A stretch of 64,000 bases of DNA. It comes from Mobula hypostoma. Taxonomy: Eukaryota. Made by a program: the position numbers and the translations under genes. Below are positions 1 through 64,000 of the stretch, in pieces. The stretch lies in contig NC_086097.1 of assembly GCF_963921235.1 (NCBI RefSeq), positions 113,028,001-113,092,000 of the forward strand, written 5' to 3'. The notes under the pieces were generated by a model. That model was not told where the DNA came from, did no database searches, and worked only from the letters and a program-made list of their open reading frames with translations. Numbering within the stretch: position 1 is the first letter of the stretch; the number at the start of each line of letters is the position of its first letter.

Positions 1-1098
1 CTATCCACTCTACTAGTTACATCCTCAAAAAATTCTATGAGATTTGTCAGACATGATTTTCCTTTCACAAATCCATGCTGACTTTGTCCGATCATTTCTC
101 CGCTTTCCAAATGTGCTGTTATCACATCCTTGATAACTGACTCCAGCAGTTTCCCCACCACCGACGTTAGGCTAACCGGTCTATAATTCCCCGGTTTCTC
201 TCTCCCTCCTTTTTTAAAAATTGGGGTTACATTAGCCACCCTCCAATCCTCAGGAACTAGTCCAGAATCTAACGAGTTTTGAAAAATTATCACTAATGCA
301 TCCACTATTTCTTGGGCTACTTCCTTAAGCACTCTAGGATGCAGACCATCTGGCCCTGGGGATTTATCTGCCTTCAATCCCTTCAATTTACCTAACACCA
401 CTTCCCTACTAACATGTATTTCACTCAGTTCCTCCATCTCACCGGACCCTCTGTCCCTTACTATTTCTGGAAGATTATTTATGTCCTCCTTAGTGAAGAC
501 AGAACCAAAGTAATTATTCAATTGGTCTGCCATGTCCTTGCTCCCCATAATCAATTCACCTGTTTCTGTCTGCAGGGTACCTACATTTGTCTTTACCAGT
601 CTTTTCCTTTTTACATATCTATAAAAGCTTTTACAGTCCGTTTTTATGTTCTCTGCCAGTTTTCTCTCATAATCTTTTTTCCCCTTCCTAATTAAGCCCT
701 TTGTCCTCCTCTGCTGAACTCTGAATTTCTCCCAGTCCTCAGGTGAGCCACTTTCTCTGGCTAATTTGTATGCTACTTCTTTGGAATTGATACTATCCCT
801 AATTTCTCTTGTCAGCCACGGGTGCACTACCTTCCTTGATTTATTCTTTTGCCAAACTGGGATGAACAATTGTTGTAGTTCATCCATGCAACCTATAAAT
901 GCTTGCCATTGCATATCCACCGTCAATCCTTTAAGTGTCATTTGCCTGTCTATCTTAGCTAATTCACGTCTCATACCTTCAAAGTTACCCCTCTTTAAGT
1001 TCAGAACCTTTGTTTCTGAATTAACTATGTCACTCTCCATATTAATGAAGAATTCCACCATATTATGGTCACTCTTACCCAAGGGGCCTCTCACGACA
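1..1098 (-). mobile_element. CR1 LINE ORF2 fragment (end of APE endonuclease into RT), runs off the window
   Basis: Minus translation gives VVRGPLGKSDHNMVEF near 1050-1098 and GQSQHGFVKGKSCLTNLIEFFEDVTSRVD near 1-90. Confidence 0.9.
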
Positions 1099-1782
1099 TA
1101 TCTGGGGAGCTTCAGGATGGACCCTGTCGTGTTAATTGATGGGACCCGTTGGTCTTCCTCTTTCCCCAATGCTGTTGGAGGAGTCTGCCATGTTGCCCGT
1201 CCTCCCACGGCTGAAGCGTTTTGAGCTCCCCGGCGCAAGCCACACTGCGGGTGATATGCTCCCATATGAAGGGGAGCCTGGATACGCTTCCCTGGGAGAG
1301 CCCAATGCTCGGTTCCCAGTTCTCCCTTCGGATCAAAGATCCGTCTTTGGGAGTCTAGCCCAAGGATGCGGAGGGTCCCTCAACTTACTCCCTGGATCTT
1401 AAGACGCTCCATCCGATTTCGTAGTTATTCAATTTCACCGTCAATTTCTAATCCCACTCCAGACGATAACATGGTGAGCATTCAGTCCATGATGACAGAC
1501 GAGAAAAGCTTGCTTATCTCCACTGCTGTTTTTATTGCGACAAGCACAATAACAGACCTGGGAGAGAACGACTCAGCCACATACAGATTATTACACACCC
1601 CAGTTACAGTCAGGGGGACCCTCAAACACACAAACGAATAACAATATGACACGAGCTCAAATGTAACAATAAATGATTACCTCACCAAAATTACCCAAAC
1701 GCATTTTAAAACATGAACAATAAGGAGGGCTAGGCACTAGGAGTGCTGGGGTGAACTGCAACCACGCCCCTGGAACGCCACA
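1099..1782 (-). mobile_element. Truncated LTR retrotransposon 5' end: LTR (1472-1782), tRNA-Leu-like PBS, degraded gag start
   Basis: Minus strand TGTGGCG...CTCACCA with internal AATAAA, followed by TGTTATCGTCTGGAGTGGGAT, which resembles the Leu PBS TGGTGTCAGGAGTGGGAT. Confidence 0.55.
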
Positions 1783-1844
1783 GTGTGCATGAAGTATACA
1801 ATCTTCAGATTCATCTTCCCCACAGAGAGCCATGCTCTTTTAAC

Positions 1845-2470
1845 ATTATATGTCAAGAGGACTAGAATATAAAAACAAGGATGTAATGCTGAGGCTTTAT
1901 AAAGCACTGGTGAGGCCTCACTTGGAGCATTGTGAGCAGTTTTGGGACTTATCTTAGAAAGGATGTGCTGACACTCGGAAGGTTCAAAGGAGGTTCACAA
2001 AAATGATTCCAGGATTGAATGGCTTGTCATATGAAGAGCGCTTCATGGCTCTGGGCCTGTATTCACTAGAATTCAGAAGAATGAGGGATGACCTAATTGA
2101 AACCTGTTGAATGTTGAAAGGCCTCATTAGACGGGATGTGGAGAGGATGTGTCCTATGCTGGGAGAGTCTGGGACCAGAGGGCACAGGCTCAGAGTAGAT
2201 GGGAGATCTTTTAGAACGGAGATGAGGAGGAATTTCTTTAGCCAGAGACTGGTGAATCTATGGAATTTGTTGCCACAGGCTGCTGTGGAGGCCAAGTCTT
2301 AATATTTAAGGCAGAAGTTGATGGATTCTTGATTGGTCAGCACATGAAGAGATCTGGGGAGAAGGCAAGAGATTGGGGCTGAGGAGAAAAAGGTATCAGC
2401 CATGAAAAAATGGCGGAGCAGACTCAATGGGCCAAATGGCCTAATTCTGCTCCTGTATCTTATAGTCTTA
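1845..2470 (+). mobile_element. CR1 LINE 3' fragment
   Basis: RGLEYKNKDVMLRLYKALVRPHLE, TRGH..R..FF.QR..NLWN.LP, CR1-type 3' UTR. Confidence 0.9.
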
Positions 2471-3309
2471 AAAATCATGGAACCTGTTCAGGAAAAAACA
2501 TCAATCTCCCACCCCCCATGTGCAAAAAAAAACCAATTTGTGCAAATAGCAACAAAAAAAGGCAAAAAAACTCAATACAAACACAAAATCAAATCAAGTA
2601 TCCATATTCAGTTCAGCTCAGTGTTCATTATCTGCAGGCCGTCCCAATTCAAAATACCCACAATAAAAGGAGTGACCAGAAAGCAGAAACACATCATAAT
2701 GTGAACTACAGAGTCTAAACCACAAACTGCGTCAGTTAAACCTTGCTCCAGCTCCATCCTCCAACATCATCGACAGAGAGAGAGATCATTCAAATGCAGG
2801 AACCTTCCTTTAGGATCCACACAGAAGGGTTTGTATAGTACAAGTCGTTACAGAATTTGGATGGAAATCCATGGCTGTCAAAGAAAGCTTCCCGCTGGCA
2901 GCATACTTTTGTGAAAATAGCCTTAAAATATCCCAGAGAGACATTTTATTGACTGGAACAATTAGGATGAGTCCTTAATTTGGCTTTATTACAATTCAAA
3001 ATTAGCTTATTTAGTTAATCAGTTAAACAGAGAGTTTATCCAAGTTAATGTTTAATACCCTGCAGTTTTCCCCAAACTGAATTACACGCTCTTTACACAA
3101 TTATGTACTCTATTAATAGCTTGATAGCTTTTCAACATTTTTTAAAATCAGCTATCCACAAAATGAACTCCAGTGAGAGAAATTACGTGTTTGCCCCAGA
3201 TATGACTCTTCCCTTCTGATGCACAATGTCACCAAGAGGAAAGTTATATTTCAGCTTAGGGGCATTTTGATTATCAAGTTTAACCATTGATACAACTACC
3301 ATATTATAA

Positions 3310-3616
3310 GATTAGCTTTATTTAGTCACACAAACATCAAAACATACAATTAACTGCATCAGTGTGTCAAATCCAATCAGTAAGGATTATGCTGGGCTGT
3401 GCACAAGTACTACTGTGTTTCTGGTGCCAACATGCCATGTCCAAAACTCACTAACCCTAGCCGAATGTCTTTAGAATATGAGATGAAACTAGAGCACTTG
3501 GGGGAAACTCTGCTATGGTCACAGGGAAAATGTACAAACTCCTTACAGGCAGTGGCGGGAATTGAATCCTGGTTGGTGATCGCTAGTGGTGCAATACGCT
3601 ACCCGCTACACTACCT
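3310..3616 (-). mobile_element. HE1-like V-SINE
   Basis: Reverse complement of tRNA-like head and the CTGTAAGGAGTTTGTACATTTTCCCTGTGACC core shared with other copies. Confidence 0.7.
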
Positions 3617-4000
3617 TTCATTTTTGCAAGACTTCATACAGATGATGAATTGGTTCAGGACACTGAAGAAATGCCTATGAATCTAGGAATTCTGCATAAA
3701 AGGAAAAGGGCAATAATGACTCCTGTGCATCTTCTGGAACTTCCATGGAATCTAATAGAAGAAATGTATTTAAATTAAATCCTGTTTTAAGATTGTTATC
3801 TTCAATTCTTTCACGTTGCTTGATTTGCATCCTGAGTATTTTAATTCCTTAAGTTGCAATGTTACAAATAACATGACACACTTGCATTTATACATAATCA
3901 GTTAAATAACAAATTCACCAAATGCTTCAAAAGGAAGACCACATGACAGAAATTCATTTTTCCTTATTCAGAGAGTATAATTATGAACTTCCTTAGGGCT

Positions 4001-4129
4001 CCATAAGACCGTAAGATATAGGAACAGAAGTAGGCCATTCGGCCCCTTGAGTCTGCTCCGCCATTCAATCATGGCTGATCCAATTCTTCCAGTCATCCCA
4101 ACTCCCCTGCCTATTCCCGATACCCTTTG
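4001..4129 (-). mobile_element. CR1 3' UTR stub
   Basis: CCATAAGACCGTAAGATATAGGAACAGAAGTAGGCC matches the reverse complement of CR1 tails elsewhere in the window. Confidence 0.75.
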
Positions 4130-4524
4130 TATGGGGTTCCATCTGTATGTTTCAAGACAATTTCTCTGCTTAATTTTAAAGGTACTGCTTTCACCTACAT
4201 AATGCAATACATACCCACAAAGGTTTCAAAATGCTACTCTGAAACAAAGAATTGAAGTCAAAATTAGAATCCAGAATGAACAGAGACTATTACAGTGAAC
4301 CAGTGTGTCATAACACTGTAGATGAGGGAAAATGTTCAAGAAAATGACTGTTCCAGGGTACATCTACTTGACACCTCTGCAGAGAGGTGATGGTAACCAG
4401 GGAATCTGATCTCAGTGCCAGAAACTGAAGATTTTCTTTGTCCCCCTACTGCATCCCTATCCTCGTGTGGAGTGACTCAAGACATTCATCCCATGGCCAG
4501 AATGGGGTAATAGCCTGATCACTG

Positions 4525-5175
4525 AGTTGCCTCACAGGTGGATAGGGTAGTTAAGAAAGCTTATGGGGTGTTAGCTTTCACAAGTCGAGGGATAGAGTTT
4601 AAGAGTCACGATGTAATGATGCAGCTCTATAAAACTCTGGTTAGGCCACACTTGGAGTACTGTGTCCAGTTCTGGTCACCTCACTATAGGAAGGATGTGG
4701 AAACATTGGAAGGGGTACAGAGGAGATTTACCAGGATGCTGCCTGGTTTAGACAGTATGCATCATGATTAGAGATTAAGGGAGCTAGGGCTTTACTCTTT
4801 GGAGAGAAGGAGGATGAGAGGAGACATGATAGAGGTGTACAAGATAATAAGAGGAATAGATAGAGTGGATAGCCAGTGCCTCTTCCCCAGGGCACCACTG
4901 CTCAATACAAGAGGACATGGCTTTAAAGTAAGGGGTGGGAAGTTCAAGGGGGATATTAGAGGAAGGTTTTTTACTCAGAGAGTGGTTAGTGCGTGGAATG
5001 CACTGCCTGAGTCAGTGGTGGAGGCAGATACACTAGTGAAGTTTAAGAAACTACTAGACAGGTATATGGAGGAATCTAAGGTGGGGGCTTATATGGGAAG
5101 CAGGGTTTGAGGGTCGGCACAACATTGTGGGCCGAATGGCCTGTACTGTGCTGTACTATTCTATGTTCTATGTTC
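4525..5175 (+). mobile_element. CR1 LINE 3' fragment
   Basis: ORFs 4538-4771 and 4799-5110 ([27 protein letters not shown]), (TTCTATG)n tail. Confidence 0.92.
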
Positions 5176-6079
5176 ACTAACGAATTTTGAGCCATTCCAC
5201 TGCACAACCAACAAAGCAGACTTGAGGAGGTGCCACAGGAGCAAAGGATTAATTTCATTGAGAATACAAGCAACAAGGAGGGTTTATGAAGTGAGCAGCA
5301 CAACAGTTATATACTGCCATTCACTGTCTTGAGCAAACCAAGGCATGATACAGCCAATAGTAAAGTAGGAACAAAAATAATCCAACATGTTTCTAAATTA
5401 TTTGATATCTTAATAAGGGCTATGATTTTTAATTAAATATACAATATAGAAATTGCCCTCAAGCATTTAAAAGGAAATCCAAGGTAGTTTCTCCAATATG
5501 TTGGGCTTTGAAATTCAGATATATATTAACTGAATTAATAAGAGGACTAAGTATCAGAGACACAGAAAGATTATTGGACTAGATTTGGCTCTGCATCTAG
5601 AAAGTCGTTTATCAGAAAGAATCCCCAAATGAACAATCATATTTATAACATTAGCAAATAATAGCCCACCAACATGAATAACGTCATCATGATCATGTTT
5701 TAGCCAAATGCAAACTTACAAAATTATCTATGCTTAATTTCTTCCTCCAAATGTGAAAGATGGCACAAAGTAGGACACATACAAAGAGCATGTTGAACAG
5801 ACATAGATAAATGGTAAATAATTGATAAAACATCAAGCTGCAGTTTCAAAAGGAGCACTAATCTGCATGCTTTTGATGAAAAATCTGATAATGATGAGAA
5901 TTTACAGGACTGATTAGCCTTGAGATTTACAATGTGTTAACTAACAACAGACAAGTAATATGGCTTACACTGGAAGTGAACGGCAAATTAATTGAAATGG
6001 AATTGGACACTGGCTCGGCCAGTTCACTCATTCCACAAAATGAGTTTGAACAGCGTTTGAAAGATAAAAAACTGAAGCC

Positions 6080-6167
6080 TGCAGATGCTGCCCGACCTGC
6101 TGAGTTCCTCCAGCGTGTTGCGAGTGTTGCTTCGACACCAGCATCTGCAGATTATTTTGTGTTTATG
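6080..6167 (+). mobile_element. Penelope terminal (pLTR) stub inserted in the Gypsy protease
   Basis: GATGCTGCCCGACCTGCTGAGTTCCTCCAGC...CCAGCATCTGCAG flanked by AGCCTGCAGAT at 6077-6087 and 6168-6178. Confidence 0.75.
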
Positions 6168-6648
6168 AGCCTGCAGATATCCAGTTAGAACATATACTGG
6201 AGAAAAGATAACTCCTGTGGGAATGACATTTTTAACAGTGAAATATAACAAAAAAGCCACATTGGGTTTGTATGTGGTAAAAACAGGAGGACCAGTACTG
6301 TGGTGGCATGAGTGACTAGACTACAACTTGATTGGAGATCCATCTACCATTTGCATGCCACATCCCTGTAATAGCATCAACTGAAAGTGAATTAAGAAAG
6401 GTACTGGATGATGCCACAGCAGTGTTCAAGGATGGCACTGGAAAACTCAAACATGTCAGGGGTAAAATAGTGTGAAATGAAAACACCACACCTAAGTTTT
6501 ACAAACCCCTTCTGTTTCCTTATACCATCCGTGATAAGGTAGCCAGTGAGCTAAATTGCAAGGAGGCTGAAGGAATTCTTTTCAAGGCTGAGTAGAGCCC
6601 ATGGGTAACACCAGTGGTCCCAGTAGCCAAGACGAATGGATCTGTCAG

Positions 6649-6968
6649 GAGCAACATACACACAAAGTGATGGAGGAACTCAGCAGACCAGGCAGCAGAT
6701 GTGGAAAAGAGTAAGCAGTTGAAGCTTTGGGCAGAGACCCTTCACCAGGACGAGAAAGGAAGGGAAGAAGTCAGAGTAACTTATCTTAATCCTAACCCTA
6801 ACCCTAACACTAATTCTGACTTCTCCCCTCCCTTTCCAGTCCCGATGAAGGGTCTTGGCCCAAAACATCAACTGTTTCCTTTTTTCCACAGATGCTGCCT
6901 GTCCTGCTGAGTTCCTCCAGCATTTTGAGTGTGTTGCTTTGTATTTCCAGCATCTGCAGATTTTCTCA
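6649..6968. mobile_element. Fold-back pair of Penelope terminal fragments with a (CCTAAC)n spacer, inserted in the Gypsy RT
   Basis: Arms about 6649-6775 and 6815-6938 are diverged reverse complements; spacer contains CCTAACCCTAACCCTAAC. Confidence 0.75.
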
Positions 6969-8829
6969 GCTCTGTGGTGATTAAAGGTCACCATCAACCC
7001 AGTACTGAAAGTAGCTCAATATCCTCTGCCCAGGATAGGGAACATCTTTGCAAACATTTCTGGAGGGAAACACTTCAGCAAAATGAAATTATCTGAGGCC
7101 TACCATCTACAGATGAAGGTGTTTTGTGGCTGCCTGTTAGGAGACAGATCTCAAGGTTGTATGATGCATACATATCTTGATAATAAATATAATTTGAACT
7201 TTGAACTTTGAAGAAGAGTCTGAAGTGTTTCTCACCATAAACACTCACAAAGGGCGTTATCACTATAGTAGGCTTGTCTTTGGACTAGCATCTGCAGAAG
7301 GCTATAGACCAGGTGCTGCAACGCTGACCCAGGTACTCAGTGTTACTTGGATGACATCATTGTTACTGATAAAGATGACAAGGGACATCTCCAAGATCGC
7401 AAGTCAGTGTTAAAAAGATAAGGAGTTCCGGGCTTGGAGCACGATGCAATGAGTGTGAATTCTGTAAACCAAGCATTCACTTACTGTGGTCACACCATTG
7501 ACGCACTAGTATTGCTGAGAGAATTCAAACAGTGGTGGATGGCCCAAGGACATGTCACAGTTGCAATCCATTTTTTAGGATTTCTCAATTACTATAATAT
7601 GTTCCTGCCAAATCCAACTACTATTCTCCACCACTGGAACTCCTTACTACAGAGCGGGAAGAAATGGCAATGGACAAAGCAATTTGAGGTGGCTTTCCAA
7701 AAGGCAAAGGAAATGGTAACAGCTGACACTATATTCACACGTTATGATCCACATTGTCCAGTGAAGCTTGCCTGTGATGCCTCGCCTTCGGTGTAGTCAA
7801 GTCTCATGATATGAGTGATGGAAGTGAATGCCCTATAGCATTTGCATCATGTTCCCCTACCACTGCAGAGAAAAATTACACACAGATTGACAGAGAGGTC
7901 TTGAATCTGATTTGGGGTGTAAAACGTTTTAACCAGTACATGCATGGGAGAGCGGGAGAGAGTTTGCCCTTGTTACTGATCATCAACCACTAGTGTCCAT
8001 TTTCAATCCACAGAAAGAAGTTCCACTAACAACAGCAGCCTAAATGCAGAGATGGGCTCTGTTTCTTGGAGGACACAATTTCAAGAACAAATTCTAGTGG
8101 ACATGGAAATGCAGATACATTGCTCCTTTTACCTTTGGAAAAGGAAATACCTGAAAAATTTACAAAAAGGACACTCTTTCTGACATATTCTTTTAAACGC
8201 AAATCAGAAGTCATTATGGCAAAGATAATCAAAAGGGAAACCGCGAAAGACCCCACACTGTCTGAGGACTACAGGGCAACCCAAAATGGCTGGAATGTGC
8301 AGTAGAAACTTCAGTTACCCCATTTTTACCAGCACTGGGATGAACTTGCCTTTAATAGGGGCTACCTAATGTAGGGATTGAGTGTTATTATACAATCCAT
8401 TCTGAGAGCCAAAGTGTTGGAGGAGCTACCTGCCAATCAACTAGGCATGATCAAAATGAAAAAGTCGGCTCAAAGCTTTTTTTGGTGGTCTGGGATTAAT
8501 CAGCAGATTGAGCAGCTTGCCATGCACTGTTTGGGATGCCAAAATGTCCAGAAGATACCAAGAGCATCCCAGCCAATGACCTGTTGGAGCACTAATGTGG
8601 ATTTTGCAGGACCATTCATCGGCCCAAATTTCTTGACAGTAGTGGATGCAGCTACAAAGTGGCCAGGGGGTGTTCGCAACAGCTTCCACTAGAGCCTCAC
8701 ACACTTTTGACGTGTTGAGAAGTCTCTTCTCAAGGACTGCTGTTTCAGAACACTTAGACAGTGACAATGGACCACAGCTTGCTGTGGAACAGTTTCAGTC
8801 ACTCCTGAAAGTTCCTGGAATAAGACATA

Positions 8830-8976
8830 TTTTAAGAGACTTTTGGATAGGTACATGGAGTTTAGAAAAATAGAGGGCTATGGATAAGCCTAGTAATTTC
8901 TAAGGTAGGGACATGTTCGGCACAACTTTGTGGGCCGAAGGGCCTGTATTGCCCTGTAGGTTTTCTATGTTTCTAT
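8830..8976 (+). mobile_element. CR1 3' stub inserted in the Gypsy integrase
   Basis: TTTAAGAGACTTTTGGATAGGTACATGG...GGGCCGAAGGGCCTGTA...TTTCTATGTTTCTAT. Confidence 0.75.
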
Positions 8977-11109
8977 ATTAGATCTGTACCATACCACCCA
9001 GCTACAAATTGCTAGGCAGAGTCTAAGGAACACACTGCAAGCAATGTCAGCAGAACACACTACACTGACACTGAATCAGAAGCTCGCCAATTTCCTCCTT
9101 GCATATCACAATGCAGCACACTCCACAACCAACAACTCACAAGCTATACTGTTACTGGACTGTCCCTCGAGTCCAAGCTTGCCAAGCTTGAATCTCCTCA
9201 AAACCAACCTTTGAAGGAGAAACAGCTGAGAAAAATTGAAGGCTCCTTGAACAAGGAGTTTTGATGTTTCACTCCTGGACAAACAGTCTTGGTGAGGGAC
9301 CACAGAGATGAACAAAAGTAGGTTCTTCTAAAGATTACAGACAGAACTGGGCCACTCTTCTACACAATGGAGACTGTGTCTGATGTCATGGGGAGATGAA
9401 ACAATGATCAGTTGAAGAGAGCAGAGTCAATTGTTAGAGAAGCAAGCTGGCCAGAGCTGCCAGAACCACTTCCTGCAGTCCCAGAGTCAACTCCTACAAC
9501 CACCATGGAGGCCTCAGATTCTGAGATTGTTTCACAGCCACTACTCTTACATGCCAAGCAGAGTGACTCACTTTGTCAGGAAATACTTTATCCCACAAGA
9601 GCAAGAAATATAAGATGACTAAAGAGCAATACATTATGTATTTGAGTTGACATGCATTCTATGCTGTCGGAGTTTATAGCTAAACTGTGTTGCATATTTA
9701 TTACTTCAGCAATATTTGAGTGATATTTGTAAATACATTGTTTGATTAAGCATTCTTTATTTAGCTAATTTATTATGGATTACATGCAAGAAGTATGTGA
9801 ATGGCATATGTCTTTACTCCACCATGTCATATGCGCCCGTCTCACTTAAAGTAAAAACTAAACTAAAACCACACACATTATCCCTGGTCTCCCCATGTTT
9901 TTTCTGTCACTAATTTCTCTTACTGCTCGGGGAAAGTAACTGTTTTTGAATCTGGTCCAGGCATGGATATTGCGTAGCCTCCTCCATGATGGGAGTGGGA
10001 CAAACAGTCCAGGGTGTGTGGGATCCTTCACAAAGGCCATTTCAGAGTGATTTGCTTACATCTGCTGTTATCCCTTAACAAGTCAAGTATCTCAGATGAG
10101 AAACAAAAGATCAAGTTGGCAAAACAAAGCAGATCTTCTCTATTATTTATATATCCATCTACATTCCTGTCCTGTTGCAGGAGATTCACCTCTGTTCTTA
10201 TCTTAGACTAAGTAATGTATTTCTATTTTCTTCATAAATAAAGTTAGTCAATTATTTTAAAACCCTCTTCACCCCCATGTCAGTACGAATTCTTTCTGCT
10301 GGGACATGTTCATTCCAGTTCAGGTGCAGCCCTCATCCCGCTGGCGGAGCTCCCTATGCTATCTTGTTCTAACAACAAGGAGATTGTCTCCAAGCAGAAG
10401 TTGTAAGAGGCCAATAGTGCATTCAGAGAATACACTAATTCTTCAAAACGGCAAGGAAATAGTTCCTTTAACATATGTTGCAAATGCTTTATTGAAAGAA
10501 GCATGTGTCAGAAACAAGGCAGAAGTCAGTGAAGATTAGTTTTTATAAAAAGCTAGTTTATTAAATTCATCTTGATTTAATTTTAAAGTAAAATGTATAT
10601 TTACTGCCTACTTATGACATTGCTTTTCAAAAACACTAAGAAATACTGTGTAACACGGGTTTGTAGAGCTGACAAATTTGCCGTAATACTGTTCATTACA
10701 TGTCAGAAATTTCCAGATTTGCACAATATTAAGGCCATTTTTTTCCAACTTTTGTCAGTTTTCTCAAGGTACTAAAATTTGTGGTAATGATTCACAAGAA
10801 CATGATAGGAGGTGTATGCCACTCTGCCCTTTGCACTGGCTCTATCATTTAATAAAATCATGGTCGATCTGATTGTAACCTCAACTGCATATCCCTGCTG
10901 CAAACTGCCACCAATCCCTAACATTGCTTTGAAGTGTCCTCCCTCTGCCTGAAAAATATTCAGATTGCTTCTACCACCCTTTAGGAAAGTTGAAAAAACT
11001 CAAAACACAGAAACTAGAAATGCCTCCTCTATGTCTTTAATGGGCAACCTTTATTTTTAAACATCTACCTAGTTAGAGAGAACTTAAGATAATTAAAACT
11101 AAAGCATTA

Positions 11110-11400
11110 ATTTTTATTATCAAAGTACATATATGTCACCATATTCATTTTCCTGCAACCTACTCAGTAAATCTACAGAATAGTAACTATAACAGGATCA
11201 ATGCAAGATTAATCAGAATGCAGAAGACAACAATCTCTGCAAATGCAAATATCAATAAATAACAATAAATATCAAGACAACAAGATAAAGAGCCCTTAAA
11301 GTGAGATCACTGGTTGTGTGAACATCTGAATGGATGGGCAAGTGAGTGTAGTTATTCACTTTATTCAAGAGCCTGATGGTTGTGGGGTAGTAACTGTTCA
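11110..11400 (-). mobile_element. Rex1/Babar-type LINE 3' UTR fragment
   Basis: Shares TTATTATCAAAGTACATATATGTCACC and CAAGAGCCTGATGGTTG with coding Rex1-like copies in the window. Confidence 0.65.
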
Positions 11401-11516
11401 ACTATTTCACTTGACACTTCTTTTAAGAATTAAGTAACAATTTGTTACTACTTCCATAGTACCGATTTTCTGTGACCTGTGACACAGGAAATAAAAAAAA
11501 TTCTGTGACTCTTCCT

Positions 11517-11653
11517 TCAGTTAGTCCTGACGAAGGGTCTCAGCCTGAAACGTCGACTGCGCCTCTTCCTATAGATGCTGCTTGGCCTGCTGCGTTCACC
11601 AGCAACTTTGATGTGTGTTGCTTGAATTTCCAGCATCTGCAGAATTCCTGTTG
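11517..11653 (+). mobile_element. Penelope terminal fragment with 15-bp TSD
   Basis: TCTGTGACTCTTCCT at 11502-11516 and 11654-11668; near-identical to the ends of the 30159-31444 element. Confidence 0.85.
11518..11559 (+). ncRNA. Minimal type I hammerhead ribozyme motif (Penelope-associated)
   Basis: AGTC-CTGACGA-AGG/CCT helix II-GAAA-CGTC-GACT: intact CUGANGA and GAAA boxes, GUC site, AGTC/GACT helix I. Confidence 0.75.
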
Positions 11654-11964
11654 TCTGTGACTCTTCCTACCAGTTTCCAACTTCTGGTATTTGCTACAGT
11701 GAAGACTGATGCAAAATCTGCACTTGTTTTCCATTTTTAATTTTGTAGCCTCCGTTTCAATTTCCTACTGGGTAGGGATTTCCAGATTGACAGCAATGGA
11801 AAATTTTGATGTTTCAAAGTTAAGAAATTAAAATTTCTCCACAGCACTAATATTATGTGGCACATTTGAAATAACTTTGGTGAATTCCTGTGGACAGAGG
11901 AAGATTACAAATCAAAAGACTTTTTATCCTGGCTTATTTTACTAAAAATGTGTAAAAGAAGTAT

Positions 11965-12101
11965 ATAAACACAATAGATTCTGCAGGTGTTGGAAATCCA
12001 GAGTAACACACACAGAATGCATGAGGAACTCAGCAGGTCAGGCAGCATCCACGGAGAGGAATAAACAGACGATGCTTCAGACCAAAACCCTTCATCAGGA
12101 C
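11965..12101 (-). mobile_element. Older Penelope terminal fragment with degenerate hammerhead
   Basis: Minus strand GTCCTGATGAAGGGTTTTGGTCTGAAGCATCG followed by GATGCTGCCTGACCTGCTGAGTTCCTC. Confidence 0.7.
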
Positions 12102-12365
12102 AATGCCTTAGTTCATTCAATGGTGTAAATTTTGTAGATGTTGCCACGGTACCACTCATTGAAACAAATGAAGTGTATCCCATTATATTCCTGTCAACCC
12201 TTGTACAGGGTTGAGAAGCTATGACAATTGTGGAGGTGTTTCATTCAATACAAAGGTAAATTCATTTTTCCAATTGTAGCTCTCCAGAAATAGTCGGACA
12301 ACTGCTGAAAATTATCTTTTATTTTGCATCCACCTGTTGAAAATGTAACTTGTGAGCTCATCTCT

Positions 12366-12728
12366 TTCATTCATTCATTACATGCCATGTCATATGATAT
12401 GGATGATCATGGTCTTTCCATAACCATGATTGTTCTTGGCAAATTTTTCGATTTAAGTCTTCTGGGTCGCGTCTTTAAAAGGCAGGTGACCGCAGCCATT
12501 ATCAATACTCTGCAGAGGTCATCTGCCTGGTGTCAGTGGTAACATAACCAGGACATGTGACATGCACCGGCTGTTCATGCGACCATCCACCTCCTACTTC
12601 CATGGCTTCACATGACCTTGATTGGTGGGCAAAGTAGGTGCTACACCTTGTCCAAGGGTGACCTGCAGACTAGTGGAGGGGGGAGTGCCTTATACCTCCT
12701 TTGGTAGAGACATATCCCCACCCCGCTC
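12366..12728 (-). mobile_element. Probable RTE-derived non-autonomous retroelement
   Basis: GC-richer body ending on the minus strand in ...CATGGCATGTAATGAATGAATGA with an (ATGA)n tail; family assignment from recall only. Confidence 0.4.
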
Positions 12729-14254
12729 ATCTCCTATCCCTTGTAAATCCATTTCTATGTAATTTGTTGCCTGACTTGTAAAGTCAAGAAGTCCAGCCCA
12801 GTAACTGAAAACTAAACTTACTATTGTCAACCTTTCCAATTGTAATATATCTGAGCATTTTCCAAGTCAGTGGCAGAATGCTCAGCCAAACATTCCATCC
12901 CACATACTCTGTAGATATAAAACAGTTCTCCACTAATCCATTTCCCAATTGGCTTAAATTTAAGCCCTCAACTGTCTCCCCACAACACTGATATTTGACC
13001 TCCTTGATAGTCCATTTTATCAAAATGTGACTAATAGCTTAACAACAAGAAAACTTAACAAATTTCATGACATACTGTATGTCAGCGATAATAAACCCAA
13101 TTCTGATTCATAGAATGCCAAATACCAAATGTGGAGCAATTGTTTTCACACTGGTGATTCTTTCCAGCAACATGAGAAGACTTCACACATTGGACATTTC
13201 TGACAAAATGTAAATATAGTGCTCACCACATTCTGTAAATAATGTTTTATAAAACTGTACAGTGGATTGAGGTTCATTTCATTCTCCAGTAAGAATCATA
13301 TTCATAGGGAACCCATCTCAGTAAGTTACCATCCTTAACCTGCGATCATCAAAGCAATTTTTTCAATGGGCAAAGTCAAAGGTAGCACATTTGTGCTTTC
13401 CTCAAATGGCATTCCCCATGGAGACACCTGATTACAGAATCACAATATATTCTTTATACACTAAGTAGAATTGATACTTCCTTCAACTACTATATTTCTT
13501 TGCTCATCATTTATTAGTTTTAATATCAATTAAAATGTCTGTGACTTTTCAGAACATAAAGCCTGCAAAGGATCAACTGTTAGGACAGAACTATCAATAA
13601 CTTACATCACTATATAAAATTAACTTTACAATGCTATAACATGTTCTTCAATCTAAATAGAATAACATGAAGAATCGGAAGAACAAAAATGAACATTTTA
13701 TCATGAATTCTGGTGGTCTGACTAAATGATCGTGCTGATGTGCCTTCACTTCCTCCCTGTGGGACACATAAAATACACAAATACCAGAGGGAGCACATCA
13801 CACAACGTAAACCACGAACTTTGAAAGATGAGGGTACTCAGTGAAGAATCTCAGTTGACAAAAGCATAGATTAACAACCTGCTGACAAATAACATATCTG
13901 AATTCTAATTTTCTGATTATTAAAATAAAAATGTTCCTTGCCTCAATAAATGTACTTTTCAGTTTTGAATGTAACATTTCAGTATTGGCAGAAAACTAAT
14001 TTAAATTGCCCTCTTTGACCGTGCAAGTTAAGTTCCTGAAACTGAACGTCTGGAAGTTTTTGTCTGCTTTATATTACTGCCATCAATGATCTGAGGAACT
14101 TATGGGTACGTGATGATTTGATCAAAACCGTCAACAATTATTCTGTTGACTTCACAGTCCTTATTTTTTAATCTTGCAACAAAACTAGTTAATCCTAGCA
14201 ACTTTTGAAAATAGACTTTCTAGATTGTTTAGAAAAATGAGAAAGCTAGATATT

Positions 14255-14510
14255 TATTTATTGAGATACAGTGCGGAATAGCCCCTTCCAGCCCTTAGAG
14301 CCACAGCACCCAACGAACCACAAATTTAGCCCTAACCTATTCACAGGGCAATTTACAATGACTAATTAACCTATCAACTGGTACATCTTTGGAGCGTGAG
14401 AGGAAACTGCAGCACATGGCAAAAGCCCATGTAGTCACAGGGAGAACGTACAGATTTCTTACAGACAGTGGTGGGAAATGAACCCGGGTTGTTGGCACTG
14501 TAAAGCATTG
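14255..14510 (-). mobile_element. HE1-like V-SINE
   Basis: Reverse complement of ACCCGGGTTCA B-box region and the CTGTAAGAAATCTGTACGTTCTCCCTGTGAC core. Confidence 0.7.
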
Positions 14511-14775
14511 GTTAGAGGACGAAACTTCAGAGCTAAATACAATGCCCAGTAATTGTAGATTCGGGGAAAAGGCAGCAATCAGAATTGGTGCAGTGAAGAT
14601 TTCTAGGAGGTTTTAGAGCTAGAGGAGATTCCAGAGTTAGGGGGCAGTGAGGTCATAAAAGGATTTATAAACAGGGCACAATTATTCCTTGATTAAGAGC
14701 CTATGTATTACAGTAAACACTGGCATGGTGAGTGAATGGGATGGTAAGGGGTAGAGCATGAGAAACAGTTGTAGG

Positions 14776-15172
14776 TCATAGAAACATAGAACATTGAAAA
14801 CCTACAGTACTATACAGGCCCTTCGGCCCAAAAAGCTGTGCCAAAAATATCCTTACCTTAGAAATTACCCATGGTTACCCATAGCCCTCTATCTTTCTAA
14901 GCTCCATGTACCTATCCAAAAGTCTCTTAAAAAACCCCATCGTATCCACCTCCACCACCATTACCAGTAGCTCATTCCACGCTCTCACCATTCTCTGAAA
15001 AACTTACCCATGACATCTCCTCTGTACCTACTCCCAAGCATCTTAAACCTGTGCCCTCTTGTGGCAGCCATTCCAGCCCTGGGAAAAAGCATCTTACTAT
15101 CCACACGATCAATGCCTCTCATCGTCTTGTACACCTCTATCAGGTCACCTCTCATCCTCCGTCACTCCAAGG
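14776..15172 (-). mobile_element. CR1 3' fragment
   Basis: CATAGAAACATAGAAC tail; minus RRMRGDLIEVYKTM and TRGHRFK motifs. Confidence 0.85.
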
Positions 15173-15329
15173 AGGTCATCTTTATCTTGTTTCAGAGTGA
15201 GACACTTTAATGATGAACTGAAAATATTAAGTCCAGATGTACAAATGTATGAATATTAATATGTCTGATGAGCTAAAGCAGACAGACAAGACAATTCTAC
15301 AGAAAAAACAACATGAGCCAAGGTACTAA

Positions 15330-15830
15330 AACCTCTAATTCACTTTCAGACAGCTACTAGTGAGATGGATGGAGTTGATGACCAGTGAACATAGTGGTTA
15401 TGGGGACTGAAGACAAAAGCTTTGTTCTTCCCAATACTTTATCATCATTCACAGTGGATGTCGGCATGAAATCTGACAAGGGACAATGAAATAATCAAGG
15501 AGGTTGACAATGGTGTAGGACTAGGTGTCACAGTAAGATGTTGATACTGACTTTCCTGACAATGTTAGAGGAAGGGACAAAATCCTGACGAGAAATAATG
15601 AGGTTAGATCCTAGGGAGGACTCAGAGGTAACAAAACAAGCAGAGGAATAGAAATCATTTCACATGATTGTGTGACTACAATCAGGCGGGTGAGGTGGAA
15701 TCAGACAAGTCTGCTTTCAGACTGAACGATGATGTTGAAGCTGAAGCACAAGATGGTGTAATTAACCATGTCAAAGGCTGTAAGAAGATTGAGGAGGCTG
15801 AGAAAGAGAGATAAGACTTAATACAATCAA
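15330..15830 (-). mobile_element. Ancient L2-like LINE RT remnant
   Basis: Minus LSFLSLLNLLTAFDMVNYTIL near 15750-15810 resembles L2 LLILLDLSAAFDTVDH; degraded GVPQGS-like motif near 15600-15630. Confidence 0.5.
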
Positions 15831-17070
15831 ACAGAATGTCTTTAATGAGTGATATAGTAATTGAAACAACATTGAACGTTCACCAGATTGTAGATACATA
15901 AACCCCAGCTGCGAAAAGGTATCTATGTTAGTTGCTGGATCAAAGGGTAGGGTCCGAACTTTAACCTGCCATCTCTGTTGATTGAGTTGATTTCCTTAGG
16001 GTGCTAGTACTTCAGGAACTCAAGGGACCATTTAGACTGGTTTCCTTACTCTAATCCCAGGCCATCACCAGTTATTCTAACATGAGGACAGGAATAGTAT
16101 TGACTATGATGCCTCCCACAACCAATTTACATGCACACAAACAAGATGAATAATTTGGATTAAGAAATATACCACAAACTACCGGCAAGGTACCAATTTC
16201 TTCAGGGGAAAAGTAATGGGAAAATATTCCCATTTACAAAACCCCCCGTCAGATTTCTCAGAAACATATCTATTTACTGAACGCTGCAAGTTCTGATGAG
16301 ACAGGCATGGATGAATGCTATGCTATTAATTTTCTCATTGCTCTGTTTATATGTCAGGCACAGACTCAATGTATAAAACCTATCGCTCCCAGACCCTATA
16401 AATTAGCACAAAGCAGATTATTCACATCCACTGCATTGTCCGTAATCCGATTACCAGACACACACAAACCCCAACATAAATTCACACAAACACCAAAAGA
16501 TTATTAGAGAAAATTAAAAATCCACACAATCAATTGTTAAAAAAAACATTTGAAATGACCTACCTTGCAGCAGCAATCACTTTCTGCACAGATACCTGTT
16601 AGCATTAGCAAACTCAAAACACAGGTACCACAGATGAGGCTAAAGCTGTACATGCAGACATTTTTTTTTCTTTTCAAATGTGGACAACTATTTTTTAAAC
16701 TAGTCACACATCTATGTCTTACTTGAGTCAACAATAATCTTCCTTCCTTAGTATATAAAATCAATTTAGATTTCCAGTTTGAGGTTCATCACCAGATAAA
16801 TGGTAACTATCCAAGTGTAATATGGTTCTACTTTACCAACCCGATACAAAACATCGTTCATTTTGATATGGAATGCAAGTATGTGTGTTTCAAGTGAGTG
16901 TTTCAGTTATAGGTTTGTGACCACAACGATAAACATTGCAGAATGTCACTTGACCAAGCAGTTTTCACCGTAAACAAGTTGATCTAAAGTTAATTTTATA
17001 GCACTGATAAACGTATAAAAATTTCGATGAATTTTTTGGCATTATAAACCAGAGAGTGGCATGGATGATA

Positions 17071-17345
17071 GGGGTGGCATGGTAACATAGTGGTTAGCAC
17101 AATGTTTTACAGTACAGACAACCTGGGTTCAATTCCTGCTGCTGCCTCTAAGGAGTTTGTACCTTCTCTCTGTGACTGCGTGGGTTTCCACGGGTACCCC
17201 GGTTTACTCCCGCAGTCCAAAGATGCATCAGTTGGTAGGTGAATTGGCCATTGTAAATTGTCCTGTGATTAGGCTCAGATTAATTTAGGGGATTGCTGGG
17301 CAGTGCAACTCAAAGGATTGGAAGGAGGTTATTCCTCAATAAACA
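17071..17345 (+). mobile_element. HE1-like V-SINE
   Basis: GGGGTGGCATGGTAACATAGTGGTTAGCAC A-box head, GGGTTCAATTCC B-box, GGAGTTTGTACCTTCTCTCTGTGACTGCGTGGGTTTCC core. Confidence 0.85.
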
Positions 17346-17905
17346 AAATAAATCATAAACAATAAATAAATGATTTATATGGGTTAGACTCCAAATCAAG
17401 AACTTGGAATTGCTACATTAGTGCATTTTTAGGAAATAATTCAATTGATTAGCTGGGTGACGTACAATAAATGTATTGAACACTGACTGGAAAAAAAATC
17501 TTCATTGATCAGCTTTCTCTGGGTTCTCTTATTTAGAAAAAAAAAGCAGCCTTGCAGCAAAATCCTACTAAAGTAACAAGCTGTCTACATAAAGCAAAAG
17601 ATACAATAAAAATGCTAACATCCAGTTCTATAGTTTCATGACATCGCAAAATATTTAAGAAGTAGTAGGCTGATAGCGGGGTAACTATTTTCCTATTGTT
17701 GATTTTATTAATTACATGCCACTTTAAAAAAAAACTTATAAGTGTGCATTGAAATGTAGAGGGAAACCAAACAAATTACGCAAATATACACAGCAAATGA
17801 ATCAAATTAAAGTTCAGTAATCATATGTGACCAAGCATGATGTTCCAGTGTCACACATTGTCATTATGAGAGAGAAAGTTAAACTATATTCAGCAGCTTA
17901 CTTAC

Positions 17906-17992
17906 GCCTGGGGTTCCTTCTCATTTTGTTGTTTTTGCTGTGGCTGAAGAACGTTATTTACCAGTTCAGTGATCCCACTAAAGGGAAACCAC
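17906..17992 (-). CDS. RIMS2: RIMS2 internal exon (87 nt), alternative insert in the Rab-binding domain: WFPFSGITELVNNVLQPQQKQQNEKEPQ
   Basis: tttaaacag|G TGG TTT...CAG GC|gtaagt, phase 2/2; peptide matches RIM2-alpha as recalled. Confidence 0.95.
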
Positions 17993-18389
17993 CTGTTTAA
18001 ATAAGCAAATAATGTGACTGAACAATGAAGCAAATCACTTAATCGCTGGCCTCAGTGTTTTTGCACCTAAACAACACAGCAAGTTAGAGAAGCCACAGCC
18101 AAATGTAAATGGGAGTTGCAATCGGATCCAGCAAGTAACAATGTAGGACAAAGTTATATCAGCTAATGTTTAACCAATCCAGATGCAAGGAGCAATACAA
18201 GCTACAACTATTCTGGATGTGGATGATGTAAGAAGCTGACGTAGCTCTCCTACAGCCAATCAGAAAGCAAAATGATGCACTACAGCTGCAGCCAAGAGTA
18301 GCTAACACCCAGAAAGTGCAGAAAGCACAGGGACAAAACACTGCAAGGTAAAGTTTCCAAGCCCACTACATTCGGAAAGTATTACTTAC

Positions 18390-18422
18390 TGTGGCTGTTG
18401 AGGTTTTTGTTCTTCTTTGACC
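18390..18422 (-). CDS. RIMS2: RIMS2 mini-exon (33 nt): VKEEQKPQQP(Q)
   Basis: ttgttttttag|G GTC AAA...CCA CA|gtaagt, phase 2/2; corresponds to RIM2 VKEEHKPQLTQ and joins the 87-nt exon in frame. Confidence 0.92.
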
Positions 18423-18530
18423 CTAAAAAACAAGTGCCACAACTCAATGCAGGAGCAAGTAAAAATTAAAATTTTAAATAAAACTATAAAGGTATGGTTT
18501 TAGGAAAATACAATGACAACAAATGTTTTA

Positions 18531-19070
18531 GCCACACACACAAAATGCTGGAGGAACTCAGCAGGTCAGGCAGCATCCATGGAAATGAATAAACAGTCAA
18601 TGTTTTAGGCTGAAACTCTTCGTCAGGACTGAAAAAGAAGGGGGAAGACGCTAGAATAAAAAGGCAGTGTTGGAGAGGATGGAGGATAGCTCAAAAGTGA
18701 TAGGTGAAGCCAAGTGGGTTGGACAGATAACGGGCTGCAGAAGAAGGAATCTTATAGAAGAGGAGGGTGGACCATAGGACAAAGGAAAGGAAGCGGGAAC
18801 CCAGGGGGAGGTGACAGGCAGGTGAGAAGAGGTAAGGGGCCAGAGTGGAGAATGGAAGAAGGGAAGGAAGGTATTTTTTTTACCAGAAGGAGAAATCAAT
18901 ATTCATGCCATCAGATTGGAGGCTACTCTAATGGAATATAAGGTGTTGTACCTCCACCCTAGAGGTGACTTCATCTTGACACAAGAGGGGGCCATGAACA
19001 GAAATGTCAGAATGGGAATGGGAATCAGAAGTAAAATGTTCGGCCACCGGAAATTTCTGCTTTAGGCGGA
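18531..19070 (-). mobile_element. Penelope-like element 3' fragment (GIY-YIG C-terminus and terminal repeat)
   Basis: Diverged copy of the 30159-30830 arm: VAEHF.SDSHSHSDIS...QHLIF...GMNIDF. Confidence 0.8.
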
Positions 19071-20699
19071 TGTCTTAGAAGATAGTTCTTAACTTGTGTC
19101 AAAAAAGGGCTCAACTTTTGCTTTTTCCTGTGTTCAACTTCTATTTGCAACTTCAGTCACAATTGGGTACTGTATCCATGCATCTTCACTTATCAAAGAC
19201 AATTGAGGAAGTTTTCACTTGAGCTCAAAAGTCTGTAAGTGACATGAGGGACTGGATCAATTCATGGTCTCTGAGTACGGTGTATCCCACCAAACACACA
19301 CAGTCAGGGTTTATTCATATCCATGGAAAAGTCAATAACAGTTTTGGCAGGTAGAGGGAGGCATCATTTGATAAACTAAAATGAAACTGCCAAACAGAAC
19401 AAAAACCACTCACAGCTAAACCAACTTACAAATTCAGATTACTAAGCATCTATTAGACCTTCTGTCTATATTAAATCTTTTCATAATTTAAGTTTTGTTA
19501 TATTTGTGCACACTGAACCATCCCTGCCCAGAGTAACACTTGCTGAAGAGAATTAAGTAAATAATGATTTTCTGAATAAAGTCTATGAGCTAGGAGCTAT
19601 TTGATATTCACAATGAAGCTGCTTTTCAGAAGCGGAGGATCATGTTCTATGCATTGCATGTTTAGTGCACGCAATCATATTTGAATATTCAACACCAAGG
19701 AATCTATATCTATCCAGCATCATAAAATAGGTTAAAAATCCTTTATTTGTAACACAAATAGGTCTTAAAACATCACTCATTCTAGAATTGACCGTTTGTG
19801 AGTGAAGCACTTCGTCACTGATTCTGTTATCAAACAACCTAAATCCTCAACAATATCTTACTCGTACATTATGAAGTTTATTTTTTGGTATTGGACTCAA
19901 ATTAAGTCTTACTTAAAAATCTTTAAAATCAGATATTGAAATCACAGCTTATTTAAATGTCACTTTGCAACTGTAACTTCTGTCACTTCACATTAAAATT
20001 TACTTATCACATGTACATTGAAACACAGTGAAATGCATTGTTTGCGGTAACAACCAACACACACACAAGGACGTGCTGGGAGCAGCCCACAAGTGTTGCC
20101 ACTCATTCCAGCACCAACATAGCATGCCCACAATGCTTGGCAGAACAACACAGAACACAGCAAAACAGTAGACAACAAGCAATAAAACAACAACAGTAAA
20201 ACAAGCCGCTTTCCGCCTTCTCACCCACCCCCACACATGGATAGTCCTGGCCTTGTATGTCTTTCCTATTGACAATTTTGTGGGCATCTAGTTAATGCAT
20301 TGATAACTTCCTGCAGCCTAAACCATTCTTCCTCACAGTCAATCACAGTGACAACTTGAATAAGTTTGCATACTTCCTAATCGCAATCATTCCAGGTAAG
20401 TTTAAGTCAATAACTGTTTTACAAAAAGCAAGGCGACCAACATTAATTCCCATGGAACAACACAGCATGCAGCCTTCCTTTCAACAAAACTTCCATTCAC
20501 AATTCCCTTTTCTTTCTCCCATGGAGTCAACTGTTATTCTAACTGAATACTATCCCTTGGTTCCCATGGAATTTTACTTTCAGAATCTATCTGATATATT
20601 TATCTGAGTTTTGTGTAATATCCTGTGTACATCGCTTGGACTACCCTCATCCACACTTGTAGGATCTCTTCCATATATTCTATAGTTCATCATACAAGA

Positions 20700-20970
20700 G
20701 CCGGCTGTAATGTAAGATCGGGGTTCCATTCCCATCACTGCTTGTAAGGAGTTTGTACATTCTCCCAAGGGTTTCCTCCACATTCTCCAGTTTCCTCCCA
20801 CATTTGAAAGGTGTATGGATTGGTAAGGATTAGAAAGTCGTGGGCATTCTATGTTGGCATCGGAAGTGTGATAACACTTGCGAGCAGCCACATAATCCTC
20901 ACTGATATGATTTGATCCAAACAATGCTTTTCACTCTATGCTTCACGTACATGTGACAAATAAACCTAAC
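20700..20970 (+). mobile_element. HE1-like V-SINE
   Basis: GGGGTTCCATTCCC...TAAGGAGTTTGTACATTCTCCC...GTACATGTGACAAATAAA. Confidence 0.75.
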
Positions 20971-22635
20971 CTTTCCTTTAAGAGGAGCTTCTGTCCATTC
21001 TAGAATAATTTGTACCTTACTGAATTCTGAATAATGCTGTTCCTCAGAATTATTTCTAATTAATGTATCCACCATCAATGTTAGACTAAGTGCACTGTAA
21101 TTATTCAAACTATCCAATCATTTCTAAATAATAAAATTAGCAGTCTTCAAGTCTTGTGGCACCATAATTTTAACCAACAAGGATAACATGAAATTCAGAA
21201 GCTATGCTCTACATCACTGACTTTTTTTTAAAGTTAGGGTCAGCTTTGGATTTCTAAGGATCCTGGCTCTCTTAAGGTCAGATTTCTCTGTAATACCAGA
21301 AATGCTACCTTGTTAATGTTCATTTCCATATCAGTGTCTACAAAACCTTGATTCAGAACTGTACGTGCATTTTGCATCCACACTCAAGCCGTCATTTGTA
21401 GAATTTAAAGAGGACATCACCTTGGCTTTATGACTCACTTGTTAAGGATTATTCTGGAATTATTAAATTATGGATAGCATAATTATTGATTAATGAATAT
21501 GAAAAATAATCTTCACAAGTAAAATGTGTTCACAATTTAACTTCCAACTAATAGCTTGTGGCTAGTGAAACCAATCATTGGACATGGAGCTTTCTGATTC
21601 TGTCTCATTGAAACAATGCAGGTGTTAAGTGGCCATCTCTTGTATAAAAGCATATTCCTGCCACTTGATGTGCAGCTCAGGCAGGTCTGTTTTGTCTCTA
21701 TTTTCTGGCTAGATGTATATTCCAGGAAGCTGTCCCTCAGGACTGTAACAAAAGGGTTATATTTATGGTGTTTGTAGTTAGTGTTTAGAGGCTTTCAGAA
21801 CAGATGTCACCATTGGCTACTCAAAGTGGTTTTGCAGGTTTGGATGCACAACCATTGCAAATATTGTTTTCTATATTGTAAAAAGTATAATTCTGCAAAG
21901 TTACCTGACTATATTCAAATTGTTGAAGCTGAGTTGGTGATTATATCCACTGACACTGTGGTTAATAATTTTTTATTTTTACATTTAAAGTGTATAGAAA
22001 ACTGTGTCAGCTGACTGAGATTCTCCCTTTCTAGAAGGTTTTCTGTGTGAATAAGGTACAGCTTTAGTGTGACTCAGTTTTAGTTCGACACAACATTCTT
22101 TCCTTTCAAACATTGATGAAGAATGTCAGCCGTCTCACTGATGTTCCTTCTCAGAGTATTCTTAAACAATTTGTTACTTTATCCCTGCACCTTCTTAAGG
22201 TTTTCAATAATATTGGCCACTTCTTTCCCATTATTTCCTGTTATTGATTTTTCCAACCCTGTTTCTTGAGTTGAGATTGAAAGGAGTGCACTTTCATTTT
22301 ATTAAGAACATATTGGTCTGAACCCTCACTAGCTCCTCCTTTAGAATCACCAACCACCCTGACAGCAATTTTCCTTCAAACAGCTGTTACTACTCTATTC
22401 CCGCAATTCATAAATTTAATCATATTGGTGGCATTGCTTGACAATCTCATGTACTGCTAACTCCTGGTGGATGAGGGAGAGGTAAAGATGTAAAGGAAAA
22501 TCTATTACTGATAGTAATAATGGGAAAGATTTGTATAACGTTCAAAGTTCAAAGTATAGTTATTTTTAAAGTACATAATGTCACCTTGTATGAATTTACA
22601 GGAAAATAAAAATAATATGATAATTTATGAAAATG

Positions 22636-22890
22636 ATAATTGGCAGGTCAGCTTTTTTCTAACTACCCTTCTATACTGTAGTATTCAATAGCTAAAACTA
22701 CAAGGGATGCAGACTCAGTTGACACTTTTAAATTACTAGTTCAAAAGCTATTTAACAATGATTTCAACTGACATTATTTCATCTTTTATAGTTATTTTTG
22801 CACTTTATCCCACTGAAAAGCACTTTAAACTATGTTGTTGATATGAAAATTGCTCTATAAATAAGTTATTATGAATATTATTTTTATTTT
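22636..22890 (+). mobile_element. L2 LINE 3' end with (TTA)n-type tail
   Basis: Homologous to 29125-29350, which reads GRTAF..PKLWNSIPKNIRDADSVQTFKRQVKIYLFNLAF*. Confidence 0.7.
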
Positions 22891-25800
22891 TTTCTCAGCT
22901 CAAGCTAGTAAAAGCTGAGATACAGACAGAGCAAGCAAAGTTATTTCTCAATTGCGAGGAACTTTCAGACAGTTCTAGTGGTGTTTAGTACTGTGGCTTT
23001 CTGGAGATTTACATAATATTGCTAATTGTTTAATGCTAGTGTGTAGTGACTTTGGGATGATACCAGTTGCAGATATTACTACTGGGACATTGTATACCCT
23101 GTTCATGTCCCATAGTCTTTCAATTTCCTCTTTCCTCTTTAATTCAGCATATTTCCGGCATTTTGCACTTAAGGATTTCTGTATGTTTGGAATGCCTATA
23201 TCTAAAGTAAATTGTCCTTGCTTGATTATCTGGTAATATTATATCCGGTCAGTTATTATGGATCGTTATATCTGTAATAATGGATCTGTTGTAACATAAT
23301 TTGTCGGACTCTGACTTTAAAATTAGATTAGGCTTGTATTTCTAGTAAGGTATAGTGTCTTCTATGAATTTGTATATTAAAGCAAGATTTTGATGAATCA
23401 TATTTGCCACTTGATTGTGCCTGTGAAAATGAATAGATTGAGTTAAATTTCTGCAGGTTCTTATAATGTGTTGGATTGTTTCTGGTTTTTCTTGGCATTT
23501 TTCTGCATTTATTGTCTTGAATTTGTTGGTCTTTTATTATGTTTTTTTGATCATTTTTTGTGTTAACACCTGGTCCTGTATTGCCACAAGGAACTTTTGT
23601 GATTCCGAGAAGAGATCTCCAACCCTGATCCAGGCATTAGACGCTTCCTTGTCGACAGTTAGTCTGCTCAGATCATGGAGTGTCATGCTCTTCCATTGGT
23701 TCACTTTTTCTTCTATAGTGATAATTTCTTCATTTTTCTGGGTTGTGCTTTCATTTACATTTAGTGGTGCATATACTCGTGTGGAGTGCTGAATCCTGTT
23801 TTCGTTGGAGATCCTTAGAAGTTTTATCTGACTGATGTGTAATTTTTTTATGTCTGTTATTCCACTTCCTCCTTCTGTTCTATGTAGTGTATATCTACAT
23901 GCTTTTGAGTGTACATAGTGTTTTCTAAAATTTGTCACTTCAGATCTTATTTTGCTTTGTAAATTTTCCAGATTGGTTTTGGGCCAAAATACTATGCCAA
24001 AAGAATATGTTAATATTTGCATAGTGAAAGTATTTATTGCCTTTGCTATATTTTTACTATTGAGCTCTGTCTGGCTGATTTCCTTAAGCCTTGAAGTAAA
24101 TTCTGTCAAAAGTTTTCCCTTCATCACACTATGATCTATTTTCTTTGCTTGTTGATATTTATATGTTTCATAATCATCCGTCGGTTGTAATGTACCCTGC
24201 TGCTCTGTTTTATATTCTACTAGCTCTATTGCACCTTTCTGCCCTTAATGGTCTGTACTTATCTAGTCCAAAGTTCATGTTTATATCTTTTTAAAATAGT
24301 CCTACTATTTGAATTAATTGTTTTAGCTTTACTGATGAACTAATGTATAATTTCAAATCATCCATACGTCAAGGTAAAGTTTGTTTGCTAGTCTCTGATT
24401 TGATACCCAATTTTTGTCTGATTCAGTAAATTAGAAAGTGGGTTTAAAGCTAGACAAAACAATAGTCGGCTTGTTACCTGTCCCATGAGTGTCTCGTGAA
24501 TATGACGTAATTGCCTTATGCTATTGGAATGATGTAATGGTCTCGTGCCATTGGAATGATGTAATTGTCTTGTGATAGTGGGGTGGTGTGATGTAACGTT
24601 ATGGCATGTTCCAACTGGTATATAAGGGGAAACTGCAGTTGTTGCGTAGTTTGTTTTGTTGGGAGCCCACCATTAGTAGTTACGCCATCGGAGAAGAAGA
24701 AAGAGTGAGAGTGAAGAATCCTCAGCTCCGAACAAACCCCAAAAGGATTGGGGTTAACCAGTGGCATTCGGCGCATTACGGTGGTGACTGACATTTGGAA
24801 CCGTCCATACACACGTTTTGTTAACCATGACACGGTTTGGGTATTGTGCGATGATCACTTCGTCGAAAGGTCAGTTACTTTGAGAAATCGTATTCTGCGT
24901 CATAACTTCGGAGAAGGCGTTTCGGCTGAGAGCTGCATCAACAGTGATGTCTTTACATCGGGGACTGTTCCAAAGCTGGTTTGTGAAGTCTCTCCTCTCG
25001 AATATTTCAGGAATCACTTGGAATTATTAAATTACCACATTAGGACTGGGTTTAAGTAAAATCTGTTAAGAATTGTCTTTAAGTTCGACTGTTTGATAAC
25101 TATAGAAGTATACCGCTATTAACATCCGTTTAAGTTAATCGTTCATTTACTATTCCATGTTTATTTGAGTAGAGGTTAATAAATGTCGTTGTTTACTTTA
25201 TAAAAACTTGAATCAAATTCATCTCTGTTGTTGTTAGTTTATAACAGGCTTAGACAGTCACCCTTGAAAACGCCTCGGTTTATTTTGATAACGGCAGTTG
25301 TTCTTTTTCGGTTGTTAATAGCGTGATTATAGTACGCCAATCCTTCATCAGATGTTGTAGGAACTTCACATATTGGGGTGTAGTTTATATATACTAAGAG
25401 CTTCTATTTCCATAAGTGAGTGACATAATCAAATGCTTTCTGGTCGTTAATATAGGAACATGAGATATTTCTGCTTTTCTGGTTTCAGAATTACAGAATC
25501 TATTATCAGGTGTTCTTTACATCCTTTCATACCTATACAGTATCCTTTCTGCTGTTATGGAAGTATATTGTGGTTATCTAAGTGAGTGGCAATTAGTTGT
25601 GGGATACATGATGTTACAATTTTTTATGTAGTTTGTGTAAACATGTAATAGGACAATATTTTGCTGGGTCATTTGTGATTTCTCTAAGTGATCTGTAAGT
25701 GATTTGTTTTAACTTCTGTCAAAACTTTGGGCACTATTTGAAGATTTTTAAGAAAATTGTTGAAATGCATTAATAGGTATAGATGAAGGCAAGTAAATTT

Positions 25801-26050
25801 TTATACCAATAATTCTGGTTATTATCACTGCCAGTACTTTTCCAATTGTGGGTATTTTTATAACCCTTTTTAGTATATCCTTTGTAACTTCATGTGTTTG
25901 CATGACTTCAATTGTGTGACAGTATTCTTATTCCTCCCTAATCCAGCTTGCTTCTTGATTGTGTATTGCCTTGTTTCACCAGATATTAGACCAAAAGTTC
26001 ATTATCTCTGCGTTTGTTGGTAATTCTGTGTTAGGGTATTGTTATCATTA
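22891..26050 (-). mobile_element. R4/Dong-clade non-LTR retrotransposon (RT, CCHC finger, restriction-like endonuclease), 5'-truncated and degraded
   Basis: ELNSKNIAKAINTF..LTYSFG, TEGGSGI, CRKCQEKPETIQHI, PDII..LDIGIP..KYAEL..IERLW..VPVVISATG, LQKATVLNT, GVFKGDCLSRLLF. Confidence 0.85.
24472..25246 (+). mobile_element. Solo LTR (775 bp) with 4-bp TSD GGCT
   Basis: TGTTA...TAACA termini, GGCT at 24468-24471 and 25247-25250, TATATAA near 24620, AATAAA near 25180. Confidence 0.85.
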
Positions 26051-26100
26051 TATATTTTTTTCTCAGCTCAAGCTGGTAAAACCTGAATTATTATTATTAT

Positions 26101-26830
26101 AAAGATTGACAAACAACCAATGTGCAAAAGAAGACAAATTGTACAAATGGTGTCCTTGAAAGTGAGTCTGCACATTGTGGAATCTGTTCAATCAGAGTTG
26201 AGTGAGGGAAGATATCTACAACAGTTCAGGAGCTTGATGGTTGTAAAGTAATAACTAATTGTTCCTGAACCAGGCGGTGTGGGACCGAAGACTTCTGTAT
26301 CCCTTTCCTAATGGCAGCAGTGACAGAACAGAGTGGCCTGGATGCTGGGGGTCTTTGATGACGGATGCTACGTTCTTGTGGCAGTGCTTCCTGTAGATGT
26401 GCTCTGTGGTGAAGAGGGCTTTTCCTATGATGGACTGGGCTGCGTCCATCATTTTTCTGTACGCTTTCCCATTCTTGAGCACTGGTGATCCCATACCAGG
26501 CCATGAGGCAACCAGTCAGGATACTTCTCTACTATGCATCTATAGAAGTTTATGAAAGTTTTAGATGATATACTGGATCTGCAGAAACTTCTAAGAAAGG
26601 AGAGGCGCTGTCGTGCCTTCATTGTAATGGAATTTACATGCTGTTCCAAGGACAGATCCCTTTGTATGGTAACACCAAGAAACTTAACCCTCTGATTGAC
26701 TAAGCAGGACTGATTCACGGACCCCTGGTTTATTCCTCCTATGGTCAATAATCAGCTCTTTGGTTTTGCTGACATTGCTGTTCCTGTGGCACCATTCAGC
26801 CAGATTTTCAATCTCCCTCCAATATATGGA
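26101..26830 (-). mobile_element. Rex1/Babar LINE 3' fragment (its tail continues at 22540-22635)
   Basis: VKFLGVTI, KARQRLSFLR, IKDPQHPGH..SLLPLGKGYRSL. Confidence 0.8.
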
Positions 26831-27044
26831 TTTTTCACCACCCTTGATTCAGCTTGCATGATCAGTTGCATCATAACTGAGGCTACTGCATCAGTTATGA
26901 TGAAACTGAGTAACTTGTTCAACCAATTTAGAAGACTGTCAAGATAGATTAAGAGATGTTACAATGTGTTGGTCAGTGGTGGGGGGGGGGGGAGAAGAGG
27001 ATGAGTGAGGCTGACAGTGAAGATGAGGGAGAGACTGAGGTTAG

Positions 27045-28185
27045 AGAGTTCAAAGTAAATTTATTATCAACGTACATATATGTCACCACATACAACCCTG
27101 AGATTAGGTTTTTTTTGCAGGCCTACACAGTAAATCAAAGAAACACAATAGAATCAATGAAAGACCACACCCAACAGGATGGACAAACAACCAACATGCA
27201 AAAGGCAACAAACTGTGCAAATACAAAATAAAGAACTAATGATAAATAAATATGCAATACATTTTTAGAGCATGAGATGAAAAATTCCTTGAAAGCGAGT
27301 CCATATGTTGTGGGAACAGTTCAGTGATGGGGTGAGTGAAGTTATCCCCTCTGGTTCAAGAGCCTGATGGTTGAGGAGTAATAATTGTTCTGAACCTGGT
27401 GGTGTGAGTCCTGAGGCTCCTGTACCTTCTTCCTGATGGCAGCAGTCAGAAGAGAACATGGCCTGGATGGCGGGGGTCCTTGATGAAGGATGTTGCTTTC
27501 TTGCGACAGCGCTCCATGTAGGTATGCTCAACGGTGGGAAGTAATTTACCTGTGATGGACTGGGTCGCATCCACTACATTTGTAAGATTTTCCACTTAAG
27601 GGCATTGGTATTTTCATGTCAGGCTGTGATGCAACCAATTAATATACTCTCCACCGCATATCTATATAAGATTGTCAAAGTTTTAGATGTCAAGCTGAAC
27701 CTTCTAAGTAAGTAGAGGCACTGCCGTGCTTTCTTCATAATGCCGTTTATGTGCTGAATCCTGGACAGATTCTCTGAAATTATAACGCCAAGAAAGTTAA
27801 AGTTGCTCATGCTCTCCACCTCTGATCCCCTTATGAGGACTGGCTCATGGGCCTCCGGTTTCCTCCTCCTAAAGTCTATAATCAGCTCCTTTGTCTTGCT
27901 CACACTGAGTGAGAGGATGTTGTTGTGGCACCACTCAGCCAGATCTTCAATCACCATCGTATTCGCTGATTCGTCGTCACTTTTGAATCACCCGATGGTG
28001 TCATCAGGAAACTTAAGTAAGGCATTGGAGCTGTGCTTAGCCACACAGTCATAAGTATAAAGTGAGTAAATCAAGCAGGCTAAGCACACAGCTTTGTTGT
28101 GCCCCTGTGCTGATGGAGATTGAGGATGAGATGTTGTTACCAATCCAAACAGACTAGGGTCTGCAAGGAGACAATTGATCATGAC
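27045..28185 (-). mobile_element. Rex1/Babar LINE fragment
   Basis: YSLYTYDCVA..KFPDDTI, WCHNNILSLSVSKTKELIIDFRR, FNFLGV. Confidence 0.85.
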
Positions 28186-28389
28186 GGAAAGGTGCACATC
28201 TTGAAAACAGCATGAAAATGACATGCAACATCATTTTAACATTTTGATTTCAGAACCGATGAGTTCATCGTGATTTATGGTATCGTGAGTGCAAGATCAC
28301 CAATTTTTGAATGTGCAGTGAATCAGTACAATCTACAGTCTTTATAAGTCTTTGTATCTAACATCTGCAATATCCACCGATAATTTATA

Positions 28390-29072
28390 GTTGGAGGAGG
28401 AGGAGAAGATGGCAGCGCAACCACTTCGGTGCTGATGTCTGTTATTTGTCAAGTAGGAGACTGTGCACAATTCTGATTTGATGGAGACAGACGTGAGAGT
28501 ATGGAGGAACATTTGGTGAAACTTCTGAAGTACCTGCTTCAATGCCTCTGTTACTGTGTGGTCCGGAATCTCAGAAGGAGAAGGCCCCAAATCCTCGGCT
28601 TTGCTTGATTCAGTGGCCGGGACGAGGTCGAAGGCGCTCGGCAGAGGATGGCGCTTGGGAGGCTGTATAGGAGGGACTGGTTGGAGGCTTGAAGTTTTTG
28701 GATGGACGGATTCAGTGTCGGCTGTGATCAGGTGCTTCCAATGCATTGGCAGTTGTCGGTGCCTGGAGGTTTATGGCAGGGAGTTTCTCCCATTGCCGCC
28801 TGCTATCAGGGACTCGGGAGTCGATCGACTCAGGACTTTGAGACTTTTTTTACCATGCCCATGGTCTTTTCTTTGTCAAATTACGGTATTGCTTTGCACT
28901 ACTGTAACTATATGTTATAATTATATGGTTCTGTCAGTGTTAGTCTTTGGTTTGTCCTGTTTTTCTGTGATATCACTCTGGAGGAACATTGTATCATTTC
29001 TTAATGCATGCATACATTTCTAAATGACAATAAACGAGGACTGAGTGTTCTCATAATCTAATCTAATCTAAT
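28390..29072 (+). mobile_element. Non-coding retroposed element with AAGATGGC head and (ATCTA)n tail
   Basis: GC-rich body, AATAAA near 29030, then TAATCTAATCTAATCTA. Confidence 0.5.
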
Positions 29073-29124
29073 TTTCCAATCAAATAAAGAAATACAATTG
29101 AATTTATGAAAATATCTACTCAGA

Positions 29125-29350
29125 GAAAATTGGCAGGACAGCTTTTTTCTAACTGTGTTCCTAAACTGTGGAACTCAATACCTAAAAATATAAGGGATGC
29201 AGACTCAGTTCAAACATTTAAACGCCAAGTTAAAATCTATTTATTTAACCTTGCTTTTAATTAACCTTATTTTGTCTTTTATTTTTATGTTTCCACAGTA
29301 TTCCATTGTAAAGCACTTTGAAATATATGAAGACTCTATAAGTTATTATT
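29125..29350 (+). mobile_element. L2 LINE 3' end
   Basis: PKLWNSIPKNIRDADSVQTFKRQVKIYLFNLAFN* then TGTAAAGCACTTTG and TTATTATT tail. Confidence 0.75.
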
Positions 29351-30254
29351 TTTTCTCAGCTCATAAAATATATGCAATAAAAGTAAATGAAATATACTTC
29401 AAGTAAGTATTTTACATTAATCTCATTCACAAAGTATTACCTAGGGAATGAGGAAGTAGTTGCAGTGGGATGTGCTCTACCTTAGAATCAGTTCCACTGA
29501 CAAATAATTAGGAAAGTTAACAGGTTTGTCAAGTAGAGGTTATGCTTTAATTAGATGGAACATTCGTAAGACCATATCTGAATTGATACATTATACAAAT
29601 CATCGCCACTATTACTGACTGTCAAAGTTACAGTTTTTTCTTTACATCCCTACCTCTCCTTTGTCCACTAAGGATTAGCAATGCATACAATGATCAATAA
29701 ATACAGTATTCATCTTATTTACAAAAACGTGTTAAATCTGGATAGTTTCTCTGGATTGAGCAGGTGGTGTTCTGAAGAAAGAATAGACAGCCTAGGCCTG
29801 TATTCACTGGAATGTAAAAAGAACAAAAGTGAGTTGATTGATGCATGCGTAAACTTGAAGAATCTTTTTAAATGTTGATGTGGAAATTATGTTTACCATT
29901 GTAGGAGAACGCAGCAAACTTCAATATTTAAAAAAAGGGAGTTTCCCTTTTATTTCAAGACAAAATTTTATTTCCCACAAGGTCATGAGTCTTTGAAATT
30001 CTTTTCTTTAAACTACAGTGAAAGTACAGTCTTTAATACAGAGGTAGTTAAGTTCTTAATAAACAAGATGGTCAAGTATTTCTAGGATCACTGAGTTACA
30101 GCAGCCAGGATCTTATTGAATGAGTGTGGGAGGGGTTAGTGCTATAGGTTGTTGGTATAACAACAGGAATTCTGCAGATGCTGGAAATTCAAGCAACATA
30201 CATCAAAGTTGCTGGTGAACGCAGCAGGCCAGGCAGCATCTATAGGAAGAGGTG

Positions 30255-30296
30255 CAGTCGACGTTTCAGGCCGAGACCCTTCGTCAGGACTAACTG
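30255..30296 (-). ncRNA. Minimal type I hammerhead ribozyme motif
   Basis: Minus strand CAGTTAGTCCTGACGAAGGGTCTCGGCCTGAAACGTCGACTG, intact core. Confidence 0.75.
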
Positions 30297-31342
30297 AAGG
30301 AAGAGTGAGTAAGGGATTTGAAAGTTGGAGGGGGAGGGGGAGATGCAAAATGATAGGAGAAGACAGGAGGGGGAGGGATCGAGCCGAGAGCTGGACAGGT
30401 GATAGACAAAAGGGGATACGAGAGGGTCATGGGACAGGAGGTCCGGGAAGAAAGACGGCGGGGGGGGGGTGACCCAGAGGATGGGCAAGAGGTATATTCA
30501 GAGGGACAGAGGGAGAAAAAGGAGAGTGAGAGAAAGAATGTGTGCATAAGAATGAGTAACAGATGGGGTACGAGGGGGAGGTGGGGCCTTAGCGGAAAGT
30601 TAGAGAAGTCGATGTTCATGCCATCAGGTTGGAGGCTACCCAGACGGAATATAAGGTGTTGTTCCTCCAACCTGAGTGTGGCTTCATCTTTACAGTAGAG
30701 GAGGCGGTGGATAGACATGTCAGAATGGGAATGGGATGTGGAATTAAAATGTGTGGCCACTGGGAGATCCTGCTTTCTCTGGCGGACAGAGCGTAGATGT
30801 TCAGCAAAGCGGTTCAGCAAAGGCTGGAGACGGCTTTGCTGAACATCTACGCTCTGTCCGCCAGAGAAAGCAGGATCTCCCAGTGGCCACACATTTTAAT
30901 TCCACATCCCATTCCCATTCTGACATGTCTATCCACGGCCTCCTCTACTGTAAAGATGAAGCCACACTCAGGTTGGAGGAACAACACCTTATATTCCGTC
31001 TGGGTAGCCTCCAACCTGATGGCATGAACATTGACTTCTCTAACTTCCGCTAGGCCCCACCTCCCCCTCGTACCCCATCTGTTACTCATTTTTATGCACA
31101 CATTCTTTCTCTCACTCTCCTTTTTCTCCCTCTGTCCCTCTGAATATACCTCTTGCCCATCCTCTGGGTCACCCCCCCCCCCGTCTTTCTTCCCGGACCT
31201 CCTGTCCCATGATCCTCTCGTATCCCCTTTTGCCTATCACCTGTCCAGCTCTCGGCTCTATCCCTCCCCCTCCTGTCTTCTCCTATCATTTTGCATCTCC
31301 CTCTCCCCCTCCAGCTTTCAAATCCCTTACTCACTCTTCCTT

Positions 31343-31384
31343 CAGTTAGTCCTGATGAAGGGTCTCGGCCTGAAACGTCGACTG
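31343..31384 (+). ncRNA. Minimal type I hammerhead ribozyme motif
   Basis: CAGTTAGTCCTGATGAAGGGTCTCGGCCTGAAACGTCGACTG, intact core. Confidence 0.75.
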
Positions 31385-31649
31385 CACCTCTTCCTATAGA
31401 TGCTGCCTGGCCTGCTGCGTTCACCAGCAACTTTGATGTATGTTGGTTGTTGGTATGTTTTTACTTAAAATATAGTTAAGATAATTGGCTAACAATTATG
31501 CCAATCTAAAATAGTTTACATTTCAGTTTATCAGCTCTGTATGTCAGCTCCTAGAAATTTAATTATATAGTTAAAACTAAAACACTGTATAATATTCTGC
31601 ATTGTATCCTACCTCTGGTATTTTTGTTTCATTGAAGTCAATGAAATTT

Positions 31650-33110
31650 ACAGGAGTGTTTGGTGACATATCAAACCTCCTCAAATTCCTGATGAAATAA
31701 TGAATTGGTAAGCCTTCTTCTTGACTGTATCAATGTGTTGGGCCCAGGTATCCCCTGTGACATTGGCACCCAGGAACTTGAAGCTGCTCATCTTTTTTAC
31801 TGTTGGCCAGTCAGTAAGGACTAGAATGTGTTCTCTGGACTTCCCCTACCTGAAGTCCAAACTCAATTGCTTGGTCTTACTGATGTGGTCTGACGTCGCT
31901 GTTGTGAGACCCTCAAAGTGAAGACCTATCTTAGCTCTGTACACCTCCTTGTCGCCATCTAGAATTCTGTCAACAATAATAGTGTCATCGGTGAATTTAT
32001 AGATGGTGTCTGAACCATGTCTATCCACACAGTCATGAGTGTAGAGAGAGTAGAGCTGTGGGCCAAGCATGCATTCTTAATGTACACCATCGCTGACTGT
32101 CAGCAAGGAGGTGATGTTATTACCAATCCGTACATAGTTTGGTCTCCCAGTGAAAAAGTTAAGGACCAGTTGCAGAGGGAGGTACAGAGGTTCGGATGTA
32201 AACCTTGTTGACTAGTAGTGAGCATGTGATGATGTTGAAAGCTGAGCTGTAATAGCTAAACAGCAGCCTGATATATAGTAGGTATTGCTGTTGTCTAGGT
32301 GCTTCAGTGCCGAGCGGACAGCCAGTGAGATTGTGTCCACTGTACACATGTTGTGGCAATATTCAAACTGCAGCAGGCTCAGGTCCCTGATCAGACAGGA
32401 GATATTTCTAGCCATGAACAACCTCTTAAAGCACTTCAGTAGATGTGAGTTTTACATTCAGTAGTCACTGAGGCAGTTCACCCCGCTCTTCTTGGGCACC
32501 AGTTGATTAATTGCTGCCTTTTGAACTAGTTATGAACCTCCAACTGTACCAGTGAGAGGTTGAAGATGTCCTTGAACCCTCCATACACTTGGTCAGCACA
32601 TATTTTCAGTACCCTGTCAATACTCTGATGTAGCCTGAAGCCTTGTAAGTATTCACCCTCCTTAAGGATGTTCTAATGTCAGCCTCCAAGACAGAAATCA
32701 CAGGCTCACCAGATGCTGTATGAATTTGCACAGGCATGGTGATATTTATGACTACACTGAAGTGCTACTGCCATTTCTGCTCTTAGGTTTTGTCTTATAG
32801 GAAGTAATGGCAATGCAAACCCTGCCACTGCTGTTGTGCATCCAGTTGTGTCTCTAACTTAACATAGAATTGCCTTTTCCTACGATGGCCTTCCATACGT
32901 CGTACCTGGACTTCTTGTATAGTTCTGAATCACCAGCCTTGAACACCACAGATATAGTGCTGTGCAGACTATGAATCTCCTGGTTCATCCAGGTCTTCAA
33001 GTCTGTGAAAACGCGGTATGTTCACATGCTCATCCACACAGGTCTTGATGAAGTCAATGATAGCTGTGGTATATCCATTCAGACCTAATAATGAACCCCT
33101 GGATTTGGTC
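31650..33110 (-). mobile_element. Degraded Rex1/Babar LINE
   Basis: LGPQLYSLYTHDCV..TIYKFTDDTIIV, LLFSYYSSAFNII. Confidence 0.8.
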
Positions 33111-33229
33111 CAGTCCATTTACTCACAGAGGTCCTGTCAGGAAGCATTTTTCTTTTTTCCATGTGCATAACCTCAAGCTCTTTCACAGCGAATTCCCGAG
33201 TCACCTGAAAAAGTCATTGACTGCAGGAC

Positions 33230-33700
33230 TTGTATGTGTCCAGGACATTGAAGCAAACTGCAAAAATCATTGCAACATCTCCCATCTAGCAAACTGCCTT
33301 TTCCAAGAGCTCCCGTTAAAAGTGCTGTAGAGGTATTAAAACAAAACTTCATGACATCTTAAAAGTGTCTTCCCCCAGGCATTTAATCAGATCAACCATC
33401 CTAGTTAGACCCTCAACCCCTCTCTGTCTGTAACTTCAGTTACTGCACTGTAATGTTAATACTTTAAATCACTTTTTACAATGCTGTCTATATCGTAAAT
33501 ACATACTGGCATTTACCTATGTATTTGTGCACATCATATTGCATATCTGTACTTTAACTTCTAAGTTGATTTTTATATATAATTCTTTTTTTCTTATAAT
33601 TGTTGAATGTATTTTCTTGTTGCATGTCATGCCAACACACCACAGCAAATTCCTGATACATGTAAATATACCTGGTGAATAAAGTTGATCCTTGATCATT
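33230..33700 (+). mobile_element. Rex1-type LINE 3' fragment
   Basis: SHLANCLFQELP, ..FPQAF.., (GATCCTT)n tail. Confidence 0.55.
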
Positions 33701-34019
33701 TCTCCTTGATCCTTATTTCTGCTAACTTTTTGGCCAATTCACAAAAACATTTAAATTCCTTTGTAGTCTCTTTGTATTCCTAATATTGTTAAGCATCAGG
33801 CAATAAACTTGGATTCATCACACTCTGGGACTGGTCGCGGTGCCTTTCAATTTTGTGGCAGTCTTTGTGGATGTTCCTCTGGGAAAAAGTGGCTACTGTG
33901 TGGCAAGGCCTATCGCTGATGGCACTAGTCTTGATGCTGTTGGACAATTTATGTCCATAAGGATGCTAGGTATATAGTAATGGATGAAATGCCATAAAAA
34001 TTAGATGTAGTATCCCACT

Positions 34020-34450
34020 GTTAAATTCAAAGTCAAAGTAAGTTCTACTATCAATTTATATATAGTATGTTACTACACGCTGCCCTGGGATTCAGTTTCT
34101 TGCAGGTGATTACAGGTTGATAACAAAGTACAATAGAATTAACATAAAATTCTACATAAACAAAGACTGCAAATAATCAATATGTAAAAGACAAATTACA
34201 AAATAAAACAGAGAACTTGAGTTGTACAAAGTCCTTGAAAGTGAGTCTCTAGTTTGTAGAATCAGTTCAGAGTTGTTGTGCGTGTAATTATCCATGATGG
34301 TTCAAGAGCCTGATGGTTGTAGGGCAATGGGTATTCCTAAAACTTGGCGGAGCAGACTTGATGGGCTAAATGGCCGAATTCTGCTCCTATGTCTTATTTG
34401 CTAAATCTGGTGGTGAGGGACCTAAGGCTTCTGTACCTCCTGCCCAATGG
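34020..34450 (-). mobile_element. Rex1-type 3' fragment interrupted by a CR1 tail stub (about 34345-34398)
   Basis: CAAGAGCCTGATGGTTG motif; GGCGGAGCAGACTTGATGGGCTAAATGGCC insert. Confidence 0.6.
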
Positions 34451-34909
34451 AATCTGCAACAATGATCTACTTTTTGGAGGTGCTCTGGAATACTCAGCAC
34501 CCCAGAAGTAAAGACCTATGGCATTTTGTTGTATGGAGCACCACAGACTTGTGAAACCTTGCTATCAACTTGATGACAGCCAGCTAAGTAACATGAGAGT
34601 CAAAGAGAGAGAGGAGTGCAGAAGCAAATGAATATGGGAGACAACCCTCAAAGGCCCTCAAAGACCACTGCCACTCCCCTAAGGAATCTTCAACAATCCA
34701 AGGATGCCATGAATGAATAGTAAACTCTTCTGATACAATGGAAGCTGAGACTTCACCATCAGATCCTGTGCCTTTCTCCATTCTGATAAGCAGTAACTGC
34801 TGCCTGACCCGACTGTAGTAGAAGAGCAATTAATTAGCATCCCATTCACTATCTGCAATATTACAGCCGTCCTCCAAACTGTGGTTGGGTGTTTCCTTTA
34901 CAAGATACA

Positions 34910-35662
34910 TTTAATCCAAATCAGTATCAGTTTTAATGTCACTAGCATATGTCGTGAAATTTGTTGTCTTTGCAGCTGCAGTACAATGCAATAGGTAATG
35001 ATAGAGAAAAAAGACTGAATTACAGTAGCTTAAATTAAATAAGTAGTGCAAAAATAGAAATACAAAAAGTAGTGAGGTGGTGTTCATGGGTTTAATGTCC
35101 ATTCAGAAATCAGATGGCAGAGGGGAGGAAGCTGTTCCTGAATTATTGAGTGTGTGCCTTCTTTCTTGATGGTAGGAATGAGAACAAGGCATGATCTGGA
35201 TGATGGGGATCCTTAATGATAGACACCACCTTTTTAAGGCATTGCTCCTTGAAACTACAGAGGCTAGTGCCCATGACAGAGCTGACTAAGTTTACAACTC
35301 TATGTAGCTTATTTTGGTCATGGGTAGTAGACATCCCACCTCCCCCTGCCCATACCAGACAGTGATGCAGCCAGTAAGAATGCTCTCCAGAGCACAACTG
35401 TAGAAATTTGCAAGTGTCTTTGGTGACATACCAAATCTCCTCTAACTCCTAAGGAAATATGAGCATTGTTGTGCCTTCTTTGTAGCTGCATCAGTATGTT
35501 GGGTCCAGAATAGATCCTCAGAGATATTGACAACAAAGAACCTGAAATTGCTCACTCTTTCCACTTCTGATCCCCCTATGAGGATTGGTGTGTGTTCCCT
35601 CGCCTTACCCCTCCTGAAGTCCTCAGTCAGTTCCTTGGTCTTACTGATGCTGAGTGCAAGGT
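34910..35662 (-). mobile_element. Rex1/Babar LINE 3' fragment
   Basis: CLKKVVSIIKDPHHPDHALFSFLPS. Confidence 0.8.
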
Positions 35663-35869
35663 TTATCCAATATATCTATTGTATATAAGGAATATATCAA
35701 AGTTTCTTCCACTGTCCTACAAAAGCATGAACTTCTACAATCAGTATGCATAAGGTGCAGGAACATCTTCATTCCAAGCTCCCCTCCAAGGCATATTGCC
35801 ACATATTTTCAGTTTTTTCTTTGATGTTCAATAAAAGTCCTGGAATCGCGGTAGAGTCACATCACCACA

Positions 35870-36500
35870 CAGACACAGCTGTGGAAAGGGTGAGCAGCTT
35901 CAATTTCCTGGGCATTAACGTCACAATCTATCCTGGGCCTAACATATTGGTGCTGTCATAAAGAAGGCTCCGTTAGGAGTTTGAGGAGATTTGGTATGTC
36001 ACCAAAAATTCAAGCACATTTCTACAGATGCACAGTGGAAAATACTCTGACTGGTTACATTACTGCATGGTACAGAGGCTCCTGGTATGCAGGGTCACAA
36101 GAGGCCACAGAGGGTTATAGACACAGCCAGCTCCATCACAGGCACAAACTTCCTCATCATCGAGCACATCTTCAGGAGGCAGTGCTTCAAGAAGATGGCA
36201 TCCATCATTAAAGACTCTCGCCATCCAGCACATGCCTTCTTCTTACTACTACCATTTGGAAAGGAGGCACAGGAGCCCAAAAGCCAAATCATAATGATTC
36301 AGGAACAGCTTGTCCCCTCCACCATAATATTTATGAATGGTTGATGAACACTACTCTGTTATTCCTCTATTTACACTATTTGTTTGTTTATTTATTGTAA
36401 CCTGTAGAAATTTGTGTCTTTTTCTGTACAGCTTCCGCAAAGCAGCACATTTTATGACGTACTGTATCTCTGTGATAATAAACCTGATTTTGATTTTCTG
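35870..36500 (+). mobile_element. Rex1/Babar LINE 3' fragment
   Basis: VERVSSFNFLGI, FYRCTVENTLTGYITAWY, IIKDSRHPAHAFF. Confidence 0.8.
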
Positions 36501-37699
36501 ACAATATCTTCAACACAGAACTCTAGTAGATCAAGAAGGAGACTCATTTCATTCCACGATGCAAGATATTGTGTTTCCAATTGCATACTGGTAAACAAGT
36601 TAACAGTGAGATCTTGTAGGCCCGTGTTCAATCTACATAAAACAATGGGGTTATGTCAATTGGTCTTCATCAAAACAGACAACACTGGCTAAATTATTTG
36701 CACCATTGTGACCAAGTTCAAGGAATCTTGCAGACTAGATTGACTTTGTTATTTAGCATATCAAACATTGTCTCAGATACAGTTGATTGATCAATAATTG
36801 GCATAATTGTGTACTCAGAGAGTCAGCTCTCACAGCATTAATTTTGGGTGTCTGGGATCTCTGTCCCCAGAAGCTTTTAGTCCATCTGTGTGAATTAGTT
36901 TGTTCAAGCATAGGTATCTGAAAAACATCACATGCACATAATGTCAACTAGTAGCAAAACTGTATAAATGTTAGAAAACACTGAGGATTGTTAGGAATGA
37001 CATGGAGAATGAGAGAAAGAGTACCCAGAGCTCATTCCTCAGTCTTCCATTTCTGTCATGGATGACTTGTTGTTAATGTGTTCTTTTAGTTCATAAAAGT
37101 TGTGCCTGCGTTTGGAAGCACTTTGTAGCTTATAAATCTTTCGTAATTCAGAAATCCTTAGAAATCAGAAATTACCTTTGAGTTTTAAATGTGTGTTCAG
37201 AATTATTTGTCAAAATTTAAATGTGTATCATTAAAAATAAAATAAGCTATGTTTGAACTATGTTGTTAGGTGGAAGTATCTTTTGCTTGGTAGGGAGGAA
37301 GAAATCTACCATTCAAATGGTGGGTTTTGGCAGCTAAAGCTCACTGCAGAGGCTAGACAAGGAAGTAAGCTAGTCAAGACAAGAAGGAGGTACAGAAGCC
37401 TTAGGTCCCACACCACCAGGTTCAGGGACAGTTGTTACCCTACGGCCATCAGATTCCTGAACCACTGTGGATGACTTCACTCACCTTAACAGTGAACTGA
37501 CTCCACAATCTATAGACTCATTTTCAAGGACTCTACTACTTGTGTTCTCAGAAGTATTTATTTATTATTTCCATGATTTGTCTTTCTTTGCACATTGGTT
37601 GTTTGTTAGTTTTTTTATTTATAGTTTGTCATAAATTCCATTGATTTTCTTTATTTTCCAGTAAATGCTGACAAGAAAATATATCTCAAGGTAGATATG

Positions 37700-38973
37700 G
37701 GTGGAAGTCCCATAACCCATGGGAGGGTTGTGACTAATGGTGTCCCACAAGGATCGGTTCTGGGACCTCCACTTTTTGTGATTTTTATTAACGACCTGGA
37801 TGTGGGGGTAGAAGGGTGGGTTGGCAAGTTTGCCGACGGCACAAAGGTTGGTGGTGTTGTGGATAGTGTAGAGGATTGTCAAAGATTGCAGAGAGACATT
37901 GATAGGATGCAGAAGTGGGCTGAGAAGTGGCAGATGGAGTTCAAACTGGAGAAGTGTGAGGTGGTACACTTTGGAAGGACAAACTCCAAGGCAGAGTACA
38001 AAGTAAATGGCAGGATACTTGGTAGTGTGGAGGAGCAGAGGGATCTGGGGGTACATGTCCACAGATCCCTGAAAGTTGCCTCACAGGTAGATAGTGTAGT
38101 TAAGAAAGCTTATGGGGTGTTAGCTTTCATAAGATGAGGGATAGAGTTTAAGAGTTGCGAGGTAATGATGCAGCTCTATAAAACTCTGGTTAGGCCACAC
38201 TTGGAGTACTGTGTCCAGTTCTGGTTGCCTCACTATAGGAAGGATGTGGAAGCATTAGAAAGTGTACAGAGGAGATTTACCAGTCCTGTCCCATGATCCT
38301 CTCATATCCCTTTTGCCAATCACCTGTCCAGCTCTTGGCTCCATCCCTCCCCCTCTCGTCTTCTCCTATCATTTTGGATCTCCCCCTTCCCCCTCCCACT
38401 TTCAAATCTCTTACTAGCTCTTCCTTCAGTTAGTCCTGATGAAGGGTCTCGGCCCAAAATGTCGACTGTACTTCTTCCTAGAGATGCTGCCTGGCCTGCT
38501 GCGTTCACCAGCAACTTTGATGTGTGTTGTTTACCAGGATGCTGCCTGGATTAGAGGGTATGGATTATGATCAGGGATTAAGGGAGCTAGGGCTTTACTC
38601 TTTGGAGAGAAGGAGGATGAGAGGAGACATGATAGAGGTATACAAGATATTAAGAAGAATAGACAGAGTGGATAGCCAGCGTCTCTTCCCCGGGGCACCA
38701 CTGCTCAATACAAGAGGACATAGCTTTAAAGTAAGGAGTGGAAAGTTCAAGGGGGATATTAGAGGAAGGTTTTTTACTCAGTGAGTGGTTGGTGCATGGA
38801 ATGTACTGCCTGAGTCAGTGGTGGAGGCAGATACACTAGTGAAGTTTAAGAGACTACTAGACAGGTATATGGAGGAATTTAAGGTGGGGGTTATATGGGA
38901 GGCAGGGTTTGAGGGTCAGCACAACATTGTGGGCCGAAGGGCCTGTACTATGCTGTACTATTCTATGTTCTAT
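37700..38973 (+). mobile_element. CR1 LINE 3' part inserted in a Rex1 tail (37380-37699 and 38974-39020)
   Basis: GVPQGSVLGPPLFVIFINDLD, KFADGTK, (TTCTATG)n tail. Confidence 0.92.
38284..38529 (+). mobile_element. Penelope terminal fragment inserted in CR1, 8-bp TSD
   Basis: TTTACCAG at 38276-38283 and 38530-38537; hammerhead GAAAC decayed to AAAAT. Confidence 0.85.
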
Positions 38974-39095
38974 GTAGTATATGGTGACATATATGCACTT
39001 TGTTAATAAATAAACTTACTTCTGGGTAACAATAAGCTAGCAATTTTTACTAAAGAAGCCTTTATTGAGCATCTCGCACACTGTACTGTGATTCA

Positions 39096-40110
39096 TGTTC
39101 AAAGTTCAGAGTTCAAAGTAATTTTTTTATCAGAGTACACACATGTCACCATGTACAACACTGAGATTCGTTTTCTGTGGGCATACTATAGAACAGTAAC
39201 TTTAAACAGGATCTGTAAACTGTAAATTCTGATAATCAATAAACAGCATGAAATAACAAGATAAAACAGTCCTTAAATGAGTGTAGTTATCCTCTTTTGT
39301 TCAAGAGCCTGATGGTTGAGGGGTAGTAACTGTTCTTGCACCTGCTGGTGTGAGTCCTGGGGCACTTGTACCTTCTACCTGATGGCAGCAGCGAGAAAAG
39401 AGCTTTGCCTGAACGATGAGGATTTTTGATGATGGATGCTCCTTTTCTACAGCAATGTTTCATGTAGGTGCGCTCAATGGTTGCGAGGGTTTTACCAATG
39501 ACGTACTGGGCGGAATCCACTACCTTTTGTTGGATTTTCCACTCAAAGCCATACCAGGCGATAATGCAGCCAGTCAGCACACTTTCCACCACACATCTAT
39601 AGAAGTTTGCCAAGGTTTTTGATGTCATGCCGAATCTCCGCAGACTCTTAAGGAAGTAGAGGAACTGTTGTGCTTTCTTCACAATTATATTGATATGATG
39701 GGTCCAGAACAGGTCCTGTTTGAGATATTGACACCCAGAAATTTGAGGTTACTGACCCTCTCACCCCTGATCCTCTGATGATCCTGCCTCGTGGACCTCT
39801 GGTTATCCTCTCTTGAAGTCTACTATCAGTTCCTGGTCTTACTGACATGGAGTGAGAGATTGTTATTGTGACACCACTCAACCAAATTTTCAATCTTCCT
39901 CCCTGTATGCTGATTCATCACCACCTTTGATACAGCCCACAACAGTGGTGTCATCTGCAAACTTGTATATGGTGTTGGAGCTGAACTTACCCACACAGTC
40001 ATAGGTATAAAGTGACTAGAGCAGGGGGCTAGGTACACATCCCTGCAGTGCTCTTGTGCTAATGGAGATTGTGGAGGATATGTTTTTGCCAATCCAAACC
40101 GACTGGTTAT
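39096..40110 (-). mobile_element. Rex1/Babar LINE fragment
   Basis: KKAQQFLYFLKSLRRFGM..FYRCVVESVLTGCIIAWYG, LLPSGRRY, SYYPSTIRLLN. Confidence 0.85.
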
Positions 40111-40635
40111 GTATGATCATTAGTCCTTGAACAACACATGTACAATATATGTGGTCCTGATAAATCTACATCTCTCTCTTTCTCAGTAATTTCCTCTGCT
40201 CTGTGTGTCCACTGCATTCCCTCTGTAATACTGCATTCCAAGAGAATGGCTTAGTCGTGCTTCCTGCCTGGGAGCAAACAGTCTGTGCACAAATACTGAA
40301 ATCCAGCATCACTGCCATACAATCCGTTTTACTTAATGAATTGAAATGACTCTTTCGAGCAACTTAACAGAACTGCAGCAATCATCAACCATTTATAGAA
40401 TTACGGCAACATCTAATTGAAATGAATCACAAACCAATCTTAATGTAGTTGACAACTCCTTTAAGATAGCGCATTTTTCTTCCTGGCATGTTCACCTGTG
40501 CTGGAGAATCAGGCTAAGAATCAAGTTTAACATCACTGGCATAGGCTGTGATATTTGTTGTTATGCAGCAGCACTACATTAAATACATAAGACTGTGAAG
40601 GACAGTAAATATGTTTATATGTATTCAGTATATAT

Positions 40636-40960
40636 GGATGGCATGGTATGGTAGCATTGTTATTCGTGTAATGTTATTACAGACCCAACGGTAAGGTTGG
40701 GATTTGATTCCCACCGCTGTCTGTAAGGAGTTTGTATGCTCTCCACGTGACCATGTGTGTTTCCTCAAGGTGCTCTGCTTTCCTCCCACATTTCAAAGAT
40801 GTACAGGTAAGGACTAGTAAGTCATGGGCATGCTATGTTGCTGCTGGATGTATGGTGGTGCTTACGGCTGCCCAGCACAATCCTCACTGATCTGATTTAA
40901 CACAAGTGAGACATTTCACTGTACATTTCGATGTACATGTGACAAATAAAGCTAATATTT
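40636..40960 (+). mobile_element. HE1-like V-SINE
   Basis: CTGTAAGGAGTTTGTATGCTCTCCACGTGACC core and GTACATGTGACAAATAAAG tail. Confidence 0.75.
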
Positions 40961-42133
40961 CCTTTCGTCATCAAATCTTCCCAGATTTCACCACTACTGC
41001 TGCACACACCAACTCACTAGGGACACTTTACAACAGCCGTTTGGCAGACCAGTCCACAAATTTTTGGCATGTGGGAGGAAACACAAATGCCGAGGTAAAA
41101 CCCACACAGCCACAGGGGGAACATACCAGCTCCACACAGACATCACTAGAGATGAAAGATTGAGCTTGTTGTATTGGAGATGTGAGGATGCAACTCTACT
41201 AGCCGTGTCACTCTGCCTTCTGTAGGATCTATAAATCTATAGTGTTAAACACTGCACTTTTTCTCCAGGACTTGGCATTTCCAGTTGGATTGATTGGATG
41301 AAACAGATTTATCTGCTACAGTATAGATTTAGCCTTGCATGTCTGAGTTCAATATAATCCAGTTCCTTCTGGACACAGTTCATAGTTTGATAAACCCTGT
41401 AAAAATCTGAAATGACCGTACAGGAATGAGAATTGCTTGAAATCCAACCAAAGCTGTTTAAAGGAGAAAAGCAAATCCTATAAGAGGTTATTTTTGCTCT
41501 GAAAGAAAAGAGAGTAGAGATTCCTTGAAAATACATGAGCAGTTGTTTGACTGTTACCAACTGTACCAAAGCAAAAACATAATATCATAGCAAGACGCTT
41601 GAAATGATAGCCGTAACAGGGGAAATAGCCTGATATTACTTCAAATCTAGAGAGATCTGAGTACAAATTCATTAATATGTTAATTATTACCTTATAGGCT
41701 CATTTTTAGGAGTATTGTTGAAAACATCAGCTTATTAAAAGCCAACATTAAAGGTGGTGATGAATTGGCATATTGGATGGCGAGAGAGCATCTGGGTGAA
41801 TGGTTTCACACCACCACATTCAGGAACACTTTACTCTTCAACCATTAGGCTCATGAACCAGTGTGGATAACTTCACTCATCTCTGCACTGAACTGATCAC
41901 TGAAACAACCTATGGCCTCATTTTCAAGGACTCTATAACTCATGGTCTCAGTATTATTTATTTACTTATTATTATTTGATTTGCTTGTATTTGCACAGTT
42001 TGTCTTGTTTTGTGCATTGGTTACTTGTCAGTCTTTGCGTTCATTGATTCTATCGTAATTTTTGTTCTGCAATATATACCTGCAAGAAAATGAATCTCAG
42101 TGTACTATGTGGTGACATACACATACATACATA

Positions 42134-42671
42134 CGAGGGGTGATTGATATGTTCGTGGCCTAAGGTAGAAGGAGTCAATTTTAGAAAACATAGAAACATA
42201 GAAAATAGGTGCAGGAGTAGGCCATTCGGCCCTTCGAGCCTGCACCGCCATTCAGTATGATCATGGCTGATAGCACATTTATTTTTCGACATAGTCCCCT
42301 CCTAAATTCACACACTTAGTCCAGCGGTCGTGGAGCATACAGGTCTTGGACCTCCAGTAAGAGTCCACAGATGGGTGATTGATAAATCCGTGGCCTAAGG
42401 TAGAAGGAGATGAGTTATATAGCTCTTGTTACATGCACATGCAGTTCAACTCTTTGAGTGATTATGCAGAAAGTTTGAAGTTAATAACTCATCTCCTTCT
42501 ACCTTAGGCCACGACCTTATCAATCACCCCTAATGAGTTATTAACTGATGAGTTATTAACTTCAAACTTTCTGCATAATCGCTCAAAGAGTTGAACTGCA
42601 TGTGCATGTAAGAAGAGCTGTATAACTCATCTCCTTCTACCTTAGGCCACGAACATATCAATCACCCCTCA
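42134..42671. mobile_element. Mariner-derived MITE with four TIR copies and an internal palindrome (CR1 stub inserted at about 42189-42270)
   Basis: TA|CGAGGGGTGATTGAT...ATCAATCACCCCTCA|TA; minus MLHDRWTKCVNLGGDYVEK mariner C-terminus. Confidence 0.85.
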
Positions 42672-43357
42672 TAAGACAGGCTGTAATTGAGGTACTAATC
42701 ACCTTCAATAAAACAGGTACAGGCTAAAGTACTGACCACTTACAGTAAGGCAGGTACCATGTGAAATACTGAATACCACAGTAAGGCAGGTACTGTATTA
42801 ACCCACAGTAGAACAGGCATTGCCTGAAATAGTAATCACATACACTGTAATAAAACAGCCACCACCAGAAATTCTGACCATTCACAGTAGAAAATGACAA
42901 CCCAGCAGCAATGTTAAGGTTTAGTGAGCTGGAGGAGCTAAACGAAGAAAGTTTTATGAAGGGACTAGTGTTAGGTGAGGATTAAAGTGAGGATTAAGGG
43001 CCAATAAATCCCTGTTTTGCATTCTAGAGTATTTAATGAAGCTCTAGAAATAGTGGATATATTTATATTTATCTGCATACATTCTCAAGAGTTTTGCCAT
43101 GCTAATTTAAAGCTAAAAAACCCACACAGTGCCTAGCTGTAAGCTCTGTTAAGCTGGTGCAGTAAGTGTGGCGACTCTCGTTGGCTGCCGCCAGCACACA
43201 CTCAGATGTGTTGGTTCTGAACATGAATGGTACATTTCACTGTATGCTTCGATGTACACATGACAAGTACATATCTTGAATCTTGAATCTAAAGCTAACA
43301 TTTTTATACAGTGAGTAGTTCAAAACTCTAATTAAATTTATTTACATAGTACATATA

Positions 43358-43698
43358 CGACGGGTGATTGATAGTTCGTGGCCTAAGGTAGAAGGAGTCA
43401 ATTTTAGAAAACGGAGCACATTTAATTTTCAACATAGTCCCCTCCTACATTGCACACTTAGTCCAGCGGTTGTGGAGTATACGGATCTTGGACCTCCAGA
43501 GAGTGTCCACAGCAGGGTGATTGATACATTCATGGCCTAAGGTAGAAGGAGATGAATTATACAGCTCTCATTACATGCACATGCAGTTCAACTCTTTGAG
43601 TGATTATGCAGAAAGTTTGAAGTTAATAACATCAGTTAATAACTCATCGGGGGAGATTGATAAGTTTGTGGCCAAAGGTAGACGGAGATGAGTTATTA
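43358..43698. mobile_element. Second, truncated copy of the mariner MITE
   Basis: Colinear with 42134-42490, lacks the CR1 stub, central loop inverted. Confidence 0.85.
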
Positions 43699-44719
43699 GC
43701 TAGGATTAATAAGTTGTAGTTGTGGGCTTGCCATGTTGGCACCAGAAGCGTAACGACACTTGTAAGCTGCTCCCAACACAACTCTCACCGATTTGGTTTG
43801 ACGCAAATGAAACACTTCACTCTATGTTTTAATGTTTCAATGTACATGTGACGAATAAAACTGATCCCTTGATGACTATTATCAACTGCACCATCTACCA
43901 GTCTGTTTTTCTATGGGATCCTCATGCTTGCCCATTCAATTCATTCTTTTCGATGCTCATAGACAATGCCTGTGGAAACTTAATTTCTATTTAGCAACAC
44001 CAGTCTACAGTCTAACCTGACTGTAGCAGCACTTAGATATCGTCAAATTTGATATTCAGAGAGAATCTACTTATAAAATGTATTTATCTGCCCCTATAGA
44101 CATTTGGCATTGTTTTGAAATTGTAAATTACATTTCATCCTTGCTCAGCAAACAGAGTACAGGGAAAATGAGCTCGTAAGACCGACGAGCAGCATTATGC
44201 TATTTCCCCCATTGAGCCTGCTCTACCATTTGATCGTGGTTGTTTTACTTTTGTTCTCAACTCCATTCTCCATCATCTTTGACACTCTGACTAATCACGA
44301 ACCTGTCATCCTCTGTTGTAAATATGACTTGGCCTTCACAGCTGTCTGTGACAATGAATTCCACAGATTCACCGATGTCTGACTAAAGAAATTCCTCAAT
44401 ACTGCAAAATGCTACAGTGTTCAAGAAGTTGATAGAACACTTTCCAGAGGTTAAATGCAGTGATTGAGTCTTGATGAACTTTGCCATTCTTCCTCCCAAA
44501 TGGATTAGTATAGATCAAGAGCTGCAGGACATGGGTTTAGTAATCAGAACAAGAAAGTCTAAATTTCCATAAAACCTTGCAGAACCTGGATATTTAATTG
44601 ATGAGTGAAAAATCTTTTTTCTAGGAGACAATGTGCCTTTGATGCTGGTTCCCAAGATCAAAGAAGCTGCTTTGAGTTGACCATGATGTTCTTTTACCAA
44701 TTTTTATCAAAGCAACCTA

Positions 44720-45222
44720 CAAAGCATCTTATCCGGATGGCAAGAGCTCTGCCCACGGTGCAAGAAATTGCAGAGAGATGTAGATGCTCAGCTCAGCACA
44801 TCATGGAAACCAGCCTCTTGTCCATTAACTGTGTCTATACCTCTTGATGCCTCAGTAGTGCAGCCAGTATAATCAAAGGCCCCACCTGCCCCATCACAGA
44901 CATTCCCTCTTCTTTCCTCTCTCATCAGGCAAAATATATAAACCCCTGAAGCACATACCACCAGGATCAAGAACAGCTTCTATTCCACTGTTATAAGGCT
45001 AATGAATGGTTCCCGAGTACAACTAGATGAGTTCTTGATCTCACAACCTACCTGACTATAATCTGATTGTCTACCTACACTTCACTTTCGCTGTAGCTGT
45101 TGCAATTTATACTGCATTCTGTTATTGTTTTACCTTGTACTACCTCTGTGCATCGTTGCAATGACTTGATCTATACAAGACAAGCTTTTCACTGTACTTC
45201 AGCACATATGACAATAATAAGC
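44720..45222 (+). mobile_element. Rex1-type LINE 3' fragment
   Basis: AASIIKGPTCP, HTTRIKNSFYSTVIRLMN. Confidence 0.65.
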
Positions 45223-45599
45223 AATACTAATTTCTTTATTTTTTTATGCAGACCTTTTAGCAAAGGCACCTTCAGAATGATGGTCCTAATGTCTTCCATT
45301 AATGATACATACATCAACAAACAGGCATTGGTTGGAATTTTGGGGTATCTGATTCTCTGGTATTCAGAATAAGAAAACCTTTCAATTTCTTCCATGTGCC
45401 AGATAAGAAGATTTGAAGGGTGAACTAGCCATGTCTTGGTATCATTTTAGCTTTTTCCCTTTCCATTGTAAATCACGGGCCGACATACAGTCTATTGCTC
45501 AGCCACATGTGGCCACATTGATATACGTTCCGTGAAGGAACATTGTGGCTTCATCAGTTGAACTTTTTGGACATTTATTTGTCCTTTACAGCACATTCA

Positions 45600-45790
45600 G
45601 ATATCAGCCCTTTATCTTTTCCATCTATCACCATCACTTCCCCCCTCCCCATCAACTTATCCTGGTTTCTTCCCGCTTCATGTCCAGTCCTGATGAAAGC
45701 TCCTGGCCTGAAACATCAACTGCTTATTCCTTTCCGTATGTGTGGTCTAACCTGCTGAGCTCCTTCAGTGTTTTGTATGTGTTACATTCA
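45600..45790 (+). mobile_element. Old Penelope terminal fragment with degenerate hammerhead
   Basis: CAGTCCTGATGAAAGCTCCTGGCCTGAAACATCAACTG...CCTGCTGAGCTCCTTCAG. Confidence 0.6.
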
Positions 45791-46667
45791 GATATGTCAC
45801 CCCTCCTGCGGTGAAGCATTTCATAACTCCATGAACCAGCATTTTTCTGGGGTCACCATCTTCATCCTTCCACTCTTAAAATAGTTCATTTTCAATATGT
45901 CTAAGTGCAACACTTTTGGAAGTAACTTTTATACCTATTTCCAATACTCAAGCTGTGTGTTCTAGATTATAAGGGTACTTTTTCAATTTGTGCTCTCTGA
46001 AGTTTGCACTGAAAATTCTCATAAACAAATTGAGACACCAATTAGGAAATTGTGTACAGACTCTGATATCTGAAGTTATATTTCCGGTGTGCAATCTTGG
46101 CATACAAATGGCTTTGCCTGGAGTGCAAGTTTAGAAAATTCACCTTAAAGTGTTTTCTAACGGTTGCCTTAAATTCAACTGTCTGTAGAACTCTGAGTTC
46201 ATCTCATAAATACAATAGTGATGTTCAACATTAACATCATCAAAATGTGAAAAATAAGCACATTTCAACAAGTAATTACATAAATTCATAAATCTTTACA
46301 ATATTTGTAGTTTAAAAGAATATTGCACCAGATAACAGAAAGTCTAATGAGTATGTTTTTCTGTCAGATATTAACTCTATTCCACTTATCACGGAGGTAT
46401 GCTTTATATCAAAAAGTAAATGAAAAGTTTCCATGCTATCATTGCTAAACAAGAAATCAAAATATAAACAGTGTAACTATCAAAGAACTCTTTCTGCCTT
46501 CAGGAAAGTTACTCTTAATCACAGTGCAATCGGGACATTACAGTTAACTAACATTTACTAGGTAGTTCTTCCAAAGGTTTCTTTCTTGCTCTGTTACTCT
46601 ATAACTTTGTGTCCTAAAAAATAATCTCATATCATCATTAAACTGGCAAACATTCTTGATAGATATA

Positions 46668-48326
46668 CTATAGAAACCATACCATAGAAACTACAGCACA
46701 GAAACAGGCCTTTTGGCCCTTCTTGGCTGTGCCAAACCATTTTCTGCCTAGTCCCACTGACCTGCACACAGACCATATCCCTCCATACACCTCCCATCCA
46801 TGTATCTGTCCAATTTATTCTTAAATGTTAAAAAAGAACCCGCATTTACCACCTCGTCTGGCAGCTCATTCCATACTCCCAGCACTCTCTGTGTGAAGAA
46901 GCCCCCCCACTAATGTTTCCTTTAAATTTTTCCCCCCGCACCCTAAACCCATGTCCTCTGGTTTTTTTCTCTCCTTGCTGCAGTGGAAAAAGCCTGCTTG
47001 CATTCACTCTATCTATACCCATCATAATTTTATATACCTCTATCAAATCTCCCCTCATTCTTCTACGCTCCAGGGAATAAAGTCACAACCTATTCAACCT
47101 TTCTCTGTAACTGAGTTTCTCAAGTCCCGGCAACATCCTTGTAAACCTTCTCTGCACTCTTTCAACTTTATTTATATCCTTCCTGTAATTTGGTGACCAA
47201 AACTGAACGCAATACTCCAGATTCGGCCTCACCAATGCCTTATACAACCTCATCATAACATTCCAGCTCTTATACTCAATACTTTGATTAATAAAGGCCA
47301 ATGTACCAAAAGCTCTCTTTACGACCCTATCTACCTGTGACGCCACTTTTAGGGAATTTTGTATCTGTATTCCCAGATCCCTCTGTTCCACTGCACTCCT
47401 CAGTGCCTTACCATTAACCCTATATGTTCTACGTTGGTTTGTCCTTCCAACGTGCAATACCTCACACTTGTCAGTATTAAGCTCCATCTGCCATTTTTTA
47501 GCCCATTTTTCCAGCTGGTCCAAGTCCCTCTGCAGGCACTGAAAACCTTCCTCACTGTCTACTACACCTCCAATCTTTGTATCATCAACAAACTTGCTGA
47601 TCCAATTTACATTATCATCCAGATCGTTGATATAGATGACAAATAACAATGGACCCAGCACTGATCCCTGTGGTACACCACTAGTCACAGGCCTCCACTC
47701 AGAGAAGCAATTCTCTACCACCACTCTCTGGCTTCTTCCATCGAGCCAATGTCTAATCCAATTTACCACCTCTCCATGTATACCTAGCGAGTGAATTTTC
47801 CTAACTAACCTCCCATGCAGGACCTTGTCAAAGGCCTTACTGAAGTCCACGTAGACAATATCCACTACCTTCCCTTCATCCAGTTTCCTGGTAACCTCCT
47901 CGAAAAACTCCAATAGATTGGTCAAACATGACCTACCACGCACAAAGCCATGTTTACTCTCCCTAATAAGTCCTAGTCTATCCAAATGCTTGTAGATTCT
48001 GTCTCTTAGTACTCCCTCCAATAACTTAACTACTACCGACGTTAAACTTACTGGCCTATAATTTCCCGGATTACTTTTCGATCCTTTTTTAAACAACGGA
48101 ACAACATGAGCCACTCTCCAATCCTCCGGCACCTCACCTGTAGACAGTGACATTTTAAATATTTCAGCCAGGGCCCCTGCAATTTCAACACTAGTCTCCT
48201 TCAAGGTCTGAGGGAACACCCTGTCAGGTCCTGGGGATTTATCCACTTTAATTTTCCTCAAAACAGCAAGGACCTCCGTCCTTTTCGATCTGTACAGTTT
48301 CCATGATCTCACTACTTGTTTCCCTT
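46668..48326 (-). mobile_element. Young 5'-truncated CR1 LINE with a 409-aa open RT frame
   Basis: ORF 47083-48312: KSPGPD, NYRPVSLTS, DFSKAFDKV, GVPQGSVLGP, KFVDDTK; CR1 tail near 46670. Confidence 0.95.
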
Positions 48327-49445
48327 AACTATTTGGAAAGGGGTAAAAGCTTTCCCAGTGATGCTTCCCAATAAAGAGAAATCTCAAAAATAATGTGTCT
48401 GTTACTATCTCATTGTAAGCTGCTGCTTGTATTCCATAGTCTGAAACAGTTTCAGTAGGGGCATTTTTAAAAGAAAACATCCTTACAGAAGCTTGCCTTT
48501 CAAACTGTTCAGAACAACAATTAAATTGCAGCAGATTCAACCTGTCCATCACCATCAGTGCAGAAAAAGAAAAAAACTGCTTGACAAGCTGTCTGAACCT
48601 TATGTTGCAGCCCTCAGTTGAATAGAATTGTTTGCCAGTAAGCAAAAACCAACAAAAATCAGCAAAGTTTCAGAATTTTGTTACAGTATTTCATTGAAGA
48701 AAAACCCAAGGGCCACAAAATAAGAATGGAAGCATATATCAATCCCTTAACATACTTTACCATTTTTGTTTTGTTCTCTTTTAAGCAGGTTACAATAACT
48801 TTGTTCCTAGAGAAGTTAAGTCTATCTTTTTTTTCTAACTAGGTGGCTCATTCAGTCCTAATCATAAACCATACATGCACAACTTTAGTTAAGGTTCTAT
48901 AAAGTTCGTAATTTTATTTAAGCAAAACCATACTGAAATTCAGGAAGATTTTCCACAAGTATCTCAGTTTAATCCTACCTGGTCCAGATGGGCATGATGC
49001 TATATCAAGTACTTAGATATACAATTTTCACGAAGTAAATTATTACATTGCCGTCATAGTATTGCATCGTTATGTCCAATAATCTTGGCTTTGTTTGTAC
49101 ATCCCCGGAACATTCATATTCTTCCGTTCTTCTCCAAAAATTGCTGTGCTTCTTTTAGTCAGTTGTCTTATTATGAACCTTGTAATAATAACACAATCTG
49201 TGACCTTACAACACAGTGCCCCCTGAGTCTCTAAAGCATCCCACAATACACTACAAAGTCACCAAGGTCTCATTTGTTGCATCAATATAATGCCAGGTTT
49301 TGTCAGGAGGTAGGTTTCTTGCTGTGGCAATCTTTGTTCGATGCCATGGCAAACTGCTGTGGATACATATGGCTTGCAAAGGATTGGACAGTCTTGCATT
49401 CTTCTAGCTCACTATACTGCCATTCCTACCTAAATCCCATGTACA

Positions 49446-49450
<5 letters not shown>

Positions 49451-49484
<34 letters not shown>

Positions 49485-49516
49485 TACTCTCCTCTTTCTC
49501 TCTCTCTCTCCCTCTC
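49451..49516. repeat. (CA)n followed by (CT)n microsatellite
   Basis: Direct reading. Confidence 0.9.
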
Positions 49517-49894
49517 CTTTTGTTAAGAAGTTTTATGCAAACAACGATAGTCTTCTTTACTTTAAAAGGAAACATCAGCAAACTCAAATAAACAAGCTTC
49601 AGAAAAATTGAAAAGGTCAATGATCCATTCTTTTGTGACTGTGTAATGGAGCTGAGAATAGCTCTGAGGGGTATTGTTAATCCAGGGATGAAATGTGTGT
49701 ATTACAGTGGCACTACTATTAATCTGGGCATGTGAATAAATAATGTTTTTTTTAATCTGTGCTGCAAATTAAAATTATACTCTGAGGCTCATAAAATTTA
49801 AAGACAGCATTTGTTATCTATAATGTTTCTTCAGTGCTGGTTAGCTAGAACTGGTAAAGTTGTAGTACAATGTTGTAGTACAGTTGTGATCTAA

Positions 49895-50260
49895 GTTAAC
49901 GTCAAAGTAAATTTATTATCAAAGTACGTAAATGTCACCAGATACAACCCTGAGATTCATTTTCCTGTGAGCATACTCAATAAATCCAGAATAGAATAGT
50001 AACCATAACAGAATCAGTGAAAGACTATACCAACTTGGGCATTCAACCAGTGTACAAAAGACAACAAACTGCAAATACTAAAGAAAGAATTGCTAATTAT
50101 AAATAAGTAAGCAATAAAGAGTGAAACGTGAGATGAAGAGCCGTTAAAGGTAAGTCCATAGTTTGTTGGAACATTTCAATGGTGGGACAAGTGAAGTTGA
50201 ATGAAGTTATCAGCTTTGGTTCAGGAGCCTGATGGTTGAGGGGTAATGACTGTTCCTGAA
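49895..50260 (-). mobile_element. Rex1-type 3' UTR fragment
   Basis: Same tail as 27045-27400 and 39096-39340. Confidence 0.7.
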
Positions 50261-51564
50261 ATGTTCCTGAATTAATTTGATGTAGATTCAATTCAAGCTT
50301 CAATAAAAAGCATATCCAGCACACATTAACTGGAAGTCATAGGGAACAAAGTTAGATCTGAACACACATTCTATGTGATGTTTTTGTCAGGAAGGAGATA
50401 TGAGCATAATCTCTACCGAATTTCCAAATTTATCGTAAAGCTCTCCAGAGGAAGGAAAGGCCTTGACTGGATATGAATACCACTTTGAGGCGACCGACAT
50501 TTCCTTTAAGTATGATGCCCTGGGAACGTGGACCAAATGAATTCATATGCACACTTATTCTGGTTCACTTTAAGTCTTTGTATTAGTGATTTGACCGATT
50601 TCTCACTATATGAAATCATTGGAGTAGAAGTTGTTTTTAGATGTACATAATATACATAATCTCCATGAAAATTGCTCAGATGAACTATTCTATCCCCGGC
50701 TGATTGGGACATGCCTGCTCTCTCATCCTGGAAGGCAACCCCCAGCAATATCATTTCACTGAAAGACCTCTGCTTTCCCTCAACTGTGAGGCACACGATC
50801 CTCCTTCTCTTTCTAATCCATGTTGGCATTTTTTCTCTCTCTCCTCACCTGACCAGGATTTTGCTTCCCTCTGTCCTTCAGAGACTGCTCTCCTTTCTCA
50901 ACCTCAAAGGCAACAATGTTGTTCAGTTGGCAGAGTCAGATGGGAGTGCCACATCTGAGACACATTGCAGAATAGGAAAAATCGATTAGGATATCAGAAA
51001 TACTTGGCAACAATGAACACAGTTGTCTATCCAAAGTGAAATGAAAGGAACAGAAGGTAAGTGCTGTTGATACTGTCCCAGAGCTAAGTTGACTGCCCAA
51101 GAATGACTTTAGTCCAAACAACTGTCAAAACTAATGACCGTTCCTTCACTTCAGGCATATCTCTTCTCTGCCAATCGCCAGAAACTGCATTGCCACAGAG
51201 ACTCATATCAATCATCCCTGCTTCTATAACATTATACTTACCAGCTCATTTGAATCTTCTAACTCAATTTGGATGTTGTAAACATTCTTTCAGTATTCTC
51301 ATTTATCAGGCACTGTGATCCTCAAATTATAAGACATTTTTCTGATTGCATATATCAGTGTCAATGGATTATTTCAAACCCCTTCAGAAAATGGATGCCC
51401 CTTTTATGGATTTTCCTTTACACCCATAAAGTTAACTTTACTCCATGCCACAGAGGGAAAAAACTGCCATTTCTCTCCATTGAACCACATTGAATAAAAA
51501 AAAACATATAGACGTCATCAACTGAATTAGTCAATACTAATGTTTATGCTCCACATATGCATTC

Positions 51565-53030
51565 CATAAGACCATAAGATATAGGAGCAGAATTAGGCTT
51601 TTTGTCCCATCAAGTCTGCTCCGTCATTTCTCATGACTCATCCATTGTTCCTCTTAGCCCCAATTTCCTGCCTTCTCCCCGAATCCCTTCATGCCGTGAC
51701 CAATCAAGAACCTCTTCTTTAAACATTCATAAAGACTTGGTCTCCACAGCTGCCTGTGGCAATGAATTCCACAGATTCACCACTCTCTAGCTGAAGAAAT
51801 TCTTCCTCAGCTCCATTCTACAAGGACACCTCTCTATTCTGAGGATGCAACCTCCAGTTCTAGACTCTCCCACAGTAGGAAACATCCTCTCCTCATTCAC
51901 TCTATCAAGGCCCTTCACCATTCAATAAGTTTCAATGAGGTCACCACTCATTCTTCTGAATTCTAGTGAATGCAGCCTAGAGTCATCAAATGCTCTTCAT
52001 ATGACAAGCTGTTCAATCCTGGAATTATTTTTGTGAACTTTCTTTGAACCTTCTGCAGTGTCAGCACCTCCTTTCTAAGATAAGGGACCTAAAACTGCCA
52101 AAATACTCCAAATGAGGCATCACCAGTTCTTTAGAAAGTTTCAATATTACATCCTTGCTTTTATATTCTCGAGCTCTTGAAATGACTGCTAACATTGCAT
52201 TTGCCTTTTTCACCACAGACTCAACTGCAAATTAACCTTTAGAGAATCCTACACAAGGACTCTGAAGTCCTTTTGTTCCTCAGATTTCTTAATTTTCTCT
52301 CCATTTAGAAAACATTCTACCATTTCATTTCTTCTACCAAAGTGCATGACCATACACTTCCTGACACTATATTTCTTCTATCACTTGTTTGCCCATTCTC
52401 CTAATCTATCTAAGTTCTTCTGTAGCCTCTTTACTTCCTCAAAATTACCTGCCCCTCCACCTAATTTCATATCATCCACAAACTTTGCAACAAGGTCATG
52501 AATTCCATCATCCAAGTCATTGACATATAATGTGGAACACCACTAGTCACCAGCAGCCAGCCAGAAAAGGCTCCCTTTATTCCTACTCTTTGCCTCCTGC
52601 CAATCAGCCACCGCATTAGCCATGCTGGTATCTTTCCTGTAATACCATGGGCTCTTAATTTGTTAGGCAGCCTCATGTGTGGCACCTTGTCAAAGGCCTT
52701 CTGAAAGTCCAAGTACACCACATCAACCAATTCTTCTTTGTCTATTCTGCTAGTTATTTCTTCAAAGAATTCGAACAGATTTGAATGGCAAGATTTTCCC
52801 TTAAGGAAACCATGCTGACTACGGCCTATTTTATCATGTGTTTCCAAGTATCCCAAAGCCACATCTTTAACAATCAAATCCAACATCTTCCCAACTACTG
52901 AGGTCAGACTAACTGGTCTATAATTTCCTTTCTTCTGCCTCTCTCCCATCTTTGAAGAGTGGAGTAAAATTTGCAATTTTTCAGTGATCTAGAACTGCTC
53001 CAGATTCTGATGATTCTTGAAAGATCCAAT
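51565..53030 (-). mobile_element. Degraded CR1 LINE
   Basis: GNYRPVSLTSVVGK, DFQKAFDKVPH; CCATAAGACCATAAGA tail. Confidence 0.9.
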
Positions 53031-53408
53031 TCTTACAATCTTTTGTTTTAATTTCCATCTGCAACATACATCATCTCAAATTCTGAAATTTTTCAAAAGC
53101 ACTTGTTTCACAGGTTTGATATGATTAAGCCTTCAGAATTTGTCATGATATTCAATTGTTCGACTTCTGACTATACTATATACCTGTGTAAATAACTCAG
53201 TATGAAAAATCATCTATTAATTGGATAGCCTTTGAGAAGTACCAATGTGGATCTAGAAATGGTGGCTGTTAACTCGAGATCACCTGACCAGCATCTGTTG
53301 CAATGCTGCTCCGTACTGAAGATGTTGGAGTCCATTGTTAAGGACGTGGTTTCAGGGTACTTGGCGGCACATGGTAAAAAAGGCCAAGGTCAGCATGGTT
53401 TGCTTAAG

Positions 53409-54094
53409 TGTAAGGGGTTTTCGTCTCTTATGTTACTGCGTAGGCTAATTAAAATGGCATCTTTGTAATGTTATACTTGGGAATGCTTCTTTGTTATGTT
53501 AAACGCTGAGAAAGTCCTTCCCGCTAGCAGTTTGTTTTGTATTATGAGGACAAATGAACCAATTGCGATAGTTGTTATGCTTTTGGTATGTCTGAAGATA
53601 TTGTATGCGCGGGGTTTTGGGGCAGAAGGCGGGAGAAAGGAACAGAGGTGCTGTGAGTCTGCTAACGGGGTCGGACCCTGAGCGGGGCATTCAGCAAAGA
53701 GAGGAGATGGAGACGGACTCGTGTGGAGCGTCTGGTCGATCACCGTTGTTGGTCCCAGGCAACCGGTCAAGGTGGTCCAAGGGGTCGCAGGGTGAAGAAG
53801 AAGGGTCCTGAGCTCCAGTTGTGTTGTGCACGAAGAGATTGAACTTTGATAAGTGTGGCACCTTTTATTTTCCTTTTATATTTTATTCTCTATTAATTAT
53901 ATAGTTCCAGTAATATCTATAAACTGTAAATCATTTAATCGTATCTGGTGTTTCGTCTGTTATTTGAGTGGGGTGGGGTACATCACACAGCATCCACACA
54001 AACTAATTACCAAGTTTGGCGGGGCCGAGGCTGTTTCCCTAGACAACAGCGAGCCGAGCGACCCTGAGGCTGGCCGGGGGGGTGGGGGGCTACA
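53409..54094 (+). repeat. 5' LTR
   Basis: TGTAAGGGG...GGCTACA, direct repeat of 56925-57621. Confidence 0.92.
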
Positions 54095-54115
54095 TTGTGG
54101 GCTTTTGTCCGGAAT
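54095..54115 (+). other. Degenerate tRNA-Pro primer-binding site
   Basis: TGTGGGCTTTTGTCCGGAAT versus canonical TGGGGGCTCGTCCGGGAT, directly after the LTR. Confidence 0.6.
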
Positions 54116-55596
54116 TGGATCTACTGGTATGCTGTGTGGGTGCCCTGTTTAAATCTGTAATGTGTGTCTCTGTGGGTTATTTGCTGGTTATTGCTGTATG
54201 CGTGGTGGGTGCAGTCTTTGTTCGAGTTCAGGCTGGCATTGACGAGTTGGAGGTGGCACTCAGGACTGTCCATGCTGTTGGGAGAGTGAGGAAAGAGTGG
54301 TCTGATTTGGAGGTAGTGTGTGCGAATAAATGTTCTAGCTCTGGCAGGCTCTGCCTGGCATTTGGGATAGTGTCCACCCCAAGAGGGGCGGAGACTAGCG
54401 AGACGTGGGCGGAGCAGATCTCTCAGTTGTTAGATGAGTGGCAGTGCTTGGTTGAGGGAGAGCGACAGGGATTGGTTGAAAGATTGAGTAGGCGGGCTGG
54501 TGACGGTGTTAGAGCTGTCAGGTTCACTTACACCGTAGTGACAGCTGTCAGTTATTTGAAAGAGGGGGGAATGTTTTCAGTGTGTCTTCTCTGGCGAGGA
54601 GGGAGGTTAAATATCTTGCAGTGCCAGGGGGATCATTTCAGGGGATTAGCCCCTCTTTCAGTTGTTCAGCTGATCAGAGAGGTGTCGGGAAACTTAGTGG
54701 AGGCCCAGTGAGGGAACGACTTGGGGTCTCTGGGGAAGCACGTTCCCAGCAATGTACCAATGAACTTCCGAAAGGAAAAGACCCTATTCCTGAAGGCTTA
54801 GAGGGGCCACGCCCCAGGGTGTTGCTATGGATAGAGGGAAGCGATGCTAAAGCTATCCTCGACCCCAGGGCGCAGGTCAAGTTGTTGTACAGTTCGTTTT
54901 ACAACCGGTGTCTGAAGCATTTACCCTTGACAACCGCAAGGGCACCGGAGATTTTGGGTACCAGTGCCAGTAGTTATCCAGAAGACGATGATTGGTTAAT
55001 GACCCTGGAGTTCATGGGGGCATTGTCTGGGCACCCAGCATGTCGAGTTGTTTCTGAGGACGTGTGTAGCAACCTTGAGCCGGTACCGAATTTAAACGAG
55101 ACCCAGCGGTGGTACGGCTTGGGGAAAGTAGCTGAGGGTGAGACCCTCTTAGTAGATGCTCCGAACTACCACGAGGGAGGGGAGTTGACTGCTGAAGACA
55201 CCTCAGTGAGAGAGAGGTCGTGGCGACTGGACCCTGGCGCCGTGGAAGATGGAGGCAGCGTGTGTGTGGATTATGCGACGTGGTTTAATGTGCTAGATCT
55301 GAGGAGTGGATGTTGCCAGATCCCGAGGAGTGCAGCTGTTGAGCCGAAGATGGCCGTTATTAGTTCCCTAGGATTCTTCAGATCCGAAAAGATGCCCAAG
55401 GGCATATCCGGAGCCCCTGCATCCTTCCCACAGGGCATGAGGAAGACCATGGGGGAAATGAAGGTGTGTGGAGTTTTGGCGTTTGTGGATGACCGCTTAG
55501 AGCTTGGATTCGCCTGGGGGGGACGATGAAGCGAGGCGGGTGGCTCAGCCCGAGCGACAGAAGCAAAGTGTCAAATGTGGAGGAGTTTGGTGCAAT

Positions 55597-56410
55597 GTGA
55601 GAAAATTGACCCGACATACCAGTTGAACTTCCTGGTGTTGGAACAGATGGTAGTGGACCTGGGGATGGAAACCCAGGTCGTCAATCTGAATGAAACACGG
55701 GGAGAGAGGGGATTTGCACCGCTGAACTGAGTGCTCAGAAATGCTGGCCGGAGACTGAGTGCCGCACTTGTGGGACGACCATTGCAGACTTGGAATTCAC
55801 ACTCGTTGCTGTGGAGAAGGAGCAATGGAATTCTGAGCCGACACTGTGGTCAAGTACTGATGAATTAATCCAGCGAGAAGAAACAATGACCCACCTTCGA
55901 AGGGATCAGCAGAAACTCAAGATGTCGATCCAGAAAAGATTGGAAGACTTACAAGCTAGGGAAGATCAAGGAAGTGTTCTGACTAAGGCCAACAGAAAAC
56001 CGAGAGCCCAGGGAGGGGAGTTTGACTACACTCCCAAGGAGGTGAAGAAATGGAGGACAGATCTCGGAAAAGGGAGGTGGACACTTAAAAGGAACCTGAC
56101 GATGACTATCGACAGTTTAAATGAAGTGGAAAAACTGAAAGTTGACCTAGAAAACGTCATCAGGAAGAAACAACCGGAGGTTGAACATTCTTTAACTGCT
56201 GCTTTTCAGGTCAGGGTGGAAGAAGCTGGTGGGGAAACTACGTCCCAGACTGAGATGACCAAGAACCCTGAGTCAGAACTGCGGAGGCTGTGGCGAGAGT
56301 TGAAGGAGTCCCCGAAGAAGCTGACGTCTCGACTGCAGGAGGCTGAAGGGGTAGCCCCGGCTAAATGTTTCAGTTTGGAGAAACTTAAACAGCAGCTACC
56401 GATCGAAGGA
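55597..56410 (+). pseudogene. Captured intronless sarcomeric-type myosin heavy chain rod fragment (MYH16-like)
   Basis: AELSAQK..ETEC, LEFTLVAVEKE, QKRLEDLQAREDQGSVLTKAN, LTMTIDSLNEVEKLKVDLENVIRKK, RVEEAGGETTSQTEM, KKLTSRLQEAE, AKCFSLEKLKQQL occur in myosin rod order. Confidence 0.85.
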
Positions 56411-56924
56411 ATGAGGAAGGATACGGATTCGAAGGATGATTGTGCTGGACATGTGGTACCTGCTGCCTTTCGCTAACTTCCCCGTGATTGAGGAAGAGAC
56501 CTTTGGCCCTTCTCTCACTGAGTCAAGTGTAGTGGGGAGGGCTAGCTGTGGGCAGTCTGAGTTACGGCAGGATCAGGAAGAAAAAGAAGTGGGACCCCGG
56601 ACACGGGACAGGGGGCTCCAAGCTGTAATGGTGGCCTGAGTGAGGGAGGAGTTGGTAAGCAAGCCCGAGGTATCCCTAGTGGTGTCTGAGCCTTTTGGGT
56701 TTAGGTGAGGGAGTACGGAGGTCTCGGAGGGTTAAGAAGCTCCCAGATAGGTTGGCCTATGTAGCGCCCATGGGATGGGCGTAAGGTCCACTGTTTGGGG
56801 AGCACTGTCACTGTGTGTATCTGTGTATGTGTGTGGTGTGTGTCTGTAGGACTGGTTGGCGAGTTACTTAGAAGTCATGGGGACATGACTTTATTTGGTG
56901 GGGGGAGAGTGTAAGGGGAGAGAG

Positions 56925-57621
56925 TGTAAGGGGGTTTCGTCTCTTATGCTAATGCATAAGTTAATTAAAATGGCTTCTTTGTTATGTTATACTTGGGAAT
57001 GCCTCTTTGTTATGTTAAACGCTGAGAAAGTCCTTCCCGCTAGCAGTTTGTTTTGTATTATGAGGACAAATGAACCAATTGCGATAATTGTTATGCTTTT
57101 GGTGTGTCTGAAGATATTGTATGCGCGGGGTTTTGGGGCAGAAGGCGGGAGAGAGGGACAGAGGATAGACCAGGTGCTGTGAGTCTGCTAACGGGGTCGG
57201 ACCCCGAGCGGGGCGTTCGGCGAGGAGAGGAGACGGAGGCGGACTCGTGTGGAGCGTCTGGTCAACCACCGTTGTTGGTCCCAGACAGCCAGTCGAGGTG
57301 GTCCGAGGGGTCGCAGGGTGAAGAAGAAGGGTCCTGAGCTCCAACTGTGTTGTGCACGAAGAGATTGAACTTTGATAAGTGTGGCGCCTTTTATTTTCCT
57401 TTACATTTTATTCTCTATTAATTATATAGTTCCAGTAATATCTATAAACTGTAAATCTGTAAATCATTTAATCGTATCTGGTGTATTGTCTGTTATTTGG
57501 GCGGGGTGGGGTACATCACACAGCATCCACACAAACTAATTACCACGTTTGGCGGGGCCGAGGGCTGTTTCCCTAGACGACAGCAAGCCGAGCGACCCTG
57601 AGGCTGGCCGGGTGGGCTACA
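56925..57621 (+). repeat. 3' LTR
   Basis: Preceded by a polypurine tract; direct repeat of the 5' LTR. Confidence 0.92.
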
Positions 57622-59375
57622 TAAGCATAAATCCTTCCTGACAAATCTGTTGGAATTATTTGAAGAAATAACAAGCAGGATAGACAATGGAGAATCGGTA
57701 GGTGCTGCGTACATGGATTTTCAGAAGACCTTTGACAAGGTGCCACACATGAGACTGCTCAACAAATTAAAAGCCCATGGTATTACAGGAAAGATACCAC
57801 CACGCATAGAGCATTGGCTGATTGGCTGGAGGCAAAGAGTAGGAATAAAGGAACCTTTTACGATTGGCTGCCTGTGACTAATGGTGTTCTGTAGGAGTTG
57901 GTGTTGGGGCTGCTTTTTTTCACGTTGTATGTCGATGATTTAGATGATAGAATTAATGACTTTGTGGCCCAGTTTGTGGACAATATGAAGATAGGTGGAG
58001 GTGCAAGTAGTGTTTAGGAAGCAGAGAGGCTGTAGAAGGACTTGGACAGATTAGGAAAATGGGCGAAGAAGTGGCAAATGGAATACAGTGATGGGAAGTG
58101 TATAGTTATAAACTTTGATAGAAGGAATAAAAGCATAGACTACTTTCTAAACGTGGAGAAAATTCAAAAATCCGTGGTGCAAAGAGTCCTTGTGCATGAT
58201 TCCTTGAAGGTTATTTTCCAGGTTGAGGAAGGATGTGATGTTAGCATTCATTTCGAGAGGGCTGGATGTAATGCCGAGACTTTATAAGTCACTGGTGAGG
58301 CCTCTCTTGGAGTATTGTGAGTGGTTTTGGGCACCTTATCTAAGAAAGGATGTGATGAGATTGAAGAGATTCACAAGATTGATTGGCCTATCATATGAAG
58401 AGCGATTGAGGGCTCTGAACTTGTACGCGCTGGAAACCGATCGAATGTTGAAAGACCTAGATAGAGTGGATGTGGAGAGAATGTCTCCTATGGTAGGGGA
58501 GTCAGAAGACACAGCCTCAGAATAGAGAGATGTCGCTTTAGAGCAGCGATGAGGAGGAATTTCTTTAATCAGTGTGGTGAATCTGTGGAAGTCGTTGCCA
58601 CAGACGACTGTGAAGGCCAAGTTATTGTGTGTATTTAAGGCCAAGGTTAATAGGTTTTTGATTAGTCAGGACATGAAAGGTTACAGGGAGAAGGCAGGAG
58701 AATGGGGTTGAGAGGGAAATGGATCAGCCATGATAAAATGGCAGAGCAGACTCGAAGGGCCAAATGGCCTAATTCTCCTCGTATGTCTTATGGTCTTTTC
58801 TCTGAAATATTCTACTGTTTAGTATCTTGCTGACAACTAAGATGTAAACTGCTAATATTTAAATAATGCCAAGGAGTCAGATGTTTGTTTTGTGAAGGAA
58901 ATTAAGGGCATCAAAGGCAGAAAAATAAATGTAAAAAAAAATCACATTTTTGGAATCAGGTGGATAATTGTATGAATTAAATACAGCCATCTCAGCACAA
59001 TGAGACAGAATTTCGTCACTCTTGTAACATCATGTGACAAAGGAAAACCAAACAAACAAGAACAATTATCCTCTGGGCACATGGAGCACAGGTGAACTGC
59101 CAACAGTATTTCTAAATCTTTCATAAAGCAATTCCTGACTTAGATCATTGTCATTCAATTTCAAACAATGAAACAAAAGCTTACTCTTCCCCTTTTGCTG
59201 GCTGTACTTAATATAGAACACATTCATGCTTTTTTTGGGTCATCCTCTCTCTCTCAAATGACTTCAACTTTACCTGCTGTAACTACAAAAGCATGGCACG
59301 AACTCTCCAAGAGATTAACTTACAAGGACTATACAAAAGATATTCTCGTGAATGCATAATAGAGCCAAAAGAACA

Positions 59376-59915
59376 CACTCAGTGGTCACTTTATTAGGTA
59401 CATCCTGTACGTAATGAAGTGACCACCCAGTGTAGGTGTGTGGTCTTTTGCTGTTGTAGCCCATCTCTTTCAAGGTTTGACATGTTATGCATTCAGAAAT
59501 GCTCTTTTGCACATGACTGTTGCATTGTGTAGTTGTTTGAGTTACTGTCACCTTTCTGGCCATTCTCCTCTGATCTCTTTCATTTTTGCTCATAGAACTG
59601 CCATTCACTGGCTGTTTTTTGTTTTGCTCTCACCATTCTCCGTAAACTCTAGAGACTGTTGTGTGTGAAAATCCCAGGAGATCAGTAGTTTCTGAGATGC
59701 TCAAACCACCTCATCTGGCACCAGCAATCATTCCATGGTCAAAGTCATGTCAATCACATTTCTTCGCCATTCTGATGTATGGTCTAAACAACAACTAAAC
59801 TTCTTGATCGTGGCTGCGTGTTTTTATTCATTGAGTTATGCCACATGATACGCTCTTTAGATTTTTACAATAATGAGCTGGTGTACACGTGTACCTAAGA
59901 AAGTGCCAGTGAGTG
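59376..59915 (-). mobile_element. Tc1-derived non-autonomous DNA transposon
   Basis: TIR CACTCAGTGGTCACTTTATTAGGTAC / GTACCTAAGAAAGTGCCAGTGAGTG|TA; RKVTVTQ..KSISEC..QTLKEMGYNSKRP transposase remnant. Confidence 0.85.
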
Positions 59916-60474
59916 TATATTCCAAGATCAAAGAAATTAATAGATTTGCACCAATATTTAGAATGTGACTATGTGTAGCTATTTTTCTCCAAATACAGTG
60001 GACTTAATGAAATTGGCATATTAATCATTATTGTGATTTCCTTGTGCATGTGTTTTTTTCAATCTCTGAATGAAGCACTGGCTATGAAAAATGCAAAACT
60101 GTGCCACTATTTATAAGCAGAAAGCTTGTCAGCAAACATTTTTTTGTAATTTATTTTTTATTGAATTTCATCATCAAACAAAATGTATCCGGAAGCAGAT
60201 CAGATAGAGATTCTCTGCGGAGAGATTGTTCCATCTGAATAGCACGCACAAAATGCTGGAGGAACTCAGCAGGTCAGGCAGCATCAATGGAATCAGCGTT
60301 TCACACCGATTGCCTTTTCATCTTTCTTTTTCCTAATAATTAATGATGGTCTCTCTGGTAAAAACCACTGGTACATTACCAGCCCTTTTATTTTTCATTT
60401 CTACATGCTAAGTATTGGGTCCTTCTAATCAAAGCCTAGATTTCTCAGTTACCCATCTTGATAGTCATGTAGAG

Positions 60475-60750
60475 GTCATGGGTTAAGGGTGAAAGGTGGA
60501 AAGTTTAGGGGAACATGAGGGGAAACTTCTTCACTCAGAGAGTCGTAAGTGTGTGGAATGAGCCACCAACACAAGTGCTGCATGCAAGCTCGATTTCAAC
60601 ATTTAAAAGAAGTTTAGATAGGTACATGGATGGTAGGGATATGGACGGCTATGGTCCCAGTGCAGGTCATTGGAAGTAGGCAGTTTAAATAGTTCATCAT
60701 GGACTAGATGGGCTGAAGGGCCTGTTTCTGTTCTGTACTTTTCTATGACT
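60475..60750 (+). mobile_element. CR1 3' fragment
   Basis: MRGNFFTQRVVSVWNE, FKRSLDRYM, CR1 tail. Confidence 0.8.
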
Positions 60751-61952
60751 AGTTTCTTAAAATTACAACACAGTGGAATCTCTAGCTTACGAGTCAACTG
60801 TGAGTTTGTTTTTCTCTGTTCATTTTCTAAACCCTGCTACAGACTCCATTTCATGATAATGAAATCGAATAGACACGTATTACCATGTTTCACAACATTC
60901 TGAGTGCTCCCCAGAAGAAAGTCATTGGAAAAACCAATAACTTTGTATTTACCACACTTTTTGCAAATCGCAGCAGGCCGTTTTGGGATTCTCTATGTGT
61001 ATGGCGCAATGGTATATAGATGCACATATATAGTTCACGCCCTTCCTCAAGATCTGTTTGCACATATGTGAGCCACAGATGGCCCTGACCACTCATGCAG
61101 AAATAGACATGACACCTGCTTCAGTGAGACTTAAATAAAACTTGGCTAATCAGGTCCGAAATTTTAGAGTCTGCCACTTTGGATCACCTGCAGGAAGCTC
61201 TGATTTAAGTCCTTGATTTAACCCTTGCTGCTGGTCTCTTTCGGAACTAACATATTTCTGCTTTGCCCAAATGTGATCACAACTCTAATCTCACCATTTT
61301 GGACCAATCCTCATGAACACCAGCAGCCACAACCTCTCTCCAGTATAACCACCCAGTCAGTCATAACCATCCACCTCCGTGCAGTGCCTTGAAAGACAAA
61401 TCACAACCCAGGTTACCCTACTCATTAAGTTTTAATGGTGGACATCTCTCCTCTGCAACTTGTGTCCTCCACCTATTCTATTTTGTGCACTCATAACATG
61501 CTTCAGCCCAAAGTATAAAATGTTGGCCCTGGCCAGATTAAGACTAATCCCATCATGGCTGTGATGCATGACCTGAAATGGCCCTCACTTATTTTCCTTT
61601 GCTGACTTTCCCTAACTCACAGATGAGCAAGATCTTCACTTGTAAGTTCTCAAGCTTATTTTGAAATTCTTTCAAAGCCTAACCCTTCCCCATATAATCT
61701 TATCCAGCACACCAATCCTTGAATAATTTCTCTTCCTTTGACTTTGATGGTCAGTTCATCTCTGACTTCAATGGCTCTGCTACTGGAAGCTGTGCATTCA
61801 TCAGTCTACGACCCAGGTTTTCTGCTTCCCTGCTCTTTGTGTTTTTCTAATTCATTTTACAAAAAATACTTCACTGCCCAAGCCTTTAAACCAGGGGTTC
61901 CCAACCTTTATACGCCATGGACCCCAGGTTGGGAAACACCATTTTAGAATTA

Positions 61953-62476
61953 CACTCAATGGCCACTTTATTCGGTAAAGGAGTAGAACCCAGTGTGGTC
62001 CTTTGCTGCTGTAGCCCATCCACTTCAAGGTTTGACATGTTGTGCATTCAGAGATGCTCATCTGCACACCACTGTTGTAACACATGGTTATTTGAATTAC
62101 TGTCACCTTCCTGTCAGCTTGAACCAGACTGGCCATTCTCCTCTGATCTCTCTCATTAACAATGTGTCTCTGCCCACAGAATATTTTTTTGCTTATCACA
62201 CCATTCTCTGTAAACTGTGGAGACCAAAAATTTCAGGAGATCAGCAGTTCCTGAGCTACTCAAACCACCTCATCTGGTACCAATAATCATTTCACAATCA
62301 ACGTCATTGGGATCACATTTCTTCCCTATTCCGATGTTTGGTCTGAACAACAACTGAATCTCTTGACCATGTCTGCATGTTTTTATACATTGATTTGCTG
62401 TTGCACGATTGGCTGATTAGATATTTGCAATAATGAGCAGGTATAGTGGTGTACCTAATAAAGTGGCTTCTGAGAG
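61953..62476 (-). mobile_element. Tc1-derived non-autonomous DNA transposon (same family as 59376-59915)
   Basis: TA|CACTCAATGGCCACTTTATT...AATAAAGTGGCTTCTGAGAG|TA; ORF 61852-62199 transposase remnant. Confidence 0.85.
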
Positions 62477-63027
62477 TATTCCCTCATATTCCCCTTTATA
62501 GTCTGCATCAAATCTTATTTGGCAAAGAATCCATAAAGAACCTTTAGATATTTTGCAGAATATAAAGAAATGTTCTTTTTATCAATTTCAATTGCATCAT
62601 ATTTTGGAAAAAAAATATACAATGAGAATCAAAAATTATACATTTCCGTAGAATGTCTATGTTGCAATTGTGCAATGCATTATATTTGTTAATGAAATTA
62701 CTCAGTAGGATTGTCTGAACTGAAAGATGAAAAGAATGAAAAATCTCCTTACTCGCATTGTAGAAGCATAGCAACATCATTGTAAAGCAATAGATGGGTA
62801 TGTGAAAGCACTTCAAAGTTTCCATTAATGTCTCAATTGGTATAATGAACTGAACTACAAGGTCTCCTTTATTAACCAGTCTTAAAACTGATCTCAAAGT
62901 TCACTGCTGTTAACTTGGTGTCACATTTAAGTTATTGTAATACTCCACAGAAATGGGGCTTTTGCCATCCAAGGTTCCCATCTAAGCTCATCCTATTTGT
63001 CTGTATTTGGCTCATATCCCCCTAAAC

Positions 63028-63106
63028 CAAGGGTTCCCAACCTTTTTTATGCCATGGACCAATACCATTAAGTAAGGGGCCGGTGGACCCCAATTGGGAA
63101 CCTCTG
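63028..63106. mobile_element. 79-bp hAT-type MITE with 8-bp TSD (related copies at 61892-61940 and 63458-63490)
   Basis: CAAGGGTTCCCAA...TTGGGAACCTCTG flanked by CCCTAAAC and CCCTAAAT. Confidence 0.8.
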
Positions 63107-63134
63107 CCCTAAATCTTTCCTGTCTATGTACATA

Positions 63135-63430
63135 TTTTATTTTTATTTTATTGAGATTCAGCGTGGAAAAAGCCCTTCCAGGCCTTTTCAGTCGCACTGC
63201 CCAGCAATCCCCCAATTTAATCCTAGCCTAATCACTGGACAATTTACAATGATCAATTAGCTTACCAATCGGCATATCCGTGGACTGCGAGAGGAAACTG
63301 GAGCTAATGGAGGAAATCCATGCGGTCATGGGGAGAACATACAAACTCCTTGCAGGCGGTGATGGGAATTGAACCCAAGTCACCTGTACTGTAAAGCGCT
63401 GTGTTAACCACTGTGCTATCGTGCCACCTA
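63135..63430 (-). mobile_element. HE1-like V-SINE
   Basis: Reverse complement of GGTGGCACGATAGCACAGTGGTTAACACAGCG head and V core. Confidence 0.8.
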
Positions 63431-63649
63431 CTTACCTCACTGCCCAAGCTTTTAGATCAGGGGTTGCCAACCTTTTTTATGCCATGTCCAAGGATCTTTT
63501 AAATATTGTTAACGTACTTGCCTCAACTATTTCCTCTGGCAGCTCATGTTGACCATTCTCTAGGTGAAAAAATTGTCCTCAAGTTCCTAGTAAATCTCTT
63601 CCCTCTCATTTTATGATCTCTAGTTGTTGATTTCCCAACCCTCAGAATC

Positions 63650-63763
63650 TACTACTACTACTACTACTACGTCAACTCAGGCCTAGGGGGCCGGCGTCGG
63701 GCACAATGACGGACTCTCCACTTCTCCCTCTCCCTCATCAGTGTGTTCAGTTCATCTACATTA
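63650..63763 (-). mobile_element. Short LINE 3' end (RTE/RTEX-like) with (GTA)n tail and 10-bp TSD
   Basis: CCTC(A/G)GAATC at 63640-63649 and 63764-63773; minus DELNTLMREREKWRV then GTAGTAGTAG. Confidence 0.6.
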
Positions 63764-64000
63764 CCTCGGAATCAGACTGTGTGTATTTACCCTATCCACA
63801 TCCCTAATGATTTTATACACTTCTAAGATCAACCCTTATTCACCTGTGGTCCAATGAAAAAAGTCCCAAGTTGTTCAACCACCCTTCATAACTCTTGAGT
63901 TCCTGCAAACATCCTCATAAGTCTCCTCGGCACTCTTTCCTAGTACAGTGGCATCATTTCTATAGTACGGTGACCAATACTGAACACAATATTCCAAATG

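Follow-up and report, generated by a model that had tools for sequence, protein, structure and literature searches.

The window, i.e. the whole stretch of 64,000 nucleotides analysed here, contains one decayed copy of a family of non-autonomous Ty3/Gypsy-type LTR retrotransposons. Its own integrase is missing, and a captured, intron-free fragment of a host myosin heavy-chain rod stands at that position. The family is very probably helper-dependent and was born by a template switch onto a spliced myosin mRNA, with the integrase replaced in the process.

Structure of the element

A 4.2-kb element with two LTRs occupies window positions 53409-57621, carries a TAAG duplication on both sides and sits in a LINE (Table 1); the original prediction of a two-LTR Gypsy element flanked by target-site duplications is thereby confirmed. 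Block identity between the two LTRs is 93-95%, and their K2P distance is 0.062 (40 substitutions in 678 aligned sites). When the element and one TAAG were excised in silico, the LINE reverse-transcriptase frame became continuous (..QHGLLK joined to HKSFLTNLLELFEE.., and ..QHGLLKHKSFLTNLLELFEE..). CR1-like LINE reverse-transcriptase fragments were observed at 52467-52988 (-) and at 53229-53408 and 57626-58525 (+), with the strings ..FLKGKSC..NLFEFFEEITSRIDK..VDVVYLDFQKAFDKVPH..; the LTR element is nested in one CR1-like LINE fragment.

Table 1. Features of the element in the window and of the donor exons on C68
Feature	Position	Strand	Basis
Target-site duplication TAAG, 5' copy	53405..53408	+	identical to TAAG at 57622-57625
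5' LTR, TG..CA ends, 686 bases	53409..54094	+	direct repeat of 56925-57621
gag remnant, PNMA-type	54364..54528	+	tblastn with gag of autonomous relative L052: 42% over 55 aa, E 2.4e-8
Open frame of 338 aa: protease-region and reverse-transcriptase remnant, ending just past AFVDD	54513..55529	+	RVT_1, L052 Pol
RNase H remnant EKIDPTYQLNFLVLEQMVVD, 20 aa	55599..55658	+	counterpart of NYPTHKLNFLALERAVVDELSD in older subfamily and autonomous relatives
Myosin heavy-chain rod fragment, captured, intron-free, internally deleted	55659..56412	+	phmmer, donor exons on C68
Pol C-terminal tail (downstream of integrase core), frameshifted relative to myosin frame	56413..56775	+	L052 Pol similarity
Polypurine tract GGTGGGGGGAGAG	56897..56909	+	upstream of 3' LTR start; abuts LTR in copy L049
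3' LTR, TG..CA ends, 697 bases	56925..57621	+	direct repeat of 5' LTR; copy alignments stop there
Target-site duplication TAAG, 3' copy	57622..57625	+	matches TAAG at 53405-53408
Donor exon A	C68:14524969-14525196	+	91.3 / 90.0 / 89.1% to L047 / L046 / L045 over 230 nt; AG and GT bounds
Donor exon D	C68 about 14612356-14612503	+	96.6 / 93.3 / 91.9% to older copies; AG and GTGAGT bounds
Donor exon G	C68:14663721-14663817	+	90.7% over 97 nt to older copies; splice sites seen
Donor exon H	C68:14666489-14666599	+	90.9% over 66 nt to older copies; splice sites seen

The Pol domains of the window copy are a reverse transcriptase (RT) remnant followed by an RNase H remnant, with nothing more of the RT-RNase H-integrase series. 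For the gag remnant, the PNMA score of a sister copy's fused frame (P0006) is 24.4 bits against a cut-off of 25. The frame that contains the RT remnant matches RVT_1 with an E-value of 0.0094, short of the Pfam cut-off, and residues 204-291 of the Pol protein of L052 match 55242-55508 with 49% identity over 89 aa (tblastn, E 4.7e-21). The AFVDD (YxDD) motif at 55479-55493 lies inside this remnant, as had been predicted.

The stretch past the cargo had been read as the integrase-side tail of Pol, and this reading holds. Positions 56448-56525 match L052 Pol residues 1110-1135 (73% over 26 aa, E 3.3e-8), the autonomous sequence being ..DVWYLLPFADSPVPGEETLGPSITES.. with 73% identity; blastn of the tail against L052 6872-6983 gives 76%. 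The predicted VRRSRRVKKLPDRLAY is located at 56713-56760, and the autonomous Pol end ..VQRPQRSRHPPERLTYIAPGEQ corresponds to VRRSRRVKKLPDRLAYVAPMG from window position 56713. No integrase homology was found at 55659-56412, since L052 Pol matches (tblastn) are confined to the RT and the C-terminal tail.

Positions 56910-56924, which separate the polypurine tract from the 3' LTR, are a 15-base tandem duplication of the LTR start (TGTAAGGGGAGAGAG), which copy L049 lacks.

Myosin homology of the cargo

About 800 bp with a coiled-coil translation had been proposed to be a myosin rod with its parts in the original order, and the protein comparisons bear this out. Positions 55694-56476 (+) form a single open frame of 260 aa. 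In a phmmer search against PDB chains this frame matched myosin-4 (6ysy_A, E 1.8e-13) and seven myosin-7 entries (E 2.6e-13 to 8.6e-12), with query residues 8-164 colinear with MYH residues 935-1091 (157 residues). Further along the frame, the RLEEAGG... stretch corresponds to about MYH 1141-1190 and the KKLAQRLQ..AKCSSLEKTKQRL stretch (KKL..RLQ.AE..AKC.SLEK.KQ) to about MYH 1395-1427. Overall, the cargo covers approximately MYH residues 910-1100, 1155-1187 and 1395-1427.

Thirteen of the 14 PDB chain matches are myosins. The match goes beyond generic coiled-coil bias, because the sole non-myosin chain had an E-value of 0.7; the possibility that MYH proteins would not be hit at all, or only through such bias, is thus contradicted, though Pfam Myosin_tail_1 was not reported for the window frame at E <= 1. 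On the older copy L047 the same model reached 19.1 and 38.0 bits (gathering cut-off 38.1), and L047 matched a full-length myosin at E 1e-23. The silence of Myosin_tail_1 on the 260-aa frame is therefore a sign of real but eroded homology.

That silence, together with a protein identity to named myosins of only 27-34%, might be taken to favor a coiled coil that is an old native domain of the Gypsy lineage and myosin-like by resemblance. Such an origin is next to impossible: the phmmer match is colinear over 157 residues at E 1.8e-13, autonomous relatives have an integrase at the cargo position, and the reading is already refuted by host exons that are 89-97% identical to the cargo in nucleotides (see below).

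As to the type of myosin, a word-indexed protein search returned only four myosins with 24-27% identity, all named myosin-7-like, and was uninformative on the paralogue. The best full-length match in a representative-library phmmer search was a classical sarcomeric myosin, 76% identical to MYH7-like, with MYH16 and MYH7 not separable. By bit score the cargo is closer to MYH16 (155-167) than to MYH7-like proteins (125-145), and the MYH16-type strings GDLKMTIE.LNEME and LNQRD are present. In a tree of 23 rows and 250 columns (6 element rows, 5 MYH7-like, 2 invertebrate and 10 of about 90 MYH16-named proteins, with MYH7B, MYH13 and MYH15 rows absent), the element clade (100/100) is sister to all ten MYH16 rows (94/93) and not nested within them; the MYH16 clade excluding the element rows is supported at 92/93. 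The label 'MYH16-like' used in the original prediction is accurate for the nearest named family and for nothing further, the donor being a paralogue on C68 and the cargo lying outside MYH16.

Copies, subfamilies and autonomous relatives

A DNA search with 55597-56410 in the 3.48-Gb genome from which the window comes gave 858 first-look candidates. All 40 candidates that were scored are 93-100% identical to the query, nearly all at full length. Protein-level first looks gave 1688 and 2205 candidates, real myosin exons included. The whole element is common: in 29 of 29 other copies read, an alignment of about 89-91% identity extends well past the cargo. Of these, 25 match as far as the end of the 3' LTR (57605-57631) and no further, despite about 300 additional bases, and the flanks are unrelated; the remaining four are interrupted or truncated. 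Since the alignments stop at the LTR end with unrelated flanks, the copies are independent insertions of the 4.2-kb element, and the claim that the chimera went on replicating as a family after the capture is upheld.

Two copies retain a fused single frame, of 716 aa in L017 (with a Met just after the 5' LTR) and of 677 aa in L020. Along this frame the gag remnant is followed by RT as far as YVDD, then by a short remnant of RNase H and by myosin. An older, rarer subfamily (L045, L046, L047 and L050) is 75-80% identical to the window element in nucleotides, and about 38 places of this older group were found in a single-exon search. Its members retain RNase H as far as ..KYRPGSRNIDVDVLSR, with myosin directly after. 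In the frame of L047 the RNase H end (..LKYRPGSRNIDVDVLSRQ..) runs straight into myosin of about MYH 885-1187 and then about 1395-1430, the jump falling at a repeated ..ELEE(A/S).. motif; L045 and L046 have an internal deletion different from that of L047. Missing from the subfamily in the window are the end of RT, the greater part of RNase H and MYH residues of about 1105-1155.

The open frames of the autonomous relatives (L051-L053) are 1317-1694 aa long, with PNMA-type gag, RVT_1, RT_RNaseH_2, Integrase_H2C2 and rve in Gypsy order. Integrase_H2C2 and rve lie exactly at the position of the cargo, and the same C-terminal tail follows. The integrase of the autonomous relatives and the RNase H of the older copies lead to the conclusion that the cargo replaced the integrase and that the other losses are secondary; in the window copy, the end of RT and the bulk of RNase H were deleted later. 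The cargo had been predicted to stand in place of both RNase H and integrase. This applies to the integrase; it does not apply to RNase H, which the older copies keep and of which 20 aa survive in the window copy. The autonomous relatives examined are 70-78% identical to the chimera in nucleotides, with partial LTR similarity; they are kin, and not a proven helper.

The Pol C-terminal region of two of these relatives contains tandem repeats, with an 84-base period at 6994-7643 in L052 and in hugely expanded form at about 7200-9900 in L051. The repeats encode GEGVAEPPVFQPGL and are open in more than one frame.

Contigs from four public runs (two organisms) contain pieces of the family and carry no information on transcription. 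A variant with a 120-base deletion in the cargo (window 55722-55841) was present in contigs of all four runs examined. This deletion equals a 40-residue gap in a Mobula birostris protein (P0007) and therefore probably marks a separate subfamily.

Long contiguous Myosin_tail_1 matches with several stops were also seen at C18:48745523-48746731, C50:30689110-30689772, C184:304888-305403 and C157:172388-172903, covering model positions 514-920 and 552-778. They could represent further intron-free copies or pseudogenes of myosin that have no connection with the element family.

The donor gene

The donor is a divergent host myosin paralogue with giant introns on C68. When donor exons were sought with long queries, whether myosin or cargo, copies of the element swamped the result; a single-exon DNA query was effective. 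Four donor exons (A, D, G and H) were seen, colinear over 141 kb on the + strand (Table 1). The homology of exon A to the element ends exactly at the GT splice site. Exons G and H, 2.67 kb apart in the gene, are joined base-perfectly in the element (..GCGTCCCAG joined to AT.GAGATG..). The proposed origin from spliced RNA, based on a span of several exons with no introns, is thus corroborated by splice-bounded exons that are joined precisely and by a missing 2.67-kb intron. The window copy itself is 77% identical to exon A, 79% to exon D and 85-91% to exons G and H in nucleotides.

The orthologue of MYH16 in the host lies at C36:112.72 Mb, where MYH 895-1231 is spread over no fewer than eight exons in 9.3 kb. 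One of its exons, compared in a protein search that returned 97 proteins at E <= 1e-5 among 370 candidates, has 82-84% identity with shark 'myosin-16-like' proteins and 74% with Callorhinchus myosin-16. As a donor this gene was rejected: its nucleotide identity to the cargo is 67-75%, versus 89-97% for the C68 paralogue, and the cargo falls outside the MYH16 clade.

A transfer in the reverse direction, in which the C68 'exons' would be pieces of the element exonised by a host gene, would fit the observation that the C68 exon at 14.525 Mb is as distant from other myosins as the cargo is. It is very unlikely nonetheless. Element and C68 cease to be homologous precisely at canonical splice sites, and these sites are also where exons of the host's MYH16 gene begin or end. 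All four stretches lie in colinear order on one strand within 141 kb, and beyond them come myosin exons foreign to the element, at 14.674 and 14.683 Mb. Neither Pol nor LTR sequence was found beside the C68 exons in the stretches read around them.

Even donor exon A reaches no more than 41-47% identity with MYH16 or MYH7-like proteins. Its divergence explains most of the apparent distance of the cargo from known myosins; the donor may therefore be a decaying gene, or else a fast-evolving one. The original prediction had ascribed the greater divergence of the cargo, relative to that of the LTRs, to long replication of the family. The family did replicate, but the main reason for the divergence is the donor.

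The donor paralogue extends over at least 158 kb for part of the rod (C68:14.52-14.69 Mb), versus 9.3 kb in the MYH16 orthologue, and adjoins a classical myosin cluster at C68:15.3-15.9 Mb. That cluster matches a MYH7-like query piecewise (1-54, 51-113 and 108-165), and copies of the element match that query at 10-165 unbroken.

Mechanism of capture

At the 5' border of the cargo, the autonomous sequence ..GCCGAG GAGTGGAAGAGT.. and the start of the donor exon, GAGCGGGAGAGT, are identical in 10 of 12 bases and in frame; the border in the chimera reads ..GA.GAG GAGC.GGAGAGTCGG... This junction fits the template switching that had been proposed. Microsimilarity-guided template switching at fusion points is described for LTR-mediated retroposition in animals in the parts of Tan et al. 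2016 (PMC5131818) consulted here, which also describe the re-mobilisation of chimeras as non-autonomous elements of low copy number.

In the mechanism we propose, a reverse transcriptase copying element RNA would have switched onto the spliced mRNA of the myosin paralogue and then back. This would have exchanged nearly the whole integrase for several hundred bases of rod-coding sequence and fused the myosin sequence in frame behind RNase H, ahead of the C-terminal Pol tail. Because the LTRs, the polypurine tract and presumably the packaging signals would have been kept, a related autonomous element could supply the proteins that copy the chimera in trans. Internal deletions would later have removed further parts of RT, RNase H and myosin, and those within myosin, at repeated ELEE motifs, would fit further jumps or slippage.

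The 5' capture point lies no more than 3 bases from the 5' boundary of donor exon A (C68:14524967-69), a coincidence that simple template switching does not predict. It may have arisen by chance, helped by the microsimilarity, or point to an unusual template.

Capture at the DNA level was also considered, with a LINE-made processed pseudogene of a myosin landing in an LTR element of which a copy was later amplified. The element is surrounded by many CR1-like LINEs that have reverse-transcriptase frames, and the cargo is intron-free. Against such an insertion, the integrase is replaced and not interrupted; the cargo derives from the interior of the mRNA, has neither a 3' end nor poly(A), and lies in frame on the same strand as Pol. 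With the 10 of 12 bases shared with the autonomous sequence at the 5' border and no second target duplication seen at the cargo borders, we consider this course of events highly improbable, and a template switch at the RNA level is preferred.

Comparison with known systems

Host-gene capture by LTR elements is a known process, of which the present family is an unusually prolific example. So far as the consulted parts of Tan et al. (2016, Genome Res 26:1663, PMC5131818) describe them, LTR-mediated retrocopies resemble the family in several respects: a host mRNA lies inside a discontinuous LTR element, the fusion points have microsimilarity (here the 5' point, 10 of 12 bases), the cargo shares strand and reading frame with the element, and the chimera is able to undergo further retroposition as a non-autonomous element. 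The retrocopies described there are young and have one to few copies, whereas the myosin family has hundreds to perhaps two thousand copies in several subfamilies, has relatives in two ray families and carries a cargo that substitutes precisely for the integrase. Maize Bs1, as the same text describes it, is likewise an LTR element with pieces of host-gene exons; it has one to five copies and three genes, in contrast to a far larger family with a rod fragment of one gene. In the MaLR/MERVL and ETn/MusD pairs (PMC5131818, in part), deleted elements that are copied in trans outnumber their helpers, a further likeness, but these lack a host coding fragment.

A different comparison is offered by viruses. 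In replication-defective transducing retroviruses, spliced host cDNA replaces essential viral genes in an in-frame fusion, and a helper is needed. The myosin element shares the captured spliced host sequence, the in-frame fusion and, by inference, the helper dependence. Unlike them, it gives no indication of an envelope or infectious stage, and what it carries is part of a structural rod that shows no trace of activity or selection.

No publication describing an LTR element that bears myosin, or one of this kind from rays, was found within the literature covered, which was seen in part (subscription journals and Repbase lay outside it). With its donor exons, exact joins, microsimilar switch point, autonomous relatives and subfamilies of stepwise deletion, the family is an unusually clear case of capture. 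It shows that a vertebrate genome can accumulate host-gene chimeras in very large numbers, where the cases described in the parts of the literature consulted have one to few copies.

Selection and possible function

The myosin frame (about 780 nt) contains at most one stop in 19 of 30 copies, with 10-19 stops in the other frames, and the listed frames reach 731 aa. Taken at face value, this would suggest a gag-RT-myosin frame kept by selection, either helping the element or domesticated by the host. In the myosin frame the pairwise pN/pS is 0.65, and the two wrong frames give 0.56 and 0.71; differences among the 30 copies are spread over the codon positions as 34/33/33%; and omega between L047 and the donor exons is 0.96 over 131 codons. 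Many copies are deleted or frameshifted, and a recent copy of a coding sequence rich in Glu, Lys and Gln inherits a stop-poor frame in any case. Selection on the myosin frame was rejected on the three-frame control, and we regard its maintenance for either benefit as highly unlikely. The open frame is inherited, not maintained, and decays neutrally. There is no sign that the myosin cargo does anything, and it probably lacks a function for the element or the host.

Two speculative roles may be mentioned, both of which are improbable. About one thousand sense copies with some 750 bases of myosin each might feed small-RNA silencing that would hit the donor too, or the coiled coil might have helped the Gag-Pol remnant to join the particles of the helper. 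If true, small-RNA targeting could explain the divergence of the donor and its stretch of at least 158 kb, and joining the helper's particles would explain the success of the family. Silencing of donor genes via gene-capturing transposons has been proposed in maize, according to the portion of bioRxiv 10.1101/777037 consulted.

Distribution among rays and annotation

Relatives of the fused frame occur in the annotations of other rays. The uncharacterised Mobula birostris protein P0007 is 81% identical, apart from its 40-residue gap, and a Hypanus sabinus model named 'transmembrane protein 192 isoform X1' includes the Pol portion as well as the myosin portion. Divergence from the donor is 3-11% for the older inserts and the LTRs in the window are 6.2% apart, yet Hypanus belongs to a different ray family; the combination of a Hypanus relative with inserts so close to the donor needs slow rates, transfer between lineages or an equally old donor. 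Within Mobula hypostoma, short frames are named 'myosin-16-like', 'myosin heavy chain, cardiac muscle isoform-like' and 'skeletal muscle-like'. Frames of the element that stand under myosin or TMEM192 names in public ray annotations ought to be masked.
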